A stretch of 64,000 nucleotides of DNA, taken from positions 1-64,000 of IMG/VR virus record IMGVR_UViG_3300036966_000119; one strand, given 5' to 3'. Positions within the stretch are counted from its first letter, which is position 1, and each line of letters begins with the position of its first letter. Of the stretch, positions 1 to 64,000 are shown one piece after another. Source of the DNA: a virus. Lineage: Duplodnaviria > Caudoviricetes. Position numbers and translations under genes: made by a program. The notes beneath the pieces were generated by a model, which made no database searches, was not told the origin of the DNA, and was given only the letters and a program-made list of their open reading frames with translations.

Positions 1-2
1 TA

Positions 3-212
3 TATGGTGCATCAAAACAAGTTTTGTCAGAAGTAGTACCAGAAGGAATGGAACCATATACAGAAACAAGACCCGACGAAGAAGTTTCATTGTTCGTAAC
101 ACCGTCGGCTGTGTTAAAAAGAATGATACCGAGTCTACTTGTAACAGCATCAGGAAACAAGGTTTTAGTTGAATTGAAGCGTAAGATCAAGGAAATCTGG
201 GGATCTGAATAA
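3..212 (+). CDS. C-terminal end (5'-partial) of phage multisubunit RNA polymerase beta-like subunit
   Basis: Frame open from window edge: YGASKQVLSEVVPEGMEPY...P...KRMIPS...NKVLVELKR, resembling the conserved beta C-terminal region (K..S.V.P...P / P..V.SRM) as seen in phiKZ/AR9-type RNAPs. Confidence 0.7.
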   Translation, partial: YGASKQVLSEVVPEGMEPYTETRPDEEVSLFVTPSAVLKRMIPSLLVTASGNKVLVELKRKIKEIWGSE

Positions 213-217
213 AATAC

Positions 218-264
218 GACCGAAGGGTGGTTTAATTTTTATAAAATTGTTACGCCCTTCGGTC
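218..264. terminator. Hairpin between convergent RNAP beta and HNH genes
   Basis: GACCGAAGGG...CCCTTCGGTC inverted repeat with AT-rich inner stem; differs from the G-run/C-run hairpins typical of this window. Confidence 0.65.
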
Positions 265-270
265 ATATTA

Positions 271-1554
271 TTAAAGTTCTCCTTTGTCAAAATACTTATC
301 TGACAAAGTTTTCCATGATTTCTTTTCCCTTATTGCTCTCACTTTGTCTTTAGTCAAACCAGTAATTATGTCTTTGAGTTCATTGAACACAGTTTGGTTT
401 ATGTATGGATCTCCTTTATGTTTCATTAGACAATCAATGATCATCAAAGCATCTGATTCTGTTAAAGGAACACATTTAGGAAATTCATCTTTTGAGAAAA
501 CAAGATCTGTTACTTCACTACCAACAGACTTGTCTTTCAAATGCCATATCCAACCGAGAGTTATCCATGGATATTTAGATATCATCATATCTCTGGTTTT
601 CTTAACATCACCCTTGTTCTCTTTCAGACAATACGATACTTCTAAGATCACATCAGGATCCGTCTGACGAATCTGTTTCTTTCTACCTTCTTCAGTAAGT
701 ATCTTACTACTGATATAGACAAATGTTTCACCATATTTAATCATCGATATGATAGGATATGTTAATCCTTGAATAGAATCCTTTAGTTCATTATATGTCT
801 TACTTATAGATCCATTATTCTTATTAAGTGAATAACATATCTCAATTGCGTCTTTTTCGGATATCTTCGCGACAGCATTTTTGTCTCCTCTGTGACCGAC
901 AACAGATACACCTGAATCAAACGCATGTTGGTTGTTTTCTTGAATGGTAACCCATTCCAGATTATACCACATACAATTATTATGATCACAATCGATGTGG
1001 TTTACAAATTTTCTGTCATTAGAATATCCACAAATGAAATGTGCTGCAACGAGTCTGTGTATTTGACAATGTAAACCTTTTGCTGAATCAGAAGAAAGCC
1101 ATACACGCAAGTATCCTGACGAATCATCAAATTTCATGATCGTTGGTGGATATGTTAACATGGATCTCACACGACCCCAATTGGATACCTGATAATATCC
1201 CTGCTTGACGTCTTTGTATGTTATGTCTTTCCATTCTTCAACGTCTTCAACCCATTCAAGGTTCTGATAATCACAGTCGGCCGTTCTTCCGTTTTTGTGT
1301 TTGACCTTAACAGGTTTTCCAACTAACTCAGGTGGGATTGGAATAAACGTTGATGCCATAATAACATCGAATGGTTTGAGCACATAACGGTTGTCTGATG
1401 TGTGTACGAATTCATACAGATAACCGTTTGAAGATAAGTAGCTTGGCATGTGTATACCTCTGGAGTCATTAACACGACCATCAATAGATATCTGAATTGA
1501 TGAATCCTCTATTCCAGGGACGTGTATATCATACCATTTGTTATATTGATACAT
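271..1554 (-). CDS. Free-standing HNH homing endonuclease (tandem NUMOD4/HNH-like units plus three C-terminal helical repeats)
   Basis: YQVSNWGRVRS, IHRLVAAHF, VNHIDCDHNNCMWYNLEW..EN.QHA motifs; degenerate N-terminal unit KHKNGRTADCDYQNLEW; RBS AAGGAG upstream. Confidence 0.9.
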   Translation of the reverse strand: MYQYNKWYDIHVPGIEDSSIQISIDGRVNDSRGIHMPSYLSSNGYLYEFVHTSDNRYVLKPFDVIMASTFIPIPPELVGKPVKVKHKNGRTADCDYQNLEWVEDVEEWKDITYKDVKQGYYQVSNWGRVRSMLTYPPTIMKFDDSSGYLRVWLSSDSAKGLHCQIHRLVAAHFICGYSNDRKFVNHIDCDHNNCMWYNLEWVTIQENNQHAFDSGVSVVGHRGDKNAVAKISEKDAIEICYSLNKNNGSISKTYNELKDSIQGLTYPIISMIKYGETFVYISSKILTEEGRKKQIRQTDPDVILEVSYCLKENKGDVKKTRDMMISKYPWITLGWIWHLKDKSVGSEVTDLVFSKDEFPKCVPLTESDALMIIDCLMKHKGDPYINQTVFNELKDIITGLTKDKVRAIREKKSWKTLSDKYFDKGEL

Positions 1555-1578
1555 TATATATCAACTCCTTTCATTGAA

Positions 1579-1590
1579 ATAATGTGTATA
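1579..1590 (-). promoter_or_regulatory. Putative early-type phage promoter for the HNH gene
   Basis: Minus strand TATACACATTAT, a variant of the TA(T/C/G)ATATTAT motif recurring upstream of early-type genes. Confidence 0.45.
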
Positions 1591-1604
1591 TTGAAATCAC
1601 TATT

Positions 1605-1700
1605 AAACGTATGATTCCTTCATTGCTTGTAACTGCATCAGGAAATAAGGTTCTTGTAGAACTCAAAAGAAAAATAAAAACAATTTGGGAAACATCATAA
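1605..1700 (+). pseudogene. Orphan duplicate of RNAP beta 3' end (KRMIPSLLVTASGNKVLVELKRKIKTIWETS*)
   Basis: 96 nt aligning to 117-212; first 25 codons give identical amino acids but 15 are synonymously different; no RBS of its own. Confidence 0.9.
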
Positions 1701-1703
1701 TGT

Positions 1704-1735
1704 ATTATAACCGGGGGTAGAACCCCGGTTATAAT
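1704..1735. terminator. Bidirectional intrinsic terminator
   Basis: ATTATAACCGGGG-gtagaa-CCCCGGTTATAAT. Confidence 0.8.
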
Positions 1736-2355
1736 TAATTAAAACATCCCTTAATAAAATATCTATCAGATACATGTCTCCAGGATTTTTTCTCTTTTAT
1801 TGCTCTGACTTTGTCTATTGTCAATCCTTCTATATCATCTTTGAGTTTTTCATGAACAACTCTCTGTGATCCATTAAATCTCACAAGATATTCACATATC
1901 ACTACTACTTGCTCTTCCGTCAATGGTTTTACTTTCGAAAATTCATCAGCAGAAAACACTTCATCAGTTATTTCTTTAGCAACAGATTTGTCTTTAAGAT
2001 GCCATATCCAACCCAGTGTCAGCCAAGGATACTTGTATATTAATGCATCCCTCGTTTTTTTGACATCACCCTTGTTATTTTTGAGACATGTTGCTATTTC
2101 AATTATGATGTTTTCATCAGTCTGTCTCTCTATCTTTAGTTTTCCATCATCAGAAAGAATGTCTCTACTAACATAAACAAAAGTTTCTTCATATTTAATA
2201 GACGATATAACAGTGGGTTTCAAACCAACTATTTCATCTTTAAGTTCATTATATACATCATTGATGGATCCTTTGTGTCTATTAAGACTTTCACATATTT
2301 TTGCAGCTTCAATTTCTGATATTGTTGTCATACCATGATTATCACCCTTTGCCAT
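1735..2355 (-). CDS. Nuclease-less paralogue of the HNH C-terminal putative DNA-binding repeats
   Basis: Collinear with C-terminal half of 271-1554 (KGDVKKTRD, YPW.TLGWIWHLKDKSV, DKVRAI.EKKSW...SD.YF); likely ATG at 2355 with RBS, overlapping the end of the upstream gene; no HNH motif. Confidence 0.85.
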   Translation of the reverse strand: MAKGDNHGMTTISEIEAAKICESLNRHKGSINDVYNELKDEIVGLKPTVISSIKYEETFVYVSRDILSDDGKLKIERQTDENIIIEIATCLKNNKGDVKKTRDALIYKYPWLTLGWIWHLKDKSVAKEITDEVFSADEFSKVKPLTEEQVVVICEYLVRFNGSQRVVHEKLKDDIEGLTIDKVRAIKEKKSWRHVSDRYFIKGCFN

Positions 2356-2980
2356 ACATTCTTCCCTTTCCAAATAAGAAATTTTCAAGATCCATTCTTT
2401 TGATGGTTTGCACCATTTTCATTCTTTCATTGTGTGTCATATCAACATCCCATGCCCATAACATGACACCAGCCACAAACTTTTTGAATGTTTCAAGATA
2501 TCGTTCACAGAATTCTGTTAAAGAATTCATGGTGAACGTCATATGATGACAACCGCATTTGAGAACGTAGATAACATCCCTTGGTAGAAAGTCTCCCAGA
2601 TTGTTGGAACCATTCAGAGCCATTATATCAAAACGCAATGGTTCTTTTATAGCCTTACTAACAAGCATGAAAGAATGCATCGCTTTTGAATCTGGATCTG
2701 TAACCATATAAGCTTCTTCGTATTTTTCATACCCACAGAAAAGTGTTATCGTGGTTAATAGATTTTCTATTATAGAGACCACCCCCATCCAGTTTGTTTT
2801 AGTATAAGGATATACTTGGTTATGTAATCTCCATACACCTGTCAGAGTTATTGAGTCATTGGCGTCGTTACACACATTCTGTGTCACATATTCTTCGTAC
2901 TCTTTTTCTGATTCCATGATTTCTTTCAATGCGTCCCAGAGGAAAATATTCTCTGGATCAGTATTCATTTTCGTAAACAT
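2342..2980 (-). CDS. Hypothetical protein
   Basis: 212-aa ORF, AAAGGAGGT RBS, early-type motif at 3032-3043. Confidence 0.75.
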   Translation of the reverse strand: MFTKMNTDPENIFLWDALKEIMESEKEYEEYVTQNVCNDANDSITLTGVWRLHNQVYPYTKTNWMGVVSIIENLLTTITLFCGYEKYEEAYMVTDPDSKAMHSFMLVSKAIKEPLRFDIMALNGSNNLGDFLPRDVIYVLKCGCHHMTFTMNSLTEFCERYLETFKKFVAGVMLWAWDVDMTHNERMKMVQTIKRMDLENFLFGKGRMYGKG

Positions 2981-3031
2981 GATAATTTACCTCCTTTAGA
3001 TTTATGGATGTTAATCCATTATGTCATTAAA

Positions 3032-3043
3032 ATAATATCTATA
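3032..3043 (-). promoter_or_regulatory. Putative early-type promoter
   Basis: Minus strand TATAGATATTAT. Confidence 0.5.
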
Positions 3044-3058
3044 TGGTGTATAAAAATA

Positions 3059-3071
3059 AACGCCAAGGTAA
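3059..3071 (+). promoter_or_regulatory. Putative late-type promoter AAC-N7-TA
   Basis: AACG-ccaagg-TAA upstream of the 2315-aa gene; same spacing seen before other structural-type genes. Confidence 0.45.
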
Positions 3072-3109
3072 GCATTCGCCAAACTCTTTTAAGAAAGGAA
3101 TGATAATGA

Positions 3110-6100
3110 ATGGCTAAAATGAATTATGGAGCATGGTTCTATAATCAACATAGATATCGTAAAAATAGTCGTGGTACTATTGAAAGCTTCAATGATACCA
3201 AATGGGCTACAATAAATGAACGAATCTCAAAGCTGATTAAGATGGGTTCTTCGTTATTAGATGATCAACCCTTCATGGTCAACGGTAACCAAATGGCTTT
3301 CAGGAAACTCATTGATTTGATGGGTCGTTCTAATTATACTTTTGATGATCTTGATGATGCTTTAAAAGAAACATATCGTGTATCATTGCAGAATACTATG
3401 TCACGTAATCTCGTTAATACTCATGCTGTTATGTTCCATGGTAGTAACGTCAAAGATAGTAATGTTGCAGCAGAAAGTTTCACACATTACAAGATTATTG
3501 AAGCACCATATGATCAGTTACATTTTGGAGCACGTGATGAATTCATACGTCAAAAGCTTCAAGAAATGCATACAACCCAGAACAAGTATTTTGTTCCAAT
3601 CAGTAAATTCAATTCTTCTGAATTTGTTAAGATACTTGACTTCTCTATCATATGTACAGTAAATGGTTATTTCTGTAATGACTGTTTAATTGCAATGGAT
3701 GATAAAGGATTTAAATTCAAGATAGGTTGGCCTTATACTGCTGACGTTGATTTCATTGTATACAAGCTTGATCATGCTCAGGTTATCTCTGCAAATGTTT
3801 CATCATCATATATTGAAGATAAGAAAATTATCCCATATTCTGTATTGGGAGTAACACGTCAATATGTTGGTTTGAAATGTTTCGTCAATATATTCGATAA
3901 GAACTTCACAAAGACATCTCCTTCTGCACCAAACTTTGGTATATTCACCAAGGAAGGTCTTCAGTTGTTAAATCTCCAAAAGATAACAACTGATACACTG
4001 AAGAGACAGAGTACTGAAAATGTTTCTATTGACATATATGCATTGAAATTTTTCCACGAAGTACCTGACTTATATCCGGCTGTCAACTATGTTGATATTC
4101 TTGATAGTAAGGTTGTGTTCGATGAAAGATATGAGTATGTTAAGAATCTCAAAGGAGAACGTATAGTTTCTACATCCACACGTAACTTCAACTATCTTGA
4201 GACATGTACTCCTCCTATTGCCATCGATAGAAATACAACATATTCATTTGATATTATCATCGATTGTTTAGCGATGTATAATAAGATGATGGAATACAAT
4301 GATGATATGTTCAACATAGGTCAAGGATTAACATATGGAACAGAATCTGATTTCTATAATAAATATTTACCGATGTTGGAAAATATCTATTATAATCTTT
4401 TACATCTTCTGGGATCATATCAACAGGGTGCAATACTGACATCATTGGTTGAATCTGAAAGAATTGATAAGTTCACTGCGCTTGTTAATAACTTAAAGAA
4501 ACTTGTTGACCTTAGGGATTTCTCAAAGGTACAATCTTTGGTATTCGATGAACTGTATGGTTCTAATTATAAAAGCACTGTGCTGTATATTACAGAACCT
4601 TTCCGTTCTGAGAAACTTGAAGTATTTTCAAACATGGCTAATATGGCCAATAATTACTTTGTTGAAAATGATAACTCAACACGCTTCAATCGTCCAATAT
4701 CATCAGAGTGTTTTATTGCACTTAGATACCATCGTGATGATGAATGCTGGTTATTCGATTATCCGGAGATAAAACATTTCCATGGTATCGGAAACACATT
4801 CTATATCAATACCAAATTAACTGGTACTGAGATATTCAAGTTCTTTGTTCTATATAGTGATACAGAAGCACCAGGTGAACAAAACATAGAACACTTTGAT
4901 CTCGAAACAGTTCTCGACTTTGACTTATTCTCAAATGAAGTAGATAAACATCTTGGTTGTATTCGTTACTGGGATGCCGAGAATCGTTTGATGAAGATGG
5001 CAAAGATGTTGTATGACAAATACGATGATGAGACTGTTGTTCAAGTATTATCAAAGATGCTCAAGCGTAAGGTTAATGGTGAAGATATAATAAATGTATA
5101 TCCATCAGAAATCAACTATGAAGATTCAAATAAGACAACTGATAATCTCACCGATTATACAGAAGCTTCTGAACGAGCTCCTTTCGCAATAAACTTCTTA
5201 TTCTATACTTTGTCGATGTTGAATAATAACGTTGACAAATTACAAGCATACTTCTATCAGAAGCTGGTAAACAAGAAGTATGGGATTAGATATGCGGACA
5301 TAGACATTTCTTCAATAATGTCTGATGATAGATATCCAATAAACTATTCGGAATTCTGTATATCTCCATCAATACCTGGTGAGACGACTGTTCGTCCTTC
5401 TGGACAAGCATATGCATTCTATGGATTGCCATTGATACTCAATTCAAACGGTAATAAATTATATGAACCATATCGTTACGTATTGAATGTATATAAGTCT
5501 GATATACAATATCCAATCATTTCGGAGAATGGTTTAAATCATAAATACTACACAATGTATGATGATATAACCAGACCTATTTATGGTGGTCAGATTGTAT
5601 CATATCATGATAATATTTATCTGGCAAAGATGTTGACAAAGTACTTGACATCCGCATATGATTACATCTCTGAATTACAGACAAACTACAAGACTACTTT
5701 CAATCAAACTTCTATTACAATTGAAGCATTGAAAACTTTGACACGTCATAGACTTGATATTAAAGAATTCGTACGTAATGCAAATCTCGTATCAATCGAT
5801 GGTATCTCAGATCCGAATGATATACTTGAACTGGTATTGGATGACAATGCTCTGTTCAATCAGTTTGCACATCTTGACACTTTGATGAATGAGATAACCA
5901 GTGTTATTGAATATCCGAAAACAAACATTGTTGCGTACATCAATTCTACCGTATTGAGTACTTTGAAATTCGTTTATGTAACAACGGGATTCGACAACAA
6001 TGCAATGAAACGTGCAAGAATGTTATACATTCATCTCAAGAAAATCAATACACCAATGAATGCATACCAGTATCAGAAATGGATTGATGGTATCGATCTT

Positions 6101-9100
6101 CATATTCTTAAGAATCTGGATAATATGCTTGCGGAGAATGAGAATTACAATCTCGGTACAGGTGTATTCACACGTATGTATGAAATATTACGTGACTACA
6201 AGGAAAGATTACAAGCACGAAATTCATTAACTCAATTGAGTGAAATGATTGATGCTTTAACGGGTACTGTTAAAACATCGCATATTGATCCAGTTGTCAC
6301 ATATTGTGATGATATGATCAATAAAGTTATCTTTGATATCTATGCAATAAATGAAGTTAACTTCAATAATTCTACTACGTACAATGACAAACCCGTATTC
6401 GTAGTTGTTACGGTTGATGATATTCCTCACACATATCCACCAATAGGAACACAGATACATTCAACACATAGACTCGTATTCCAACCAATCATCGATAAAG
6501 ACAACAATGGAAAGTATATCATCAAGTCATTATCAAACATATGTGAATATGCATTCTTTGATGGTTCTACATTAACGGGATTGACAATGAATGTGTTGGA
6601 CATAAACGGAAGTATCATTGGTACACAAACAGTATCAATTGATTTCATTCGTGTATCATCTACAGCAGACAAAGTAAACACATTTGATCAAGTATCAAAT
6701 GTAAATACTGAATCAATTGAATTCCAAAACAATCATGAATCATTTGAGGTTGTAAACGATTTGGTTGTCAATGAAAAACATGCCAAGATGAATTATGAAT
6801 TGCTTGTAGGAAATCATTTTACACCATTGGATCATGTTGAAGAAATGATACTTGAACCAGAAACATGGCTTCCTGGTTCTGTTGATAAATTAATCATCGA
6901 TAATCAATTAATCAACAGAATGAGTATGGCTGAATTCGGTCATCGTAAGTGTAGTGATGTTTACTTCAAACCCGCACAAGTAATTCATATAACACCAAAT
7001 CAGGATGGTTCTATCGATTCGGTATATGGTAAGTATTTTGAAGGACATTCAATCTATCTTAAAACGACTGATGGTTTAATATCTTTCCCAATTAAAATAA
7101 CCGCAGTTGACCATTCTATCAATAAAGGTTTCATAGAAGCAAAGGTTGATGGATGGAATTCAAAATGGTTTAAGATTGAAGATCCTACAAAGATTACTGA
7201 ATATCTTACATCTGAGATTGAATGTGAAGTCGTGGATGATAATATGAGGAACTTCTTAGATGAATTCTCTCATGAATTATATCCAGTATATTCAAATCCG
7301 GGATACTCACCTGCAAGTGTAGTATACGATGAGAATATCGATAATGCATATAAACTCCCGGGTGATCCTATATTCGTATCATCTAATGCGGATTTCGTTT
7401 ACAATCGTTTGAACTGGTTCTTCAATGAAATAGTTCCCAACAGATTCATTGATGATGAACATAAGACACATCGTTTTATTTACGTAACTCACGGATTCAT
7501 CAATGATGAACATGATGAATTGAAGATCAACATGATCAATCATGACTTCAATCAAACAACATTACCGGAAAGATATCCGGTATTAAGAGACGAACCAAAT
7601 GATCATTCTGTTTGGGATGCAGAAGTTAAAAGATTCCAAAACGAAATTATCTCAGACCAAAACAGGATAAAGTCACTCGAGATTCAACGTGCCAGAGCAG
7701 AAGCTGCAGTTCATCAAGCAAAGACAATACACGAGAGAGAAGTTGCATTAATACGTTTAGATTCATACGACAGACGTATTGCAAAGTTGGAAGATGAAAT
7801 TGACCGATTCGATAAATTGAAACGTCAACTTGAGAAACCAACAACATGGTTCAATGTACGTTCATACAACGCGGCATTGGTTTATATTGCAAATGGTAGA
7901 GCAGACAAGTTCTCACCAACATTCATATCAAACATTCGTGATTTATTATATACGGATAAGATTGATGTGTTCCTGTATGATTGGGATCACAAAGAATGGT
8001 TGGATCCATCAACATATGACATGTCAATTCAAATGGTTGACAATGTTAAGGTTGATGAATGTGATGATTATACAACCAATCGTGTTCTGTATACATTTAC
8101 TATTGTGCCAAAACCAGGATTCCAGTACTCTAAGAAGATACTCGTATACTTCTCATATGATTCATCAGATGTATTTGAAGATATCACAATGAATCAACCA
8201 ACATGTTCCGTTAGATTCAAACCTATATTATCATTGGATGGTGAAATAACTGATTATGATCCATACAAAGGAATCAATATACGTAAACATTTCGATGGAT
8301 ATGAAAAGTACAAGGTGTCGGGAGAAGATATACATGTAAAACGTATTAATCGTACTGGAAAATATACATTTTCTCCTGCATTTAGATTCATCGACATAAT
8401 GGTTTCGGATGACAACGGTGATCATACTTATGAAGATATTGCAGAGTTCTATGTTCCGAATAAGTTCAAGAATGATGAATCACCAGTAAAGTTGTACAAG
8501 CCATCGTATAGAACGCAGATACATGCAGAAGTTGATGCATTTGAACCAGATAAAGAAATCCGATTAATATCAATCAATAACGGAAGTTATGATGGTAATA
8601 TATCTGAAGTAATGTTCAATGGTATAACATCATTGGACAATGGTGATCAAAAGATCACTATCACAGGTTCTACATTACCAAACTATGCAACAGGTTCATT
8701 CGTTTGTACTGTATTCCAGTCAGATGAGTATGATCCTACTGGTGGTGTTATAACTGTAACGGTTACTCACGAAGAAGATGACATATATGGTGAATGGGTA
8801 CGTGTACCAATTGAGCAAATGTTGTATCGTGAAATACCTGAAGAGTTTAAACTTGTAATGAAACAACCAACAGCAAACGATGTCATTGTTACATTATCAA
8901 ATAATTATATCAACAATGCCGACATTGCAGTTCAATTACACAATGAAGGTGTATATGATCCTTATACGTATTATTGGGATACAAAACATCTTGTTCGTAT
9001 GCCAATATCAAATGTACGTATCAATGAACCACGAGAAAGACTTGTGATAGATACATCAGTAAATGATAATGTGCAATCAATCAAAGCACCATACATTGGT

Positions 9101-10057
9101 ATTTGCAGATACTCATTAGCTAAGATACCACAAGATGGATTCGTTGATCTTACTGGTTATTTACCAACACCATTATCACGTAACAGATACGAGTTCTGGG
9201 TAAATGGTAGATGTGTTAAAGACCCCAAGGATATAATCATACTGTCTCCTACATCAATTCAATTATGCAATATGAAATCATTAAAGAATTTCGAAGTAAT
9301 TGAGTTGGTAGATGATGTCAATACGGATAATGATCTATTTAGACAAGGCAATCTTTATATGGATATCAATGGTAATACATATGGTACTTATAAACTTGCA
9401 TTGTTGAGTAATTCACGTATCAGATATCAAGACATCAAGTTTACGTTCAACGCAAATGTTCACACAAATATCAATGATCATACAAAGGATATCATTCCGA
9501 ATCCAAATAACAAAGACTTGGAAGAAGATATTTTAAGTTATGTTACATTTGATGATTCATCAACAGACTACAACAAACTCTACAACATTCCTACTATGAA
9601 TGGAATATCATTATTCCATCCAAAGTTACAAGGTTTAGGAATTGATGAAACTCCTAATGAAGATATCATAAAGAAATTCGATATGATATGGAAGTTAGAA
9701 GAAATAACAAATCCGATGTTCCCAATGACACATCGCGAAGGTAGACATATTGAAGATGAAGACATTCTCAAGTTACATATCAAACTCATTACAGAACCAC
9801 ACTGGAATGGTTTAGATATAGACACCACAGGAATGTATCTTATCTATGCTACCGGACCAGTTGAGAGGTATTTCTCATTGTATATATCTAAACTGTCGGA
9901 TGGTGCAATTGATGATGTGAATAATACAGTAAAGATTATTCCATTCATCATGCCAGGTGTTTATGTTCTCATAGATCCAAAGTATACGGGTATGTGGTTG
10001 CATTCAACACATGGAAAAACAAAACCAATTCATATTGTTAATACAACACCAGATTGA
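3110..10057 (+). CDS. Very large protein, probably virion structural (2315 aa)
   Basis: Long ORF with RBS, an internal coiled coil and a beta-rich C-terminal part; late-type motif upstream; no catalytic motif recognised. Confidence 0.6.
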   Translation: MAKMNYGAWFYNQHRYRKNSRGTIESFNDTKWATINERISKLIKMGSSLLDDQPFMVNGNQMAFRKLIDLMGRSNYTFDDLDDALKETYRVSLQNTMSRNLVNTHAVMFHGSNVKDSNVAAESFTHYKIIEAPYDQLHFGARDEFIRQKLQEMHTTQNKYFVPISKFNSSEFVKILDFSIICTVNGYFCNDCLIAMDDKGFKFKIGWPYTADVDFIVYKLDHAQVISANVSSSYIEDKKIIPYSVLGVTRQYVGLKCFVNIFDKNFTKTSPSAPNFGIFTKEGLQLLNLQKITTDTLKRQSTENVSIDIYALKFFHEVPDLYPAVNYVDILDSKVVFDERYEYVKNLKGERIVSTSTRNFNYLETCTPPIAIDRNTTYSFDIIIDCLAMYNKMMEYNDDMFNIGQGLTYGTESDFYNKYLPMLENIYYNLLHLLGSYQQGAILTSLVESERIDKFTALVNNLKKLVDLRDFSKVQSLVFDELYGSNYKSTVLYITEPFRSEKLEVFSNMANMANNYFVENDNSTRFNRPISSECFIALRYHRDDECWLFDYPEIKHFHGIGNTFYINTKLTGTEIFKFFVLYSDTEAPGEQNIEHFDLETVLDFDLFSNEVDKHLGCIRYWDAENRLMKMAKMLYDKYDDETVVQVLSKMLKRKVNGEDIINVYPSEINYEDSNKTTDNLTDYTEASERAPFAINFLFYTLSMLNNNVDKLQAYFYQKLVNKKYGIRYADIDISSIMSDDRYPINYSEFCISPSIPGETTVRPSGQAYAFYGLPLILNSNGNKLYEPYRYVLNVYKSDIQYPIISENGLNHKYYTMYDDITRPIYGGQIVSYHDNIYLAKMLTKYLTSAYDYISELQTNYKTTFNQTSITIEALKTLTRHRLDIKEFVRNANLVSIDGISDPNDILELVLDDNALFNQFAHLDTLMNEITSVIEYPKTNIVAYINSTVLSTLKFVYVTTGFDNNAMKRARMLYIHLKKINTPMNAYQYQKWIDGIDLHILKNLDNMLAENENYNLGTGVFTRMYEILRDYKERLQARNSLTQLSEMIDALTGTVKTSHIDPVVTYCDDMINKVIFDIYAINEVNFNNSTTYNDKPVFVVVTVDDIPHTYPPIGTQIHSTHRLVFQPIIDKDNNGKYIIKSLSNICEYAFFDGSTLTGLTMNVLDINGSIIGTQTVSIDFIRVSSTADKVNTFDQVSNVNTESIEFQNNHESFEVVNDLVVNEKHAKMNYELLVGNHFTPLDHVEEMILEPETWLPGSVDKLIIDNQLINRMSMAEFGHRKCSDVYFKPAQVIHITPNQDGSIDSVYGKYFEGHSIYLKTTDGLISFPIKITAVDHSINKGFIEAKVDGWNSKWFKIEDPTKITEYLTSEIECEVVDDNMRNFLDEFSHELYPVYSNPGYSPASVVYDENIDNAYKLPGDPIFVSSNADFVYNRLNWFFNEIVPNRFIDDEHKTHRFIYVTHGFINDEHDELKINMINHDFNQTTLPERYPVLRDEPNDHSVWDAEVKRFQNEIISDQNRIKSLEIQRARAEAAVHQAKTIHEREVALIRLDSYDRRIAKLEDEIDRFDKLKRQLEKPTTWFNVRSYNAALVYIANGRADKFSPTFISNIRDLLYTDKIDVFLYDWDHKEWLDPSTYDMSIQMVDNVKVDECDDYTTNRVLYTFTIVPKPGFQYSKKILVYFSYDSSDVFEDITMNQPTCSVRFKPILSLDGEITDYDPYKGINIRKHFDGYEKYKVSGEDIHVKRINRTGKYTFSPAFRFIDIMVSDDNGDHTYEDIAEFYVPNKFKNDESPVKLYKPSYRTQIHAEVDAFEPDKEIRLISINNGSYDGNISEVMFNGITSLDNGDQKITITGSTLPNYATGSFVCTVFQSDEYDPTGGVITVTVTHEEDDIYGEWVRVPIEQMLYREIPEEFKLVMKQPTANDVIVTLSNNYINNADIAVQLHNEGVYDPYTYYWDTKHLVRMPISNVRINEPRERLVIDTSVNDNVQSIKAPYIGICRYSLAKIPQDGFVDLTGYLPTPLSRNRYEFWVNGRCVKDPKDIIILSPTSIQLCNMKSLKNFEVIELVDDVNTDNDLFRQGNLYMDINGNTYGTYKLALLSNSRIRYQDIKFTFNANVHTNINDHTKDIIPNPNNKDLEEDILSYVTFDDSSTDYNKLYNIPTMNGISLFHPKLQGLGIDETPNEDIIKKFDMIWKLEEITNPMFPMTHREGRHIEDEDILKLHIKLITEPHWNGLDIDTTGMYLIYATGPVERYFSLYISKLSDGAIDDVNNTVKIIPFIMPGVYVLIDPKYTGMWLHSTHGKTKPIHIVNTTPD

Positions 10058-10060
10058 TTT

Positions 10061-10080
10061 ATGGGGGCTTCGGCCCCCAT
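10061..10080. terminator. Intrinsic terminator
   Basis: ATGGGGGC-ttcg-GCCCCCAT directly after stop codon. Confidence 0.8.
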
Positions 10081-10576
10081 AATATTTAAAACAAATTAAA
10101 ATATATATTCCGGAGGGGGCTTCACGCCCCCATTGGAAATATATTAAAGAAAAGGAAGATTCGTTGGGTTGTATAGCAGGTTACAACCCAACTAAGAATG
10201 GTCTTTGCCATGAGATAGTATTTGACATGCATTCCCCTTATGCCAAATATTACTCTTTTGTATGTTCAGTAAATAAAAAAATAGAATACGGGGACCGAAG
10301 TCCCCGTTAAAAAAGAGGGGATGTGGATCGACCATGAAAATCCACCTTCGCAATCTTCTCTGCTTTGGGGCTTATAGAAAAAATTACGAATTAAAAAACA
10401 GTGTACAGCATCACCGTTCATCGGCGGGAAACCCCGCCGACTACTTTGGTGATGTGTAGAACTTTGAAAGAGACACAACATATAGTTCCATACTGTGCCA
10501 CATGTGGAACTTTAAAATTTATGACACAGAATATTCATCGGGTGACTAATCCGATCTTTGAATATTACTCTCATGT
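10081..10576. other. Hairpin-dense non-coding block, possible structured RNA(s)
   Basis: About eight inverted repeats separated by A-rich (minus-strand U-rich) linkers between two convergent genes; no credible ORF. Confidence 0.45.
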
Positions 10577-11812
10577 TTATCGAGTTGGATTATTTATTTT
10601 TATTGACTGTAATAATTCTTGTTCAACTCGAGCAGCATCTTCATTAAATTGTGGAGCTGCATTCATGCCTGTTGATGGTTGTGCAAAGTTAGGAAGAGTA
10701 TAGTCATATCCTCCTGTATTTGATGATCCTGTCTTCATACTTCTCAAGAACTCCTGAGCATTAGTTGTCAATACAGAGTTCAGCATATTGTCATTCTGTG
10801 AATCAACAAATCTAATGATATCGGTAGACTTTGGTTTACGTCCACGTGTCATCTCGAAATACTCTTCACCAGCACCCTCCTTGGACCAATCGAAGAGAAT
10901 TGGTTCATTGGCGTTTGCATTGATTGTATTACCGAATCTATTGCCAAATGGAATTGACTTAGGATCATATACTGAATTCTTATGTCTGATGGCAGTAGAC
11001 ATAGGTGTGTCATATCCTGCCTGGTGAGCTGCAGCCATCTGCATATACTCATTAGCACCAGTAACATCATAAGATGCTGGCACAGGTTTGTAGTCTTTGG
11101 GTTTAACTTTCGGCTTTTCATCCTCTTTCTTATCACGGAGGACAATATCTCCAGTAATTACTCCCTTGAGTATTTCCCTGTCGGTAATCTGTGTAGAATG
11201 GTTTATGTATAATTTCGGAATCTGACAGAATGAGAATTTGATTCTTCCTGCATTAAATTCCTTCAGGGCTTCATCATAAGACATCCATGGATAATCGCCG
11301 TCTCCATATTTGCCCAATGATACATCAATTGCTTCTTGGATTATCTTGAATGCATTGACATAGTCGGATTGATTATAATAACAATTTCGGATACCCTTGA
11401 GCTTCTCATAAATTGCTTTACGATTCTCATTCTTATACATATCCTCGTTTGTTACATTATACGGATCATTTGGATCAGGTCGTACAATAGATACTTCCAT
11501 TTCCTCCTTGATCTTGGCTTTTTGTTCATCTGAGATTTTAAGTATGATGACATCATTACGAGAAGCCTTACGTCTATCGGCAGCAATACTCTTCTTCATA
11601 ATTTCCTTATGTTCTCTGAGTGCTTCCTCTGTTAATTCTTCTTCGTCTTCTGTTCCGAACTCTTCTTTATTTCGTTGAGCCCATCTCAGTTTTACTTCAG
11701 CCATCATTGTATCATCAATCATTGGTTGGATACCTTCCATCATCTGTTCAATGATGGCATCCAATTCATCGATAGGATACATATACTTTATCTCTTCTTC
11801 TTTGTCTGACAT
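10577..11812 (-). CDS. Hypothetical protein (411 aa)
   Basis: Long ORF, AAAGGAGGT RBS. Confidence 0.8.
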   Translation of the reverse strand: MSDKEEEIKYMYPIDELDAIIEQMMEGIQPMIDDTMMAEVKLRWAQRNKEEFGTEDEEELTEEALREHKEIMKKSIAADRRKASRNDVIILKISDEQKAKIKEEMEVSIVRPDPNDPYNVTNEDMYKNENRKAIYEKLKGIRNCYYNQSDYVNAFKIIQEAIDVSLGKYGDGDYPWMSYDEALKEFNAGRIKFSFCQIPKLYINHSTQITDREILKGVITGDIVLRDKKEDEKPKVKPKDYKPVPASYDVTGANEYMQMAAAHQAGYDTPMSTAIRHKNSVYDPKSIPFGNRFGNTINANANEPILFDWSKEGAGEEYFEMTRGRKPKSTDIIRFVDSQNDNMLNSVLTTNAQEFLRSMKTGSSNTGGYDYTLPNFAQPSTGMNAAPQFNEDAARVEQELLQSIKINNPTR

Positions 11813-11860
11813 GACATTACCTCCTTTATGAATATCTTTATAATTATATATCTATAGATA

Positions 11861-12178
11861 TCATAAATTAGCTTCTTCAAAGTGTTCTTGTATAGTAATG
11901 ACGGTTCCGTAATTCATATTGATTTCTCTGACTTTGATACATACATTTGCAGCATCATTGAAGTACGTGTTCCATCCAAATACATTCTTAGATACCCATC
12001 TGAAATCCTTATTGTGATATGATGTTCTATCAAAGAATTCTTTGTTATTGGATTTATACATATGCTGTTTGAATTGTTCAACGGCATCATCCATATCGTT
12101 TGCAAATATAACACATGCACCAAAACCGTACATGTCCTCATAGTCATATTTAATAATGAACGGAATCAAATCACTCAC
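11861..12178 (-). CDS. Hypothetical protein
   Basis: 105-aa ORF overlapping upstream stop (GTGA). Confidence 0.65.
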   Translation of the reverse strand: MSDLIPFIIKYDYEDMYGFGACVIFANDMDDAVEQFKQHMYKSNNKEFFDRTSYHNKDFRWVSKNVFGWNTYFNDAANVCIKVREINMNYGTVITIQEHFEEANL

Positions 12179-12375
12179 TCCTCTACTTCGACTTCAACTT
12201 CGTCTTCGTCGTCAACCTCTTCGTTTGATGATTCACCCATTAGCTCCGGTATAGCAGACATCATTGTCATGAACTCTAACATCTTCTGTGTCTTAGGTGA
12301 TAACTTTGGTTGTGTATTTGTAATACGACCATCGTCGTCTACACGATACTTATTAACATTCTTGCGTCGTTTCAT
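12175..12375 (-). CDS. Small protein, basic N-terminus and acidic C-terminus
   Basis: 66 aa, abuts neighbours, RBS GAGGTGGAG. Confidence 0.6.
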   Translation of the reverse strand: MKRRKNVNKYRVDDDGRITNTQPKLSPKTQKMLEFMTMMSAIPELMGESSNEEVDDEDEVEVEVEE

Positions 12376-12987
12376 TTAAAACTCCACCTCTTTCTTTTTA
12401 TTCTTCCATACATCGCCATACATCAAGGATACGAATGATGTTTCTTTTCCTATTTCAGACATCTTTTCATATGAATACGAAGTAACATTAAATCTGGTTT
12501 CTTCACCATGATCAAAATATCTAAAATATAATCCATCAGTATCCATACTAACAAGAAGCATTAGTATTTGAGTATCCTTTGTTTTAACAAGATAAGGATG
12601 TCCTACCTTGAAGAACTCAGTATCAAACGTAGGTTCAACCTCACGACACCAATTATACTCATAATAACCTTCGTCATCATGTTTGAATAAACGAACTCTT
12701 TCACGAGTCTTCTCACAAGACCCATCGATCTCGTATACGACACCAGTATCACAGTCTTCAAATCTGAACTTTGTATCAAACCTACAAAGGAAATTGACAG
12801 AAAACAAATCAATACCTCTTTTGGTTAATATCTCTTTGGGAGTATCATAATACTCAACTGTCAAAAGATACTCATCATCTTCATTGAAGTTATTGTACAC
12901 GGTATACTTTTTACCCATGTACTTAATATCCTGGTATATAGGATCCCATCCTCCCATTTTAAATACCTCCTCATTATTAATCATCAT
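12376..12987 (-). CDS. Hypothetical protein
   Basis: 203-aa ORF in tight operon. Confidence 0.7.
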   Translation of the reverse strand: MMINNEEVFKMGGWDPIYQDIKYMGKKYTVYNNFNEDDEYLLTVEYYDTPKEILTKRGIDLFSVNFLCRFDTKFRFEDCDTGVVYEIDGSCEKTRERVRLFKHDDEGYYEYNWCREVEPTFDTEFFKVGHPYLVKTKDTQILMLLVSMDTDGLYFRYFDHGEETRFNVTSYSYEKMSEIGKETSFVSLMYGDVWKNKKKEVEF

Positions 12988-13279
12988 TGAGATTCACGCA
13001 CATAATACGTAGAATCATTCTTGTGTGTAACCAAGCTGTTCTCTTGAGCCTATAATATTTGTCAATTACATGCCCTTTGAACAACTCATCCTTACCAACA
13101 TTGACTCTTTCGGCACCATGATACTTTCGCCGTATGTAGTCTCTTACATCACTTAAATCAGAAGATACATATACAAAAGATGGATCTTCCTCAGTATCAA
13201 GTTTTTCGACCGATAGAACGTATTTTCTTACCATTAGAAACAACTCCTTCTGTATTGGTTTTATATGACTAAAAGACAT
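12977..13279 (-). CDS. Hypothetical protein
   Basis: ORF, true start probably internal (MVRKY, RBS GAAGGAG); ATATATTAT motif upstream at ~13297-13307. Confidence 0.6.
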   Translation of the reverse strand: MSFSHIKPIQKELFLMVRKYVLSVEKLDTEEDPSFVYVSSDLSDVRDYIRRKYHGAERVNVGKDELFKGHVIDKYYRLKRTAWLHTRMILRIMCVNLNDD

Positions 13280-13455
13280 ACAAGAATCATTATTATATAA
13301 TATATCTTAATATATCCCCCGTCTATTATATTATATATATTTAAAAATAAAAAATAGAAATTAATATTTGTGTATTAAATATGTTATGAACCGAACCATA
13401 AGTGTTTATAATAGAATATTCTATTAAATCAGAATACGAAAGTTGGTGATAATAA

Positions 13456-14736
13456 ATGTCAGGATTGATATTTGATGAGCAATCATTAATAGATAAGCAA
13501 GTATACAAATATGATGAATATCTACATTCCCGTGTAAATAAATATACCGGTGCAGGAAGAATAATTGTTAAGTATTGGAATATTAATGAAGCCAATACAA
13601 CATCATCTCTTGGTATGGATACTCATTATAGAATACTTGGTCAAGATTCTCCATTAAGATATGATGAGATCGATAACATGGCCTTCATAGGATTCTCTCC
13701 TTTACAACCAGAAGAAAAACAAGCTTCTACTACAACCGTTAGAAACTATGGTTTATCTGGTGAAGCATTTGTTATTCCTGGTACTATAATGCCTAAGGAA
13801 AATGATTTCTTCATAGTAAAGCATCTTAATATGAATCATTTATTCCGTGTTACTCAAGTAACTCAGGACGGTTTAAATACCGATGGATCATATAAGATAA
13901 ACTACGAATTGTTCTCAACCAATCCTCAAGAGATAGAATGGTTGGGTAAACAAACTGTAGGTCACTATATAATGGATTTACAAACCATTGGTGGTGAAGA
14001 CCTCACGCCAGTAATAGGAAAAGAAGATCATGAATTACGTTCGCGTCTTGTTCGGATGGTGAACGATATGATTGAAAATTACAAAGCTCGATTTTATGAT
14101 GACACTCATAACTGTTTCTTGTTACATTTAAATGGTCGAACATTGTTTGATCTATGTGGTAACATGTTCATGGCTAAACATGGTGTTATGATCGTCGATA
14201 ATACATCCGGAAATATTGTTCTCAATCCAAATAAGATTCGTGATCCAAGAATGGATCAATTCTATCAAATGTCACCATACAAGTGGATTGAAAGAGATTC
14301 ACCAACTCGTTATATTGATACTTTCAAATATCGTATAATGAAAGGATATGATTATCCTGAATCATCATTTGCTATGTATGGTACAGATGTTGATATAATG
14401 ATTCCCAACCCAGCATGGTGTCAATCACCAAACTGCGAACCATTCTTCCCTGAAGAACTTGTTCAGATATTTGAGAATGAAGAGGATATTCGTGCATGTA
14501 AGATAAATGATTGTAAATGTTGTCCACATCGTAGTGATTGTCCGAGACACTACAAATGTCAACGATACGATTATGTATCTATTATACATGATTTCATTCA
14601 TGGAAAACTCACGGATATACATAAACTGTCTCTATATACTGGAGACCAGTTGTTTGATAATAATGATCACCAAGCAATATATCTGTGGAGTCCAATCATT
14701 ATATACATCATCAAACAAGTATTAAAAATTAAATAA
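13456..14736 (+). CDS. Probable virion structural protein with Cys-rich insert
   Basis: 426 aa; PGTIMPKENDFF.....LFRVT beta-barrel-like segment; C-x4-C-x-CC-x4-C cluster; AACC-gaacca-TAA upstream at 13389-13401. Confidence 0.55.
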   Translation: MSGLIFDEQSLIDKQVYKYDEYLHSRVNKYTGAGRIIVKYWNINEANTTSSLGMDTHYRILGQDSPLRYDEIDNMAFIGFSPLQPEEKQASTTTVRNYGLSGEAFVIPGTIMPKENDFFIVKHLNMNHLFRVTQVTQDGLNTDGSYKINYELFSTNPQEIEWLGKQTVGHYIMDLQTIGGEDLTPVIGKEDHELRSRLVRMVNDMIENYKARFYDDTHNCFLLHLNGRTLFDLCGNMFMAKHGVMIVDNTSGNIVLNPNKIRDPRMDQFYQMSPYKWIERDSPTRYIDTFKYRIMKGYDYPESSFAMYGTDVDIMIPNPAWCQSPNCEPFFPEELVQIFENEEDIRACKINDCKCCPHRSDCPRHYKCQRYDYVSIIHDFIHGKLTDIHKLSLYTGDQLFDNNDHQAIYLWSPIIIYIIKQVLKIK

Positions 14737-14752
14737 GGAAAGGAAGATTTGA

Positions 14753-16282
14753 ATGAACATTACTAAATGTGGCGGTTGCACATTTGACGTGAATACGGAT
14801 CCATGCAAGTGCCCTATAGTTCCTCCGAACTATCCGTTCAATAGACCTGCTCGTGACTCATACACATTCTGTTGTTGTGGCCCATCAAATCCGTTGAATG
14901 GTAAAGATCCTGTTACATCAGCATATCCTTCATCGGGTATGTTTAAGGGTTCAGCATTTGCAATGTTTAATGGTAATCCATATATAATGGATTCTACCAA
15001 TATGAAATATGGACAGGTTCTTGTATATTCCGAGAATGTGTATACCAACGTATCCCAGCGTGATGATTTGTCATGCATAAACCTTGCTGCAAGATTCGAC
15101 ATGACTGATACATCATTAAGCAACACCGTTAGGAATGATTTCCTTAAGCAGTATATCTCAAGAAAGTATCTTGAATTAGAAAGTGTTTTACCTATAATAA
15201 AAACCGAATACAAGATACGTATACATTATACCATCAGAGATGTAGACGGTGGTACTATCAATTCAACACATGTCGATACAGACATAAAGGATTCTTATTT
15301 CCATTTTACTGATATCAAAGATAGATTTGTTCAGTCTCTTAAGGGCCTTGTTGTTGCAACAATTCCTGCAATTACTTACCAGGGATTATACAACATCACA
15401 ATCGACAGAGTTGAGCTTATCGTCCAGATAATAAATACAAAGGAACATCTCGTTGATGCAATGAATCCTTTCTATACGTTCGTCAATAACAATGCTGAAA
15501 TAGTTCTTCACAATGATATTATCGAACCAACTGAAAAGGATTCAACATTGGTTATTGCGACATGCGATGTTAATCGTTCATTCGATTATCAAGCAAACAT
15601 AACCAACAGACTCCGTATATCATTTACTGCATTTACATCTGTGCCGATTGCATGTGGTGATACAATGGGTATATGGAATGCATTGAATGAACCAACAGAT
15701 GCTGTTATAGCTCAGCTGAGAAATGAAGTAACAGCACTTGAAGATGAGGTTGCTGCACTTCATGCGAAAGATGATGAACTCCAGGCAGAGATAGATTCTC
15801 TCAGCGGACAGGTTGAACTTAATAAGAACAACATTGCATCACTGACGACAAGAGTAATGACACTTGAATCAGCAAACGCTGTCAAGGATACATTACTCAC
15901 AGAAATTATCTCTCGTATTGAGACACTTGAACGTATACCTCTCGCTCTTGTTTCTTATGCTGAAGGAGTTAATTTCATTAAGTCACAGATTACATGGAGA
16001 GGTTATGGTGAACTTTATCAGGTTACACGTAACTTCACTGCATCGGGTGACTTCATGATGGATGTTGGTCTTGGTTACCTTGTTCCTGTCATTAAGGATT
16101 CATCTGAATATCAGGGTATACTTAATAGAGTATCAGAAGTAGAAGAGACTGCAACTGGTGCTACTGAAGAAGCGCATGCTGCAACAGAAGCAGTATCATC
16201 ATTGTCAACGATTGTTGATGGTCATTCAACAGCTATCGGTCAATTAACAACTGATGTTAATGAATTAAAAGGCAATCATTAA
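14753..16282 (+). CDS. Probable structural protein with C-terminal coiled coils
   Basis: 509 aa, heptad-rich segments (LRNEVTALEDEVAAL...), operonic with upstream gene. Confidence 0.6.
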   Translation: MNITKCGGCTFDVNTDPCKCPIVPPNYPFNRPARDSYTFCCCGPSNPLNGKDPVTSAYPSSGMFKGSAFAMFNGNPYIMDSTNMKYGQVLVYSENVYTNVSQRDDLSCINLAARFDMTDTSLSNTVRNDFLKQYISRKYLELESVLPIIKTEYKIRIHYTIRDVDGGTINSTHVDTDIKDSYFHFTDIKDRFVQSLKGLVVATIPAITYQGLYNITIDRVELIVQIINTKEHLVDAMNPFYTFVNNNAEIVLHNDIIEPTEKDSTLVIATCDVNRSFDYQANITNRLRISFTAFTSVPIACGDTMGIWNALNEPTDAVIAQLRNEVTALEDEVAALHAKDDELQAEIDSLSGQVELNKNNIASLTTRVMTLESANAVKDTLLTEIISRIETLERIPLALVSYAEGVNFIKSQITWRGYGELYQVTRNFTASGDFMMDVGLGYLVPVIKDSSEYQGILNRVSEVEETATGATEEAHAATEAVSSLSTIVDGHSTAIGQLTTDVNELKGNH

Positions 16283-16323
16283 CTGAAGAAGTTTTAAAGA
16301 AATGAACCAAATCTACTAAATAG

Positions 16324-16349
16324 ATTGGGTGGGGTTAACCCCACCCAAT
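16324..16349. terminator. Hairpin (terminator or processing site)
   Basis: ATTGGGTGGGG-ttaa-CCCCACCCAAT. Confidence 0.7.
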
Positions 16350-16375
16350 GATCTTTATAGAAAGGAATGAAATGT

Positions 16376-16912
16376 ATGGCACACACAATACAAATAGATG
16401 TTCGTGATTTAACTGTACCTGAAGCAAATCACGTTAACATAGCCGTTATAAATAAACCTAATCCTGTATTAGATTATTCTGCTACTGCCAGAGAAGTGTA
16501 TCTTCTTATGCAAATGAGTAATTACAGAATTACTGCTGCTGGTACTAATAAGACTATATCAGGAATTAATTATTATGATTACTTCCCTGAAGAACAGCCC
16601 GGTGGTGGAGGTGGTGTAACACCTCAACAAGTAGAAGCAATGATCGCCAATTCTATTGATGCTACTGTATCAGGAACATCAAAAAACTCTATTCAGAATA
16701 AGGCTATAAAGCAATATGTTGATACGGGATTATCTGGCAAGGCATCAACATCAACATTATCCCCAGTTGCAACATCTGGATCATACGATGATCTGTCTAA
16801 TAAACCAACGATCGATTCTGAATTATCAGATTCATCAACCAATGCGGTTCAGAATAAAGTAATCACTGGAACCATTGGTGACATCAATACCGTATTGGAA
16901 GGAGTGTTATAA
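16376..16912 (+). CDS. Tail-fibre/adaptor-like protein preceding the LRR genes
   Basis: Gly-rich linker, two ID..(V/L)S..S.N..QNK.I motifs and VATSGSYDDL, typical of phage fibre repeats. Confidence 0.6.
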   Translation: MAHTIQIDVRDLTVPEANHVNIAVINKPNPVLDYSATAREVYLLMQMSNYRITAAGTNKTISGINYYDYFPEEQPGGGGGVTPQQVEAMIANSIDATVSGTSKNSIQNKAIKQYVDTGLSGKASTSTLSPVATSGSYDDLSNKPTIDSELSDSSTNAVQNKVITGTIGDINTVLEGVL

Positions 16913-16930
16913 TATGCCAAATACATTAGC
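16832..16930 (+). repeat. 99-bp exact direct repeat, copy 1
   Basis: Identical to 21833-21931; covers adaptor 3' end, RBS and first five codons of the LRR gene. Confidence 0.95.
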
Positions 16931-18953
16931 TGAAAATCTCGCTAGATTGCAAGCTGCTAAAACTGCAATTGCTAATGCTATTACTGCTAAAGGTGGTACG
17001 GTTGGAAGTGGTGACGGTTTAGAAGAGTTTCCGACTGATATTAGCACTATATCAACTGGTGTTGACCCAGAACCTATTAATGCAGTTTTAGAGGAATCTA
17101 ATGGTGATTTAGAAACTGCATTAGGTGGAGGTTCATCACCTGTTGTAGCAAAAGGAACTGTTAATTTCTATGATTACGATGGTACTATTGTAAAAAGTAT
17201 GTCAAGTGCTCAGTTTAGAAGTCTTGAAAGTATGCCTGATAATCCTACTCATGAAGGATTAATCTCACAAGGATGGAACTGGGATCTGTCAGCTGCTAAA
17301 ACATATGTAGCTGAATACGGGTCATTAAATATTGGACAGCAGTATATAACTTCCGATGGAAAGACTCGAATCTATATTACTCTCACTGAAGGTAGAATCT
17401 CTCCTATTTTACAATTATATCTTAATGCTAACAGTGAACTTGATATTGACTGGGGCGACGACGGAGCTCATAGTACATTTACTACTACAAATGCTGATTA
17501 CAAAAGTGAAAGACATAATTATGCAACTGATGGAGATTATGTAATTGCTATAACAGTAACAACTGGCAGTTTCATATTACAATCTTCTTCCACAACAGTG
17601 TCAACAATATTATGGAATGAAAATAATAATGCAAATTCACCTGATAGAGCCTATAATAATTCTATTCAAAAAATTGAAATTGGTACAGGAGTTACTACTA
17701 TTGGTACTTATGCTTTCTACAATTGTTATTCATTATCATCAATAACAATACCTGATGGAGTTACTACTATTGGTGGTGGTGCTTTCAACGGTTGTTATTC
17801 ATTACAATCTATTACAATACCTGATTCAGTTACTACTATTGGTACTTATGCTTTCTATCAATGTTATTCATTACAATCTATTACTATTCCTGATGGAGAT
17901 ACACGTATTGGTCAATATGCTTTCTCGCGTTGTTCTTCATTATCATCAATAACAATACCTAATACAGTTACAAGTATTGGTCCTTTTTCTTTCCAGTATT
18001 GTTATTCATTATCATCAATAACAATACCTGATGGAGTTACAAGTATTGGTACTTATGCTTTCAGTAGTTGTTCTTCATTATCATCTATTACAATAGGAAA
18101 TTCAGTTACAAGTATTGGTAATTATGCTTTCAGTGGTTGTTCTTCATTATCATCAATAACAATACCTGATGGAGTTACTACTATTGATGGTGGTGCTTTC
18201 TATCAATGTTATTCATTATCATCTATTACAATAGGAAATTCAGTTACAAGTATTGGTCAATATGCTTTCAGTGGTTGTTCTTCATTATCATCTATTACAA
18301 TACCTAATACAGTTACAAGTATTGGTCCTTTTTCTTTCCAGTATTGTTATTCATTATCATCAATAACAATACCTGATGGAGTTACAAGTATTGGTAATTA
18401 TGCTTTCTCGCGTTGTTCTTCATTATCATCTATTACAATAGGAAATTCAGTTACAAGTATTGGTGGTAATGCTTTCAGTAGTTGTTATTCATTATCATCT
18501 ATTACAATACCTGATGGAGTTACTAGTATTGGTAATAGTGCTTTCTCGCTTTGTTATTCATTATCATCTGTAACAATACCTAATACAGTTACAAGTATTG
18601 ATGATAATGCTTTCAACGGTTGTTCATACATGGAGTCAATCAAGTTCACATCAGCAACTCCACCAACGGTTTCAAGTAGTAGTGCATGGACAGGAGTACC
18701 AACATCATGTATTATATATGTCCCTGCATTAGTTGCTAATAAATATATGAATGGAACTAATTATCCATCAAAATCCACTTATACATATATAGGATATGCA
18801 ACATATGAATCTGGTATTACATTACCTGATAAAACTACTGATGAAACATATACTCTTACATGGTATGCTAATGTAGAAGATGCTAAAGCTGGTACTAATC
18901 CTATTACTACTGGTAATGGTAGTGAAGTATATGCCATTGCTACTGTAATATGA
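16914..18953 (+). CDS. BspA-type (LRR_5) leucine-rich repeat protein 1, putative receptor-binding/adhesion protein
   Basis: 14 tandem 23-aa repeats IP.GVT.IG..AF..C.SLSSIT; PKD-like IDWGD segment; ATG at 16914 after GGAAGGAG. Confidence 0.9.
   Translation: MPNTLAENLARLQAAKTAIANAITAKGGTVGSGDGLEEFPTDISTISTGVDPEPINAVLEESNGDLETALGGGSSPVVAKGTVNFYDYDGTIVKSMSSAQFRSLESMPDNPTHEGLISQGWNWDLSAAKTYVAEYGSLNIGQQYITSDGKTRIYITLTEGRISPILQLYLNANSELDIDWGDDGAHSTFTTTNADYKSERHNYATDGDYVIAITVTTGSFILQSSSTTVSTILWNENNNANSPDRAYNNSIQKIEIGTGVTTIGTYAFYNCYSLSSITIPDGVTTIGGGAFNGCYSLQSITIPDSVTTIGTYAFYQCYSLQSITIPDGDTRIGQYAFSRCSSLSSITIPNTVTSIGPFSFQYCYSLSSITIPDGVTSIGTYAFSSCSSLSSITIGNSVTSIGNYAFSGCSSLSSITIPDGVTTIDGGAFYQCYSLSSITIGNSVTSIGQYAFSGCSSLSSITIPNTVTSIGPFSFQYCYSLSSITIPDGVTSIGNYAFSRCSSLSSITIGNSVTSIGGNAFSSCYSLSSITIPDGVTSIGNSAFSLCYSLSSVTIPNTVTSIDDNAFNGCSYMESIKFTSATPPTVSSSSAWTGVPTSCIIYVPALVANKYMNGTNYPSKSTYTYIGYATYESGITLPDKTTDETYTLTWYANVEDAKAGTNPITTGNGSEVYAIATVI
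17682..18647 (+). repeat. 14 x 69-bp coding repeats (LRR1)
   Basis: Constant anchors TTCATTA.CATC and GTTAC.A.TATTG with swapped variable modules. Confidence 0.95.
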
Positions 18954-18968
18954 AAGGAGTGAAATTAA

Positions 18969-20873
18969 ATGGCTGATTTACAAACAAATTTACAACGTTT
19001 AGAAAATAATAGCGATGAAATATTATCTCTTGTTGATGATATATCAGATGCTATTGTAGCCAAAGGTGGTACTGTTCCTGCTAATACAGGATTACGTGGT
19101 TTTGTTAATGCTATTAATAGTATTCCAAGTGGTGGCGGTGGAGGAAGTCACCCCCGAAAAGATGTAAATTTCTATGACTATGATGGTACTGTTGTACAAT
19201 CATATTCTGCGACTGATTTTGCTAATCTTACAGCACTTCCTGCAAATCCTTCACATATAGGATTAACATCACAAGGATGGAACTGGAGTTTGGCTGATGC
19301 TAAGAGTTATGTGGCTGATTACGGTTCTTTGAACGTTGGTCAGATGTACATAACATCTGATGGTAAGACAAGGCTTTATATTAGTCTCCCCGAAGGGAGA
19401 ACATCACCTATATTACAATTATATCTTAATGACAATTCGGAGTTAGATATTGACTGGGGAGATGATGGAACTCATTCTACATTTACTACTACAAGTGCTG
19501 AATATAAAAGTGAGAGACATGAGTATTCTTCATCTGGTGATTATGTAATCGCTATTACTGTTGTAAATGGTGGATTTGCATTACAATCTTCTTCCACAAC
19601 AGTGTCAACAATATTATGGAATGGAAATAATAATGAAAATTCACCTGATAAAGCTTACAATAATACGATTAAGAAGATTGAAATAGGCGGTGGTGTAACT
19701 AGTATTGGTAATTATGCTTTCAAAGGTTGTTCTTCATTATCATCAATAACAATACCTGATGGAGTTACTACTATTGGTGGTAATGCTTTCTTGCTTTGTT
19801 ATTCATTATCATCTATTACTATTCCTGATACAGTTACAAGTATTGGTACTTTTACTTTCTATCAATGTTATTCATTATCATCTATTGCAATACCTGATAG
19901 AGTTACTACTATTGGTGGTAATGCTTTCACGCGTTGTTCTTCATTATCATCTATTACAATACCTGATGGAGTTACAAGTATTGGTCAATATGCTTTCTAT
20001 AATTGTTATTCATTATCATCTATTGCAATACCTGATTCAGTTACTAGTATTGGTAATAGTGCTTTCTCGCTTTGTTATTCATTATCATCTGTAACAATAC
20101 CTAATACAGTTACAAGTATTGGTGGTAATGCTTTCCAGTATTGTTATTCATTATCATCAATAACAATACCTGATGGAGTTACAAGTATTGGTCAATATGC
20201 TTTCTATCAATGTTATTCATTATCATCTATTACAATAGGAAATTCAGTTACTACTATTGGTAATAATGCTTTCCAGTATTGTTATTCATTATCATCAATA
20301 ACAATACCTGATGGAGTTACAAGTATTGGTAATAGTGCTTTCTATCAATGTTATTCATTATCATCTATCACAATACCTGATGGAGTTACTACTATTGGTG
20401 GTAATGCTTTCTATCAATGTTATTCATTATCATCTATTACTATTCCTGATACAGTTACAAGTATTGGTACTTTTACTTTCTATCAATGTTATTCATTATC
20501 ATCTATTGCAATACCTGATTCAGTTACTACTATTGGTAATAGTGCTTTCTTGCTTTGTTATTCATTATCATCTGTAACAATACCTAATACAGTTACAAGT
20601 ATTGATGATAATGCTTTTCGGTATTGTTCTTCATTATCATCTGTAACAATACCTGATTCTACTACAAGTATTGGTAATGAAACTTTCAGTATGTGTGAAT
20701 ACATGGAATCAATCAAGTTCACATCAGCAACTCCACCAACGGTTTCAAGTAGTAGTGCATGGTACAAACTTCCAACATCGTGCACCATATATGTACCATC
20801 AGGATCTCTTAATGCATATAAAACAGCAACCAATTATCCAAATCCATCCACATACACATACGTGGAATATTAA
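18969..20873 (+). CDS. BspA-type LRR protein 2
   Basis: 15 tandem 23-aa repeats; same architecture as LRR1 (NFYDYDGT, SQGWNW, IDWGDDG). Confidence 0.9.
   Translation: MADLQTNLQRLENNSDEILSLVDDISDAIVAKGGTVPANTGLRGFVNAINSIPSGGGGGSHPRKDVNFYDYDGTVVQSYSATDFANLTALPANPSHIGLTSQGWNWSLADAKSYVADYGSLNVGQMYITSDGKTRLYISLPEGRTSPILQLYLNDNSELDIDWGDDGTHSTFTTTSAEYKSERHEYSSSGDYVIAITVVNGGFALQSSSTTVSTILWNGNNNENSPDKAYNNTIKKIEIGGGVTSIGNYAFKGCSSLSSITIPDGVTTIGGNAFLLCYSLSSITIPDTVTSIGTFTFYQCYSLSSIAIPDRVTTIGGNAFTRCSSLSSITIPDGVTSIGQYAFYNCYSLSSIAIPDSVTSIGNSAFSLCYSLSSVTIPNTVTSIGGNAFQYCYSLSSITIPDGVTSIGQYAFYQCYSLSSITIGNSVTTIGNNAFQYCYSLSSITIPDGVTSIGNSAFYQCYSLSSITIPDGVTTIGGNAFYQCYSLSSITIPDTVTSIGTFTFYQCYSLSSIAIPDSVTTIGNSAFLLCYSLSSVTIPNTVTSIDDNAFRYCSSLSSVTIPDSTTSIGNETFSMCEYMESIKFTSATPPTVSSSSAWYKLPTSCTIYVPSGSLNAYKTATNYPNPSTYTYVEY
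19686..20720 (+). repeat. 15 x 69-bp coding repeats (LRR2)
   Basis: Same anchors and modules as the LRR1 array. Confidence 0.95.
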
Positions 20874-20893
20874 ATGAAAGGAAGATGATTTAA

Positions 20894-21136
20894 ATGATCA
20901 TAGTTGAAATTGTTGATGATGGTACAAGAGAAAGAAGATATTCAGACAAAGGAGTTAAACTTCGTCAAATTGAAACAGGTAATATTTATGATGATGCTGT
21001 GGATGTAATTCCATGTAAGTATACATATGAAGAAACCGATGAACCTGTTGACCCAGAGCCTGAAATACCTGAAGAACCAGACGTACCACCAATACTTGGT
21101 ATGCCACCAATGGACATTCCACCGTTAACTTTATAA
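20894..21136 (+). CDS. Small fibre-associated protein (possible chaperone)
   Basis: 80 aa, RRYSD.G..L.Q..TG..Y..A.D....Y.YEET, Pro/Glu tail, RBS, follows LRR2. Confidence 0.6.
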   Translation: MIIVEIVDDGTRERRYSDKGVKLRQIETGNIYDDAVDVIPCKYTYEETDEPVDPEPEIPEEPDVPPILGMPPMDIPPLTL

Positions 21137-21143
21137 AAAAGAC

Positions 21144-21164
21144 TGCGGGGCGTAATGCCCCGCA
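21144..21164. terminator. Bidirectional terminator closing the LRR1-LRR2 operon
   Basis: TGCGGGGC-gtaat-GCCCCGCA between convergent genes. Confidence 0.8.
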
Positions 21165-21175
21165 CATGTCTTCTT

Positions 21176-21340
21176 TTACTCTAATACAACGAACATGCAA
21201 CCTGCATATACGAAAATTGAGGCTGTAGTTTCGATCATTGATCTCACTGAACGAGTTTCCTCTAATCTCTGTTCAGCAAGTATTGCGAATATTCCCCATA
21301 TTAAAGCAATCACACCGAACATGATTCGTTTAACGATCAT
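21176..21340 (-). CDS. Small membrane protein (54 aa, two hydrophobic segments); not in the ORF track
   Basis: MIVKRIMFGVIALIWGIFAILAEQR...IFVYAGCMFVVLE*; ATGA overlap with upstream stop, GGAGG RBS. Confidence 0.65.
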   Translation of the reverse strand: MIVKRIMFGVIALIWGIFAILAEQRLEETRSVRSMIETTASIFVYAGCMFVVLE

Positions 21341-21843
21341 TCATCATCACCTCCGTTGATGATTTCATAAATTTTATTGTATTCCATGGTCACCATGTTC
21401 TTTATGAATCGGGACATACCGGGCTTCTCTTTGCCGTCTTCCCATTCATTATCCATCCATGATGGATAATCAGGCTCAATGCAATTCTCAATGATCCAAT
21501 CAAGTCTGTAACATTTACCCAGTGAACACACTGGTGCTACATTGATGCACCGTGTTGGATCGTGATAATACAGCATCTTTGAATCATCGTTGCGATGCAT
21601 GTGTCCATGGATGTTGTAGAGATTATCGAACTCTGTTACCTCAATTGACGTATGTGAGAATATGAAGACTCTGTCATCAACTTTTGCAATTGCTGCGTAA
21701 CATACTGAAAAGCCTTCAATCTCAAGCATGTTATCAGCAAGCATATCATTGTTACCGCGAATCCAGATCTTTTCAACATTTTCTGGGAAGAGAGTTCTGA
21801 TGAGACCAACGGTTCTTTCATCCGGTATTGTATCATCAACCAA
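21337..21843 (-). pseudogene. 5'-truncated calcineurin-like metallophosphoesterase
   Basis: Retains GNND, FSH and HGHMH motifs but lacks the N-terminal DxH and GD motifs; the phosphoesterase-like sequence begins at the 99-bp repeat junction (LVDD). Confidence 0.75.
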
Positions 21844-21931
21844 TGCGGTTCAGAATAAAGTAATCACTGGAACCATTGGTGACATCAATACCGTATTGGA
21901 AGGAGTGTTATAATATGCCAAATACATTAGC
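21833..21931 (+). repeat. 99-bp exact direct repeat, copy 2
   Basis: Identical to 16832-16930, offset 5001 bp. Confidence 0.95.
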
Positions 21932-24458
21932 GGATAATTTACAAAGATTGAAAGATTCACGAACCTCAATCGGCAATGCTATCATCGCCAAAGGCGGTAC
22001 TGTTAATGCTGGCGATGGCTTTGAGGACTTTCCTGCTGATATCAGTACTATTCCATCCGGAGGTTCTTCAACATTAATTCCAAAAACAATCACTACAAAT
22101 GGAACATACGATCCTTCAGATGATAATGCGGATGGATATTCATCCGTTGTTGCAAACGTTCCCAATACATATGTTGCTGGGGACGAAGGTAAAGTTGTTA
22201 ATAATGGAACTCTTGTTGCTCAAACAGCAATGCCTAATGAAATAACAGTTAATGACACATATGATACAACTCTCTATGATAGTATCACAGTAAACGTTCC
22301 TTCATCACCAACTCCTACACCGACACCCAAACCAGGACTCGTTAGGTTCATGGATTATGATGGTACAATACTTCATACATACACTGCTAATGAGTTTCTT
22401 GCTCTTTCCGCAATGCCAGAAAATCCAACTCATGAAGGATTGACTTCTCAGGGATGGAACTGGTCATTTGAAGATGCAGTTGCATATGTTACAACCAACA
22501 GAAATCTCGACATCGGTCAGTCTTATGTTACTAATGATGGACGTACAAGAATCTATATCTCTCTCGAAAATCCGGATTTAATAAGTCCGACACTCGGACT
22601 TTATTTGGGAGGCAACTCATCGGTTGATGTTGATTGGGGTGATGGCTCTGAACATGAGACAATGACAAGGGATACTGGTTATTCTGGTAAAGTGACAGCA
22701 CAACATACATATCCATCAGTAGGAAATTATGTTATATCATTTGCTGTAATTAAGGGAACCTGTTCAATAGGCGGCTCATCCACACAATCGCATCTATTAA
22801 CCGATAACAAAACATCTTCCTTATCAAATGATGCTGCTTATATGTTATCAATAAAGAAAGTTGAAATTGGTAATGATATGTCATCCGTCAATGATAACGC
22901 TTTTAGAGAACTGCGATCATTAGAAACAATCACATTACCTGTGAATTTTTATGATTTCCATGCATGCACATTTCAGAACTGTTATTCATTGAAAGCTGTT
23001 GTTATTCCAAAAAATTCATCTTTCACAATAGGTCAAAAAGGTTATGTTTTTCATAATTGTCAATCATTGACCAACGTTTCATTATCCAAGGAATCTTATA
23101 TCTGTGGATATATGTTCGTCAACTGTTACAATTTGACCAGAATTACAATACCACTTGGAAGAACGATGATCGGTGATGGATCATCAGGCTATAATTCCAG
23201 TTCATTCAATTCATGTTATAACCTGTCGGATGTAACAATTCCTGAAGGAATAACTGATATAAATAATGCAACATTCTATCAATGTAATCTTATAGGTGAA
23301 TTAGAATTACCCGCGTCACTAACGAGTATTGGTATTAGTGCTTTCTATAACTGTCGTAATCTCAATTCAGTAGTGTTTGAAAATGGAACATCAGATCTTA
23401 CTATCGGTAGTTTAGCTTTCAGTGGTTGTGCAGCTCTTGATACCATAAAATTACCAACTAATCTCAAAACAATTGGATCCAATGGTTTCACTGGATGTTC
23501 ATCACTTAAAGAAATGGATATTCCTGATAGTGTAACATCAATAGGAGCAGAATTATGCAAAGATTGTGGTTCGCTGGTATCCATCAAAATAGGATCTGGT
23601 ATAGCAACATTACCATCAGGCTGTTTCAGAAGTTGCATTTCACTTACCGCAGTAGATATTCCAGTAACAGTAAAGACTATGAATGAACGTGTTTTTTGCG
23701 ACTGTAAAACTCTTAAAACAATAACTTTGCATGACGGATTACAAGAAATAACTGGAGGCAGTGTTTTCGAAAATTGTCAGTCTCTTGAATCAATTGAATT
23801 TCCAGATTCAGTTACTACAATTAACGGAGGTTCACTGCTTTCAGGATGTACAATATTGAAACATGCAAAGCTTCCTAAATCGTTAACAACTTTTAATCCA
23901 GGATATACTTTCAACCATTGTTATCTCCTCACATCATTCACAATTCCAGAAACTATAGCAACAACACCAACATCGTTTAACGGTATATTTGGTGATTGCT
24001 GGAGTCTTACCAGTATTGACATTCCTTCTTGGCTTACAACAATCGGCTCAAGTGCAATTTCAGCCTGTTACAGTTTAACCGAGTTAACGATTCCCTCAAC
24101 TGTAACATTGATTGATCAATATGGAATTAGTAGCCCCGGTGCTTTGAAACGACTGAGATTTGTTTCATCAAATCCTCCAACAGTGAAATCTGCTTCATTA
24201 TCATCAATACCGACTGATTGTGCTATATTAGTTCCATATGGAGCATTGACAGCTTATACCACTGCATCGTATTATCCAAATCCTTCAACTTATTCTTATA
24301 TTGAATATGCTACATATCCAAGCGGTGACACATTACCGGATTCAGATACTGAGTACAGTTTAACATGGTATGCAACCATTGATGATTGGAGAAATGAAAC
24401 AAATCAAATTACGGTAGGAAATGGAGGAGAGATATATGTTAAACGAGTCGCTTTATAA
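21915..24458 (+). CDS. BspA-type LRR protein 3 (divergent repeats)
   Basis: Same N-terminus (MPNTLA.NL.RL), FMDYDGT, SQGWNW, VDWGDG and C-cap as LRR1 but LRR units are highly diverged. Confidence 0.85.
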   Translation: MPNTLADNLQRLKDSRTSIGNAIIAKGGTVNAGDGFEDFPADISTIPSGGSSTLIPKTITTNGTYDPSDDNADGYSSVVANVPNTYVAGDEGKVVNNGTLVAQTAMPNEITVNDTYDTTLYDSITVNVPSSPTPTPTPKPGLVRFMDYDGTILHTYTANEFLALSAMPENPTHEGLTSQGWNWSFEDAVAYVTTNRNLDIGQSYVTNDGRTRIYISLENPDLISPTLGLYLGGNSSVDVDWGDGSEHETMTRDTGYSGKVTAQHTYPSVGNYVISFAVIKGTCSIGGSSTQSHLLTDNKTSSLSNDAAYMLSIKKVEIGNDMSSVNDNAFRELRSLETITLPVNFYDFHACTFQNCYSLKAVVIPKNSSFTIGQKGYVFHNCQSLTNVSLSKESYICGYMFVNCYNLTRITIPLGRTMIGDGSSGYNSSSFNSCYNLSDVTIPEGITDINNATFYQCNLIGELELPASLTSIGISAFYNCRNLNSVVFENGTSDLTIGSLAFSGCAALDTIKLPTNLKTIGSNGFTGCSSLKEMDIPDSVTSIGAELCKDCGSLVSIKIGSGIATLPSGCFRSCISLTAVDIPVTVKTMNERVFCDCKTLKTITLHDGLQEITGGSVFENCQSLESIEFPDSVTTINGGSLLSGCTILKHAKLPKSLTTFNPGYTFNHCYLLTSFTIPETIATTPTSFNGIFGDCWSLTSIDIPSWLTTIGSSAISACYSLTELTIPSTVTLIDQYGISSPGALKRLRFVSSNPPTVKSASLSSIPTDCAILVPYGALTAYTTASYYPNPSTYSYIEYATYPSGDTLPDSDTEYSLTWYATIDDWRNETNQITVGNGGEIYVKRVAL

Positions 24459-24642
24459 TACTCTCCGTGAGTATACTGGTTCATTGGATGGTTGTTACTG
24501 TGTTTCTATTGATGGTTCTATCTGGAAAGATGGTGTTAAATTATTCCCATCAGAGGTAGAAAGACTTAAGGCAACAAAGGGTATGACGAAAGAAGAAATT
24601 GAATCATACTACAAACAACTTCCTATCAATTCGGATGTATAA
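24436..24642 (+). CDS. Small hypothetical protein after LRR3
   Basis: GGAGGAG RBS before MLNESLYN; followed by terminator. Confidence 0.5.
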   Translation: MLNESLYNTLREYTGSLDGCYCVSIDGSIWKDGVKLFPSEVERLKATKGMTKEEIESYYKQLPINSDV

Positions 24643-24655
24643 AAATAAAAAAATA

Positions 24656-24680
24656 AATGGGGGCCATTACGGCCCCCATT
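24656..24680. terminator. Bidirectional terminator
   Basis: AATGGGGGCC-attac-GGCCCCCATT. Confidence 0.8.
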
Positions 24681-24840
24681 AACTTAATCAATGAAATATG
24701 GTTTTCCGTCATTCTCTTCAAGAAGTACTCGGTCTTCATCATATTTTTTATCTGTAATAAAGTAATATTCAACAGGATAATCCCACTCGTTTTCAAGACA
24801 TATCTGTGCGCCGTTTTCCATAGCACCTATTCTTTTAAAA

Positions 24841-25710
24841 TCACTCATTATTGTTTCCTCCTCCTGTATTCTGTTCATTGGTTTCGCTCTCCGATGTCTC
24901 ATCATGCTTTATATCTTGCCAGATATCGTTACCATGTTCATCGAATCCAACAAGATATCTTTTGGCTTTTAATGGAAAATCGGGATATTTCTTATTATGT
25001 CTACCAGGTTTTGATTCTCCTTCGACTATTACTAATGGTTTTATTGGTCCATGAGCACCATAGTCATTATATGACTGAATACGATAATCCATTGTTGGAC
25101 CACCATCTTCGCCGATGTTATTGAATTCAGTATCACCGTTCTTGATCTTATCAATCAACTTCTTACGTCTTTCATCATATTCTTCCTGGAGACGTTGAGC
25201 CAATGATTTCTCCGGACCATCTATGTATATGAGACTGGTATTCTCTGGATATGTCCATCTTTCTGGGTATGGATAAGTTATCCCACCATATGATGAACCG
25301 AGTTTGTCAACCTTGTCATATTCGACGAGCTTGAAATGACAAATAACGAAGTTGTTCTGACCAAGCATCCCGCGAGATTTATCTGTGGTTTTTATCAATA
25401 CCGGATATACAACCGGTTGTGTGAATGATTGGAATATTTCTTCCCATCCATATACATCTGGTATTTTGCATGTTGCTGTATAACCAGGAAGCGCTGTGTC
25501 TTTCTCTATATTAGTAATATACAGATGTGGTTTATGTGGCTCAACATGAGTCATTCTTAATATATTAGCGCCTTTTTCATTTTCATACATTCTACATCTC
25601 AGAGATTTTTTCTCAAGTAATGTTTGTATAAGTTCTGATTTAAGCATAAGATCGATTTCATCAGGCAGTAATCTCAAAGGCCACCAGATTGCTAATTTGA
25701 ATTCATCCAT
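24841..25710 (-). CDS. Hypothetical protein (early-type cluster)
   Basis: 289 aa, GAGGAGG RBS. Confidence 0.75.
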   Translation of the reverse strand: MDEFKLAIWWPLRLLPDEIDLMLKSELIQTLLEKKSLRCRMYENEKGANILRMTHVEPHKPHLYITNIEKDTALPGYTATCKIPDVYGWEEIFQSFTQPVVYPVLIKTTDKSRGMLGQNNFVICHFKLVEYDKVDKLGSSYGGITYPYPERWTYPENTSLIYIDGPEKSLAQRLQEEYDERRKKLIDKIKNGDTEFNNIGEDGGPTMDYRIQSYNDYGAHGPIKPLVIVEGESKPGRHNKKYPDFPLKAKRYLVGFDEHGNDIWQDIKHDETSESETNEQNTGGGNNNE

Positions 25711-25723
25711 TGTTATTCCTCCT

Positions 25724-26005
25724 CTATTCTATAGAGCACATACCTATGCACTGTGGTATGTCATATATTGTCATACCACATCTTTTGGTAAGCACATAAC
25801 GTGTCTCTTTCCAATCGATTCTATCGTCTTTTCCAAGGCTTTCACCTATTGAGAGATCTTCAGCATTGTACAATTGCATTCCTAAAACTGAAGAATATGA
25901 TTCGTTTTCAATATATTTGAACATCTCTTCAATCGACTGGAATTCCTTTTGGAGAGCCATGGATTCCTCGAGTCCCCCTCTATGTGGACGATACTTAATT
26001 CTCAT
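25724..26005 (-). CDS. Hypothetical phage protein
   Basis: 93 aa, YRPHRGGL N-terminus, RBS. Confidence 0.7.
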   Translation of the reverse strand: MRIKYRPHRGGLEESMALQKEFQSIEEMFKYIENESYSSVLGMQLYNAEDLSIGESLGKDDRIDWKETRYVLTKRCGMTIYDIPQCIGMCSIE

Positions 26006-26068
26006 TATCTATCACATCCTTTCTATTATTATTTTCCTCATTAAACCATTTCCAAAATTCACGTTCTT

Positions 26069-26329
26069 TTATTTTCCTATGACTCCTTTCCTCTTTGAGA
26101 AATTTGTATGTTGATTTTGCATAGGTATATGAATTATTATCCCGATTGATTCTATAATTCCAGAATCGTTTAAGATTGATACGAGTTGGGGTTTACCCCA
26201 ACTCGTAAACAATTCTTTTGTTGATTGAAGATCAAGAAACTGTTCTAATGGTGGATATACTTTCATCATCGGAATGTTTCTTTCATAAATCATTAATTTT
26301 ATTTTCTTTTTTCTGATGCGTTTATTCAT
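26069..26329 (-). CDS. Hypothetical protein with MNKRIRKKK leader
   Basis: 86 aa; overlaps upstream stop. Confidence 0.6.
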   Translation of the reverse strand: MNKRIRKKKIKLMIYERNIPMMKVYPPLEQFLDLQSTKELFTSWGKPQLVSILNDSGIIESIGIIIHIPMQNQHTNFSKRKGVIGK

Positions 26330-27059
26330 TTCCTTTCTCCTTGAAGTTTATCATCATATCATCATTCTCACTAAAGAGACGATTTATTTCCTTCTTGAGC
26401 TCATCTACCTTTTTCTTAGCTGCTTTATATTCCTCAGAATCAGAGGGATGCTTAAACATCTCTTGCTTATATTTTTTACGTTCAGCCAGGAGATCATCTA
26501 TCATTGATATTTCAGTACACATTGAAGACTCTATGTGTTTTGCTTCTTCTGTAATCTTGTCTGTGTGATAAATTTCATCGAATAGTTCTTTAGCATTTTT
26601 CATAATCGCTACTTTATCGGTTATTTCATTATCTATTATATTACATATAACTTGGAATTCGTTGATCGGTAGTTCTGTGACTGTTATTCTGAAATAACCA
26701 TGATAACCATAGGGCCCAAAGGAATAAATACGTCTTTTTATTGTGTTACGTGTACCGTATTTGTCAGTAAGTGTGGGTTCTTTTTTACAAATCCCCCATA
26801 TATTCTTATAGTCATTGAAGATACTTCTTACGCGTTCCTTATCATCCTGGTCATCATCAAATATACCATAAAAATGTATACTCTGTGTTGTATAATCTTT
26901 CGGTCTTTTTCTGCTGTAAATTAATACTGCTTCATCAAAAGATGTAGCAAATATAATTGTTACATCAGCATTATGATCAGTTTCAGTACCGAATACATAC
27001 ATTTTCTTATCTTTCATTTCCATTTGTATACATCTCCTCATTTTACGGTGATTACACAT
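26322..27059 (-). CDS. Hypothetical protein with C-terminal coiled coil
   Basis: 245-aa ORF in operon; start may be internal. Confidence 0.7.
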   Translation of the reverse strand: MCNHRKMRRCIQMEMKDKKMYVFGTETDHNADVTIIFATSFDEAVLIYSRKRPKDYTTQSIHFYGIFDDDQDDKERVRSIFNDYKNIWGICKKEPTLTDKYGTRNTIKRRIYSFGPYGYHGYFRITVTELPINEFQVICNIIDNEITDKVAIMKNAKELFDEIYHTDKITEEAKHIESSMCTEISMIDDLLAERKKYKQEMFKHPSDSEEYKAAKKKVDELKKEINRLFSENDDMMINFKEKGNE

Positions 27060-27469
27060 CTCTTTATAGTTTCTTTGAAATCCTGTTCTGATAAACGGAT
27101 ATCAGAAATACGATGTAAATCACGGTCTTCTACGAATATATCGATTGTTGATGTGTTACCACCACAACCGAATACAAAACAACCAACGCCTGAAATGGTT
27201 GAACCATTCATCAGTGTTATGTTGTAATGCACTTCCTTACAAAGAATATCTTTAAGTTTTTCATTAAAGATTAACGTATTCTTGTCGATAATATTGAAAT
27301 GGTCGGTTCCAATAACAACAACCTTCTTGTTCTCCTCGTAGTCTTTGATCAGTCCGTTTTTTATGTCCCGGACACTATCTCTCCAAAAGTCATCAATTGA
27401 TTCCCACATATTATTTCCTCCATTCATCGATTGTAGTGGTATCTGCTTTGTAACCCCAGTGTTCACCAC
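27038..27469 (-). CDS. Hypothetical protein
   Basis: ORF, probable start MWESID with GGAGG RBS. Confidence 0.6.
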   Translation of the reverse strand: MVNTGVTKQIPLQSMNGGNNMWESIDDFWRDSVRDIKNGLIKDYEENKKVVVIGTDHFNIIDKNTLIFNEKLKDILCKEVHYNITLMNGSTISGVGCFVFGCGGNTSTIDIFVEDRDLHRISDIRLSEQDFKETIKRCVITVK

Positions 27470-27806
27470 CTGGGATAGTTCTGTGTTCTGACATTATTGC
27501 CGGAGGTTTTTGTAATATAAATTCATCCTTCGGTTTCAGATGTCTTGCAAAACGGAGATGCTGGTAAAACGGATACTTGTTCCTGTGTTTATACATATAA
27601 TTCAAAGCACGTTTTATATTTCTTTTTCTCCAAACATGAACACCGTTTTTATTTGGATCAAGAGATGTGAAATACATCCTTGGAAGTAGCCAATGCTTCA
27701 ACAGATTATTCTGAACAATGATATCTACCTCTTCTCTTGTATAAACATTATAGCCAATACGCAGAGGGCTCAAACGAGCCCTCTTTTTCTTTATACGTTT
27801 ATTCAT
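27411..27806 (-). CDS. Basic hypothetical protein with MNKRIKKK leader
   Basis: 131 aa, GAGGT RBS. Confidence 0.65.
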   Translation of the reverse strand: MNKRIKKKRARLSPLRIGYNVYTREEVDIIVQNNLLKHWLLPRMYFTSLDPNKNGVHVWRKRNIKRALNYMYKHRNKYPFYQHLRFARHLKPKDEFILQKPPAIMSEHRTIPGGEHWGYKADTTTIDEWRK

Positions 27807-27833
27807 TTTTATACCTCATTTTCCTTTGATGTT

Positions 27834-28073
27834 TCAAACGTCTTGATTCCGGTGTATTATCTGCCATGCATCAGCAACTCTTTTATCCCGTTCGTCCTGG
27901 GAAGAGTTATGACAGAACCAACGAATATGTTTTTTGATATTACGAATGTTTGGCTTAATGCCAGCATATTTGCATTTTATTATAATATGAAAAAGGATAT
28001 CATAAGTAAACCAACTGGCAATTACACGTTTTGAACCTGGCCACTGATGCTTTTTCTTTATACGTTTATTCAT
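27834..28073 (-). CDS. Basic hypothetical protein with MNKRIKKK leader
   Basis: 79 aa from ATG 28073. Confidence 0.6.
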   Translation of the reverse strand: MNKRIKKKHQWPGSKRVIASWFTYDILFHIIIKCKYAGIKPNIRNIKKHIRWFCHNSSQDERDKRVADAWQIIHRNQDV

Positions 28074-28308
28074 TATTATCATCCTCTTCATCATCGATCA
28101 ATAGGTCTTTTATTCGTTCACGTATTTCTCGACAAAGATAGGATGTCAAAGGACATCCTATACAATTATTATCGTCGGCTTTGAGTTTACATCCAATTCC
28201 TACTGCCATATCTAATACGGCGGCCATTGAATGCTTTTTGTTTTCGAACGAATCCATCAGAGAAGAGACTTCTTCTAATACGATTTGCTCTTTTAGATCG
28301 TAGGCCAT
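28066..28308 (-). CDS. Small Cys-containing protein
   Basis: 80 aa, C..CP....C motif. Confidence 0.6.
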   Translation of the reverse strand: MAYDLKEQIVLEEVSSLMDSFENKKHSMAAVLDMAVGIGCKLKADDNNCIGCPLTSYLCREIRERIKDLLIDDEEDDNNE

Positions 28309-29208
28309 TTACTTAATCACCTCGATTTTTATGTAACGATAATGTGCCAAATCAGAAGGTCTTATTTCGATTTCAAATTCAAAGTCTTTTCTTTTTGCTG
28401 TTATTACTGATCCGGCTACATGAACCATCATTTCACGGGAATCGAATTCTGCTTCTGAATATGAACTTTCTCCAATACCTATTCTGATTTTGAACTTCTT
28501 ATATTTATCCATTAATTTTATAAGTACTGGATTTACAATAATTGATCCTCTTTCGTCATATGTGTATAATGTATATATAGCATCATATGTTATGTCGTAT
28601 ATATTAAATCTAATGAGATCTTCCACATCGATTTCATGTTCCTCTGTCATTGTTGGATCAAGTGGTGGTTTCATGTTCATCATCTCCTTGAAGGCTTCAG
28701 CCCAGAATTCAGCTATCTGTTTCCAACTCTGAGTTGGTTCCTTAAGGTAAGGCAGACAAAGGTGCTGTTCCATATCAATTAGGGTATTCGTAGAATACCC
28801 CATTTCTTCTGAATCTGGATACATTGAACATCCTATATACATCTCATAATTTCCTTCAGTAAGAATTATGTCAACTGTATCAGGCCTACCACAATAATCA
28901 GCAGGCACAATGAAGAAATGTTTAATTCCTTCATTCGTTAATACATTATCTATCTCTTTAATACCGTTAGCGAATGCATGAGATGTGATGAATTCCATCA
29001 TGTCAACCAATCCGTCCGGGCCTGATAAAGCCTCTTTGTAGATGCTTACGGGCTTAATATCAAGCGTTTCAAACCATGCATGGTTCGTAAGTTTGAGTGT
29101 TCCATCTATTAAGCTGAGAACATCTCTTGCATTATTCTGATACAGAGTAATATATCTTTCTGCATCATAATTTGTTTTACTCATTCTACAAAGATCTTCA
29201 GTTGTCAT
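28309..29208 (-). CDS. Hypothetical protein
   Basis: Probable start MTTEDL at 29208 with GGAGG RBS. Confidence 0.7.
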   Translation of the reverse strand: MTTEDLCRMSKTNYDAERYITLYQNNARDVLSLIDGTLKLTNHAWFETLDIKPVSIYKEALSGPDGLVDMMEFITSHAFANGIKEIDNVLTNEGIKHFFIVPADYCGRPDTVDIILTEGNYEMYIGCSMYPDSEEMGYSTNTLIDMEQHLCLPYLKEPTQSWKQIAEFWAEAFKEMMNMKPPLDPTMTEEHEIDVEDLIRFNIYDITYDAIYTLYTYDERGSIIVNPVLIKLMDKYKKFKIRIGIGESSYSEAEFDSREMMVHVAGSVITAKRKDFEFEIEIRPSDLAHYRYIKIEVIK

Positions 29209-29444
29209 TTTTATTTTCCTCCATTGATTTCCTTTCATAGTAATCCATTGGATAAAATGATTGCTCAACTGCGGTCGTCCACATTTTCTCCAGCATACTG
29301 GTTGTGAGTTCAATCATTTCACCATTCTTTGGTTCTTTACGATATTCGCGATATCGCCTATTTGCCAGTGATTTTTTTATTTTATGATCCTTTCCATAAA
29401 GCAAGAAGAACCTCTGCTTTGTCTAAACCTTTGATATCAACCAT
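29198..29444 (-). pseudogene. Probable out-of-frame fusion of two gene fragments
   Basis: RBS + MVDIKGLDKAEVLLALWKGS* (29444-29382) stops early while another frame continues (YGKDHKIKK...ENKNDN*) without its own RBS. Confidence 0.4.
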
Positions 29445-29490
29445 AATAACTTCCTTTCTGAATACCAGTTAAATTTGTTTGGTTGGTATT

Positions 29491-29514
29491 CATATAAATA
29501 ATATGTATATGAAT
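29491..29514 (-). promoter_or_regulatory. Putative early-type promoter
   Basis: CATATAAATAATATGTATATGAAT, identical 24-mer at 37701-37724; heads a minus-strand operon of small genes. Confidence 0.6.
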
Positions 29515-29534
29515 TAATGAAATAAGCGGGGGTA

Positions 29535-29999
29535 TTAACCCCCACTATCATTCATTCCGATTTGATTATTTGTGACTTCAACATAGTCAACATCAATAAC
29601 ACCATCTGATGGAGTGTATTCTTTGTCGACAAGCTTCTTGATTTTATCCGATTGCTCTTCTTCAAGATGTATCTTAAATAGATCATTTCGTGCATCATCA
29701 TCGAAGTTTGTTTCAACCATTTTCATTACATCACCATCATATGCCCATTTCTCATATATCTGTGCTATTTCATCTTTACGAACATTGACAAGCTTATTGA
29801 ATCTTTGAATTTTCCATTCTAAGTTTACGCGGAATTCTATTGTTGGTTTTTCAATGAATGTATCATCATCTTCGTCTGTCAAGATCACCAACCAATCTTT
29901 GTAGTAATCAACAAATAAAACATTGGGTTCTTTATCATTTATTTTTATTTTTAAATCATAATAGAAGCTGGATGTTGCCTCCCAGAATATCTTATACAA
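29535..29999 (-). CDS. Hypothetical protein, possibly 5'-truncated
   Basis: 154-aa ORF with TTG start and poor RBS, abutting the fibre gene leader. Confidence 0.5.
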   Translation of the reverse strand: MYKIFWEATSSFYYDLKIKINDKEPNVLFVDYYKDWLVILTDEDDDTFIEKPTIEFRVNLEWKIQRFNKLVNVRKDEIAQIYEKWAYDGDVMKMVETNFDDDARNDLFKIHLEEEQSDKIKKLVDKEYTPSDGVIDVDYVEVTNNQIGMNDSGG

Positions 30000-30046
30000 G
30001 TTGTCCCGAACCGCCTGGTAAATTTTAATAAGAAAGGGGAGTTATT

Positions 30047-32389
30047 ATGCCTAACAATGATTCGCATCAACATGTTGTGAAGACATCTGCACAATGGAAT
30101 GAGCGTGCCGTTGAATATTGGATCGTACCTCGCGGATGTTTGTGCATTGAATTGACACCAGATGGCAAAACCAAAATAAAAATTGGTGAAGGCAATAAAT
30201 ATTATGCACAACTTCCATACATAACAAGTGAAGCCGATCTTACTCAATACTACACAAAAGAAGAAATCAATATTCTATTTGAAAATTTAAATAGAATGGC
30301 AATAATGTCAACGGATGAGTATGATGACAAAGAGGAATTACCATTAGATGGTAATAAACTCGGTGATGTGAGATTTGTTAAATCATCATCTCCGTCTATA
30401 AAAATAGATCCAGATATTTATCTTTGGAATGGCACAAAGTGGATATTTGTTGGATATGAATTCAAGGATGTTGATCTTTCTAAATATTTAAAGAAAGAAG
30501 AATTCCATGAATTATTTGATCCTGTCAAAGAAAAAGTTGATGAGATGTATCCGAAGATGCATACTCATTCAAATAAAGAAGTCCTTGATCAGATTACTGC
30601 ACCATTTACTATACCAGAAAAAGAAAAACTTGCTGGACTGGAAAACTATGATGATACAGAGATTCGTGAATTAATTCATGAATCATCACACACACATGAC
30701 AACAAAGATATCCTTGACACAATAACATCAGATAGCTTATGGTCTCAAACCGACAGAAATAAGTTCAATAATCTTCATAATTATGATGATGGACCTATAA
30801 CTGAAAGAGTTGCAGACCTCGAAGATAAGGCACACACTCACACCAATAAAGAATTTCTTGATACTATTGCGATGCCGTATCAGATATGGTCACAAGAAGA
30901 TCGTGAGAAATTTGATTCATTAAGTAATCCGGAAGTATTCATTGGTACAGATGGACAATATCCTGGTCGTAAAGGACTTGTTCCTGCGCCTACAATAACG
31001 GATATTGGTAAGTTCTTATCATCATCAGGTCACTGGTTGTCCATTGAGGGTAGTACTGATTTCGTTGGTGCTACTGCTGATACAGGTGGCGTACATGGTC
31101 TTGTTCCTGCACCTATGGCTGGACAAAATACATATTTCTTAAGAGGTGATGGAACCTGGGCTGAAGTCAGTGGTGGAGGTGGATCACACTATACCTTCCG
31201 TGAAGGATCAACCGCTGGATCATTCCAAGTTAAAGAAGACGATGGTGAATGGCAAACTATTGCCATTCATTCAGTACCAACTCTTGGCACTAACGGTAAG
31301 ATATTAGAAACATATCTCCCATCATATGTTGACGACGTTGTCGAAGGTTACTATTACAATGGTATGTTTTATACAACATCAGAACATACAACAGAAATAC
31401 CTGCTGAAACTGGAAAGATATACGTTGACCTCCTATCTAATACAACATATCGTTGGGGTGGAACAACATATGTTCCAATATTAAACCCCGTTGATATTAT
31501 GAGAGGTGCTACAGCTTCTACAGACGGCGTTGCAGGTTTGGTTCCCGCTCCAGCAGGATCACAAAACATGTTTTTGCGTGGAGATGGCACATGGGCAACT
31601 GTTTCAACAACAGATATTAACGCTCGTCAGGCACTTGATACCTCAAACAAGAACTATCCTCTTTTGTTCTCATATGCTGAAACATCTTCTACAACAGCAA
31701 ACATTGATAATATTACCAGACGTAATAATTCAATATATGTAAATCCGTCAACTGGTACTATTACTGCAACAAACTTCGCTGGTACTTTGAATAGTATGAC
31801 GATCAGTGGTACTTCTGGTTCTACCTATAATCTTAATAATATTACCAAAGTTGAGGCATCGTCTACAAATGGAAAGATCAAGATAAATGATATTGATACA
31901 ACGGTATATACACACCCAGCATATACAGCAAAAACTTCAGGTTTGTATAAAGTGACTGTAGATACAACAGGACATGTTTCTGAGGCAACAGCTGTTGCTA
32001 AAGCGGACATTACAGCTTTGGGTATTCCAGCAGTTGAGGCATCGTCTACAAATGGAAAGATCAAGATAAATGATATTGATACAACGGTATATACACACCC
32101 AGCATATACAGCAAAAACTTCAGGTTTGTATAAAGTGACTGTAGATACAACAGGACATGTTTCTGAGGCAACAGCTGTTGCTAAAGCGGACATTACAGCT
32201 TTGGGTATTCCAGCACAAGACACATGGGTTGACATGACAGCGGCAACTGCATCAGCATCTGGTACTCGTGGTACTGTTCAACCACCCGCTGGAGCACAGA
32301 CAAAGTATCTTCGTGGTGACAACACATGGGTTGATCCAATTGATGATATTGGTATACTCACGTTGCATTGTACAAATGGTACAGATTGA
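30047..32389 (+). CDS. Tail-fibre-like protein
   Basis: N-terminal Mtd_N/hyaluronidase-like motif (K.KIGEG...Y..LPY), H.H.NK..LD repeats, GLVPAP...LRGDGTW repeats. Confidence 0.75.
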   Translation: MPNNDSHQHVVKTSAQWNERAVEYWIVPRGCLCIELTPDGKTKIKIGEGNKYYAQLPYITSEADLTQYYTKEEINILFENLNRMAIMSTDEYDDKEELPLDGNKLGDVRFVKSSSPSIKIDPDIYLWNGTKWIFVGYEFKDVDLSKYLKKEEFHELFDPVKEKVDEMYPKMHTHSNKEVLDQITAPFTIPEKEKLAGLENYDDTEIRELIHESSHTHDNKDILDTITSDSLWSQTDRNKFNNLHNYDDGPITERVADLEDKAHTHTNKEFLDTIAMPYQIWSQEDREKFDSLSNPEVFIGTDGQYPGRKGLVPAPTITDIGKFLSSSGHWLSIEGSTDFVGATADTGGVHGLVPAPMAGQNTYFLRGDGTWAEVSGGGGSHYTFREGSTAGSFQVKEDDGEWQTIAIHSVPTLGTNGKILETYLPSYVDDVVEGYYYNGMFYTTSEHTTEIPAETGKIYVDLLSNTTYRWGGTTYVPILNPVDIMRGATASTDGVAGLVPAPAGSQNMFLRGDGTWATVSTTDINARQALDTSNKNYPLLFSYAETSSTTANIDNITRRNNSIYVNPSTGTITATNFAGTLNSMTISGTSGSTYNLNNITKVEASSTNGKIKINDIDTTVYTHPAYTAKTSGLYKVTVDTTGHVSEATAVAKADITALGIPAVEASSTNGKIKINDIDTTVYTHPAYTAKTSGLYKVTVDTTGHVSEATAVAKADITALGIPAQDTWVDMTAATASASGTRGTVQPPAGAQTKYLRGDNTWVDPIDDIGILTLHCTNGTD
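31849..32215 (+). repeat. Exact 183-bp (61-aa) in-frame tandem duplication
   Basis: VEASSTNGKIKIND...ITALGIPA present twice with identical DNA. Confidence 0.95.
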
Positions 32390-32401
32390 TGAAATTAATA
32401 T

Positions 32402-32422
32402 ACCGGGGCATAATGCCCCGGT
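32402..32422 (+). terminator. Intrinsic terminator
   Basis: ACCGGGGC-ataat-GCCCCGGT followed by T-rich tract. Confidence 0.8.
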
Positions 32423-32493
32423 TTACTTTCTTTTATTATGGTATTGGACGATAATGTAAGCCTTCAACTATTGAAATGAAAGGAGATACACAA

Positions 32494-33672
32494 ATGTCAA
32501 CAAATAGAACGTTCAATGAAGTTCAGTTAGATGTCAAATTCACACAAGCTGCGTCACGCGCTAATCTGACATCTGAAGAGAATATATCGATATCATTTGG
32601 AAAGCTTTCCAAGTGGTATGAAGGATTAATTCCTACTGGTGGTTCATCTGGACAAATCTTAGGGTGGAATTCAGATGGTACGGCAAAATGGGTAGCAAAT
32701 CCAAACACGAATACAACTTATACATTCGAAACCGGTGATTCTGTAGGACAGATAAAAGTTACACCTTCGGATGGAACGGCATATAATGTTAATGTAAAAA
32801 ATATTTCCGCAGGAACATCGACAGGAACCATAAATTCCCTGGCATATTATGGCGATACAACGATGCTCTCTTCAGCACAAATATCTCCGGGAACGGGTCT
32901 ATTCTTTAAAACTGAACTCAATGAAGCAGAAACTCCTGCAAGACTAACTACATTGTGCATGTATGGTCCAACATATGGAAATGCAGCAAAAACCCTTATT
33001 AGTGGAACCCAAGGCATACTTTCATACGGTGATGGTGGTCCTCAAATAGATTTCAACACTTCAAGAACTGGTGGACAGGCTGGTTCGTTGATATTTACAG
33101 ATCATGATAGTGTTGCCCGTGGTGCAAGTTGGACTTTTGTTTCGAACCAAGTCGATTGGAATGTCATCTCAAAACGCTTCCATGCTCGTACAAGTATAAG
33201 CATAGGTACCAATCTACCAAATACCAATTACAATTTATATGTTAATGGTACAACAAATCTTACAGGAAATACAACTATTAGTGGTACGCTGAATGTCGTT
33301 GGTGATATAACACAGAATGGTACAACTGTTTCTTTATCATCGTTAGCACATATAAAGGGTATATATGCTGTCAAGGGAACACAATCAGCATCGACTTTTG
33401 CATGGACTGGTAATATAGATGTTTCTGCGTTATATAATGGACTAACGATTGCATACTACTTACCATATTCATCGACATCACTGGCTACTCTCAATCTAAC
33501 TCTCACGAATGGATCAAAAACCGGTGCAGTTAATTGCTACGTAAATGGCACGACAAGAATATCAAATCAGTATGCAGCTGGATCAGTTATAACATTGACC
33601 TACTGGTCTGCTGGTTCAATACGTGTGAATGGAACTGCCACAACTGACAACAGATGGGTTCATTGTGGCTAA
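32494..33672 (+). CDS. Tail-fibre-like protein
   Basis: Gly/Thr/Ser-rich beta protein, PTGGSSGQIL, LYNGLTIAY..P, TLNL motifs; AAGGAG RBS; GACG-ataatg-TAA upstream. Confidence 0.65.
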   Translation: MSTNRTFNEVQLDVKFTQAASRANLTSEENISISFGKLSKWYEGLIPTGGSSGQILGWNSDGTAKWVANPNTNTTYTFETGDSVGQIKVTPSDGTAYNVNVKNISAGTSTGTINSLAYYGDTTMLSSAQISPGTGLFFKTELNEAETPARLTTLCMYGPTYGNAAKTLISGTQGILSYGDGGPQIDFNTSRTGGQAGSLIFTDHDSVARGASWTFVSNQVDWNVISKRFHARTSISIGTNLPNTNYNLYVNGTTNLTGNTTISGTLNVVGDITQNGTTVSLSSLAHIKGIYAVKGTQSASTFAWTGNIDVSALYNGLTIAYYLPYSSTSLATLNLTLTNGSKTGAVNCYVNGTTRISNQYAAGSVITLTYWSAGSIRVNGTATTDNRWVHCG

Positions 33673-33707
33673 CATATCAACACAAATTGGACTATAACAA
33701 AAAAATA

Positions 33708-33731
33708 TTGAGGGGGCTAATGCCCCCTCAA
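33708..33731. terminator. Bidirectional terminator
   Basis: TTGAGGGGGC-taat-GCCCCCTCAA. Confidence 0.8.
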
Positions 33732-33732
33732 A

Positions 33733-34119
33733 TTATTGTGTTATTATTGATACTTTGTCTTTCTTATTATGCAATGTATGCATATATTCCTCACATGCAT
33801 TCTCAAAGTAATTGAAGTATTCATACCTTGAATTCTTTTTGATTACATGTGATATCACAACGATATTCTTTCCTTCAACAGTATACAACAATCTCAGTGA
33901 TGTCGTTTTAATTCTACATTTATACAGAAAGAATCTTCGTCCGTTGCATGTATACGCATCATGAATGAGTTTATCATCCATGAATCGTTCATCAAGTGAA
34001 TGCCCGTACTTAACATAAGTATCTACTCTTTCCTTGAGTCTACTGATACCTGTGTTGATTGCATTCTGTTCTGACTTTGTCAACTTAGTAAACGAATCTA
34101 TTTTGTTTACCACTTTCAT
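33733..34119 (-). CDS. RelE/ParE (HigB/Gp49-like) fold protein
   Basis: LYKCRIK...LRLLYTV...IVVISH.IKK C-terminal pattern; ATG 34119 with GAGGAGG RBS. Confidence 0.55.
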   Translation of the reverse strand: MKVVNKIDSFTKLTKSEQNAINTGISRLKERVDTYVKYGHSLDERFMDDKLIHDAYTCNGRRFFLYKCRIKTTSLRLLYTVEGKNIVVISHVIKKNSRYEYFNYFENACEEYMHTLHNKKDKVSIITQ

Positions 34120-34135
34120 TATTTGAATAACCTCC

Positions 34136-34636
34136 TCATGTGGGACTGTTTCTTTCCCACCACTCATCAAGTTTTCTTTCTTTTTCTTCCTCGTGATGTT
34201 TTTCAGCTTCAAGCCGTATTTTTCTTTCTTCCTCTGTTTCGATTGGATCTCTTACCAATGGATCCCAACCGAATGGGTCTCCATACCTACCAGACTGAAT
34301 CTGCTCATAAATCATTTCTTCTTTTAACATCCCGAGATCAGCCGGACACTTAAAGTGAGCACCATTCCATACAAAGGTTGACCCTTTCTTGGTCTCGTGT
34401 TTAATCATGTCAGTTATTATTTCCTCGGCACGCGGTCCAGATATAACCTGAACATTTTCATCAAGGTTAACATCATCACCAACCTTTTCAACAGAGAACG
34501 ATTCCTTTGAATGCATGTATACTATCCTGGTGTAATCTTTACCAAATATAGTTACTTGCCTAAAGGAAGTGATTACTACTGACTTAGCTAAGCCAAGAGC
34601 TCCATCATCCTGTGTGTTCTTTACGTGTATCTGCAT
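34136..34636 (-). CDS. Hypothetical protein, charged C-terminus
   Basis: Start MQIHVK with AAAGGAG RBS; early-type motif at 34702-34714. Confidence 0.65.
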   Translation of the reverse strand: MQIHVKNTQDDGALGLAKSVVITSFRQVTIFGKDYTRIVYMHSKESFSVEKVGDDVNLDENVQVISGPRAEEIITDMIKHETKKGSTFVWNGAHFKCPADLGMLKEEMIYEQIQSGRYGDPFGWDPLVRDPIETEEERKIRLEAEKHHEEEKERKLDEWWERNSPT

Positions 34637-34741
34637 TTTAAATACACTCCTTTCATATGACTTTTTATTAATATGACATTTGAGGCACAAATGTCAAAAT
34701 AATAATATATGTATAAAAATTATAAAAGGAGTGTATCAATT

Positions 34742-35023
34742 ATGAAAATTACATTCAAAGACGGAAACATATCTGATATTCCAGAAGAAGAAGTCCAGGA
34801 ATATGTTAAGTATGTTAAAGAAAAATATCCCAATGATATTATTGATGAAATAATACTTTCATTTGATGATGAGGGATATGTTAAAATTGAAACACATAAA
34901 CATTCGGTACCATTCGTTCGTTTAAGGAGAATTACAGGATATCTGACAACTACTCTTGACAGATGGAATGATGCCAAGCGTGCTGAAGAGCATGACAGAG
35001 TAAAACATGGAGTGACAGAATAA
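34742..35023 (+). CDS. Stand-alone NrdD C-terminal glycyl-radical-like domain
   Basis: RRITGYL...RWNDAKRAE..DRVKH matches the class III RNR C-terminal signature; only 93 aa, no CxxC. Confidence 0.8.
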   Translation: MKITFKDGNISDIPEEEVQEYVKYVKEKYPNDIIDEIILSFDDEGYVKIETHKHSVPFVRLRRITGYLTTTLDRWNDAKRAEEHDRVKHGVTE

Positions 35024-35310
35024 TGAAGGATTTAAAAATGACTTCAAAAGAATTTATCCGTTCTGCTAAACACTGGGTTCTTCACGCAGCAAAACAAGGA
35101 TTAGATCCAACGGATAAAGTTGAATTAAATGTAAATGATGATGTTTATGTGGTAACATATTCATTCGTATTATGGAATCACAAAGCATTATTATCAACAA
35201 CACTTCCCGATGGAAAATATTATGAAGTAACTCTCGATGCTGCTACTGGTAAAATGTATATCGATTGTTATGTAAGAATCAAACAAGACGTTGTTAAAAT
35301 CGGAATATAA
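35023..35310 (+). CDS. Small conserved phage protein (DUF6275-like)
   Basis: VYVV....L.N.KALLSTTLPDG.YYEVT......MYID.Y pattern. Confidence 0.6.
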   Translation: MKDLKMTSKEFIRSAKHWVLHAAKQGLDPTDKVELNVNDDVYVVTYSFVLWNHKALLSTTLPDGKYYEVTLDAATGKMYIDCYVRIKQDVVKIGI

Positions 35311-35314
35311 AAAA

Positions 35315-35339
35315 ATATGGGGGCATCATGCCCCCATAT
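35315..35339. terminator. Bidirectional terminator
   Basis: ATATGGGGGC-atcat-GCCCCCATAT. Confidence 0.8.
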
Positions 35340-35341
35340 GA

Positions 35342-36388
35342 TTAAATACCGTATTTTGCTACAATATCCGGATACCAGGATTTGTTTAATACAGCATATA
35401 TCTGGTCAGAGCGGAGGTTGCCAACACTCCACTGTTTACGGACAGAACTAGCGATACGACTAATCTTTCGCTTACCAACCTTCTGAATGGTAGAAGCAAT
35501 GATGATAACCATATCCAAATCAGTCAGTCCCGAATTCATGAGGCCCCCAACAATCATTGCCTTCTTGACAACCTCATATGTTGTTAATGCGGAAGCCGTT
35601 ATGTCAGGAAAGTTTGCAACTATGGCTTCCATTTCACAGTTTACCTTTGCAAGATTGTGCATTGGTCCCTTCCACTGAACTTCATCAGTTATTCCAAACT
35701 CATTAAGAATTTTATGGAATTTATCGGGGTACTTTATATTCGATATTAATTCTTCTATGTAATCCTGTGCTTCGTCTTTTGGACGGTTTTCCACAACATG
35801 GATTACATTCTTCTTATCGAGAGTAAAGTATTCATCTGATATCTTTTTCCACGTCTGCTTCTCAATGAATCTGTATACCGATCTAAATGGTAATCCAGGG
35901 AGCCTTTCTACTAACTGGGCTCTTGCTGTCTTCACATCAACTCCATCGAAGTTATCAGCGATGAATCCGGCGATAAATCTGTAATTCTTTTCCGAAAGTT
36001 TGTTATACTTTCTCTTTGATGTTTCTTCGACGACCTCTTCTTTTACAGATTCTTCCTTTGTAGGTTCTTCTTCAACGAGTCCTTCTTCCGTAGGTGCTTC
36101 TTCAGGTTCCTCGTTTTCGACCACTTCTTCCTCGATCAACTCATTAAGTTCTTCGAATCCGGGAAGAGAGTTCTGTTGTTCGACAATAATATCGTATTCT
36201 TCGATTACTTTGACTTCTTCTCTTGATGACGTCAGCCAGTCCCGAATGGTCTTTAAAGTAACAAGTATCTCAGGCTTGAAGAATCCTATGTCATTTATAT
36301 CGTCGACTGTTACTTTATATCGATTGATTTCATCGACAAACTCATCTATTGCGTTTGCCATGTCTACTGCTTTTCTAACATAACACAT
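35342..36388 (-). CDS. Putative DNA-binding protein sharing the HNH-associated helical repeat
   Basis: LSE.....I...I....G....K.TWKKISDEYF unit like HNH C-terminal repeats; acidic linker. Confidence 0.5.
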   Translation of the reverse strand: MCYVRKAVDMANAIDEFVDEINRYKVTVDDINDIGFFKPEILVTLKTIRDWLTSSREEVKVIEEYDIIVEQQNSLPGFEELNELIEEEVVENEEPEEAPTEEGLVEEEPTKEESVKEEVVEETSKRKYNKLSEKNYRFIAGFIADNFDGVDVKTARAQLVERLPGLPFRSVYRFIEKQTWKKISDEYFTLDKKNVIHVVENRPKDEAQDYIEELISNIKYPDKFHKILNEFGITDEVQWKGPMHNLAKVNCEMEAIVANFPDITASALTTYEVVKKAMIVGGLMNSGLTDLDMVIIIASTIQKVGKRKISRIASSVRKQWSVGNLRSDQIYAVLNKSWYPDIVAKYGI

Positions 36389-37503
36389 TATCTCTCCCCC
36401 TCTCTAAACATTCCTGCTATGTCGGATGTGTAGTCATTGACTATCTGTGATATGAAATCGTATCCGATATCACATCCGAAAGTATTCTTTACGACATTGG
36501 ATATCTTCTTGACATCATTAGCCTTGTTGATGCCAATAACATCCATTGCCATAAATACTGTTATGACCTTCTCATCCAAAGATAAAGCATCACCACGCTT
36601 TATCTTATCACGGATAAGTTCCCCAGTGAGTTTCTTATCACCGGACATTCTGAAGAAACCACCTACATCCATTCCCTGGTTTGCATCAGTATCCACAGCC
36701 ATTGCGTCTGTTCGTGGATATATCTTACCAGAGAGATTCACGAAGAACATATCCGATATTTCCGTGAATAACTTCTTATCTCTAATCTGTTCAACCGATG
36801 CTTTTGATACGGAAGGATATGCATCTTCATACAGTGGCATGATCTTTTCGATGTCGCCATCGTACTGTAAGATTCTGCGACATATGTCTTCGATCATGTA
36901 ACGTCGTGTCTCCACGTATTCTCCTGTCGGCTTCTTCCAGTAGATATTGTCTACCTTCAGATTGCGACGATCTCCATCTTTGAACTCAATGATGAAGTCC
37001 GAAGACCTATCGGGTGATCTAATTTGGAAAGCCTTTGCGACAAGAACAGCCACTCTTCTGGTGTCTCTGGATACATCTGATCCAAGAGAAATCCTCATGT
37101 CACCATCACGAAGATGCTGTTTCATGAGTTTCTTGGAATCAATGTTCCAGACATGACCATAGTTTGAGACCATGAGATTCATGTCTCTTACTTTACGCCA
37201 ATCGGCGTCTGGAGCCACAGCTAACCATGGCTCTTTATCTGAGACAGTCTTAATTACTTCAGTTGTCTCAGTTGTCTCAGTTGTCTCAGTTGTCTCAGTT
37301 GTCTCAGTTGTAGCAGTAGTAGGAATATCAACTTCAAATGTTACGTCGTTATTTATCCAACGATTCAGGAAGTCAATATTGTCTGCTAAATGAGGATTTA
37401 ATTCTCCGAGGATTATTAAATCACTCATGGGAACAGTCATGTCAATTTTACTCGTAAAGTCTTCAAGTACTTTACAAACTTTTATTGCTTGTTTTAGTTC
37501 CAT
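36388..37503 (-). CDS. Degenerate NUMOD4/HNH-derived protein, probably nuclease-dead
   Basis: MVSNYGHV, VAVLVAKAF, IIEFKDGDRRNLKVDNIYW (the His positions are A/F); one helical repeat; TTE repeat linker. Confidence 0.65.
   Translation of the reverse strand: MELKQAIKVCKVLEDFTSKIDMTVPMSDLIILGELNPHLADNIDFLNRWINNDVTFEVDIPTTATTETTETTETTETTETTEVIKTVSDKEPWLAVAPDADWRKVRDMNLMVSNYGHVWNIDSKKLMKQHLRDGDMRISLGSDVSRDTRRVAVLVAKAFQIRSPDRSSDFIIEFKDGDRRNLKVDNIYWKKPTGEYVETRRYMIEDICRRILQYDGDIEKIMPLYEDAYPSVSKASVEQIRDKKLFTEISDMFFVNLSGKIYPRTDAMAVDTDANQGMDVGGFFRMSGDKKLTGELIRDKIKRGDALSLDEKVITVFMAMDVIGINKANDVKKISNVVKNTFGCDIGYDFISQIVNDYTSDIAGMFREGER
37259..37311. repeat. 9-bp tandem repeat (TCAGTTGTC x5 plus 8 nt) encoding (TTE)n
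   Basis: Directly visible perfect repeat. Confidence 0.9.
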
Positions 37504-37521
37504 AAAATTCCTCCTTTGCTT

Positions 37522-37611
37522 TTACATTGTGGAACCCAGTGCTTCTGACAGGTCACCGAGATCCCAATCATCTTCATCGTCTGTATGGCATACTACGAAT
37601 TTATCCAGCAT
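37522..37611 (-). CDS. 29-aa acidic peptide; not in the ORF track
   Basis: MLDKFVVCHTDDEDDWDLGDLSEALGSTM*, GGGAGGTG RBS, first ORF after promoter-like 37701-37724. Confidence 0.5.
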   Translation of the reverse strand: MLDKFVVCHTDDEDDWDLGDLSEALGSTM

Positions 37612-37700
37612 TGTCTTGTTCACCTCCCTGTAACAAACGCTGGACAAGAGTTGAAATGATATTGAGAATAATGCTTCAATTCATGTGATTCTGTTCTTGC

Positions 37701-37724
37701 CATATAAATAATATGTATATGAAT
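37701..37724 (-). promoter_or_regulatory. Putative early-type promoter
   Basis: Identical 24-mer to 29491-29514. Confidence 0.6.
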
Positions 37725-37758
37725 CATTAAAATAATAAAACGAAAGGTTGTGTAATAT

Positions 37759-39660
37759 ATGGCTTCTCTTGCAAAAGAAAAGATTCTTAATACCGATATA
37801 AGTGGTATAACAAAAACATTTCTTGAAGAGATGTTTGCATCATATCATGATAAAGAAACAAATCAATTTCGGCAGTCTACCTTTGTCCCAACAGAAGTGA
37901 TTGATTTATCATCAAACGAATATAAGTGGGTAAAAGGTACTGTTACTACTACGACAGGAATGCTATTGTTTAATAGATACATTCTTGAAAGAACCGGTAT
38001 CATTGAACATCTCGGATATTGGAATACCCCTATTGACACAAAGGGTCTTAATACACTCACGGCAGAAGTTAATAACCTCGCTATCCTTGATAAGATAACA
38101 ATACAACAGCTTGGTGATTATATTGATTCTCGAGATCGTTTGGGCTTCTGGTGTGCATCTTTCTTATCAGTATCAATAACGCCATCACTTATTCGTCCAA
38201 TGGATAATGTAAACAAACGTAAAGCAGAATTATTTAAGCAATATGAAGCAGATATTAAATCAAACAATCCTGTTGTACAGACAATGGCTGTTAATAAGAT
38301 TGAAAAAGAATTGATGGGTATCGTTCGTGAGAATCTTAAACAGGATTCTGGTTATGATTTATACCGTTCTGGTGATGGTAATCTTGATAACAACTATAAG
38401 ACTATAAATGTTATGAGAGGTTCCGTATTCAATAACTCAACGAACAGGTATGATGTTGTTGAGAATTCATTGATGAATGGTGTACAAAAGAAAGATATTC
38501 CTGCGTTCGCAAACTCAGTGCTTGCTGGTGCATATCCTTCGGCCGTAGGTACTGCTGATGCTGGTTACATGGCAAAGATAATACTCGCACTTCTCCAGTC
38601 AGAACACATAGATCCAAATCCTAATTCGGATTGTGGTACTTCATCAACAATTCCACTCACAATAACAAAAAAGAATACAAAGTATGCTCTCTTCAGATAT
38701 ATCAATGATAATGGTAAGAAGGTTTTAACTGACCTGTATAATATCAATAACTATATCGGCAAGACTGTACAACTATATTCTCCACAATGTTGCGAACGTG
38801 ATGCAATATGTGGTAAGTGTGCTGGTAGAGTATTCCATAACCTGGGTGTTACAAACGTTGGTCTTCTTGTTACCCAAGTAACACAGAAAATGCTTAACAT
38901 CAAACTTAAATCAAAACACGACTTGTCACAGAATGCAGGTATCATTCCACAGGAATATTTATTCTTAGATAAGAATAACTTCTGTACCGTAGAGAATGGT
39001 ATAATGATAAATAAAACAAAGGTTAAGTTCTTTATTCCTCGTTTATTAGAAGAACTTGATGAATTCTCTCGTGAACCAACTGTTATTTCTTGTATGGGTA
39101 TATTCCCTGTTAAGTTCTATGATAAGGACGATAATGAGATTCTTTCCACAATGATGATTGTACCAGCATCATTGAATTTCAATTTATACAACGACGTACA
39201 GGAAGACATAGACAACTATATCATTACATATGATCCGGGTTCTGAGATATGTTCTCTTGGTATTCAGAAGAGTGTTGCTAATGTTGAATTTTTCATTAAC
39301 CAAATCTATCTGTATTCAAAGTCTCCTCAGGTGCCATATAATCTTATGACAGAGATGATGTTCCGTTGTCTCGATATCAATGGTATCGATCTCACTAGTC
39401 CATCAATAACATATGAACTTCTCGCAAGACGTGTATGTCGTTCAGGAGATCATTCATTTGCAACAACATTTGGACGTAATCCAGGTGTTGATCAAATGAG
39501 TTATACCAAACTCCCATTCCGTTCAGCAGTTCAACAGGCTGGTGTTCTCCAAGCAGTTCTCTTTCAGGATATAAGTTCTGGTCTCGTAAAAGGATTATCA
39601 GCAACATTAAATGGTAGAGAACCGGTTCCAACTCCATTAGAAATGATAATAAAAAGTTAA
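37759..39660 (+). CDS. Phage multisubunit RNA polymerase beta' C-terminal subunit
   Basis: TTTGMLLFN, bridge-helix-like GTADAGYMAK, DCGT, Zn site SP.CC....ICGKCAG, trigger-loop-like LKSKH; no DFDGD, consistent with split RNAP of phiKZ/AR9-like phages. Confidence 0.85.
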   Translation: MASLAKEKILNTDISGITKTFLEEMFASYHDKETNQFRQSTFVPTEVIDLSSNEYKWVKGTVTTTTGMLLFNRYILERTGIIEHLGYWNTPIDTKGLNTLTAEVNNLAILDKITIQQLGDYIDSRDRLGFWCASFLSVSITPSLIRPMDNVNKRKAELFKQYEADIKSNNPVVQTMAVNKIEKELMGIVRENLKQDSGYDLYRSGDGNLDNNYKTINVMRGSVFNNSTNRYDVVENSLMNGVQKKDIPAFANSVLAGAYPSAVGTADAGYMAKIILALLQSEHIDPNPNSDCGTSSTIPLTITKKNTKYALFRYINDNGKKVLTDLYNINNYIGKTVQLYSPQCCERDAICGKCAGRVFHNLGVTNVGLLVTQVTQKMLNIKLKSKHDLSQNAGIIPQEYLFLDKNNFCTVENGIMINKTKVKFFIPRLLEELDEFSREPTVISCMGIFPVKFYDKDDNEILSTMMIVPASLNFNLYNDVQEDIDNYIITYDPGSEICSLGIQKSVANVEFFINQIYLYSKSPQVPYNLMTEMMFRCLDINGIDLTSPSITYELLARRVCRSGDHSFATTFGRNPGVDQMSYTKLPFRSAVQQAGVLQAVLFQDISSGLVKGLSATLNGREPVPTPLEMIIKS

Positions 39661-39667
39661 TTATTAG

Positions 39668-39692
39668 AATAGCCCCCAATATGGGGGCTATT
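39668..39692. terminator. Bidirectional terminator
   Basis: AATAGCCCCC-aatat-GGGGGCTATT. Confidence 0.8.
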
Positions 39693-40785
39693 TGTTAATA
39701 ATAAATACATTATCTTTACATAAGAAATATCTATCGGATATTTCTTTCCATACAAGCTTATGCTTTATTTTGTTAATATGATTGATTGTTATATGAGACA
39801 TATTCATCTCTTTTAATTTGTATAAAACATTCTTTATGGATCCATTCATTTCTACAAGCAATTCACATATTAGGATTACTTCTTCATTACTCAAATATTG
39901 TCTGCGAATATGATGAAAATCCTCATAATTAAAATATTTGTCTGATATGTTTTTCCAACATTTTTTGCATTTTATGACGCTTATTATCCATCTATTTAAA
40001 AAAGGTATTTCATTTTTAAGAGCATTGTATACTTTTATTACGGAGCCATTATGTTGTTTAAGTAATATACATATCTTTTCAACTTGATCATTTGATAGTT
40101 TAGAAAAACATAAATCTTCTCCTGATTTACGAAGATTAACTAATATTGCATGATGTGTGTTACCAATAATATCAGTCCATTCAAGATTTTTCCAATAATT
40201 GTTACCAACATTTCCATTTATATGATTCACTATTGTAAAATCTTTTATAGTATTATTCACAAATGTAATGGCTGCTATCCTGTGTACAGCAACGTGTTGT
40301 TGTCTCTTGTCAACAGTCGTTAATTGCACACGTTTATATCCGTCTTTATCTATGAATGGTTTTATTAATCTATCACCCGATCTTATATTACCCCAAGAAG
40401 AAACGAAGTATCTGTTTGGAATAATATTTTTAAAAACTATCTCTCTCCATTCTTCAATATCTTCAATCCATTCTAAATTGGATAAATCAACATTACGTGT
40501 ATCACCATTGATATGTTTAATTGTGATTGGTTTATTCTCTAATTCTTTTGGAATGGGAATAAATGCTATTCCCAATAATTCATCTATTGGGAATAACATA
40601 AACAATGAATTGTTGATTCTATATTTTTCTTTCACAATTAACATTATAAAATCATATCCATTCGATGAATGATAATCCGCTGTTAAACAATCTACATCAT
40701 CACAATCTTTATTACGAACATAACCTTTGTTTGATATTAAATAACCATCAACAATCATTGGATGTTTTAATGGTTTCCATATCAT
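39688..40785 (-). CDS. Free-standing HNH endonuclease (tandem HNH units, two helical repeats)
   Basis: IKHINGDTRNVDLSNLEW and VHRIAAITF...VNHINGNVGNNYWKNLEW; paralogue of 271-1554; more AT-rich than flanks. Confidence 0.9.
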   Translation of the reverse strand: MIWKPLKHPMIVDGYLISNKGYVRNKDCDDVDCLTADYHSSNGYDFIMLIVKEKYRINNSLFMLFPIDELLGIAFIPIPKELENKPITIKHINGDTRNVDLSNLEWIEDIEEWREIVFKNIIPNRYFVSSWGNIRSGDRLIKPFIDKDGYKRVQLTTVDKRQQHVAVHRIAAITFVNNTIKDFTIVNHINGNVGNNYWKNLEWTDIIGNTHHAILVNLRKSGEDLCFSKLSNDQVEKICILLKQHNGSVIKVYNALKNEIPFLNRWIISVIKCKKCWKNISDKYFNYEDFHHIRRQYLSNEEVILICELLVEMNGSIKNVLYKLKEMNMSHITINHINKIKHKLVWKEISDRYFLCKDNVFIINK

Positions 40786-40817
40786 ATTTATTTCACCTTC
40801 TTATTTAATATTAAAAA

Positions 40818-40842
40818 ATATGGGGGCTTCACGCCCCCATAT
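40818..40842 (-). terminator. Intrinsic terminator
   Basis: ATATGGGGGC-ttcac-GCCCCCATAT with minus-strand U tract. Confidence 0.75.
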
Positions 40843-40844
40843 AA

Positions 40845-42104
40845 TTAAAAGTCATATTCAAAGTCATCTTCTTCAAGATCAGCTTCACGTGCTTCAATCT
40901 TTGCACGTATTGCTGCAAGCTTTTCCTGTTGGGCTTGGATTCTACGCTGTTCTTCATCGATACGACGCTGTTCTGCTGCAACTTCTTTATCGATGCGAAT
41001 CTGTTTACGCTTATCCAAGAATTCCTGTTTGAATATTGGTAAATGATCAAATACATTCTTCTTGAATGTTGCCCCTGCTGCATGAATATGTCCACCATGT
41101 GACAGAGCACCACATGTATCACCATATTCACGTGATAACCATTCAACAATATCAGCACAGTTAGCACCACCATTATCTTTCGAGTAAAATGTGTACCACC
41201 ATTTTTCGCCATCAAATGCGAATTTACATACTGCAGGTGATGCATCGTACATGTCCTGGAAGATCATTGAATTGCCATCTATACTATTTACACAAGCAAC
41301 ATAGTTGCCATTGATAACAACATAAAATCCAGAAGCAAGATTTCTTGCATTGACAGCAGTACAGTAGTTGAGTATAACTGTGCCATTGTTGATGATGTTG
41401 TTTATGAACTGGGCCTGACTGCGTGCATCAGACTCATCAAATAATTCAACCCATATCTGCGAGAGCGGGTGCTTGTTCTCAGTGAGTTTGAATCCCCATA
41501 CAAATGGTTTTGTTTCAACGATCTTTTGTTTCCAGATATCGTTATCATCAATGAATCTTAGTACCGTCGGTACAGGAGTTATATTTCTTTCAACAACGAT
41601 GGAGTTTCCTTCCTTGTCTATAGGATTACCCTTCTCATCAACAAGGCAACATCTGTTGCGGAGATTATCATCATCGAAATCGAATTTGACTTCATTAGGA
41701 TTCTTACGTCCCTCATCATTGAATATGTCAGCATATATCCATGTAAGCATTGCACCGGATATACCTGCCTTCATGAAAGGTGTATAATGATTATGATCGA
41801 TTTCGTCCTTATGGTCATTATAATATGCAATACCTGTTGCATGATGGTCAATATGTATAACATTACCACCAGAAGCAATTACATGCTGAACAAAATCTAA
41901 CACAGCTTCACACATAGAGATGTCAACAATGTAGACTGTCTCATTCTCTACTAATTCGGGATATCTCTTTGTGAGATCACTGTTATAATTGTATTCAATG
42001 AAATCCTTGGGAGAAATTACCTCCATTGGATTAATAAGATATGCTTTAACAATGTATGCAGCACATCTGCCGTCGTCATCGTTATGATGCAGAATCTTCG
42101 ACAT
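40845..42104 (-). CDS. DHH-family phosphoesterase
   Basis: HNDDDG, IVD, IDHH and GGHIHAAG (DHHA1) motifs. Confidence 0.9.
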   Translation of the reverse strand: MSKILHHNDDDGRCAAYIVKAYLINPMEVISPKDFIEYNYNSDLTKRYPELVENETVYIVDISMCEAVLDFVQHVIASGGNVIHIDHHATGIAYYNDHKDEIDHNHYTPFMKAGISGAMLTWIYADIFNDEGRKNPNEVKFDFDDDNLRNRCCLVDEKGNPIDKEGNSIVVERNITPVPTVLRFIDDNDIWKQKIVETKPFVWGFKLTENKHPLSQIWVELFDESDARSQAQFINNIINNGTVILNYCTAVNARNLASGFYVVINGNYVACVNSIDGNSMIFQDMYDASPAVCKFAFDGEKWWYTFYSKDNGGANCADIVEWLSREYGDTCGALSHGGHIHAAGATFKKNVFDHLPIFKQEFLDKRKQIRIDKEVAAEQRRIDEEQRRIQAQQEKLAAIRAKIEAREADLEEDDFEYDF

Positions 42105-42858
42105 TTAAATCTTTCTCCTTTTCAATATTTTTCAATGCAAATCGGTTTCGAGCACCTTCTATGATCTCTTCCCATTCTCCATCAGCAATGTCTTCGGTGA
42201 TATATGATTCCCATCTATTATCTGAGAGATACTGATTATAGAAGTCTTCATCAAAAGTAATATCATCAAAGATATAAGGAATCTCTTGCTGGAGATATAA
42301 TAACATTGGGATGAATATCTCTTTTATATGTGCATGAGCACCCTTTGCACATCTTAAAGTCAAGAGATTACGGAGAGATCTGATGTTGATCGAAAAACGC
42401 ATTTCACATGCTACTGATAAGTTCAACACGCTTCTTGCTTCCTGGGGCTGGCAGCCAATCGATAACATATCCTGGTAATATCCTTCGGATGCATTACAAG
42501 CCCTTCTCCACATGATCCATGCTTCAGAGTCCTTCTTGAATTCAATGGGTTCAATAAACTTAACACCCTTATCATACTTACAGTATCTGGTAGATTCTAC
42601 TGAGTATGAAGCATGACGGTGACGGGTGAGTTCTCTGAGAACACCCTGGTCAAGACGGAGTATAAATGAAAGTTGAACGTGCTCAAGAATGGATGTGTGT
42701 CCATTCTTGATGCAGCTCTTAACGACATTACCGAGATTCTCAACGGTCATCTTTCCCTCTGACTTATAACATGTTCTTGCAGCAGTATCTAACTCTGCAA
42801 GTATCTTTACTCCGTCGATTTTATGTACTAACTGTACAGCTGGTTTATATAAAATCAT
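42082..42858 (-). CDS. thyX: FAD-dependent thymidylate synthase
   Basis: GHTSILEH, RELTRHRHASYSVESTRY, EARSVL motifs. Confidence 0.95.
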   Translation of the reverse strand: MILYKPAVQLVHKIDGVKILAELDTAARTCYKSEGKMTVENLGNVVKSCIKNGHTSILEHVQLSFILRLDQGVLRELTRHRHASYSVESTRYCKYDKGVKFIEPIEFKKDSEAWIMWRRACNASEGYYQDMLSIGCQPQEARSVLNLSVACEMRFSINIRSLRNLLTLRCAKGAHAHIKEIFIPMLLYLQQEIPYIFDDITFDEDFYNQYLSDNRWESYITEDIADGEWEEIIEGARNRFALKNIEKEKDLNVEDSAS

Positions 42859-43739
42859 TCTGCAATCTCCTCCATTGTTTCATTATGAAGTGCACTGTAG
42901 ATAGATTCATCTTCAAGAAGACCACTTGAAATTGCATCATCATCATACTCATATGCCGTAGGTCTCATTCCGAGAAGTTCCATAGCCTTGTTACGTGTAT
43001 CAGTAACATCCTTTGCGGATACATATACTGTGTAACCGCCGTTACCAGAATCATTTACTACATCAACTGAGTCAACGGGATAGTCTGCTGTAGCAACAAT
43101 ATTATCTATGGCGAGACCACCCTCTCCTGCAGAAGCTTCTACGAGATAAATGGCATCGTCTTCAGCAAGACCTCCACCAACTTTTACACTTGTTTCAGCA
43201 GATTCATCAGGATTTGATGCGAGATCAACACCCGTCATGACAGGACCAGAAGAAGCAGAAGCAGAAATGAATCTTATTGCATCATACATTGTTATGTGAT
43301 GCAGTAAAGTCTTAGTGATGTTGTTAGCATCAAACAACAGAACCTGTGCAAGCTGATGATCTGTGAGACCTGCACAAACGGTTCTGTAGTCAATGTGTAC
43401 ATCATAACTCTCAAGATATGCTGAAAGCTGTTTGATACTGTCAGCAATGAATGCTTTAGCAATATCAGAATCATCAGTAGCTGCATTTATAAGGCCTGTC
43501 TGAAGCTTTACGAACTCATTCTCATTAGCCATCATCTGAGGAATATGAGCTGTAGCTCCACTCCAATCAAATGTTGTTGCATCAAGTTTAAACTCTGCAC
43601 CAACAGCAAGATTGATCTTGATACAGTTGTCGTTAGTTTCAAGAGCATCATCTGCATCAATGGTCTTTGTTTCCTCGACTGCTTCTTCCTTTGCTGCCAT
43701 GCCTGTGATGACAGAGTCCAGTAAATCTTTGTGATTCAT
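42855..43739 (-). CDS. Acidic hypothetical protein
   Basis: 294 aa, ATGA overlap with thyX. Confidence 0.75.
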   Translation of the reverse strand: MNHKDLLDSVITGMAAKEEAVEETKTIDADDALETNDNCIKINLAVGAEFKLDATTFDWSGATAHIPQMMANENEFVKLQTGLINAATDDSDIAKAFIADSIKQLSAYLESYDVHIDYRTVCAGLTDHQLAQVLLFDANNITKTLLHHITMYDAIRFISASASSGPVMTGVDLASNPDESAETSVKVGGGLAEDDAIYLVEASAGEGGLAIDNIVATADYPVDSVDVVNDSGNGGYTVYVSAKDVTDTRNKAMELLGMRPTAYEYDDDAISSGLLEDESIYSALHNETMEEIAE

Positions 43740-43847
43740 AATTATTTACTCCTTTTCTTATTTGGTTTATTCTTCTTTTTGCGAGTATCAGATACACGCT
43801 TAAGCACGTCTTCGAGTCTCAATGACTCAGTCGGGTTTTTCTTACCC

Positions 43848-44033
43848 TTATTCTCTTCCTTCATGTTTACCTCCATATTTTACCTCAGGTATAAGTTTAG
43901 GATGGTCTTTCGGATTATCCAACGGATCATAGATAGGTTCTTCTATAAGGGTAGAATCAATGGGTTCATCGTCAGTAGTAGGATCTAACCCAAGATGTTT
44001 ATCCCAATCAGTTGGTTTAAACCGTTTCTTCAT
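43848..44033 (-). CDS. Small hypothetical protein
   Basis: 61 aa, AAGGAG RBS; AACA-gttcat-TA upstream (44072-44061). Confidence 0.5.
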   Translation of the reverse strand: MKKRFKPTDWDKHLGLDPTTDDEPIDSTLIEEPIYDPLDNPKDHPKLIPEVKYGGKHEGRE

Positions 44034-44122
44034 GTTGTATCACTCCTTCACACAGAAATGTAATGAACTGTTATCAACGTTCATTCAATATAAAAATATA
44101 TGTTCAGAAAGAAGGAATTATC

Positions 44123-44551
44123 ATGTTAGAATTCTCAATCATCACAATCTCTTCATTCGTAACAATGCTTGATGAATTTGTGAAAACATTCACTAAGCTT
44201 GTTTTCAAGAAAGACATCTCCAAATATATTCCGATATTCTCGGTTGTATTTGGTGTTATTCTTGGTATCGTGGGATATTATATCCCTGATGTTGCTATGG
44301 GTAACAACATTGTTGAGGCAATATTCATTGGTATCTCTGCGGGTTCTGCTGCTACAGGTGTTAACCAGATAGGAAAACAGCTTAACAAAACAGACACACC
44401 TTCATTCGACCTTGGTCAGTTTATAGAAGACCAAACAGAAGTTATTGATGGAGTTGATGAAGACGAAGTCGAAGAAGAAGTAGACATCGACGGAACTGAA
44501 GAAGAACATACCGAAGAAGCATGTGATTCTTCAGAAGACGAAGATGAATAA
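44123..44551 (+). CDS. Putative holin with acidic C-terminal tail
   Basis: Hydrophobic segments, KYIPIFSVVFGVILG...GISAGSAATGVNQIGKQL pattern of Firmicute phage holins. Confidence 0.75.
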   Translation: MLEFSIITISSFVTMLDEFVKTFTKLVFKKDISKYIPIFSVVFGVILGIVGYYIPDVAMGNNIVEAIFIGISAGSAATGVNQIGKQLNKTDTPSFDLGQFIEDQTEVIDGVDEDEVEEEVDIDGTEEEHTEEACDSSEDEDE

Positions 44552-44566
44552 AAAAAATAACAGAAA

Positions 44567-44591
44567 TGGTGGGGGCATATAGCCCCCACCA
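44567..44591. terminator. Bidirectional terminator
   Basis: TGGTGGGGGC-atata-GCCCCCACCA. Confidence 0.8.
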
Positions 44592-44596
44592 AACTG

Positions 44597-44857
44597 TCAT
44601 TCATATGTTTTTGTTTTTGTAGTGTATGTAAATTTAATTACACCATCTTTGTAGACGGTGAATTCGGATGATAAGACATCTTGGTTTCCACCAAATGCCT
44701 TGATGATATTTTCAACGTAATGTTTTCTGTTCTTGTAATCAGATAAAGCATTTCTTTCGGAACGGGAAAGCTTTATCTCGGAATCAGATTCATCTTTTGC
44801 TGAAAGATATCCATTATTTGAGATCTCTACTGTTTTTATTTTGCTTCCTTTTTTCAT
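44597..44857 (-). CDS. Hypothetical protein
   Basis: 86-aa ORF with RBS. Confidence 0.6.
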   Translation of the reverse strand: MKKGSKIKTVEISNNGYLSAKDESDSEIKLSRSERNALSDYKNRKHYVENIIKAFGGNQDVLSSEFTVYKDGVIKFTYTTKTKTYE

Positions 44858-44894
44858 AATCCTAAATTCCTTCCCCTGAATAAATACTTAAATA

Positions 44895-45887
44895 TTATGA
44901 GAAATGATTAGATCTGCCATCTCCCCAGAAACTTGTATAATGAGGGAACTCAGACTGATGTGCGAAATAGTAATCTACCGCATCCTTGCAAGACTGTGTG
45001 ACACATGACTGATAGTAGTTAGTGCAGTATGAAGGATTGAACTGACATGGTGCTGTAATTACATTATAGATTGTTGAAGGATTACCATTTGACCATCCTC
45101 CATCACGTACTCTATTCATTACAACAGCTACGACACAAGCTTTATCGTATATAGAAACCCAGTCGCTACCGTATTCTCTTGCGACTGTATTACACAGATA
45201 AATGTATTCAGTTTCAGTTATACAATCCAGAGCAGAACCACTTGCTGCAGGTTGTGGCTGTGGTGGATTATAAGGAGTGATAATTTCAATATCCGGATTA
45301 CATTCCGAACATTTTCTACACTCTATTCCTTCAGTTGATGTTATTTCTTGACAATCTGAATTGAACCATCTACATGTATTCTTATGAACATAATGAGTTG
45401 ATGGCTTGTATACTATGTATTCAGAAGTTGGTTCAGTTGTATCATTATTAGATTCAACTGCATTGTCAACAGCTGCTTCTACCTCTTCAACTATTGTTTC
45501 TTCAACTTCAGTAACTCCAGTTGTTTCTGATTGAGAAGCAACAGTTGTTTTCCCGTCAGTAGATGTTGTTGACTTACTTGTAGATTTATTCGATGTTGTT
45601 GATGTCAATGAGGAGGATGTTGTTGATGACATCTTAATTGTCGATGTAGTAATAGTTGTAACCGATGATGAATAATCTATACTATTGGTATTAAGTTGTG
45701 ATCTATCATCAGCTGCATCAGATGCAGGACCAAAAGTATTTGATGATGTCAAGAATGTTAACATCATTACCAGCATCACTCCAGTTATGACACCGGCTAC
45801 TGATTTCTTATGATCACTGATCTTTTCTATTATTCTCTTACGGACAACGCCGTTATTTTTTTCCTCATTGAATTTGTTATTGTTCAT
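44895..45887 (-). CDS. Membrane-anchored SleB/Hydrolase_2-type cell wall hydrolase
   Basis: N-terminal TM, Ser/Thr linker, H...C/C..C..C metal module, LCNTVAREY, VVAVVMNRV, VI.AP.QF. Confidence 0.8.
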   Translation of the reverse strand: MNNNKFNEEKNNGVVRKRIIEKISDHKKSVAGVITGVMLVMMLTFLTSSNTFGPASDAADDRSQLNTNSIDYSSSVTTITTSTIKMSSTTSSSLTSTTSNKSTSKSTTSTDGKTTVASQSETTGVTEVEETIVEEVEAAVDNAVESNNDTTEPTSEYIVYKPSTHYVHKNTCRWFNSDCQEITSTEGIECRKCSECNPDIEIITPYNPPQPQPAASGSALDCITETEYIYLCNTVAREYGSDWVSIYDKACVVAVVMNRVRDGGWSNGNPSTIYNVITAPCQFNPSYCTNYYQSCVTQSCKDAVDYYFAHQSEFPHYTSFWGDGRSNHFS

Positions 45888-46175
45888 ATAAAACTTCCTT
45901 TCGTTAATTGGGGTTTGCTTGTTTACATGTTGGACCTTGTATATATATATATACCCAACACTTGGACCATCTGGACCTTTCTTGTCACGATTGTTTGTTT
46001 TATATTTACATACACATTTCGAAAATAGGATTATGTGGTGTACAACGGCTTTCGCCAATTTCCACCATATCTTATTGTTAAAAGTTAAATAAAATTATCA
46101 AACTCAATTGTAAAGAAATTTATCGTGTATCCGAGAACACGGCTATCTTTTTCTATTAAGAAAGGGGAAAATGTT

Positions 46176-46649
46176 ATGAGTCATACAGAGTTAATTCTTG
46201 CAATAGTTTCTACTGTTGTGGGTTCCGGCGGCATAGCATCAGCTATTGTGGCGTTGCTTAGTGTCCGAAAGTATAAGGCAGAAGCACGAATACTTGAACA
46301 GCAAGTGGACACTAACAGACAGGAAACCGAACAGAAGGTGAATGAATACATACGTACTCAATTAAAAGAATTATCAGATACACACAGAGCAGAGTCTGAT
46401 GAGCTCCGTAAACAAAACAGAGAACTTGGAGACAAGATTACTGTTTTGAATAATAAGATAAATCAACTCATGAATTGGATTATTGTTGATAATAATGCAT
46501 ATCGTTCTTGGTTAGAGAACGAGCTTCTGAAATTAAAACCAGATATTGAGTTTCCTAAGTGTAAACCAACACCTGGATTTATGGATGATTCGGAATCAGA
46601 TGAGAGTATAACAAATATTACAAATGTGGGGACAGCACCTGTCGAATGA
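46176..46649 (+). CDS. Membrane protein with coiled coil (possibly lysis-related)
   Basis: N-terminal TM (LILAIVSTVVGSGGIASAIVALL) then coiled coil; AACT-caattg-TAA upstream. Confidence 0.6.
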   Translation: MSHTELILAIVSTVVGSGGIASAIVALLSVRKYKAEARILEQQVDTNRQETEQKVNEYIRTQLKELSDTHRAESDELRKQNRELGDKITVLNNKINQLMNWIIVDNNAYRSWLENELLKLKPDIEFPKCKPTPGFMDDSESDESITNITNVGTAPVE

Positions 46650-46660
46650 TTTATTATTTA

Positions 46661-46686
46661 TATTGGGCGGCATATGCCGCCCAATA
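46661..46686. terminator. Bidirectional terminator
   Basis: TATTGGGCGGC-atat-GCCGCCCAATA. Confidence 0.8.
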
Positions 46687-46691
46687 ATGAT

Positions 46692-47009
46692 TCATTTTAA
46701 TATACCAGGATCCATGAAATCTTTTATCTCATTAAATTCATCATCAAGATCGAATTCAGTAGGTGAAGACTCTTTTGTTGCTTCATCTATTACTTTTCGC
46801 CGATAAGCTTCATACAGTTTGTCATTTAACCATGTGATGAATAATATATCACATGTCATTGCAACAATACCAACAATGACGAAACTAAGCCATATGTTAT
46901 CAAAGAATCCTCTTAATAGATAACCGATGTGTACAGTTGCCATTATAGACAATAGGTTTGTTAATAGTGTAACCATGCCGTATGTCTTTATAAATTTCCT
47001 GAAATTCAT
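46692..47009 (-). CDS. Two-TM membrane protein
   Basis: Start MNFRKF with AAGGAGG RBS; early-type motif at 47062-47083. Confidence 0.7.
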   Translation of the reverse strand: MNFRKFIKTYGMVTLLTNLLSIMATVHIGYLLRGFFDNIWLSFVIVGIVAMTCDILFITWLNDKLYEAYRRKVIDEATKESSPTEFDLDDEFNEIKDFMDPGILK

Positions 47010-47160
47010 ATTGGAACCTCCTTTTGTTGTATTTGATGAATTGCTGTTCAAAGATTCATCGCATATAAATAATATATATATATCAAAAGTTCGAATAATC
47101 CATGCAATTTATCTATGCTACCGAGTTTTGTATGCTACCGAAGGATTATTTGGAATCTTC

Positions 47161-47236
47161 ATATATATATTATTAATGTGAGAAAAGAAAGAATAGGTCT
47201 TTCAAATCTCTTTCCAAATTTAAAGGAGGAATAACT
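47161..47236 (+). promoter_or_regulatory. Early-type promoter + leader + strong RBS cassette
   Basis: TATATATTATTAAT.TGAGAAAAGAA...TCTCT...TTTAAAGGAGGAAT, matching 54541-54611. Confidence 0.6.
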
Positions 47237-47539
47237 ATGACTAAATATATCGATTTAAGTAAGAAAAAAGAATTTTCCGGAAGAGAAATAACAGACGCCA
47301 AGATTGGCAAATTCATCCGCATAATCAGAAATTCCAAGAAAGTCCTGGTTCCTGTTAGCCAGGTAAAAATCAATAACCACTCCATCTACAGGCTTGCTGA
47401 CGCTGAGAATGTCATAAAGATCTATCCCGGTAATGGGGTAGCAATGACAAAAGAGGAATATGACGGTATTATGAATCATGGAAAGAAAATAATCGATGAT
47501 ATGTTCGGTGATTTACTCAAGAAAACCGAAAACATATGA
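47237..47539 (+). CDS. Small basic early-type protein
   Basis: 100 aa behind the cassette. Confidence 0.7.
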   Translation: MTKYIDLSKKKEFSGREITDAKIGKFIRIIRNSKKVLVPVSQVKINNHSIYRLADAENVIKIYPGNGVAMTKEEYDGIMNHGKKIIDDMFGDLLKKTENI

Positions 47540-47630
47540 GATAAACAAAAAAAAAAGGATAAAAGAAAGTTAAGGGTCTGATCGACACAGATAGGCAATA
47601 CGGTCAGACGATAGAAAGAGAATCGCGTAA

Positions 47631-47648
47631 CGGGGGCAAAAGCCCCCG
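47631..47648. terminator. Terminator hairpin
   Basis: CGGGGGC-aaaa-GCCCCCG within extended AGAATC...GATTCT stem followed by T run. Confidence 0.75.
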
Positions 47649-47661
47649 CGAAGATTCTTTT

Positions 47662-49198
47662 TTATTTTGTTTCGTTATCAATAACTACGTCGGGTTCCCA
47701 GTTCATGTGAAACGTATTCAATGCAAGATGTTTTAATTTTTTACTTCTACCTTTCCACCAGAATACATCCAACTGAACAGATCTATCGTATATATCATAA
47801 TACTGACAGACCTTTCCACAATAACGAATACGACCAAACACTTGTTCTGCAGTAATACCACTGACATATGGTGAACATGATATGATTCCAGTAATACCAG
47901 GAATATCAGTACCGGTACCACATGATGCAATCGTGGTTACTATTACATCAGCACGTTTAGCATTCTCATTATCGCGTTTTGAATTCTTTGAGTTGATTGT
48001 CCTTATATCAAGATCATATTGGAATTGATCATCCTTGCCAAGATTCATTTTCAAGAAGTATGCACATTCTTCACACAAATCTATCAGTGGCATGAATAAC
48101 AATATCTTTGCATGTGGGTCTCTTTCATATATGACCTTTATAATGTCTTTGCAACAATTGAAATGTGTTTTCTTTTTATCATATGCAATGACCCATTTTC
48201 CATATGTTGCATTACTCATTCCTCTACCACCAGCAACTCTGTATCTGTATATATTAGGATTGCAATAAGAATTGATTGCTACCGCAACATATTCAACCCA
48301 TTTCTTTGGTAGGTTATCCGTCAATAATGAAGACGGTTTATAGAATAATGCATTAGAGAATACATGTCTGAATATAGCATTCTCATCCTTAGATGATCTA
48401 CCATCAGTAGCCGTTAGATATAGATTTCTTTTTACATTGAAAACCATGTCCATTAATATGGTATCCCTAAATTCAAGATGTGCTTCATCGATTATCTTCA
48501 TACCAATACCAAGGTTCTTTGTTATACGCATGGCATATTCCATCTTTGGTATTCTTTTCATTCCTGCACGGAACGTAGCATGTGTCATCAGATAGACATC
48601 ATAATCATATTCATGTTCATTCTTTGCAATACGACATAACTCTTCTGACGTTGCTATTTCATGAACATATTTTGATGACAATCCAGACATGTTATACAAT
48701 GAATTCAACCATTGTTTTCTCAAAGAATCTCGGTGCATGATTATCAATGTCTTAGCTTTATACTTACACAATCCAACACCGGAGCAATACGTCTTACCCA
48801 AAGCCCGGTTTCTTTACCAGAAACAATTGAGATTGATCTACATTGTTTGAATGATGATTCAAACCAGCAATGAAGTTTATAACGTCAACCTGATCTTCAT
48901 CACGAGGAGCAATGATTTCTTCGTATTCAAAATTCATTTCTCTATAAGGATGATATAGGTCACTTACAACTTCTATGTTTATTAATAATCTCTTAAGATA
49001 ATTAATATCTACTCCTTTGTGCAGATATAATATATCCGTATCAGAGTCATATAAGAAACCCAGAGTTTTCTCTGTTTCAGCAAATTCATCTTCATATGTT
49101 AACATGTTCAATAGTGGCTCCAACATATATGATGCTTTCTCACCAGGATAAACAGTTATCGATGTTGCCTTGATTGTTACTAAGAAACTTTCGGACAT
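47662..49198 (-). CDS. SF2 (DExH) helicase split by a single-base frameshift in Walker A
   Basis: Upstream ORF ends PRDEDQ...KKPGFG*; +1 frame continues GKTY, IIDEAH, LTAT, GTGTDIPG, QVFGRIR. Confidence 0.85.
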
Positions 49199-49243
49199 TG
49201 GTAATCACCTCCTCTCAAATACAGTGTTTTATTTGAACTGTAC

Positions 49244-50059
49244 TTATGAGTTTTCTCGATTCTGACGCTCTTTGTATTCTTTATACACTCTCTTGAATTC
49301 TTTGTCATCGAAACTCAGGCTTCTGATTTCGACACGACCTTTCTGAGGCATATTACTGTATATGGTATTCAACTCTTTCTCACGATCAATACCACCAAGT
49401 ATATCAGCACGTGCTTCCACAGGACACTGATAATACTTTTGTGCCATTAACTTACGACCCTCTACGTCTATACGGTCTTTTTCATCAAGAGTTTCCTCGA
49501 ATTCTTTTCTCCATTTATAATATTCATCATATGCGTCGTTGTCTGGTTTATTTATATTCTTCTCATATTCCTCATAGTTAGCTCCTTCCATGAGCTGAAT
49601 ATGATCAATTACATGACCTGCTTCATGACACGGAGTTACATTTAATAATTCATTTATGATAACAGGAAGCTCACCCATGTGAGAAATAATTTGAGCTCGT
49701 ATTGAATCGAGTTTTATCAATACATCGATTCTGTCTATATGGATGATACCCTTCTTGTCAACATGCCATTCTGTACATGTTACCGCACTCCTTCGTGTCC
49801 ATTTCTCCTGGAACTTCGTAACATGATCTATTAACTCATCACGTCTGATGGCTGCATCTTTTGATGCGGTACGAGTCCACTGAGATATGCAGTGTGTTAA
49901 ATCTGAAATGATATGAACGTTTATTTTCTTTCTGATTCTGGGCGGAATGATATCTTTGTATTCATCCAATTTCTTGTTGAAATTTTTGGCAAACTCGTCT
50001 GCCAAAGCATATACGAAATCCGCCGTATCAGTAATAAGAAAATCATTTTCGTTAGGCAT
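49244..50059 (-). CDS. Zincin-like (HExxH) protein
   Basis: HEAGH plus downstream EARAD. Confidence 0.6.
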   Translation of the reverse strand: MPNENDFLITDTADFVYALADEFAKNFNKKLDEYKDIIPPRIRKKINVHIISDLTHCISQWTRTASKDAAIRRDELIDHVTKFQEKWTRRSAVTCTEWHVDKKGIIHIDRIDVLIKLDSIRAQIISHMGELPVIINELLNVTPCHEAGHVIDHIQLMEGANYEEYEKNINKPDNDAYDEYYKWRKEFEETLDEKDRIDVEGRKLMAQKYYQCPVEARADILGGIDREKELNTIYSNMPQKGRVEIRSLSFDDKEFKRVYKEYKERQNRENS

Positions 50060-50087
50060 TTAAAATCTCTCCTTATAAATAATTTAA

Positions 50088-50116
50088 TATATCCCGGGGT
50101 TGTCCCCCGGGATATA
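50088..50116 (-). terminator. Hairpin after gyrA
   Basis: TATATCCCGGGG-ttgtc-CCCCGGGATATA. Confidence 0.7.
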
Positions 50117-50121
50117 AATTA

Positions 50122-52404
50122 TCATGATAATGTCGCTCTGATTACCTTGATGGCAGGAACGTGCTTAGGTCTCTCAGGGGGTATTGACATTGTTGATATA
50201 GGTAATGTATCAACATGAATTGTTGATGTTCTTGTGTCTGCATGATTCAGTACAATAGTCTGTTCCTTATCGACACAGAATACTGCTATAAGATCATCCT
50301 GAGGTGATAATGTTATTATCGGTTTAGGATCTGCAAACTTCTTTCCTGTTATAAGGAACTTGGAATGATTAAGTCTAATACGACCGAGTCTGGTAACATA
50401 GACTAAATACGGCTTCTTAGAATTAATACAGAACATACCAGATACCTCATAACCAGAGAGAATGAACTGACCAACAGAATCAACTGAGGTAACCTTATTG
50501 AGGTCCTTAGTCTGGATTCGTTTACCAAGTCCGTCGTTTGTGTATATGAGTATATCAGATGTTGTTTTATCAGGTACCTCTAATACAGTCACAATATATT
50601 CATCTGATCCTAATGGAATCAATGGTTTTCTTGTTGCATTAGAAGGTATTCTGGATATTGGCATATACTTTATACGTCCCTTGTTGGTGAGCATGATAAT
50701 GTTATTGCTCTGGTTAGATACAGCAGCAACACATTTGCCCATAACATTCTTACCGATTGATGTAAGTGTCATCGGTTTATCATGAGGAACCTTATGTGTA
50801 TTAACCTTAAGAAATCCACCGAATTCATCTATAAGACAAACCTCGTCTCCTGTCACAGGAGTTACATCAGATGCCAGATGCTCAGGGTTTTCTGTTTCAG
50901 CAAATACGATTCCACCATCGAGAAGTATCTGTACAATACCAATATTGACATTGTCAGATTTACCAAGATTAAGTATCTTGGATTTACGAGGACAACCGTA
51001 TTTATCTTTGATTTCCTTAATTTCTCCTATTATGACATCTTTTATCTTATTAGGATCATTAACGATTTCTCTTATGTAAACTATCTCTTCGTTGATCTGG
51101 TCCATTTCCTCCTGGACTTTCTTGTGTGTTGATGAATTGAGTTCCCATAATCTCTTCTCAGCAACATAGTTTGCTTGAGATGTGGTTACTTCTCCATCGT
51201 ATAATTTCACAAGTGCCGGGATGATATCTTCTTTTGATTTACATGCTCTAACGGTTTTGATTGTCTTATCAAGATTCTTTGGAGACAACATAAACAGTAC
51301 ACCTTTAAGCATATCGAATCTATGAGTCTTCTCAACAAGTTCTCTCAGGAACCATCCTCGTTTATATTCCAAACGGAACTGAATCCATGATGATAATATC
51401 TGTCGTGTATTAAACTTCTTTGTCATGAAGTCTGTATCTACAACAACCATGTTTCTTGTTGATATACCATCGCGGAATCCTGGAACTCGTTTGAACAATG
51501 TATCGAGTATCTTATACAGATTACATGGAGAACAACGAATGACATATCTGAAATCATTTTCCAATAATTCAGATTCATCTTCAGCAGATAATATCTCGGG
51601 TATCTTGTTTGGACTTTCCTGGAGAGCACGTAAATCATTATCAATCTTTTCCAGATACTTAAGATATGGAGTATTCTTAATAGTGATTACATAGTTTGCC
51701 ATATCAAGTTCAAATGAAGACTGCATAACAAATGTGTCATCATTTACTACAATGATATCACATCCCGTAGGCAAATCCGGTACAAGCTTTATCTTAGCAT
51801 CAGGATTCTTCAATAACTTAATAGTTGCATCAGCAACCTCGGACAGATTGAATGGTGGAACCTCTGATGATAATGTATATCCAATACCCGCAGTACCATT
51901 GACAAGAATCAATGGGAACTTTGCAGGAAGACAGAAAGGTTCTGTTGATGTATCATCATACGATGGTTTCATGGATACCTTTCCATCAAATTCATCAAAT
52001 AATGCATCCAATGTAAACTTAGGTAAATAGATATCCAGATATCTTGGTGCGGCAGCATCATCACCAGATGTTACGTTACCTGCATTACCTGTTGCTTCCA
52101 CCAGTGGGATGTTATTTGTAAATGGTTGACACATTCTTGCGATTGTGTCACCAAGACCCTGGTCACCGTGAGGATGTAACTTCATGAGATCACCCATGAT
52201 TACATTTACACGAACCTTTGATGTTCTGTGGAACATGTACATCTGATACAGGAATCTTCTTTGTACAGGTTTAAGTCCATCCTGTACCATAGGAATAGCT
52301 CTCTGGAGATTGATATTAACACCGAACAGACACATGTACCTCATGGCCAGAGGTCCAAGATCGACGTCCGGAATATTCTCATCTCCATATTTGTTCTTTG
52401 CCAT
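50122..52404 (-). CDS. gyrA: Type IIA topoisomerase subunit A (GyrA/ParC)
   Basis: DGLKPVQRR, HPHGD, catalytic AAAPRY, NGTAGIG, C-terminal beta-pinwheel-like repeats. Confidence 0.9.
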   Translation of the reverse strand: MAKNKYGDENIPDVDLGPLAMRYMCLFGVNINLQRAIPMVQDGLKPVQRRFLYQMYMFHRTSKVRVNVIMGDLMKLHPHGDQGLGDTIARMCQPFTNNIPLVEATGNAGNVTSGDDAAAPRYLDIYLPKFTLDALFDEFDGKVSMKPSYDDTSTEPFCLPAKFPLILVNGTAGIGYTLSSEVPPFNLSEVADATIKLLKNPDAKIKLVPDLPTGCDIIVVNDDTFVMQSSFELDMANYVITIKNTPYLKYLEKIDNDLRALQESPNKIPEILSAEDESELLENDFRYVIRCSPCNLYKILDTLFKRVPGFRDGISTRNMVVVDTDFMTKKFNTRQILSSWIQFRLEYKRGWFLRELVEKTHRFDMLKGVLFMLSPKNLDKTIKTVRACKSKEDIIPALVKLYDGEVTTSQANYVAEKRLWELNSSTHKKVQEEMDQINEEIVYIREIVNDPNKIKDVIIGEIKEIKDKYGCPRKSKILNLGKSDNVNIGIVQILLDGGIVFAETENPEHLASDVTPVTGDEVCLIDEFGGFLKVNTHKVPHDKPMTLTSIGKNVMGKCVAAVSNQSNNIIMLTNKGRIKYMPISRIPSNATRKPLIPLGSDEYIVTVLEVPDKTTSDILIYTNDGLGKRIQTKDLNKVTSVDSVGQFILSGYEVSGMFCINSKKPYLVYVTRLGRIRLNHSKFLITGKKFADPKPIITLSPQDDLIAVFCVDKEQTIVLNHADTRTSTIHVDTLPISTMSIPPERPKHVPAIKVIRATLS

Positions 52405-52417
52405 TTATATTCCTCCT

Positions 52418-54223
52418 TTAATTTGAAATGGTTGACAATCTTGCATCCAATTCTTCAAATATCTCTGAGATTGTTGGTTCACCAAACCAGTTAGACATTA
52501 AGGACAACTCATTTCCATTCTTATATGAGTTTACTATAGGACCTGTCATATCTTCATCATGTGGTTTGTTCTTAGAATCATACCACAGGTATTCTTGATT
52601 GAATGAGTGATTAACACATTGGTTGCTTGTGAATACTTGGTTGTTTATTTTACACTTAAACAACAATGACATTGGATCCATATTCATACCCATCTTTGTT
52701 GATGGATAATATGAAGCAGCGTCAGCATCAAGTACACCAAACATTATGTTGTTTATCTTCTTACCATTCAATATTTGTCCGGTTGGCGCATTATGAATAG
52801 TAGGAGCAACAAACGCACCCTTGAATGATGTGTCAAGATTGGGGTCAATTATAAGTTTACATGCCTGAACATAACCTTCATCTTCAAAGATAAATTCACG
52901 AATGTTACGTACGATATGTGTTTCCTGGAAACACTTTGAATATTGGGTTGCGAACATATAAGAACGACCAACCAGTGACTGGAAATCAGCAGCCGCCAAC
53001 TCAATAGCGAACTGCACAACAACGTCTCTGACGTTATATAATATGAACTTCAAAAAGTCTGTGTAAGCAAACTGTCTGAAGGATCCAGATTTAGTTTGTG
53101 TCAACTTATCTATTCCTGCAAGATCTTTACCAACTGATGACAATCCATAACTTCTACGTTCTGCTTGTGATTTTCTTATCATAGCAAACAGTCTCATTTG
53201 ACAAATATAAACTGTGTAAGTTGATGTATGGAACCAATCACGAGAGTTCTTCAATGAGAAGTTATTCGACTTATCCTCAGAATAATATAAATGATCTGTT
53301 TTGAATTCTTTTGGAATCATGAAGTCTCTTGGGTCATAACCAAGATATGAGATACGATTCATCAAATAGTTATCATCAAACTTGGCATTCCAAGATGTCA
53401 TAAACATAGGACGATATTTGTTGATATAATCAAATACTGTCTTAATCAATTTAATCTCATCATTGAAGTCGAAGATATGTAATCGGATATCAAATCCTTC
53501 AAGATACTTTTTATTATCTTCATCTTCTTCAACTATCATCCGTTTGAATTCTTCTTGATGATCAACCATCCAATCAAATTCCACTTTCTGTTTATCCAAT
53601 AACATATGGAACTTAGGATGTATCTTGTGTTTTGGTCTTGGTCCTAATACTAAGACTGCACAGATTTTCTTATGCGGTAATATGATTGTGACCGCATTAA
53701 CTGGTTGAGTTACATCAGTGATATCCTTTGGATCAACAGTCTTATCGATTACATCAATCTCTATATCAAGGAAACCATATGTGACCTGGGATACATCAAT
53801 TTGGTCACCATACTTCTGTAACCACCGGAGTCTAAAATAGACATCCAGTACAAAGTCTGCTTTAAATACCCAAGGACACCTACACATATATTCTGCTAAA
53901 TCATGTGTAGACTTAGTCTTTGAATTTTCATCAAAGTATTTCTTCCATTCACCTCCTATGTTTTGAGCTATTGCTAAAGGTATTTGAGATACTTTGCAAT
54001 AGACTGGATAACACTTATCCATTTCAGCTTGAGAGATTTGATATGTGTTAGTACGATATTCTTCTTTGAGAAACCAGATATCTACTATAGCTTCTTCATA
54101 TTTAACCTCAAGCTGATGTGTTATTGGATCAAGATAGACAACTTCAAAACACTCAGGTTTACGATAATACCTGACATCGAAAAGTATACTACCTTCAGGA
54201 TAATCCAAATCTCTTGGTTTCAT
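52418..54223 (-). CDS. Split family-B DNA polymerase subunit (3'-5' exonuclease plus motif A)
   Basis: ExoI FLDIE, ExoII WNAKFD, ExoIII YNVRD, KGAFV..P and DAASYYPS; ends before motifs B and C. Confidence 0.85.
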   Translation of the reverse strand: MKPRDLDYPEGSILFDVRYYRKPECFEVVYLDPITHQLEVKYEEAIVDIWFLKEEYRTNTYQISQAEMDKCYPVYCKVSQIPLAIAQNIGGEWKKYFDENSKTKSTHDLAEYMCRCPWVFKADFVLDVYFRLRWLQKYGDQIDVSQVTYGFLDIEIDVIDKTVDPKDITDVTQPVNAVTIILPHKKICAVLVLGPRPKHKIHPKFHMLLDKQKVEFDWMVDHQEEFKRMIVEEDEDNKKYLEGFDIRLHIFDFNDEIKLIKTVFDYINKYRPMFMTSWNAKFDDNYLMNRISYLGYDPRDFMIPKEFKTDHLYYSEDKSNNFSLKNSRDWFHTSTYTVYICQMRLFAMIRKSQAERRSYGLSSVGKDLAGIDKLTQTKSGSFRQFAYTDFLKFILYNVRDVVVQFAIELAAADFQSLVGRSYMFATQYSKCFQETHIVRNIREFIFEDEGYVQACKLIIDPNLDTSFKGAFVAPTIHNAPTGQILNGKKINNIMFGVLDADAASYYPSTKMGMNMDPMSLLFKCKINNQVFTSNQCVNHSFNQEYLWYDSKNKPHDEDMTGPIVNSYKNGNELSLMSNWFGEPTISEIFEELDARLSTISN

Positions 54224-54540
54224 TTATGATATTCCTCCTTTGGTTAATTTGAGAAATGATTTTGTTTACAGTACCTCCTTTTCGAAAGAATAATATATCT
54301 ATTTAGAGAATGAATAAATTGTGATCGAACGAAGTGAGATCTTAATTTATTCAATTCGACTCTGGAGGGAGTTTGAGGGAACCAAATTTATGAGGTTCCC
54401 TCAATATTACTGTTTTGATTTTATCTTTTTTAATATAAAAATATAATTCCGGAGAAACTCCGCGATAATTTTTGTTCTCTGGAACAGAGATACAGAAAGA
54501 GAAACCCAGAGAATGATGGCTAAAATAACACACCTCTAAA

Positions 54541-54611
54541 TATATATTATTAATATGAGAAAAGAATAAGAATACGCTTATTCATCTCTCTTACTTTAAA
54601 GGAGGAATTAT
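54541..54611 (+). promoter_or_regulatory. Early-type promoter + leader + strong RBS cassette
   Basis: Matches 47161-47236. Confidence 0.6.
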
Positions 54612-54815
54612 ATGTTAACAAACATGCTTATTTGTTTAATGATTCTTGTGATGTTTATCGTCCTTGGAGCAATCTTCACCAATTCTCCGTTAGGAGATAA
54701 TCTTGCAGGAATCATCACGGTCATTTATATGATTCCAATGTTTATGGTATTATTAACGTTAGCACTCATGGCAACACCGATTCATTGGATTAGCAGGAAG
54801 TTAAGTAACAAGTAA
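54612..54815 (+). CDS. Small two-TM membrane protein
   Basis: 67 aa, very hydrophobic, AAAGGAGG RBS. Confidence 0.7.
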   Translation: MLTNMLICLMILVMFIVLGAIFTNSPLGDNLAGIITVIYMIPMFMVLLTLALMATPIHWISRKLSNK

Positions 54816-54868
54816 GTCGGGGGCCTTGAGCCCCCAATATAATAATTTTTGTAGAAAGAAGGATTGAT

Positions 54869-55111
54869 ATGAAATATAAAGATTTCGATATATCCAAGAT
54901 TCCTTGGGATCAACAAGATGATGATCTCATCTTTGATGATGACGATGAAATCATTGAAGACGAACTGGAAGATGTTCCCATTGGTGAAGAAACCGATGAG
55001 AATACCGAGTCGTATCAATATAATCAAGATACGGCGGACATAACAGACTTGATACCCGAAGAGTATCTTGTCGATGAAGAAAATAAAAAGAAGGATACAC
55101 AGGGCAATTAA
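54869..55111 (+). CDS. Highly acidic small protein
   Basis: 80 aa rich in D/E, RBS, terminal hairpin 55095-55122. Confidence 0.65.
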   Translation: MKYKDFDISKIPWDQQDDDLIFDDDDEIIEDELEDVPIGEETDENTESYQYNQDTADITDLIPEEYLVDEENKKKDTQGN

Positions 55112-55125
55112 GCCCTGTGTATTTT

Positions 55126-56130
55126 TTAACATAAACCGAATTGTTTTCCCAATGCAGTTATTTGGGGTTTATTATTACCTTCATCAGCGTCAAAATCATT
55201 TGATTGATTTGCTTTTGTGTTTACATAGTCTATTGCCTTTGCAACATCAGCATCCACATCTTTTATCTTATTAAGATGGAATGCGAAATTATAGTCAACA
55301 AGAACTTTATCTTGTTCTTTTGATGTAAAACATGTTTCATTGAGTATGTTGTTTACTTCTGTATCATTTTTTGTATTGAAACCGTATGGTGCATTTTCAT
55401 GCATCTTAGCTATCTCTTCTGCTAAAGAAAGAAAACGTTCATCCTTCGTTCCATTTGTTTTTCGGATCTCATTCTGCTCTTTCTTTAATGCCTTGATTTT
55501 TTTGATATATTTACATATCTCATATTCCTGCTTTGTTAAAACTCGTTTTGGCAATTTCATGCTAAATTCCGCATGTATGAAATTATTACCAGTATCACCG
55601 GTTGCTTTCTGTGCTACATTATAACCGGCTATACGATTTATTCTAACAAAGCAAGATTTACTGCTATTATATTTATCGATTATTTTACATAAACGAGCAA
55701 TAGCAATACTCTTTCCATCATATAATCTATTGATAATCTGTTGGATCATATTTGTCCTATGTTTCAATAGATCATTCAATGGATTACACGGTTCACCTTT
55801 TGCTTCCTTTGCTTTTTGAGATGCTTCGAATGCACCGATTATGAGTTCAGTAATTCTGAGGTTGTTATCAGCACCGGATTGTTTATGATTAAGAAAATCG
55901 AATCTGTATGTTCTATATTCATTTTCAACAGGAGCATTATCTGTTGCTGCTTCAGTAAATATAGATTGAGTAGATTCAATCAATTCATTGAAGAATGATT
56001 CTGTTATCATTCTATCATCATGAACATCTTGAATGAATTGCTGCTTATTCTCATAATTATTGATTGTTTCAAATACATCAAGCGATGCTTCGGTGATAAC
56101 ATCGTATATATTGTTTATTGTGTCATTCAC
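55126..56130 (-). CDS. Putative head/virion protein with acidic leader
   Basis: Leader with ITEAS, ITES, IES, FTEA sites. Confidence 0.55.
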   Translation of the reverse strand: MNDTINNIYDVITEASLDVFETINNYENKQQFIQDVHDDRMITESFFNELIESTQSIFTEAATDNAPVENEYRTYRFDFLNHKQSGADNNLRITELIIGAFEASQKAKEAKGEPCNPLNDLLKHRTNMIQQIINRLYDGKSIAIARLCKIIDKYNSSKSCFVRINRIAGYNVAQKATGDTGNNFIHAEFSMKLPKRVLTKQEYEICKYIKKIKALKKEQNEIRKTNGTKDERFLSLAEEIAKMHENAPYGFNTKNDTEVNNILNETCFTSKEQDKVLVDYNFAFHLNKIKDVDADVAKAIDYVNTKANQSNDFDADEGNNKPQITALGKQFGLC

Positions 56131-56181
56131 AAAATCACCTACTTATTTAAATATTTGGGGAGCATATGCTCCCCAAAATAA

Positions 56182-57516
56182 TCATACTTTTCTGATATTT
56201 GATTTGGCAATTGCTGTTGTCACATTCTTACCATCTGAAGATATAACAACCCTGTCACCGTTTACTTCAAGAACCCAGTATGTTGATACAAACTGAGTGA
56301 ACTTCTTGCTTGTTCCGTATACTATAGGATTGATAATCTTTACCTTATCACCCTTCTTGACATCAGGTGTCTTATTAACAACCCAACCAAGACCACTCTT
56401 GAGTTTGCCGTATGTAACACCGTTGATCACTTTGTCTTCCACTATTGTGAATACACCTGTTGAACCAACAGTACCATTTGTAGCACCACCGGCAGTGATA
56501 AACACAAGATCAGTTGACTTCAAAGATACTCTATATTCTTTGAATGGTTCTGGCTTATTAGACTTCTCTTCAACAGCAGTGACCAGTGTCAAATACTTGG
56601 TGTTTATTGGAGACTGGATATTTCTGTTCTTGGCTTCATTAAGACCAACAACTGCTCTGTCGTTTGATATCGTAGAAATATACCAGTTTTCACGTTTTAC
56701 CCATTCAGGTATTCCGCCTCCGTTGTAATATACTGCATCAGAATTGATCTTAACCAAATCACCAACTTTGAATGTTGTGTTGGTTTTTGGTTTGGTTATT
56801 TCGAGTATAACCCATCCTGCACCACTCTTGAGTTTACCATACTTGGTATCACCAACAGTCTTTTCCTCAACGATTGTAAACTTGTTTGATACAGATATAT
56901 CACCAACACGTTTACCACCGGGAGCATCATAGATGTTTGTTCCGGCTGAAAGTGTAACAATTTTTCCTTCAACCTTTGGTGTGTCTTGTTCTGTTGATGA
57001 ATTCAGTAAAGCATTTACCTTATCACACAGATCCTGGGTATGTGCTTTCATCCAAGGTCCTGGACAACATGTTTCATTGAACATGTAATGATATGTGAGA
57101 GAACCGTCTGAGTTTCCTGTGAAGTATAACTTCTTGATGCCGTTTCTCTTGCATATATCAGCACAAAGCTTTATGAGTGAATTGTATGCGGCTGTTCCAA
57201 TAGGCCAACCTGAAGCATCACCATATGCGGAGTTTGATACTTCAATGGTGATAGCACGGTTATCGTTCCATGGTGATGAAGAACACCATGATCTATCCTG
57301 TTCTGGACAGAATAAACCTATACGACCATCGTTACCAATCGCATAGTTTGAAGACATCTGTCTACCAGGATTAGCAACGAGAGCACCAAACTGCTCAACC
57401 GACATTATACCTGCCATGTGATGAACAGTTATTTTTGTTATAGGCTGATTACGAGGTGAATTTCTATTGGGTGAAATTCTTGTGTAAGTAGCCAATGGAG
57501 AATTAGTATATGCCAT
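56182..57516 (-). CDS. N-acetylmuramoyl-L-alanine amidase (Amidase_2) endolysin
   Basis: ITVHHMAG, SSNYAIG, RSWCSS...ND.RAITIE, H..F..T.CPG; two GKLKSG.GW SH3-like modules. Confidence 0.9.
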   Translation of the reverse strand: MAYTNSPLATYTRISPNRNSPRNQPITKITVHHMAGIMSVEQFGALVANPGRQMSSNYAIGNDGRIGLFCPEQDRSWCSSSPWNDNRAITIEVSNSAYGDASGWPIGTAAYNSLIKLCADICKRNGIKKLYFTGNSDGSLTYHYMFNETCCPGPWMKAHTQDLCDKVNALLNSSTEQDTPKVEGKIVTLSAGTNIYDAPGGKRVGDISVSNKFTIVEEKTVGDTKYGKLKSGAGWVILEITKPKTNTTFKVGDLVKINSDAVYYNGGGIPEWVKRENWYISTISNDRAVVGLNEAKNRNIQSPINTKYLTLVTAVEEKSNKPEPFKEYRVSLKSTDLVFITAGGATNGTVGSTGVFTIVEDKVINGVTYGKLKSGLGWVVNKTPDVKKGDKVKIINPIVYGTSKKFTQFVSTYWVLEVNGDRVVISSDGKNVTTAIAKSNIRKV

Positions 57517-57535
57517 AACAATACCTCTCAATGAA

Positions 57536-57616
57536 TTATTCGTCCTCTCCTTTACCGTTGGAGAGTTCCTTGTTTGTTTCTTCTTCTAATGTGATCTCTT
57601 TCTCCTTGTCGTCCAT
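57536..57616 (-). CDS. 26-aa acidic peptide upstream of the endolysin; not in the ORF track
   Basis: MDDKEKEITLEEETNKELSNGKGEDE*, TAATG overlap with upstream stop, GGAGG RBS. Confidence 0.6.
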   Translation of the reverse strand: MDDKEKEITLEEETNKELSNGKGEDE

Positions 57617-58809
57617 TATTCATCATCCTCCTTACTATCGTTGTCAGAGCCGCCCTTACGAGCTTCCTCTTTCTTACGTTTATATTCAGCCTTAGCATCC
57701 TCTTTATGTTTCTTCTTGATATCCTTCATCTTACCGCGGATTTCTTTATCAGAAACATTCTTGATAGCTTCACGTCTGAGACGCTGTAGATAATCTTCAT
57801 CAGATTCACCATTCTTCTGAGGATTGTTCTTTCTAACTTCGTCTGTGATATATGTGTCAACTGCTTCAAGAGTATCTTCTTCAGATTGTTTCGCTGCTTC
57901 TTTTGCAGCACCACCGAGATTGAAGATGTTCTTTGCAAAATCAACGAACACTGAAACTGAACCAACAGCTCCTGTGATAATTGCATTAAGCTTTGTCATC
58001 TTTCCGGTGAGTTCTGTTGTATTCTTAAGAGCTTCTTGTACCTTTGGATTTTCTTTATCCTTGGCCATATCACGCATCCTAAGCTTTTCAGCCATTTTCT
58101 CAACACCACCAGAGATGAGTGTGAGTTCTCCTGTAAGAGACGTAATATGTTTCAAAGCATCACCCAATGCTTCAAAACCTCCCTCGAATATGTCACTTGT
58201 TGTGACATCTTTGTTGCCGTGTATAAGTTTATCGATATCGTCGATAAATGAACGAATCTTTGAAGGATTCTCATAATCAAATTCTTTCTCAATTCTGTGA
58301 TATAAATTCAGGGTAGAATTTGTGAGGACCATGAGGTATGTTGTTGTTGCAATGACACTCTTTGAATCCTTCTTAAACTTTATCTTGCCGGTCTTTTCAT
58401 CAATATAACATTCAGCCTTGCCATCGAATTCCTTATTGATTTCTTTGACCTTGGCCTCTTTGTCTTTTTCTTTGTTAAGTTTCTTACCAGCTTCCTTGAT
58501 CTTGTCACCAATGTCGGCATCTTTAAACTTTTTCTTGAGGACGTCAACAAGAGCTTTGATAAGACGAGGTATAAACATTAAAACAGTAACAAGTTTGTTA
58601 CTGTCTTTCTTACCCTCTTTCTTTACCTTATCAAGGACCTGTCCTTCCTGGAATATTGAATCATATTGATCGACATCACCGTCATAGTTTTCCATGATCA
58701 TTGAATATTTTTCAAAGTCAGCTATCATAGCTTCCATAACGGCTATCTCTGAATCCATACAAGATTCATCTATAGAGTCGATAGACTTTAAAACTTCATC
58801 ACGAATCAA
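57616..58809 (-). CDS. Putative head (inner-body-like) protein, paralogue family
   Basis: TTG start after GGAGG; leader IRDEVL.S.D.I.ES...FQEGQV.D then FIPRL, shared with 58880-60160. Confidence 0.6.
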   Translation of the reverse strand: MIRDEVLKSIDSIDESCMDSEIAVMEAMIADFEKYSMIMENYDGDVDQYDSIFQEGQVLDKVKKEGKKDSNKLVTVLMFIPRLIKALVDVLKKKFKDADIGDKIKEAGKKLNKEKDKEAKVKEINKEFDGKAECYIDEKTGKIKFKKDSKSVIATTTYLMVLTNSTLNLYHRIEKEFDYENPSKIRSFIDDIDKLIHGNKDVTTSDIFEGGFEALGDALKHITSLTGELTLISGGVEKMAEKLRMRDMAKDKENPKVQEALKNTTELTGKMTKLNAIITGAVGSVSVFVDFAKNIFNLGGAAKEAAKQSEEDTLEAVDTYITDEVRKNNPQKNGESDEDYLQRLRREAIKNVSDKEIRGKMKDIKKKHKEDAKAEYKRKKEEARKGGSDNDSKEDDE

Positions 58810-58879
58810 AATAAAAACCTCCAATCTTAAATAATATTGGGTGGATATATTTCAATCCACCCATTTGTGTTATTGAATA

Positions 58880-60160
58880 TCATGCTTTCTTTTTCTTCGG
58901 AACAGCCTTATTCATTTCTTTCTTCTCTTTTCTGCTGAGATCAGATCTTGTCTCTTTATCTCCTCCGAAAAGACCCTTATCTGCAAGAGCATGTCTCTTC
59001 TTACCCGAGCTATCTTTCTGGTTCCAAAGAACGTCGCCGCGTTCATCAGAATTCTTGGCAACATCGACATTGATATCCATCTCATCGATTCTTTGTTGCA
59101 TATACTTGATTTTTTCTTCAAGATCAAGAATCTCTTCACGCTTCTTATCAGCATTCTTCTTGTCAGCCTTTGCAGTCTTATACTGCTGCTTGAGAGATTT
59201 AAGCTTGTTCTTCATCTCTCGAGTTTCCTGGCTGTCGTTCTGAAGCTCGATATCTTCCTCAGTGATTTCACCCTTCTTGAACTTACGATACAAAGGACCA
59301 CCGAAGACATATAATGCTTTTGAAATGATATTAAGACCAAAGGTCACACTCATGATATGTTTTGAACTGTTGGATATTTTGTCAAGGAGTTTCTTTGCAG
59401 AAGCCTGTTTTTCAACATTCTTACCATTCTCGAAATCTTCTCTCATCTTCTTTTCAAGAAGCATTGAGAGTTCAGATGTGAGACCACGAACACCCATTGA
59501 TGCTTTGTAGCCATCTGTGTAGAGTTCATAAAGTGTATCGACAGAGCAGTAGAATGTTTCTGAGTCAAGATCTTTCTTTCCCCTGAGGACGTCTGCAAGC
59601 TCTTTTACCATAGCATCATATTGTGTTTCACCACCCTTAAGTCTTGTTATAAATTTACTGAATAAAGATGGGAATGATGATATGATATATATTGAATTTC
59701 TTATGTGCTTCAGACCACGTTTAAGGACGAACTCTTTCTTGTTTGGATCAAAACCAAGATTGTCTTCTGTTGCTTTCTCAACCATTCCAGAAGCTGATGT
59801 CAGCTGTTGTGCATTTGCCGAAGCAATAACGTTCTTTGCAAGTTCGGAATTTTTAGCAATATCAGCCTCGTTGTTCTTTTTGAACAAGGAAGTTATTGCA
59901 TTAAAGATTCCCTGGAAGAGACGTGGTATGAATGCGATTAATTTCATTAATCCATTTTCAATTTTACCTTTACCGGTAGCTGTATCCCATACCTGTCCTT
60001 CCTGATAGATGTAATAATCATCTTCTGCATTATCCATCATCACAGAAATCTTTTCATATTCCTGAATGACAGAACAGAACACAGCCAGAATGGATTGATC
60101 AACACTTTCGTTTATGAGGTCTAAAGAACTTAAAACCTCATCACGAATTTCTTCATTCAT
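58880..60160 (-). CDS. Putative head (inner-body-like) protein, paralogue family
   Basis: Leader IRDEVLSSLDLINES...YQEGQVWD, FIPRL; Lys-rich coiled-coil tail. Confidence 0.6.
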   Translation of the reverse strand: MNEEIRDEVLSSLDLINESVDQSILAVFCSVIQEYEKISVMMDNAEDDYYIYQEGQVWDTATGKGKIENGLMKLIAFIPRLFQGIFNAITSLFKKNNEADIAKNSELAKNVIASANAQQLTSASGMVEKATEDNLGFDPNKKEFVLKRGLKHIRNSIYIISSFPSLFSKFITRLKGGETQYDAMVKELADVLRGKKDLDSETFYCSVDTLYELYTDGYKASMGVRGLTSELSMLLEKKMREDFENGKNVEKQASAKKLLDKISNSSKHIMSVTFGLNIISKALYVFGGPLYRKFKKGEITEEDIELQNDSQETREMKNKLKSLKQQYKTAKADKKNADKKREEILDLEEKIKYMQQRIDEMDINVDVAKNSDERGDVLWNQKDSSGKKRHALADKGLFGGDKETRSDLSRKEKKEMNKAVPKKKKA

Positions 60161-60176
60161 TTACAGCACCTCCTCA

Positions 60177-62447
60177 TTAGAATATTTCTTCATTATCATT
60201 GACCCACTGCTGGAATGACTCAGTAAGAGTTACATTGTTATCCTTGATTATATCCTCAAGGTGTTTATCAAGATTCTCTGCTTCCTTGGGATCAAATGTA
60301 GTTTTGTTGTAAATTGTGTCAATGTTTGCATGGTTAACATTTGAGAAGTTATCCACAATCCACTGACAATATTTCTTGACCTGTGGTTCAAGATTCTTCT
60401 GCTCAAGAAGCTGTTTAGCAACCTTAACACCTGCATGTGTTCTCTCAAGATCTGTTGGATATTTTGAATAGATTGCCTTGGCGAAATCTCCTTCAAGTTT
60501 TGCCAGTTCTGTCAGCTTATCAGTTGAGAAGTCATTAGCAACATACTTATTCTTTGAAGGGCCTACGAAGAAGAACTTAGGAAGCTTATACATTGCTGCA
60601 AAGAGATCACAGTAATACTCTTCATAGAGTTTTGCACTACCATATTTCTTCATCATCTCTATTTCATCGAGGTCTACCGTGAGCATGCCGATACCCATTA
60701 TAGCACCGGCACCAGCTGCAAGACCACCAAAGAGAGCAAGACCACTACCACCGAGACAAGCTGTAAGTACACCGGCCGCAGTTATTACTGCAGGGAATAC
60801 ATACTTAGCCTTTGATGGTGTTGCTTTACTAATAGCTTTCTTGTAAGCCTTGATCATCTGGTCAGCATACTTGTCTGCATCTCCTACAGATCTCATTGCC
60901 TTTGGATTACCATCAACTGCAGCAAGAGTTGTGAGCTGTTTAACCATTCTCTTCTTTGCTGCCTTATTGATCAAATTATTACCAGACAATTCGTCGATTG
61001 TGTCAACATAATTTGTTATGATAACACGCTTCTCCTCAGGAGTCTTTGCAGCTGCTGCAAGATTCAGAGTCATTGCAAGAGACATACCTGCTGTCGCATT
61101 AGCATGTCTGAGAACAGATGCGATGTTGTGGAATATTTCATGACATAATGTAGAAACCATGTTCTGACCGAAAAGCTCTATATCATTAGGAGCAGAGCTT
61201 TCGAGATAATGGTTGTATATGAATATATCTACAGGAAGACCTCCAAGCTGGAATCCCTTAGATTTTGATATAGTCATCTTCTTCTTTATATCATTGAAAG
61301 TCTGTGTTGCCGCATTCTCATATCTACCTGGTTTTGTCTGGATGAATCTAAGATTGATTCTGCAATCAAACTGTTTGTTCAGACAGTCAATTGCTTTCTC
61401 AAAGTTAGGATCATGAACAAACTCGGTGAGGTTCATCTGCTTGGCATTCTCCTGGTTTTCACGAGCAGCGTTGAAGTAATCAACTGCTTTGAGAATTGCC
61501 TTGTTATCAAACTTCATATATTTGATATCAGATGTACGAACCTTTTTCTTCTTGTCATCATCTTCTGTCTTAGATTCCATTACAACAGAATCTATTGGCT
61601 TAACAAAGTCAAAGCCGTGTTTACGAAGAAGATCATAACCGAGGTGAGTTGTATTACCCATCTTTGAACACATATTGACATGATATGCAGATTCCTGGAT
61701 ATTCTCGGCGATATCATTTACCTCAGCATTTGAAGTAACATCTCCGGCAATATCATCAGCAGATGCATTCATATCAATTGCTTCTTCATCTTCATCGTTG
61801 AAGTATTCTTGTGGAGCATTACTACCTCCTGGGACATATGTGGGAATTGTATTAGAAGCACGGAGTTCTTCTACCTTTGCTATTGCAGCAGGTGTATTGG
61901 GCATATCAACTAAACCAGTATCATATGCCAGAATCTCTCCACCTTCCTCATCCTCATATCTACCAATGCACTTACCCTTTGCAGGATTGGCATTCTTTAT
62001 AGCAGTATCAATACGACCCTGTTCAATGTTTCCCATCTGGTAATCATTGAGCTTATCATCGATTCTCTGAGAGATGTAATCAAGAACACCTCCAACAGCC
62101 TGAATGATTGGCTTAGTCTGATTCTTAGCTTCTATAGGAGGAGCAATGATATTATCGTTCTGGACTCTTATTCCTGTAGCATTGGGATCTGCGATAATGT
62201 TTGTTGATGGAATACCATACATTGCACCAACACATTCAAGTGCAGTTATAAGATCTGCAGATTCGGACACAGCTTTCGCAACCTTCTGCTGTACCGCATT
62301 TGCTTTTGCCTTAACAGCAGCATCATTTGATGGTGTTGAAGGTGTTGAAGGTGTTGGCTGATTTGTCTGGATGGTTTTTGCTGCAGTAGATGGCTGACTT
62401 GTACCAGGTGTTGAATCTATTCCCAAAGCTTCCTGTATAGTTTTCAT
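60177..62447 (-). CDS. Zincin-like metallopeptidase, probably virion-associated
   Basis: LCHEIFH, EEYYCD..A, YP...ER motifs; Gly/Ala hydrophobic hairpin; start MKTIQE. Confidence 0.65.
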   Translation of the reverse strand: MKTIQEALGIDSTPGTSQPSTAAKTIQTNQPTPSTPSTPSNDAAVKAKANAVQQKVAKAVSESADLITALECVGAMYGIPSTNIIADPNATGIRVQNDNIIAPPIEAKNQTKPIIQAVGGVLDYISQRIDDKLNDYQMGNIEQGRIDTAIKNANPAKGKCIGRYEDEEGGEILAYDTGLVDMPNTPAAIAKVEELRASNTIPTYVPGGSNAPQEYFNDEDEEAIDMNASADDIAGDVTSNAEVNDIAENIQESAYHVNMCSKMGNTTHLGYDLLRKHGFDFVKPIDSVVMESKTEDDDKKKKVRTSDIKYMKFDNKAILKAVDYFNAARENQENAKQMNLTEFVHDPNFEKAIDCLNKQFDCRINLRFIQTKPGRYENAATQTFNDIKKKMTISKSKGFQLGGLPVDIFIYNHYLESSAPNDIELFGQNMVSTLCHEIFHNIASVLRHANATAGMSLAMTLNLAAAAKTPEEKRVIITNYVDTIDELSGNNLINKAAKKRMVKQLTTLAAVDGNPKAMRSVGDADKYADQMIKAYKKAISKATPSKAKYVFPAVITAAGVLTACLGGSGLALFGGLAAGAGAIMGIGMLTVDLDEIEMMKKYGSAKLYEEYYCDLFAAMYKLPKFFFVGPSKNKYVANDFSTDKLTELAKLEGDFAKAIYSKYPTDLERTHAGVKVAKQLLEQKNLEPQVKKYCQWIVDNFSNVNHANIDTIYNKTTFDPKEAENLDKHLEDIIKDNNVTLTESFQQWVNDNEEIF

Positions 62448-62466
62448 ATAATATGACCTCCTTTCA

Positions 62467-63999
62467 TCATGCATTTATAGGCGCAGGTCCACCGTTGTTT
62501 GCGGGAGCCTGTGCCTGTTCAGCATTTGTATTAGTTGTATTATTTGCAGCAGGCTGTTGTTGTGTATTATTCTGCTGCTTGTAGCCTATAATGATATCTC
62601 TGTAGAGAGAATATCTGCTTGCGAAAAATTTAGAACCGATAGACACAAGTATCTGTCTGTCGTAAATGCTTGAAACTGTTTCAACCATCTTTGATACTTC
62701 GTCACAACGTTTCTTCAGAGCATCGTTGTTTGACTGCTGTGCTTCAGCCATCTTTTCCTTGACAGCCTGACCGGCTTCTTCAGCAGTCTTTGCGAGACCT
62801 TCTGAAGCTTTCTTAACAAATTCTGTGCAATTCTTAAGATCGTTTACAAGCTTATCCCATTCCTTCTGCTCCATCTTTCCTGAGAAGTTCTTAATAGGTT
62901 CAGCTGTTCCTGTAAGGAAGTAATTAACGATTGCATCAGTTAACTGTGATGCATTTTTCTTAGGATCGTTTGTTGTAGTAGCATTAGCGTTCTTCTGGAT
63001 TGCAGCGGCTGTGTTATTATCGATACCAAGAAGTCTAAAGGACTCGTTTGTTGCATTGAATTCGTTTGAAGGATTCAGAAGATTAAGTACATCATTCTTT
63101 GACATACCCTTAGTGAAACGAGATGCATCTTTAGTATCAATACCATACATTGGAATATTTGTCAAGTTAGGAACGAATGTTCCATCGGCTATTGCCTTGC
63201 TGACACCCTGGTTGATCTGATCATTCTTATTAACCTCATCGATGTACTGTTTGTACTTCTTTTCGAAGTTACCTGAGAATTTAGCAAGCTGATTTTTAAT
63301 CCAGTCAAGAAGTTTGCTTATTGTATTAGAAACAACTCCCTGTTGTTTGTTATTATTATTACCATTCAGCTGCTGACCCTGAGCATTTGTAAATGTAACA
63401 CCAGACTTATTATTCGGATTATTATTGTTTGCAGGAGCATCAGCTTCCATGATGAATGATTCCATGCATACAAATCCTGGTGCAGCGGCATCGGGCATGT
63501 TGTCATCGTATGTGAATACTCGTGTATTATTGTAATACAGTCTGAGCATGTTTCTTGTCATGATCTCACCGAGTAATACGAGTATGTCTTTTGTGATATC
63601 ATAATTCTCGATTGGATTTCCATCCCTGTAATTATTGATAATACTCTTCATTGCTCCAGCAACACGAATGAGGTTGTTTGCAAGATCTTTGTTTGTCTTG
63701 AGGTCACATCCGCCGTATACACGATACAACATATCCAATGCATTTGTTATTGGATGAACCTTGTTGTTACCCATTGCATCACGACGATAGTTTCCATCAA
63801 GATAATTATTACCGAATGCGATTGTATCAAGCCAATCTACATTTGTTTTGAAGCAGTCATTCTCACGAGGAGTTGCATCTGCTCTGTCGGAATTTCTCTT
63901 GTAATACTCATCATGATCGAAATCATGATTCATACCAACAAACATCTTTGCGATGAAAGAGGCGTCGTACGGAGACACATTATCGTCAGCATACTTACC
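62467..63999 (-). CDS. 5'-partial putative virion protein
   Basis: Frame open to window edge; internal MESFIMEA site followed by N/Q-rich linker and LLDWIK helix. Confidence 0.6.
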   Translation of the reverse strand, partial: GKYADDNVSPYDASFIAKMFVGMNHDFDHDEYYKRNSDRADATPRENDCFKTNVDWLDTIAFGNNYLDGNYRRDAMGNNKVHPITNALDMLYRVYGGCDLKTNKDLANNLIRVAGAMKSIINNYRDGNPIENYDITKDILVLLGEIMTRNMLRLYYNNTRVFTYDDNMPDAAAPGFVCMESFIMEADAPANNNNPNNKSGVTFTNAQGQQLNGNNNNKQQGVVSNTISKLLDWIKNQLAKFSGNFEKKYKQYIDEVNKNDQINQGVSKAIADGTFVPNLTNIPMYGIDTKDASRFTKGMSKNDVLNLLNPSNEFNATNESFRLLGIDNNTAAAIQKNANATTTNDPKKNASQLTDAIVNYFLTGTAEPIKNFSGKMEQKEWDKLVNDLKNCTEFVKKASEGLAKTAEEAGQAVKEKMAEAQQSNNDALKKRCDEVSKMVETVSSIYDRQILVSIGSKFFASRYSLYRDIIIGYKQQNNTQQQPAANNTTNTNAEQAQAPANNGGPAPINA

Positions 64000-64000
64000 A

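Follow-up and report, generated by a model that had tools for sequence, protein, structure and literature searches.

Two adjacent phage genes, LRR1 and LRR2, encode arrays of 69-bp LRR_5 units built from a few DNA words common to both genes, and comparison of assemblies from near-identical phage strains shows that these arrays change by sub-repeat recombination. The genes lie in a 64,000-nucleotide stretch of caudoviricete DNA (positions 1 to 64,000 of IMG/VR record IMGVR_UViG_3300036966_000119), the whole of which is referred to here as the window. Gene context and domain structure suggest that LRR1 and LRR2 are probably accessory virion binding proteins, carried in a mobile cassette and diversified by in-register recombination of 69-bp units, with selection presumably acting on the outcome.

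An LRR cassette downstream of a conserved head-tail gene

The LRR genes are situated 3′ of a head-tail joining gene, in the following arrangement.

13456..14736, + strand: head-tail joining / virion structural gene (Pfam PF24214, phrog_3013)
14753..16282, + strand: 509-aa gene with a C-terminal coiled coil, conserved 3′ of the head-tail gene
16367..16912, + strand: 181-aa gene, its 3′ end inside the 99-bp repeat
16832..16930, + strand: 99-bp direct repeat, copy 1, spanning the upstream gene end, ribosome-binding region and LRR1 start
16914..18953, + strand: LRR1, 679 aa, with helical anchor, Flg_new-like and PKD-like domain, 14 LRR_5 units, C-cap and extra C-terminal domain
16914..17060, + strand: LRR1 N-terminal anchor, common to LRR3 and non-LRR tail-type proteins
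17142..17681, + strand: LRR1 non-repeat domain, conserved, with weak Flg_new and PKD_4 matches
18969..20873, + strand: LRR2, 634 aa, of LRR1-like architecture
20894..21136, + strand: 80-aa gene, in a relative also 3′ of an LRR gene
21144-21164: terminator-like hairpin 3′ of the 80-aa gene
21833..21931, + strand: 99-bp direct repeat, copy 2, preceding LRR3
21915..24458, + strand: LRR3, 847 aa, a diverged paralogue with irregular repeats and without the LRR1/LRR2 DNA vocabulary

The head-tail joining gene was found in 14 related jumbo phages, and the genes downstream of it differ; judged by this gene content, it is the constant left-hand anchor of an accessory region that is itself hypervariable. 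The N-terminal domain of the 181-aa gene product occurs fused to LRR proteins in relatives. A promoter scan of the region performed no better than chance. A dockerin considered in a tail fibre of this genome had no Pfam match.

The non-repeat N-terminal domain defines a family of ~1,200 proteins, most of them from phages, and in nearly every member it is joined to LRR_5. Viral proteins make up 50-100% of the top structural clusters, one of which is named as a putative tail protein. The LRR1 anchor is shared with a phrog_5302 tail protein, which is the target of a DGR in a relative, and one homologue at the same locus consists of LRR_5 fused to phrog_5302. Proteins of the LRR family are thus probably to be regarded as candidate virion adhesins, and LRR1 and LRR2 could plausibly serve in binding as parts of the virion. 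No relevant paper emerged from literature searches on phage or rumen LRR_5 proteins, and no description of the ~1,200-protein family was found. Bacterial genomes carrying the same DNA motif yielded only diverged BspA genes, and so no host donor is seen among them.

Arrays assembled from shared DNA words

The first-pass annotation had read 14 units in LRR1 and 15 in LRR2, with a 69-bp period, and these counts hold; the arrays lie in two intact open reading frames. The repeated elements are as follows.

17682..18647, + strand: LRR1 array, 14 x 69 bp, with hypervariable codons 9, 10, 13 and 14 (also 3 and 16)
19686..20720, + strand: LRR2 array, 15 x 69 bp
17952..18051 = 18297-18396, + strand: 100-bp duplication within LRR1, copies five units apart
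19797-19898 = 20418-20519, + strand: 102-bp duplication within LRR2, exact identity
18518..18600 = 20039-20121, + strand: 83-bp tract shared by LRR1 and LRR2, exact identity
18548-18613 = 20552-20617, + strand: 66-bp tract shared by LRR1 and LRR2, overlapping the 83-bp tract

Every word of the small slot vocabulary proposed in that annotation was found in the units, as were the reported combinations (GQY with SR, SG, YN and YQ; GNS with SL, YQ and LL), and the 83-bp tract it had placed between the genes proved exact. Mean unit identity is 81%, equal within and between LRR1 and LRR2. Among informative site pairs, 61% conflict with a single tree, and the proportion of incompatible pairs climbs with distance from ~30% for sites no more than 9 nt apart to 71-81% for those 10-40 nt apart; a PHI-type test on the repeat units gave p=0.0002. 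At the level of words, 27 conflicts were observed, as against means of 5-11 in eight settings of a recombination-free simulation in which each site mutates independently. By this simulation, mutation alone cannot generate the LRR1/LRR2 mosaic. Independence of the slots, which the combinatorial reading implies, was borne out in part: the main slots at codons 8-11 and 13-14 are unlinked (p=0.47, a comparison of 25 units with low power), whereas neighbouring slots are linked, codons 13-14 with codon 16 (p=0.0014) and codons 19-23 with codons 1-3 of the next unit (p=0.0002).

Recombination between near-identical phages

The same two-gene cassette is present in an unrelated phage, hereafter phage 2, in which TAG is read as glutamine (TAG=Gln). 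Coding cover in phage 2 rises from 0.57-0.61 to 0.82-0.84 under this code, and a TAG in its LRR1, considered as a stop, was rejected as such because phage 2 reads TAG=Gln. The phage-2 cassette is flanked by an HPr-like gene and lysis genes, and its junction falls within copy 1 of the 99-bp direct repeat. The window and phage-2 copies of LRR2 are colinear and differ at only 5 nt. Between the two LRR1 copies, 82/966 positions differ within the array, as against 8/768 in the N-terminal portion and 3/306 in the C-terminal portion. When the window was compared with a second allele, 51 of the 61 changed codons were found to pre-exist at the same register in the window vocabulary (random expectation 17, maximum 27).

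Phage-2 strains that show 0-8 differences across as much as 13 kb of flanking sequence have 7, 7, 10, 12 or 14 units in LRR1, and their LRR2 has 15 units, has 8 units or is fused away. These strains, whose flanks are 99.9-100% identical, carry chimeric LRR1 units, short conversions and LRR1/LRR2 fusions, with identities of 8, 16, 25 and 35 bp at the rearrangement junctions; some deletions pass through identities of 64-100 bp, which an assembler can collapse. Most of the new units are explained by donors within the arrays plus at most a few point changes. The 14-unit alleles have 27 segregating sites in the 966-bp array as against 9 in 7,400 bp of flanking DNA (p=1e-18), and non-synonymous change accounts for 20 of their 24 altered codons; the N-terminal domain also exceeds the flanks in polymorphism (8/699), indicating that part of this signal reflects exchange of whole alleles. 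Two strains of a second jumbo phage are separated by 2 positions over 4.5 kb, after which their sequences diverge, starting at unit 4 of an array.

Ongoing sub-repeat recombination or conversion within and between the two genes, as the first-pass annotation had supposed, is therefore seen at the assembly level among near-identical strains, proceeding, as it had also supposed, with no reverse transcriptase involved. The comparison of unit number and order that it had suggested likewise reveals arrays that vary in length and content behind conserved flanks. Two samples of this phage have identical consensus arrays, as do two samples of a relative, and LRR2 has hardly changed between the window and phage 2; array change is episodic.

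Variable codons and the predicted fold

LRR_5 (PF13306) has a cut-off of 27.7 bits, which the two matches far exceed with 369.6 and 752.1 bits (E 1e-112 to 1e-230). AF2 models show a TpLRR-type solenoid, the best structural matches being 4gt6, 4fs7 and 6mlx, the last with Z 13.4 and rmsd 2.9 over 148 residues; in the fold search with the N-terminal model, residues 1-86 were barely covered. The main beta-strand in the models corresponds to unit positions 20-22, which we take, as in LRR proteins generally, to be the concave face. Positions 17-23 are near-constant and positions 9, 10, 13 and 14 variable, such that in the models the variable codons are located off the presumed concave strand. pN/pS is 0.59/0.23 at codons 9, 10, 13 and 14 versus 0.11/0.15 elsewhere, values that do not constitute a formal test of selection because the repeats are recombining and saturated. 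Across 927 units of the family, the same four positions are likewise the most variable, and they are rich in Tyr, Asn, Ser, Gly and Gln.

These features fit the following scheme. Each protein consists of an anchor, a Flg_new/PKD-like domain and a BspA-type LRR solenoid. The assemblies show that the 81%-identical 69-bp units recombine in register: unequal crossover adds or removes units, short conversions carry single words between units and between genes, and crossovers create LRR1/LRR2 fusions. With a period divisible by three, such exchanges preserve frame and fold. New words come from point mutation; those at surface codons 9, 10, 13 and 14 may be retained by diversifying selection and might go on to spread, the anchors meanwhile being homogenised. 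The enzyme is presumably generic rather than dedicated, such as a phage single-strand-annealing protein, a host recombinase or template switching. The outcome would be a stripe of evolving binding residues directed at a ligand that varies on the bacterial surface, and the LRR genes would fill the genomic slot occupied in relatives by DGR-diversified tail proteins.

Alternative explanations

The arrays might recombine simply as repeats do, in a neutral concerted evolution that leaves the variable codons as unconstrained surface positions with no adaptive role. Length changes in phage 2 are mostly losses, and such contractions, together with loss of LRR2, are what neutral instability would also give. 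LRR genes are missing from this locus in most relatives and altogether from three near-complete genomes, one allele has a TAA stop inside its array, and bacterial BspA proteins vary at the same unit positions. We nevertheless judge this account unlikely, given that silent anchor sites (codons 3, 17, 18 and 19) are invariant in 25/25 units, against 2-3 non-synonymous nucleotide differences between slot codons, that all nine phage-2 alleles compared stay open under TAG=Gln, and that the variable residues are of binding-site type. There is a slim chance that proteins diversified by the same recombination act instead inside the infected cell, for example by binding variable defence proteins. The position in a structural gene run, the anchor shared with a tail protein, the tail-protein fusion, and PKD and Flg_new-like domains of extracellular type all argue against this, even though inspection by eye gave no obvious signal peptide or membrane anchor and the phage-2 cassette lies between an HPr-like gene and lysis genes.

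The VLR-like framing of the first-pass annotation fares poorly. Programmed assembly, in which dedicated machinery would frequently copy words out of donor cassettes, would account for the small vocabulary, the free reassortment of the two main slots and the short conversion tracts, and its components could lie in the 36% of the genome that is missing. However, LRR1 and LRR2 are complete open reading frames, identical in two samples, rather than an incomplete germline gene; no LRR fragments, and thus no silent cassettes or donor library, were found outside the three LRR genes in 172 kb (a genome 64% complete); and the variable residues lie off the presumed concave strand. Reshuffling moreover continues in an unrelated phage where in-array donors explain most new units, and change is episodic. 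Searches for reverse transcriptase, in this 64%-complete genome and five near-complete relatives, and for RecA, in this genome, the two enzymes looked for, found no match; nothing seen within this coverage points to an enzyme dedicated to LRR reassembly. We regard programmed assembly as very improbable. Mutation of adenines in the repeats by a DGR might be invoked since many slot codons retain their third base and since, in a relative (G001), a DGR with reverse transcriptase adjoins the LRR gene cluster. The template repeat of that DGR, though, matches the C-terminus of a tail protein and not the LRRs, with 21/21 mismatches at template adenines, and no LRR-like template was found outside the LRR genes of the 64%-complete genome. 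Words recur letter for letter, and silent adenines at codons 3, 17, 18 and 19 are unchanged in 25/25 units, which excludes adenine-directed mutagenesis of the LRRs and leaves this proposal with practically no probability. Since the assemblies are metagenomic and contain repeats as long as 102 bp, the mosaic might be suspected of being an assembly artefact, a suspicion to which we give scarcely any credence: an independent contig, derived from a different sample, matches at 100% over 14,040 bp, the LRR2 of another phage is colinear with that of the window, the same phage-2 fusion junction is found in five or more assemblies drawn from two sources, and junctions of 8-16 bp are shorter than the k-mers that assemblers usually employ.

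Comparison with known systems

The closest precedent for the recombining, probably adhesive arrays that we favour is the tandem LRR locus of Flavobacterium psychrophilum, for which a comparison with VLRs has already been made (Altae-Tran et al. 2020, PMC10392669). Both have tandem LRR genes with variable repeat number, reshuffling between strains, conserved flanks and short junction homologies; in F. psychrophilum the hypervariable positions were modelled on one side, and reshuffling occurs without mobility genes (PMC10392669). The bacterial proteins are located at the cell surface, with a signal peptide and a type IX secretion signal, whereas here there is a probable virion anchor; that locus has up to 19 genes with broken gene fragments between them (PMC10392669), compared with two complete phage genes here and no fragments (three intact LRR genes); and the phage cassette, unlike that locus, moves between unrelated phages. 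With BspA/TpLRR solenoids (PF13306; PDB 6mlx, 4fs7, 4gt6, 4cp6), LRR1 and LRR2 share the 23-residue consensus and fold, and they differ in having a phage-specific N-terminal anchor and a Flg_new/PKD-like domain. The phage units are also younger and more homogeneous (~80% DNA identity versus 57-67% in four of five bacterial BspA examples).

Like TAL effectors (PMC10392669), the arrays combine near-identical repeats, few hypervariable residues and ordinary rearrangement without a dedicated enzyme; the fold and ligand are different, four to five positions vary rather than two, and no one-repeat-one-target code is seen here. Lamprey VLRs share the LRR scaffold and likewise reuse short segments in combinations, through copying that resembles conversion, and are formed from an incomplete germline gene and hundreds of donor cassettes with cytidine deaminases, yielding a hypervariable concave binding sheet (PMC12264053). 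An incomplete germline gene, donor cassettes and concave variability were not found in this 64%-complete genome. Phage DGR-diversified tail proteins of the phrog_5302 type use the same genomic slot and N-terminal anchor in relatives and are sometimes fused to LRRs, but no reverse transcriptase or template repeat was seen to act on the LRRs, where variation is spread over many repeats by recombination.

Implications

Differences in phage host range are generally put down to tail-fibre swapping, invertases or DGRs. The mechanism seen here is ordinary, and its bacterial precedent is already published. A broader reading, possible but doubtful, is that phage LRR arrays are a widespread, portable, RT-free equivalent of DGRs, with a framework kept homogeneous by selection for evolvability, a stripe that sets host specificity repeat by repeat, and a cassette that still diversifies in unrelated phages and across genetic codes. 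That a standard-code jumbo phage should carry a two-gene cassette near-identical to that of an unrelated phage with TAG=Gln suggests a common host. The natural allelic series of 7-14 units in a 99.9% identical background makes function directly testable, in a family of ~1,200 proteins that would vary a probable binding surface through sub-repeat recombination.

Genomic setting of the LRR genes

The window makes up bases 1-64000 of a virus record in which genes for an RNA polymerase beta subunit and a topoisomerase II are present. Near-complete relatives of the phage span 231-295 kb; on both counts the record represents a jumbo phage. Aside from the three genes listed below, no LRR_5 matches were found in this linear record (172,576 bp, an estimated 64% complete).

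16914-18953, plus strand, LRR1 (LRR_5), 3′ of the head-tail joining gene
18969-20873, plus strand, LRR2 (LRR_5), 3′ of the head-tail joining gene
21915-24458, plus strand, LRR3 (LRR_5, diverged), 3′ of the head-tail joining gene

A perfect 99-bp direct repeat (16832-16930 and 21833-21931) lies ahead of LRR1 and LRR3, and crossing between its copies would remove LRR1 and LRR2, placing LRR3 after a 181-aa gene. The plus-strand run is broken before LRR3 by a minus-strand phosphoesterase-like gene (21337-21843), which has a homologue near the LRR cluster of the relative G001 (contig L010); a Metallophos-annotated gene lies 3′ of the LRR gene in contig L054. The window also holds two further tandem repeats: a perfect 183-bp duplication (31849-32215) within a plus-strand gene of 780 aa, and one with a 9-bp unit (37259-37317) within a gene of 371 aa.

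Mosaic structure of the arrays

The unit counts, coordinates, slot words and 83-bp tract identical between LRR1 and LRR2 all agree with the first-pass annotation. Unit identity is 81% both within either gene and between them, so that both arrays act as a single pool. A contig from a second sample matches the window's phage at 100% across 14,040 bp. Among the 25 internal units used for slot statistics, the main slots hold 11 words each. The free combination of slots implied by the annotation holds only in part: the two main slots exhibit no detectable linkage (p=0.47, a test of low power), whereas adjacent slots are linked. Site incompatibility increases with distance (PHI-type test, p=0.0002). 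Tree-only simulations yielded means of 5-11 word conflicts, compared with the 27 observed, and at realistic diversity never reproduced few words and many distinct units together. The mosaic is genuine, and requires exchange inside units.

An allelic series in an unrelated phage

An unrelated phage (phage 2), in which TAG encodes Gln, also carries the LRR1-LRR2 cassette, with 97.5% identity along 4 kb in L053; in the 17 kb around the locus, no protein other than those of the cassette is common to phage 2 and the jumbo phage.

L053:8001-11960, LRR1-LRR2 cassette in phage 2; also in L002, L039, L052, L055-L057, L059 and L060

A gene for a PTS HPr-like protein (L052:7169-7423) lies just 5′ of the cassette in phage 2. 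Relative to the window, LRR2 of phage 2 differs by 5 nt, and LRR1 by 1% outside its array and 8.5% inside. Unit 9 of the phage-2 LRR1 carries an in-frame TAG, which the standard-code jumbo phage would read as a stop; this codon, together with close alleles in jumbo-like contigs, suggests that the cassette moved from the jumbo lineage to phage 2.

Across nine phage-2 assemblies the flanks are 99.9-100% identical, yet the LRR1 array comprises 7, 7, 10, 12 or 14 units, while LRR2 has 15 units, 8 units, or has been lost through fusion with LRR1, although deletions across 64-100-bp identities may reflect assembly collapse. The genes are joined either within the C-cap, where the match is 8 bp long, or between the arrays, where it is 35 bp long. 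Full-length alleles show small conversions, with unit 1 acquiring a two-base word of unit 5 (in proteins of two contigs). In allele L039, 51 of the 61 codons changed relative to the window correspond to words that the window already uses at that register (17 expected). Segregating sites, mostly non-synonymous, are 23 times denser in the array than in the flanks.

In another allele, L035, the C-terminal part matches the window at 97% identity, whereas all eight visible units differ. In a second jumbo phage, one strain pair has identical arrays, while a third strain shares 4.5 kb of identical sequence before diverging from unit 4 onward, in a contig ending within the array. Together with the phage-2 series, these sequences show recombination to be recent but episodic. 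Off-register events occur in L035 (unit 4), L053 (unit 2) and L055 (unit 6): one LRR1 allele has acquired a TAA stop, and others hold a unit of 24 or of 22 residues.

A diversity-generating retroelement in a relative

The relative G001, with three LRR genes, carries a true DGR just 3′ of its LRR cluster, with all 21 mismatches at template adenines.

L027:3780-9421 (G001, about 152.8-158.4 kb), DGR with a 361-aa RT and template repeat
L061:7001-10069 (protein P0016), LRR array followed in the same protein by a phrog_5302 tail domain (DGR-target type) at the C-terminus

The DGR of G001 acts on the C-terminal end of a phrog_5302 tail protein (1351 aa) whose N-terminus carries the LRR1 anchor. In another relative, anchor, LRR_5 and phrog_5302 occupy one gene at this locus, and P0031 and P0034 have ends similar to that of P0016. 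LRR1 and LRR2 were considered as DGR targets and rejected.

Protein architecture and likely role

LRR1 and LRR2 belong to the BspA/TpLRR class, comprising an N-terminal helical anchor, a domain of ~180 residues with weak Flg_new and PKD matches, the solenoid and a C-cap. (A Flavobacterium BspA-type gene, L047:3804-5981, contains a perfectly duplicated four-unit block.) The ~180-residue domain has 1,200 homologues; LRR_5 is present in nearly all of the 120 listed, many on ~250-kb contigs. This family of probable phage adhesins is large and apparently undescribed. The region 3′ of the head-tail gene varies among 14 relatives, only some of which carry LRR genes there.

In structural models, the main parallel strand corresponds to unit positions 20-22, almost constant Ser/Ile/Thr. 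Variable positions 9, 10, 13, 14 and 16 fall in eight consecutive residues flanked by conserved hydrophobic anchors, and so are expected to line up along a single side of the coil, off the canonical concave sheet. Variability at these positions extends to 927 units of the family, with an abundance of Tyr, Asn, Ser, Gly and Gln, and they alone show pN above pS. The largely viral top structural clusters, the anchor common to the tail protein and the LRR_5-phrog_5302 fusion point to binding proteins displayed on the virion. The host may be a gut-type Firmicutes, judging from HPr-like and GH25 genes in phage 2 and the sources of weaker database matches.

Mechanism and relation to known systems

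The assemblies show that units cross over in register and are lost or duplicated, that short tracts undergo conversion, that the genes can fuse and that point mutations arise; the cassette occurs in two unrelated phages. The recombination or conversion between sub-repeats first proposed is borne out by near-identical strains and by the intra-unit mosaic statistics. A generic recombinase would carry out the exchange, diversifying selection would act on the variable positions, and the LRR proteins would bind the host surface from the virion. The proposed likeness to lamprey VLR assembly (PMC12264053) does not hold, because the genes here are complete, no donor cassettes were found in the record and the predicted concave strand is constant; in its workings, the locus instead resembles the F. 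psychrophilum LRR locus and TAL effectors (PMC10392669). Recombinational reshuffling is thus real and well supported, by a mechanism of a known kind, to which this locus adds an allelic series, a cassette common to two genetic codes and a side-by-side contrast with a DGR.
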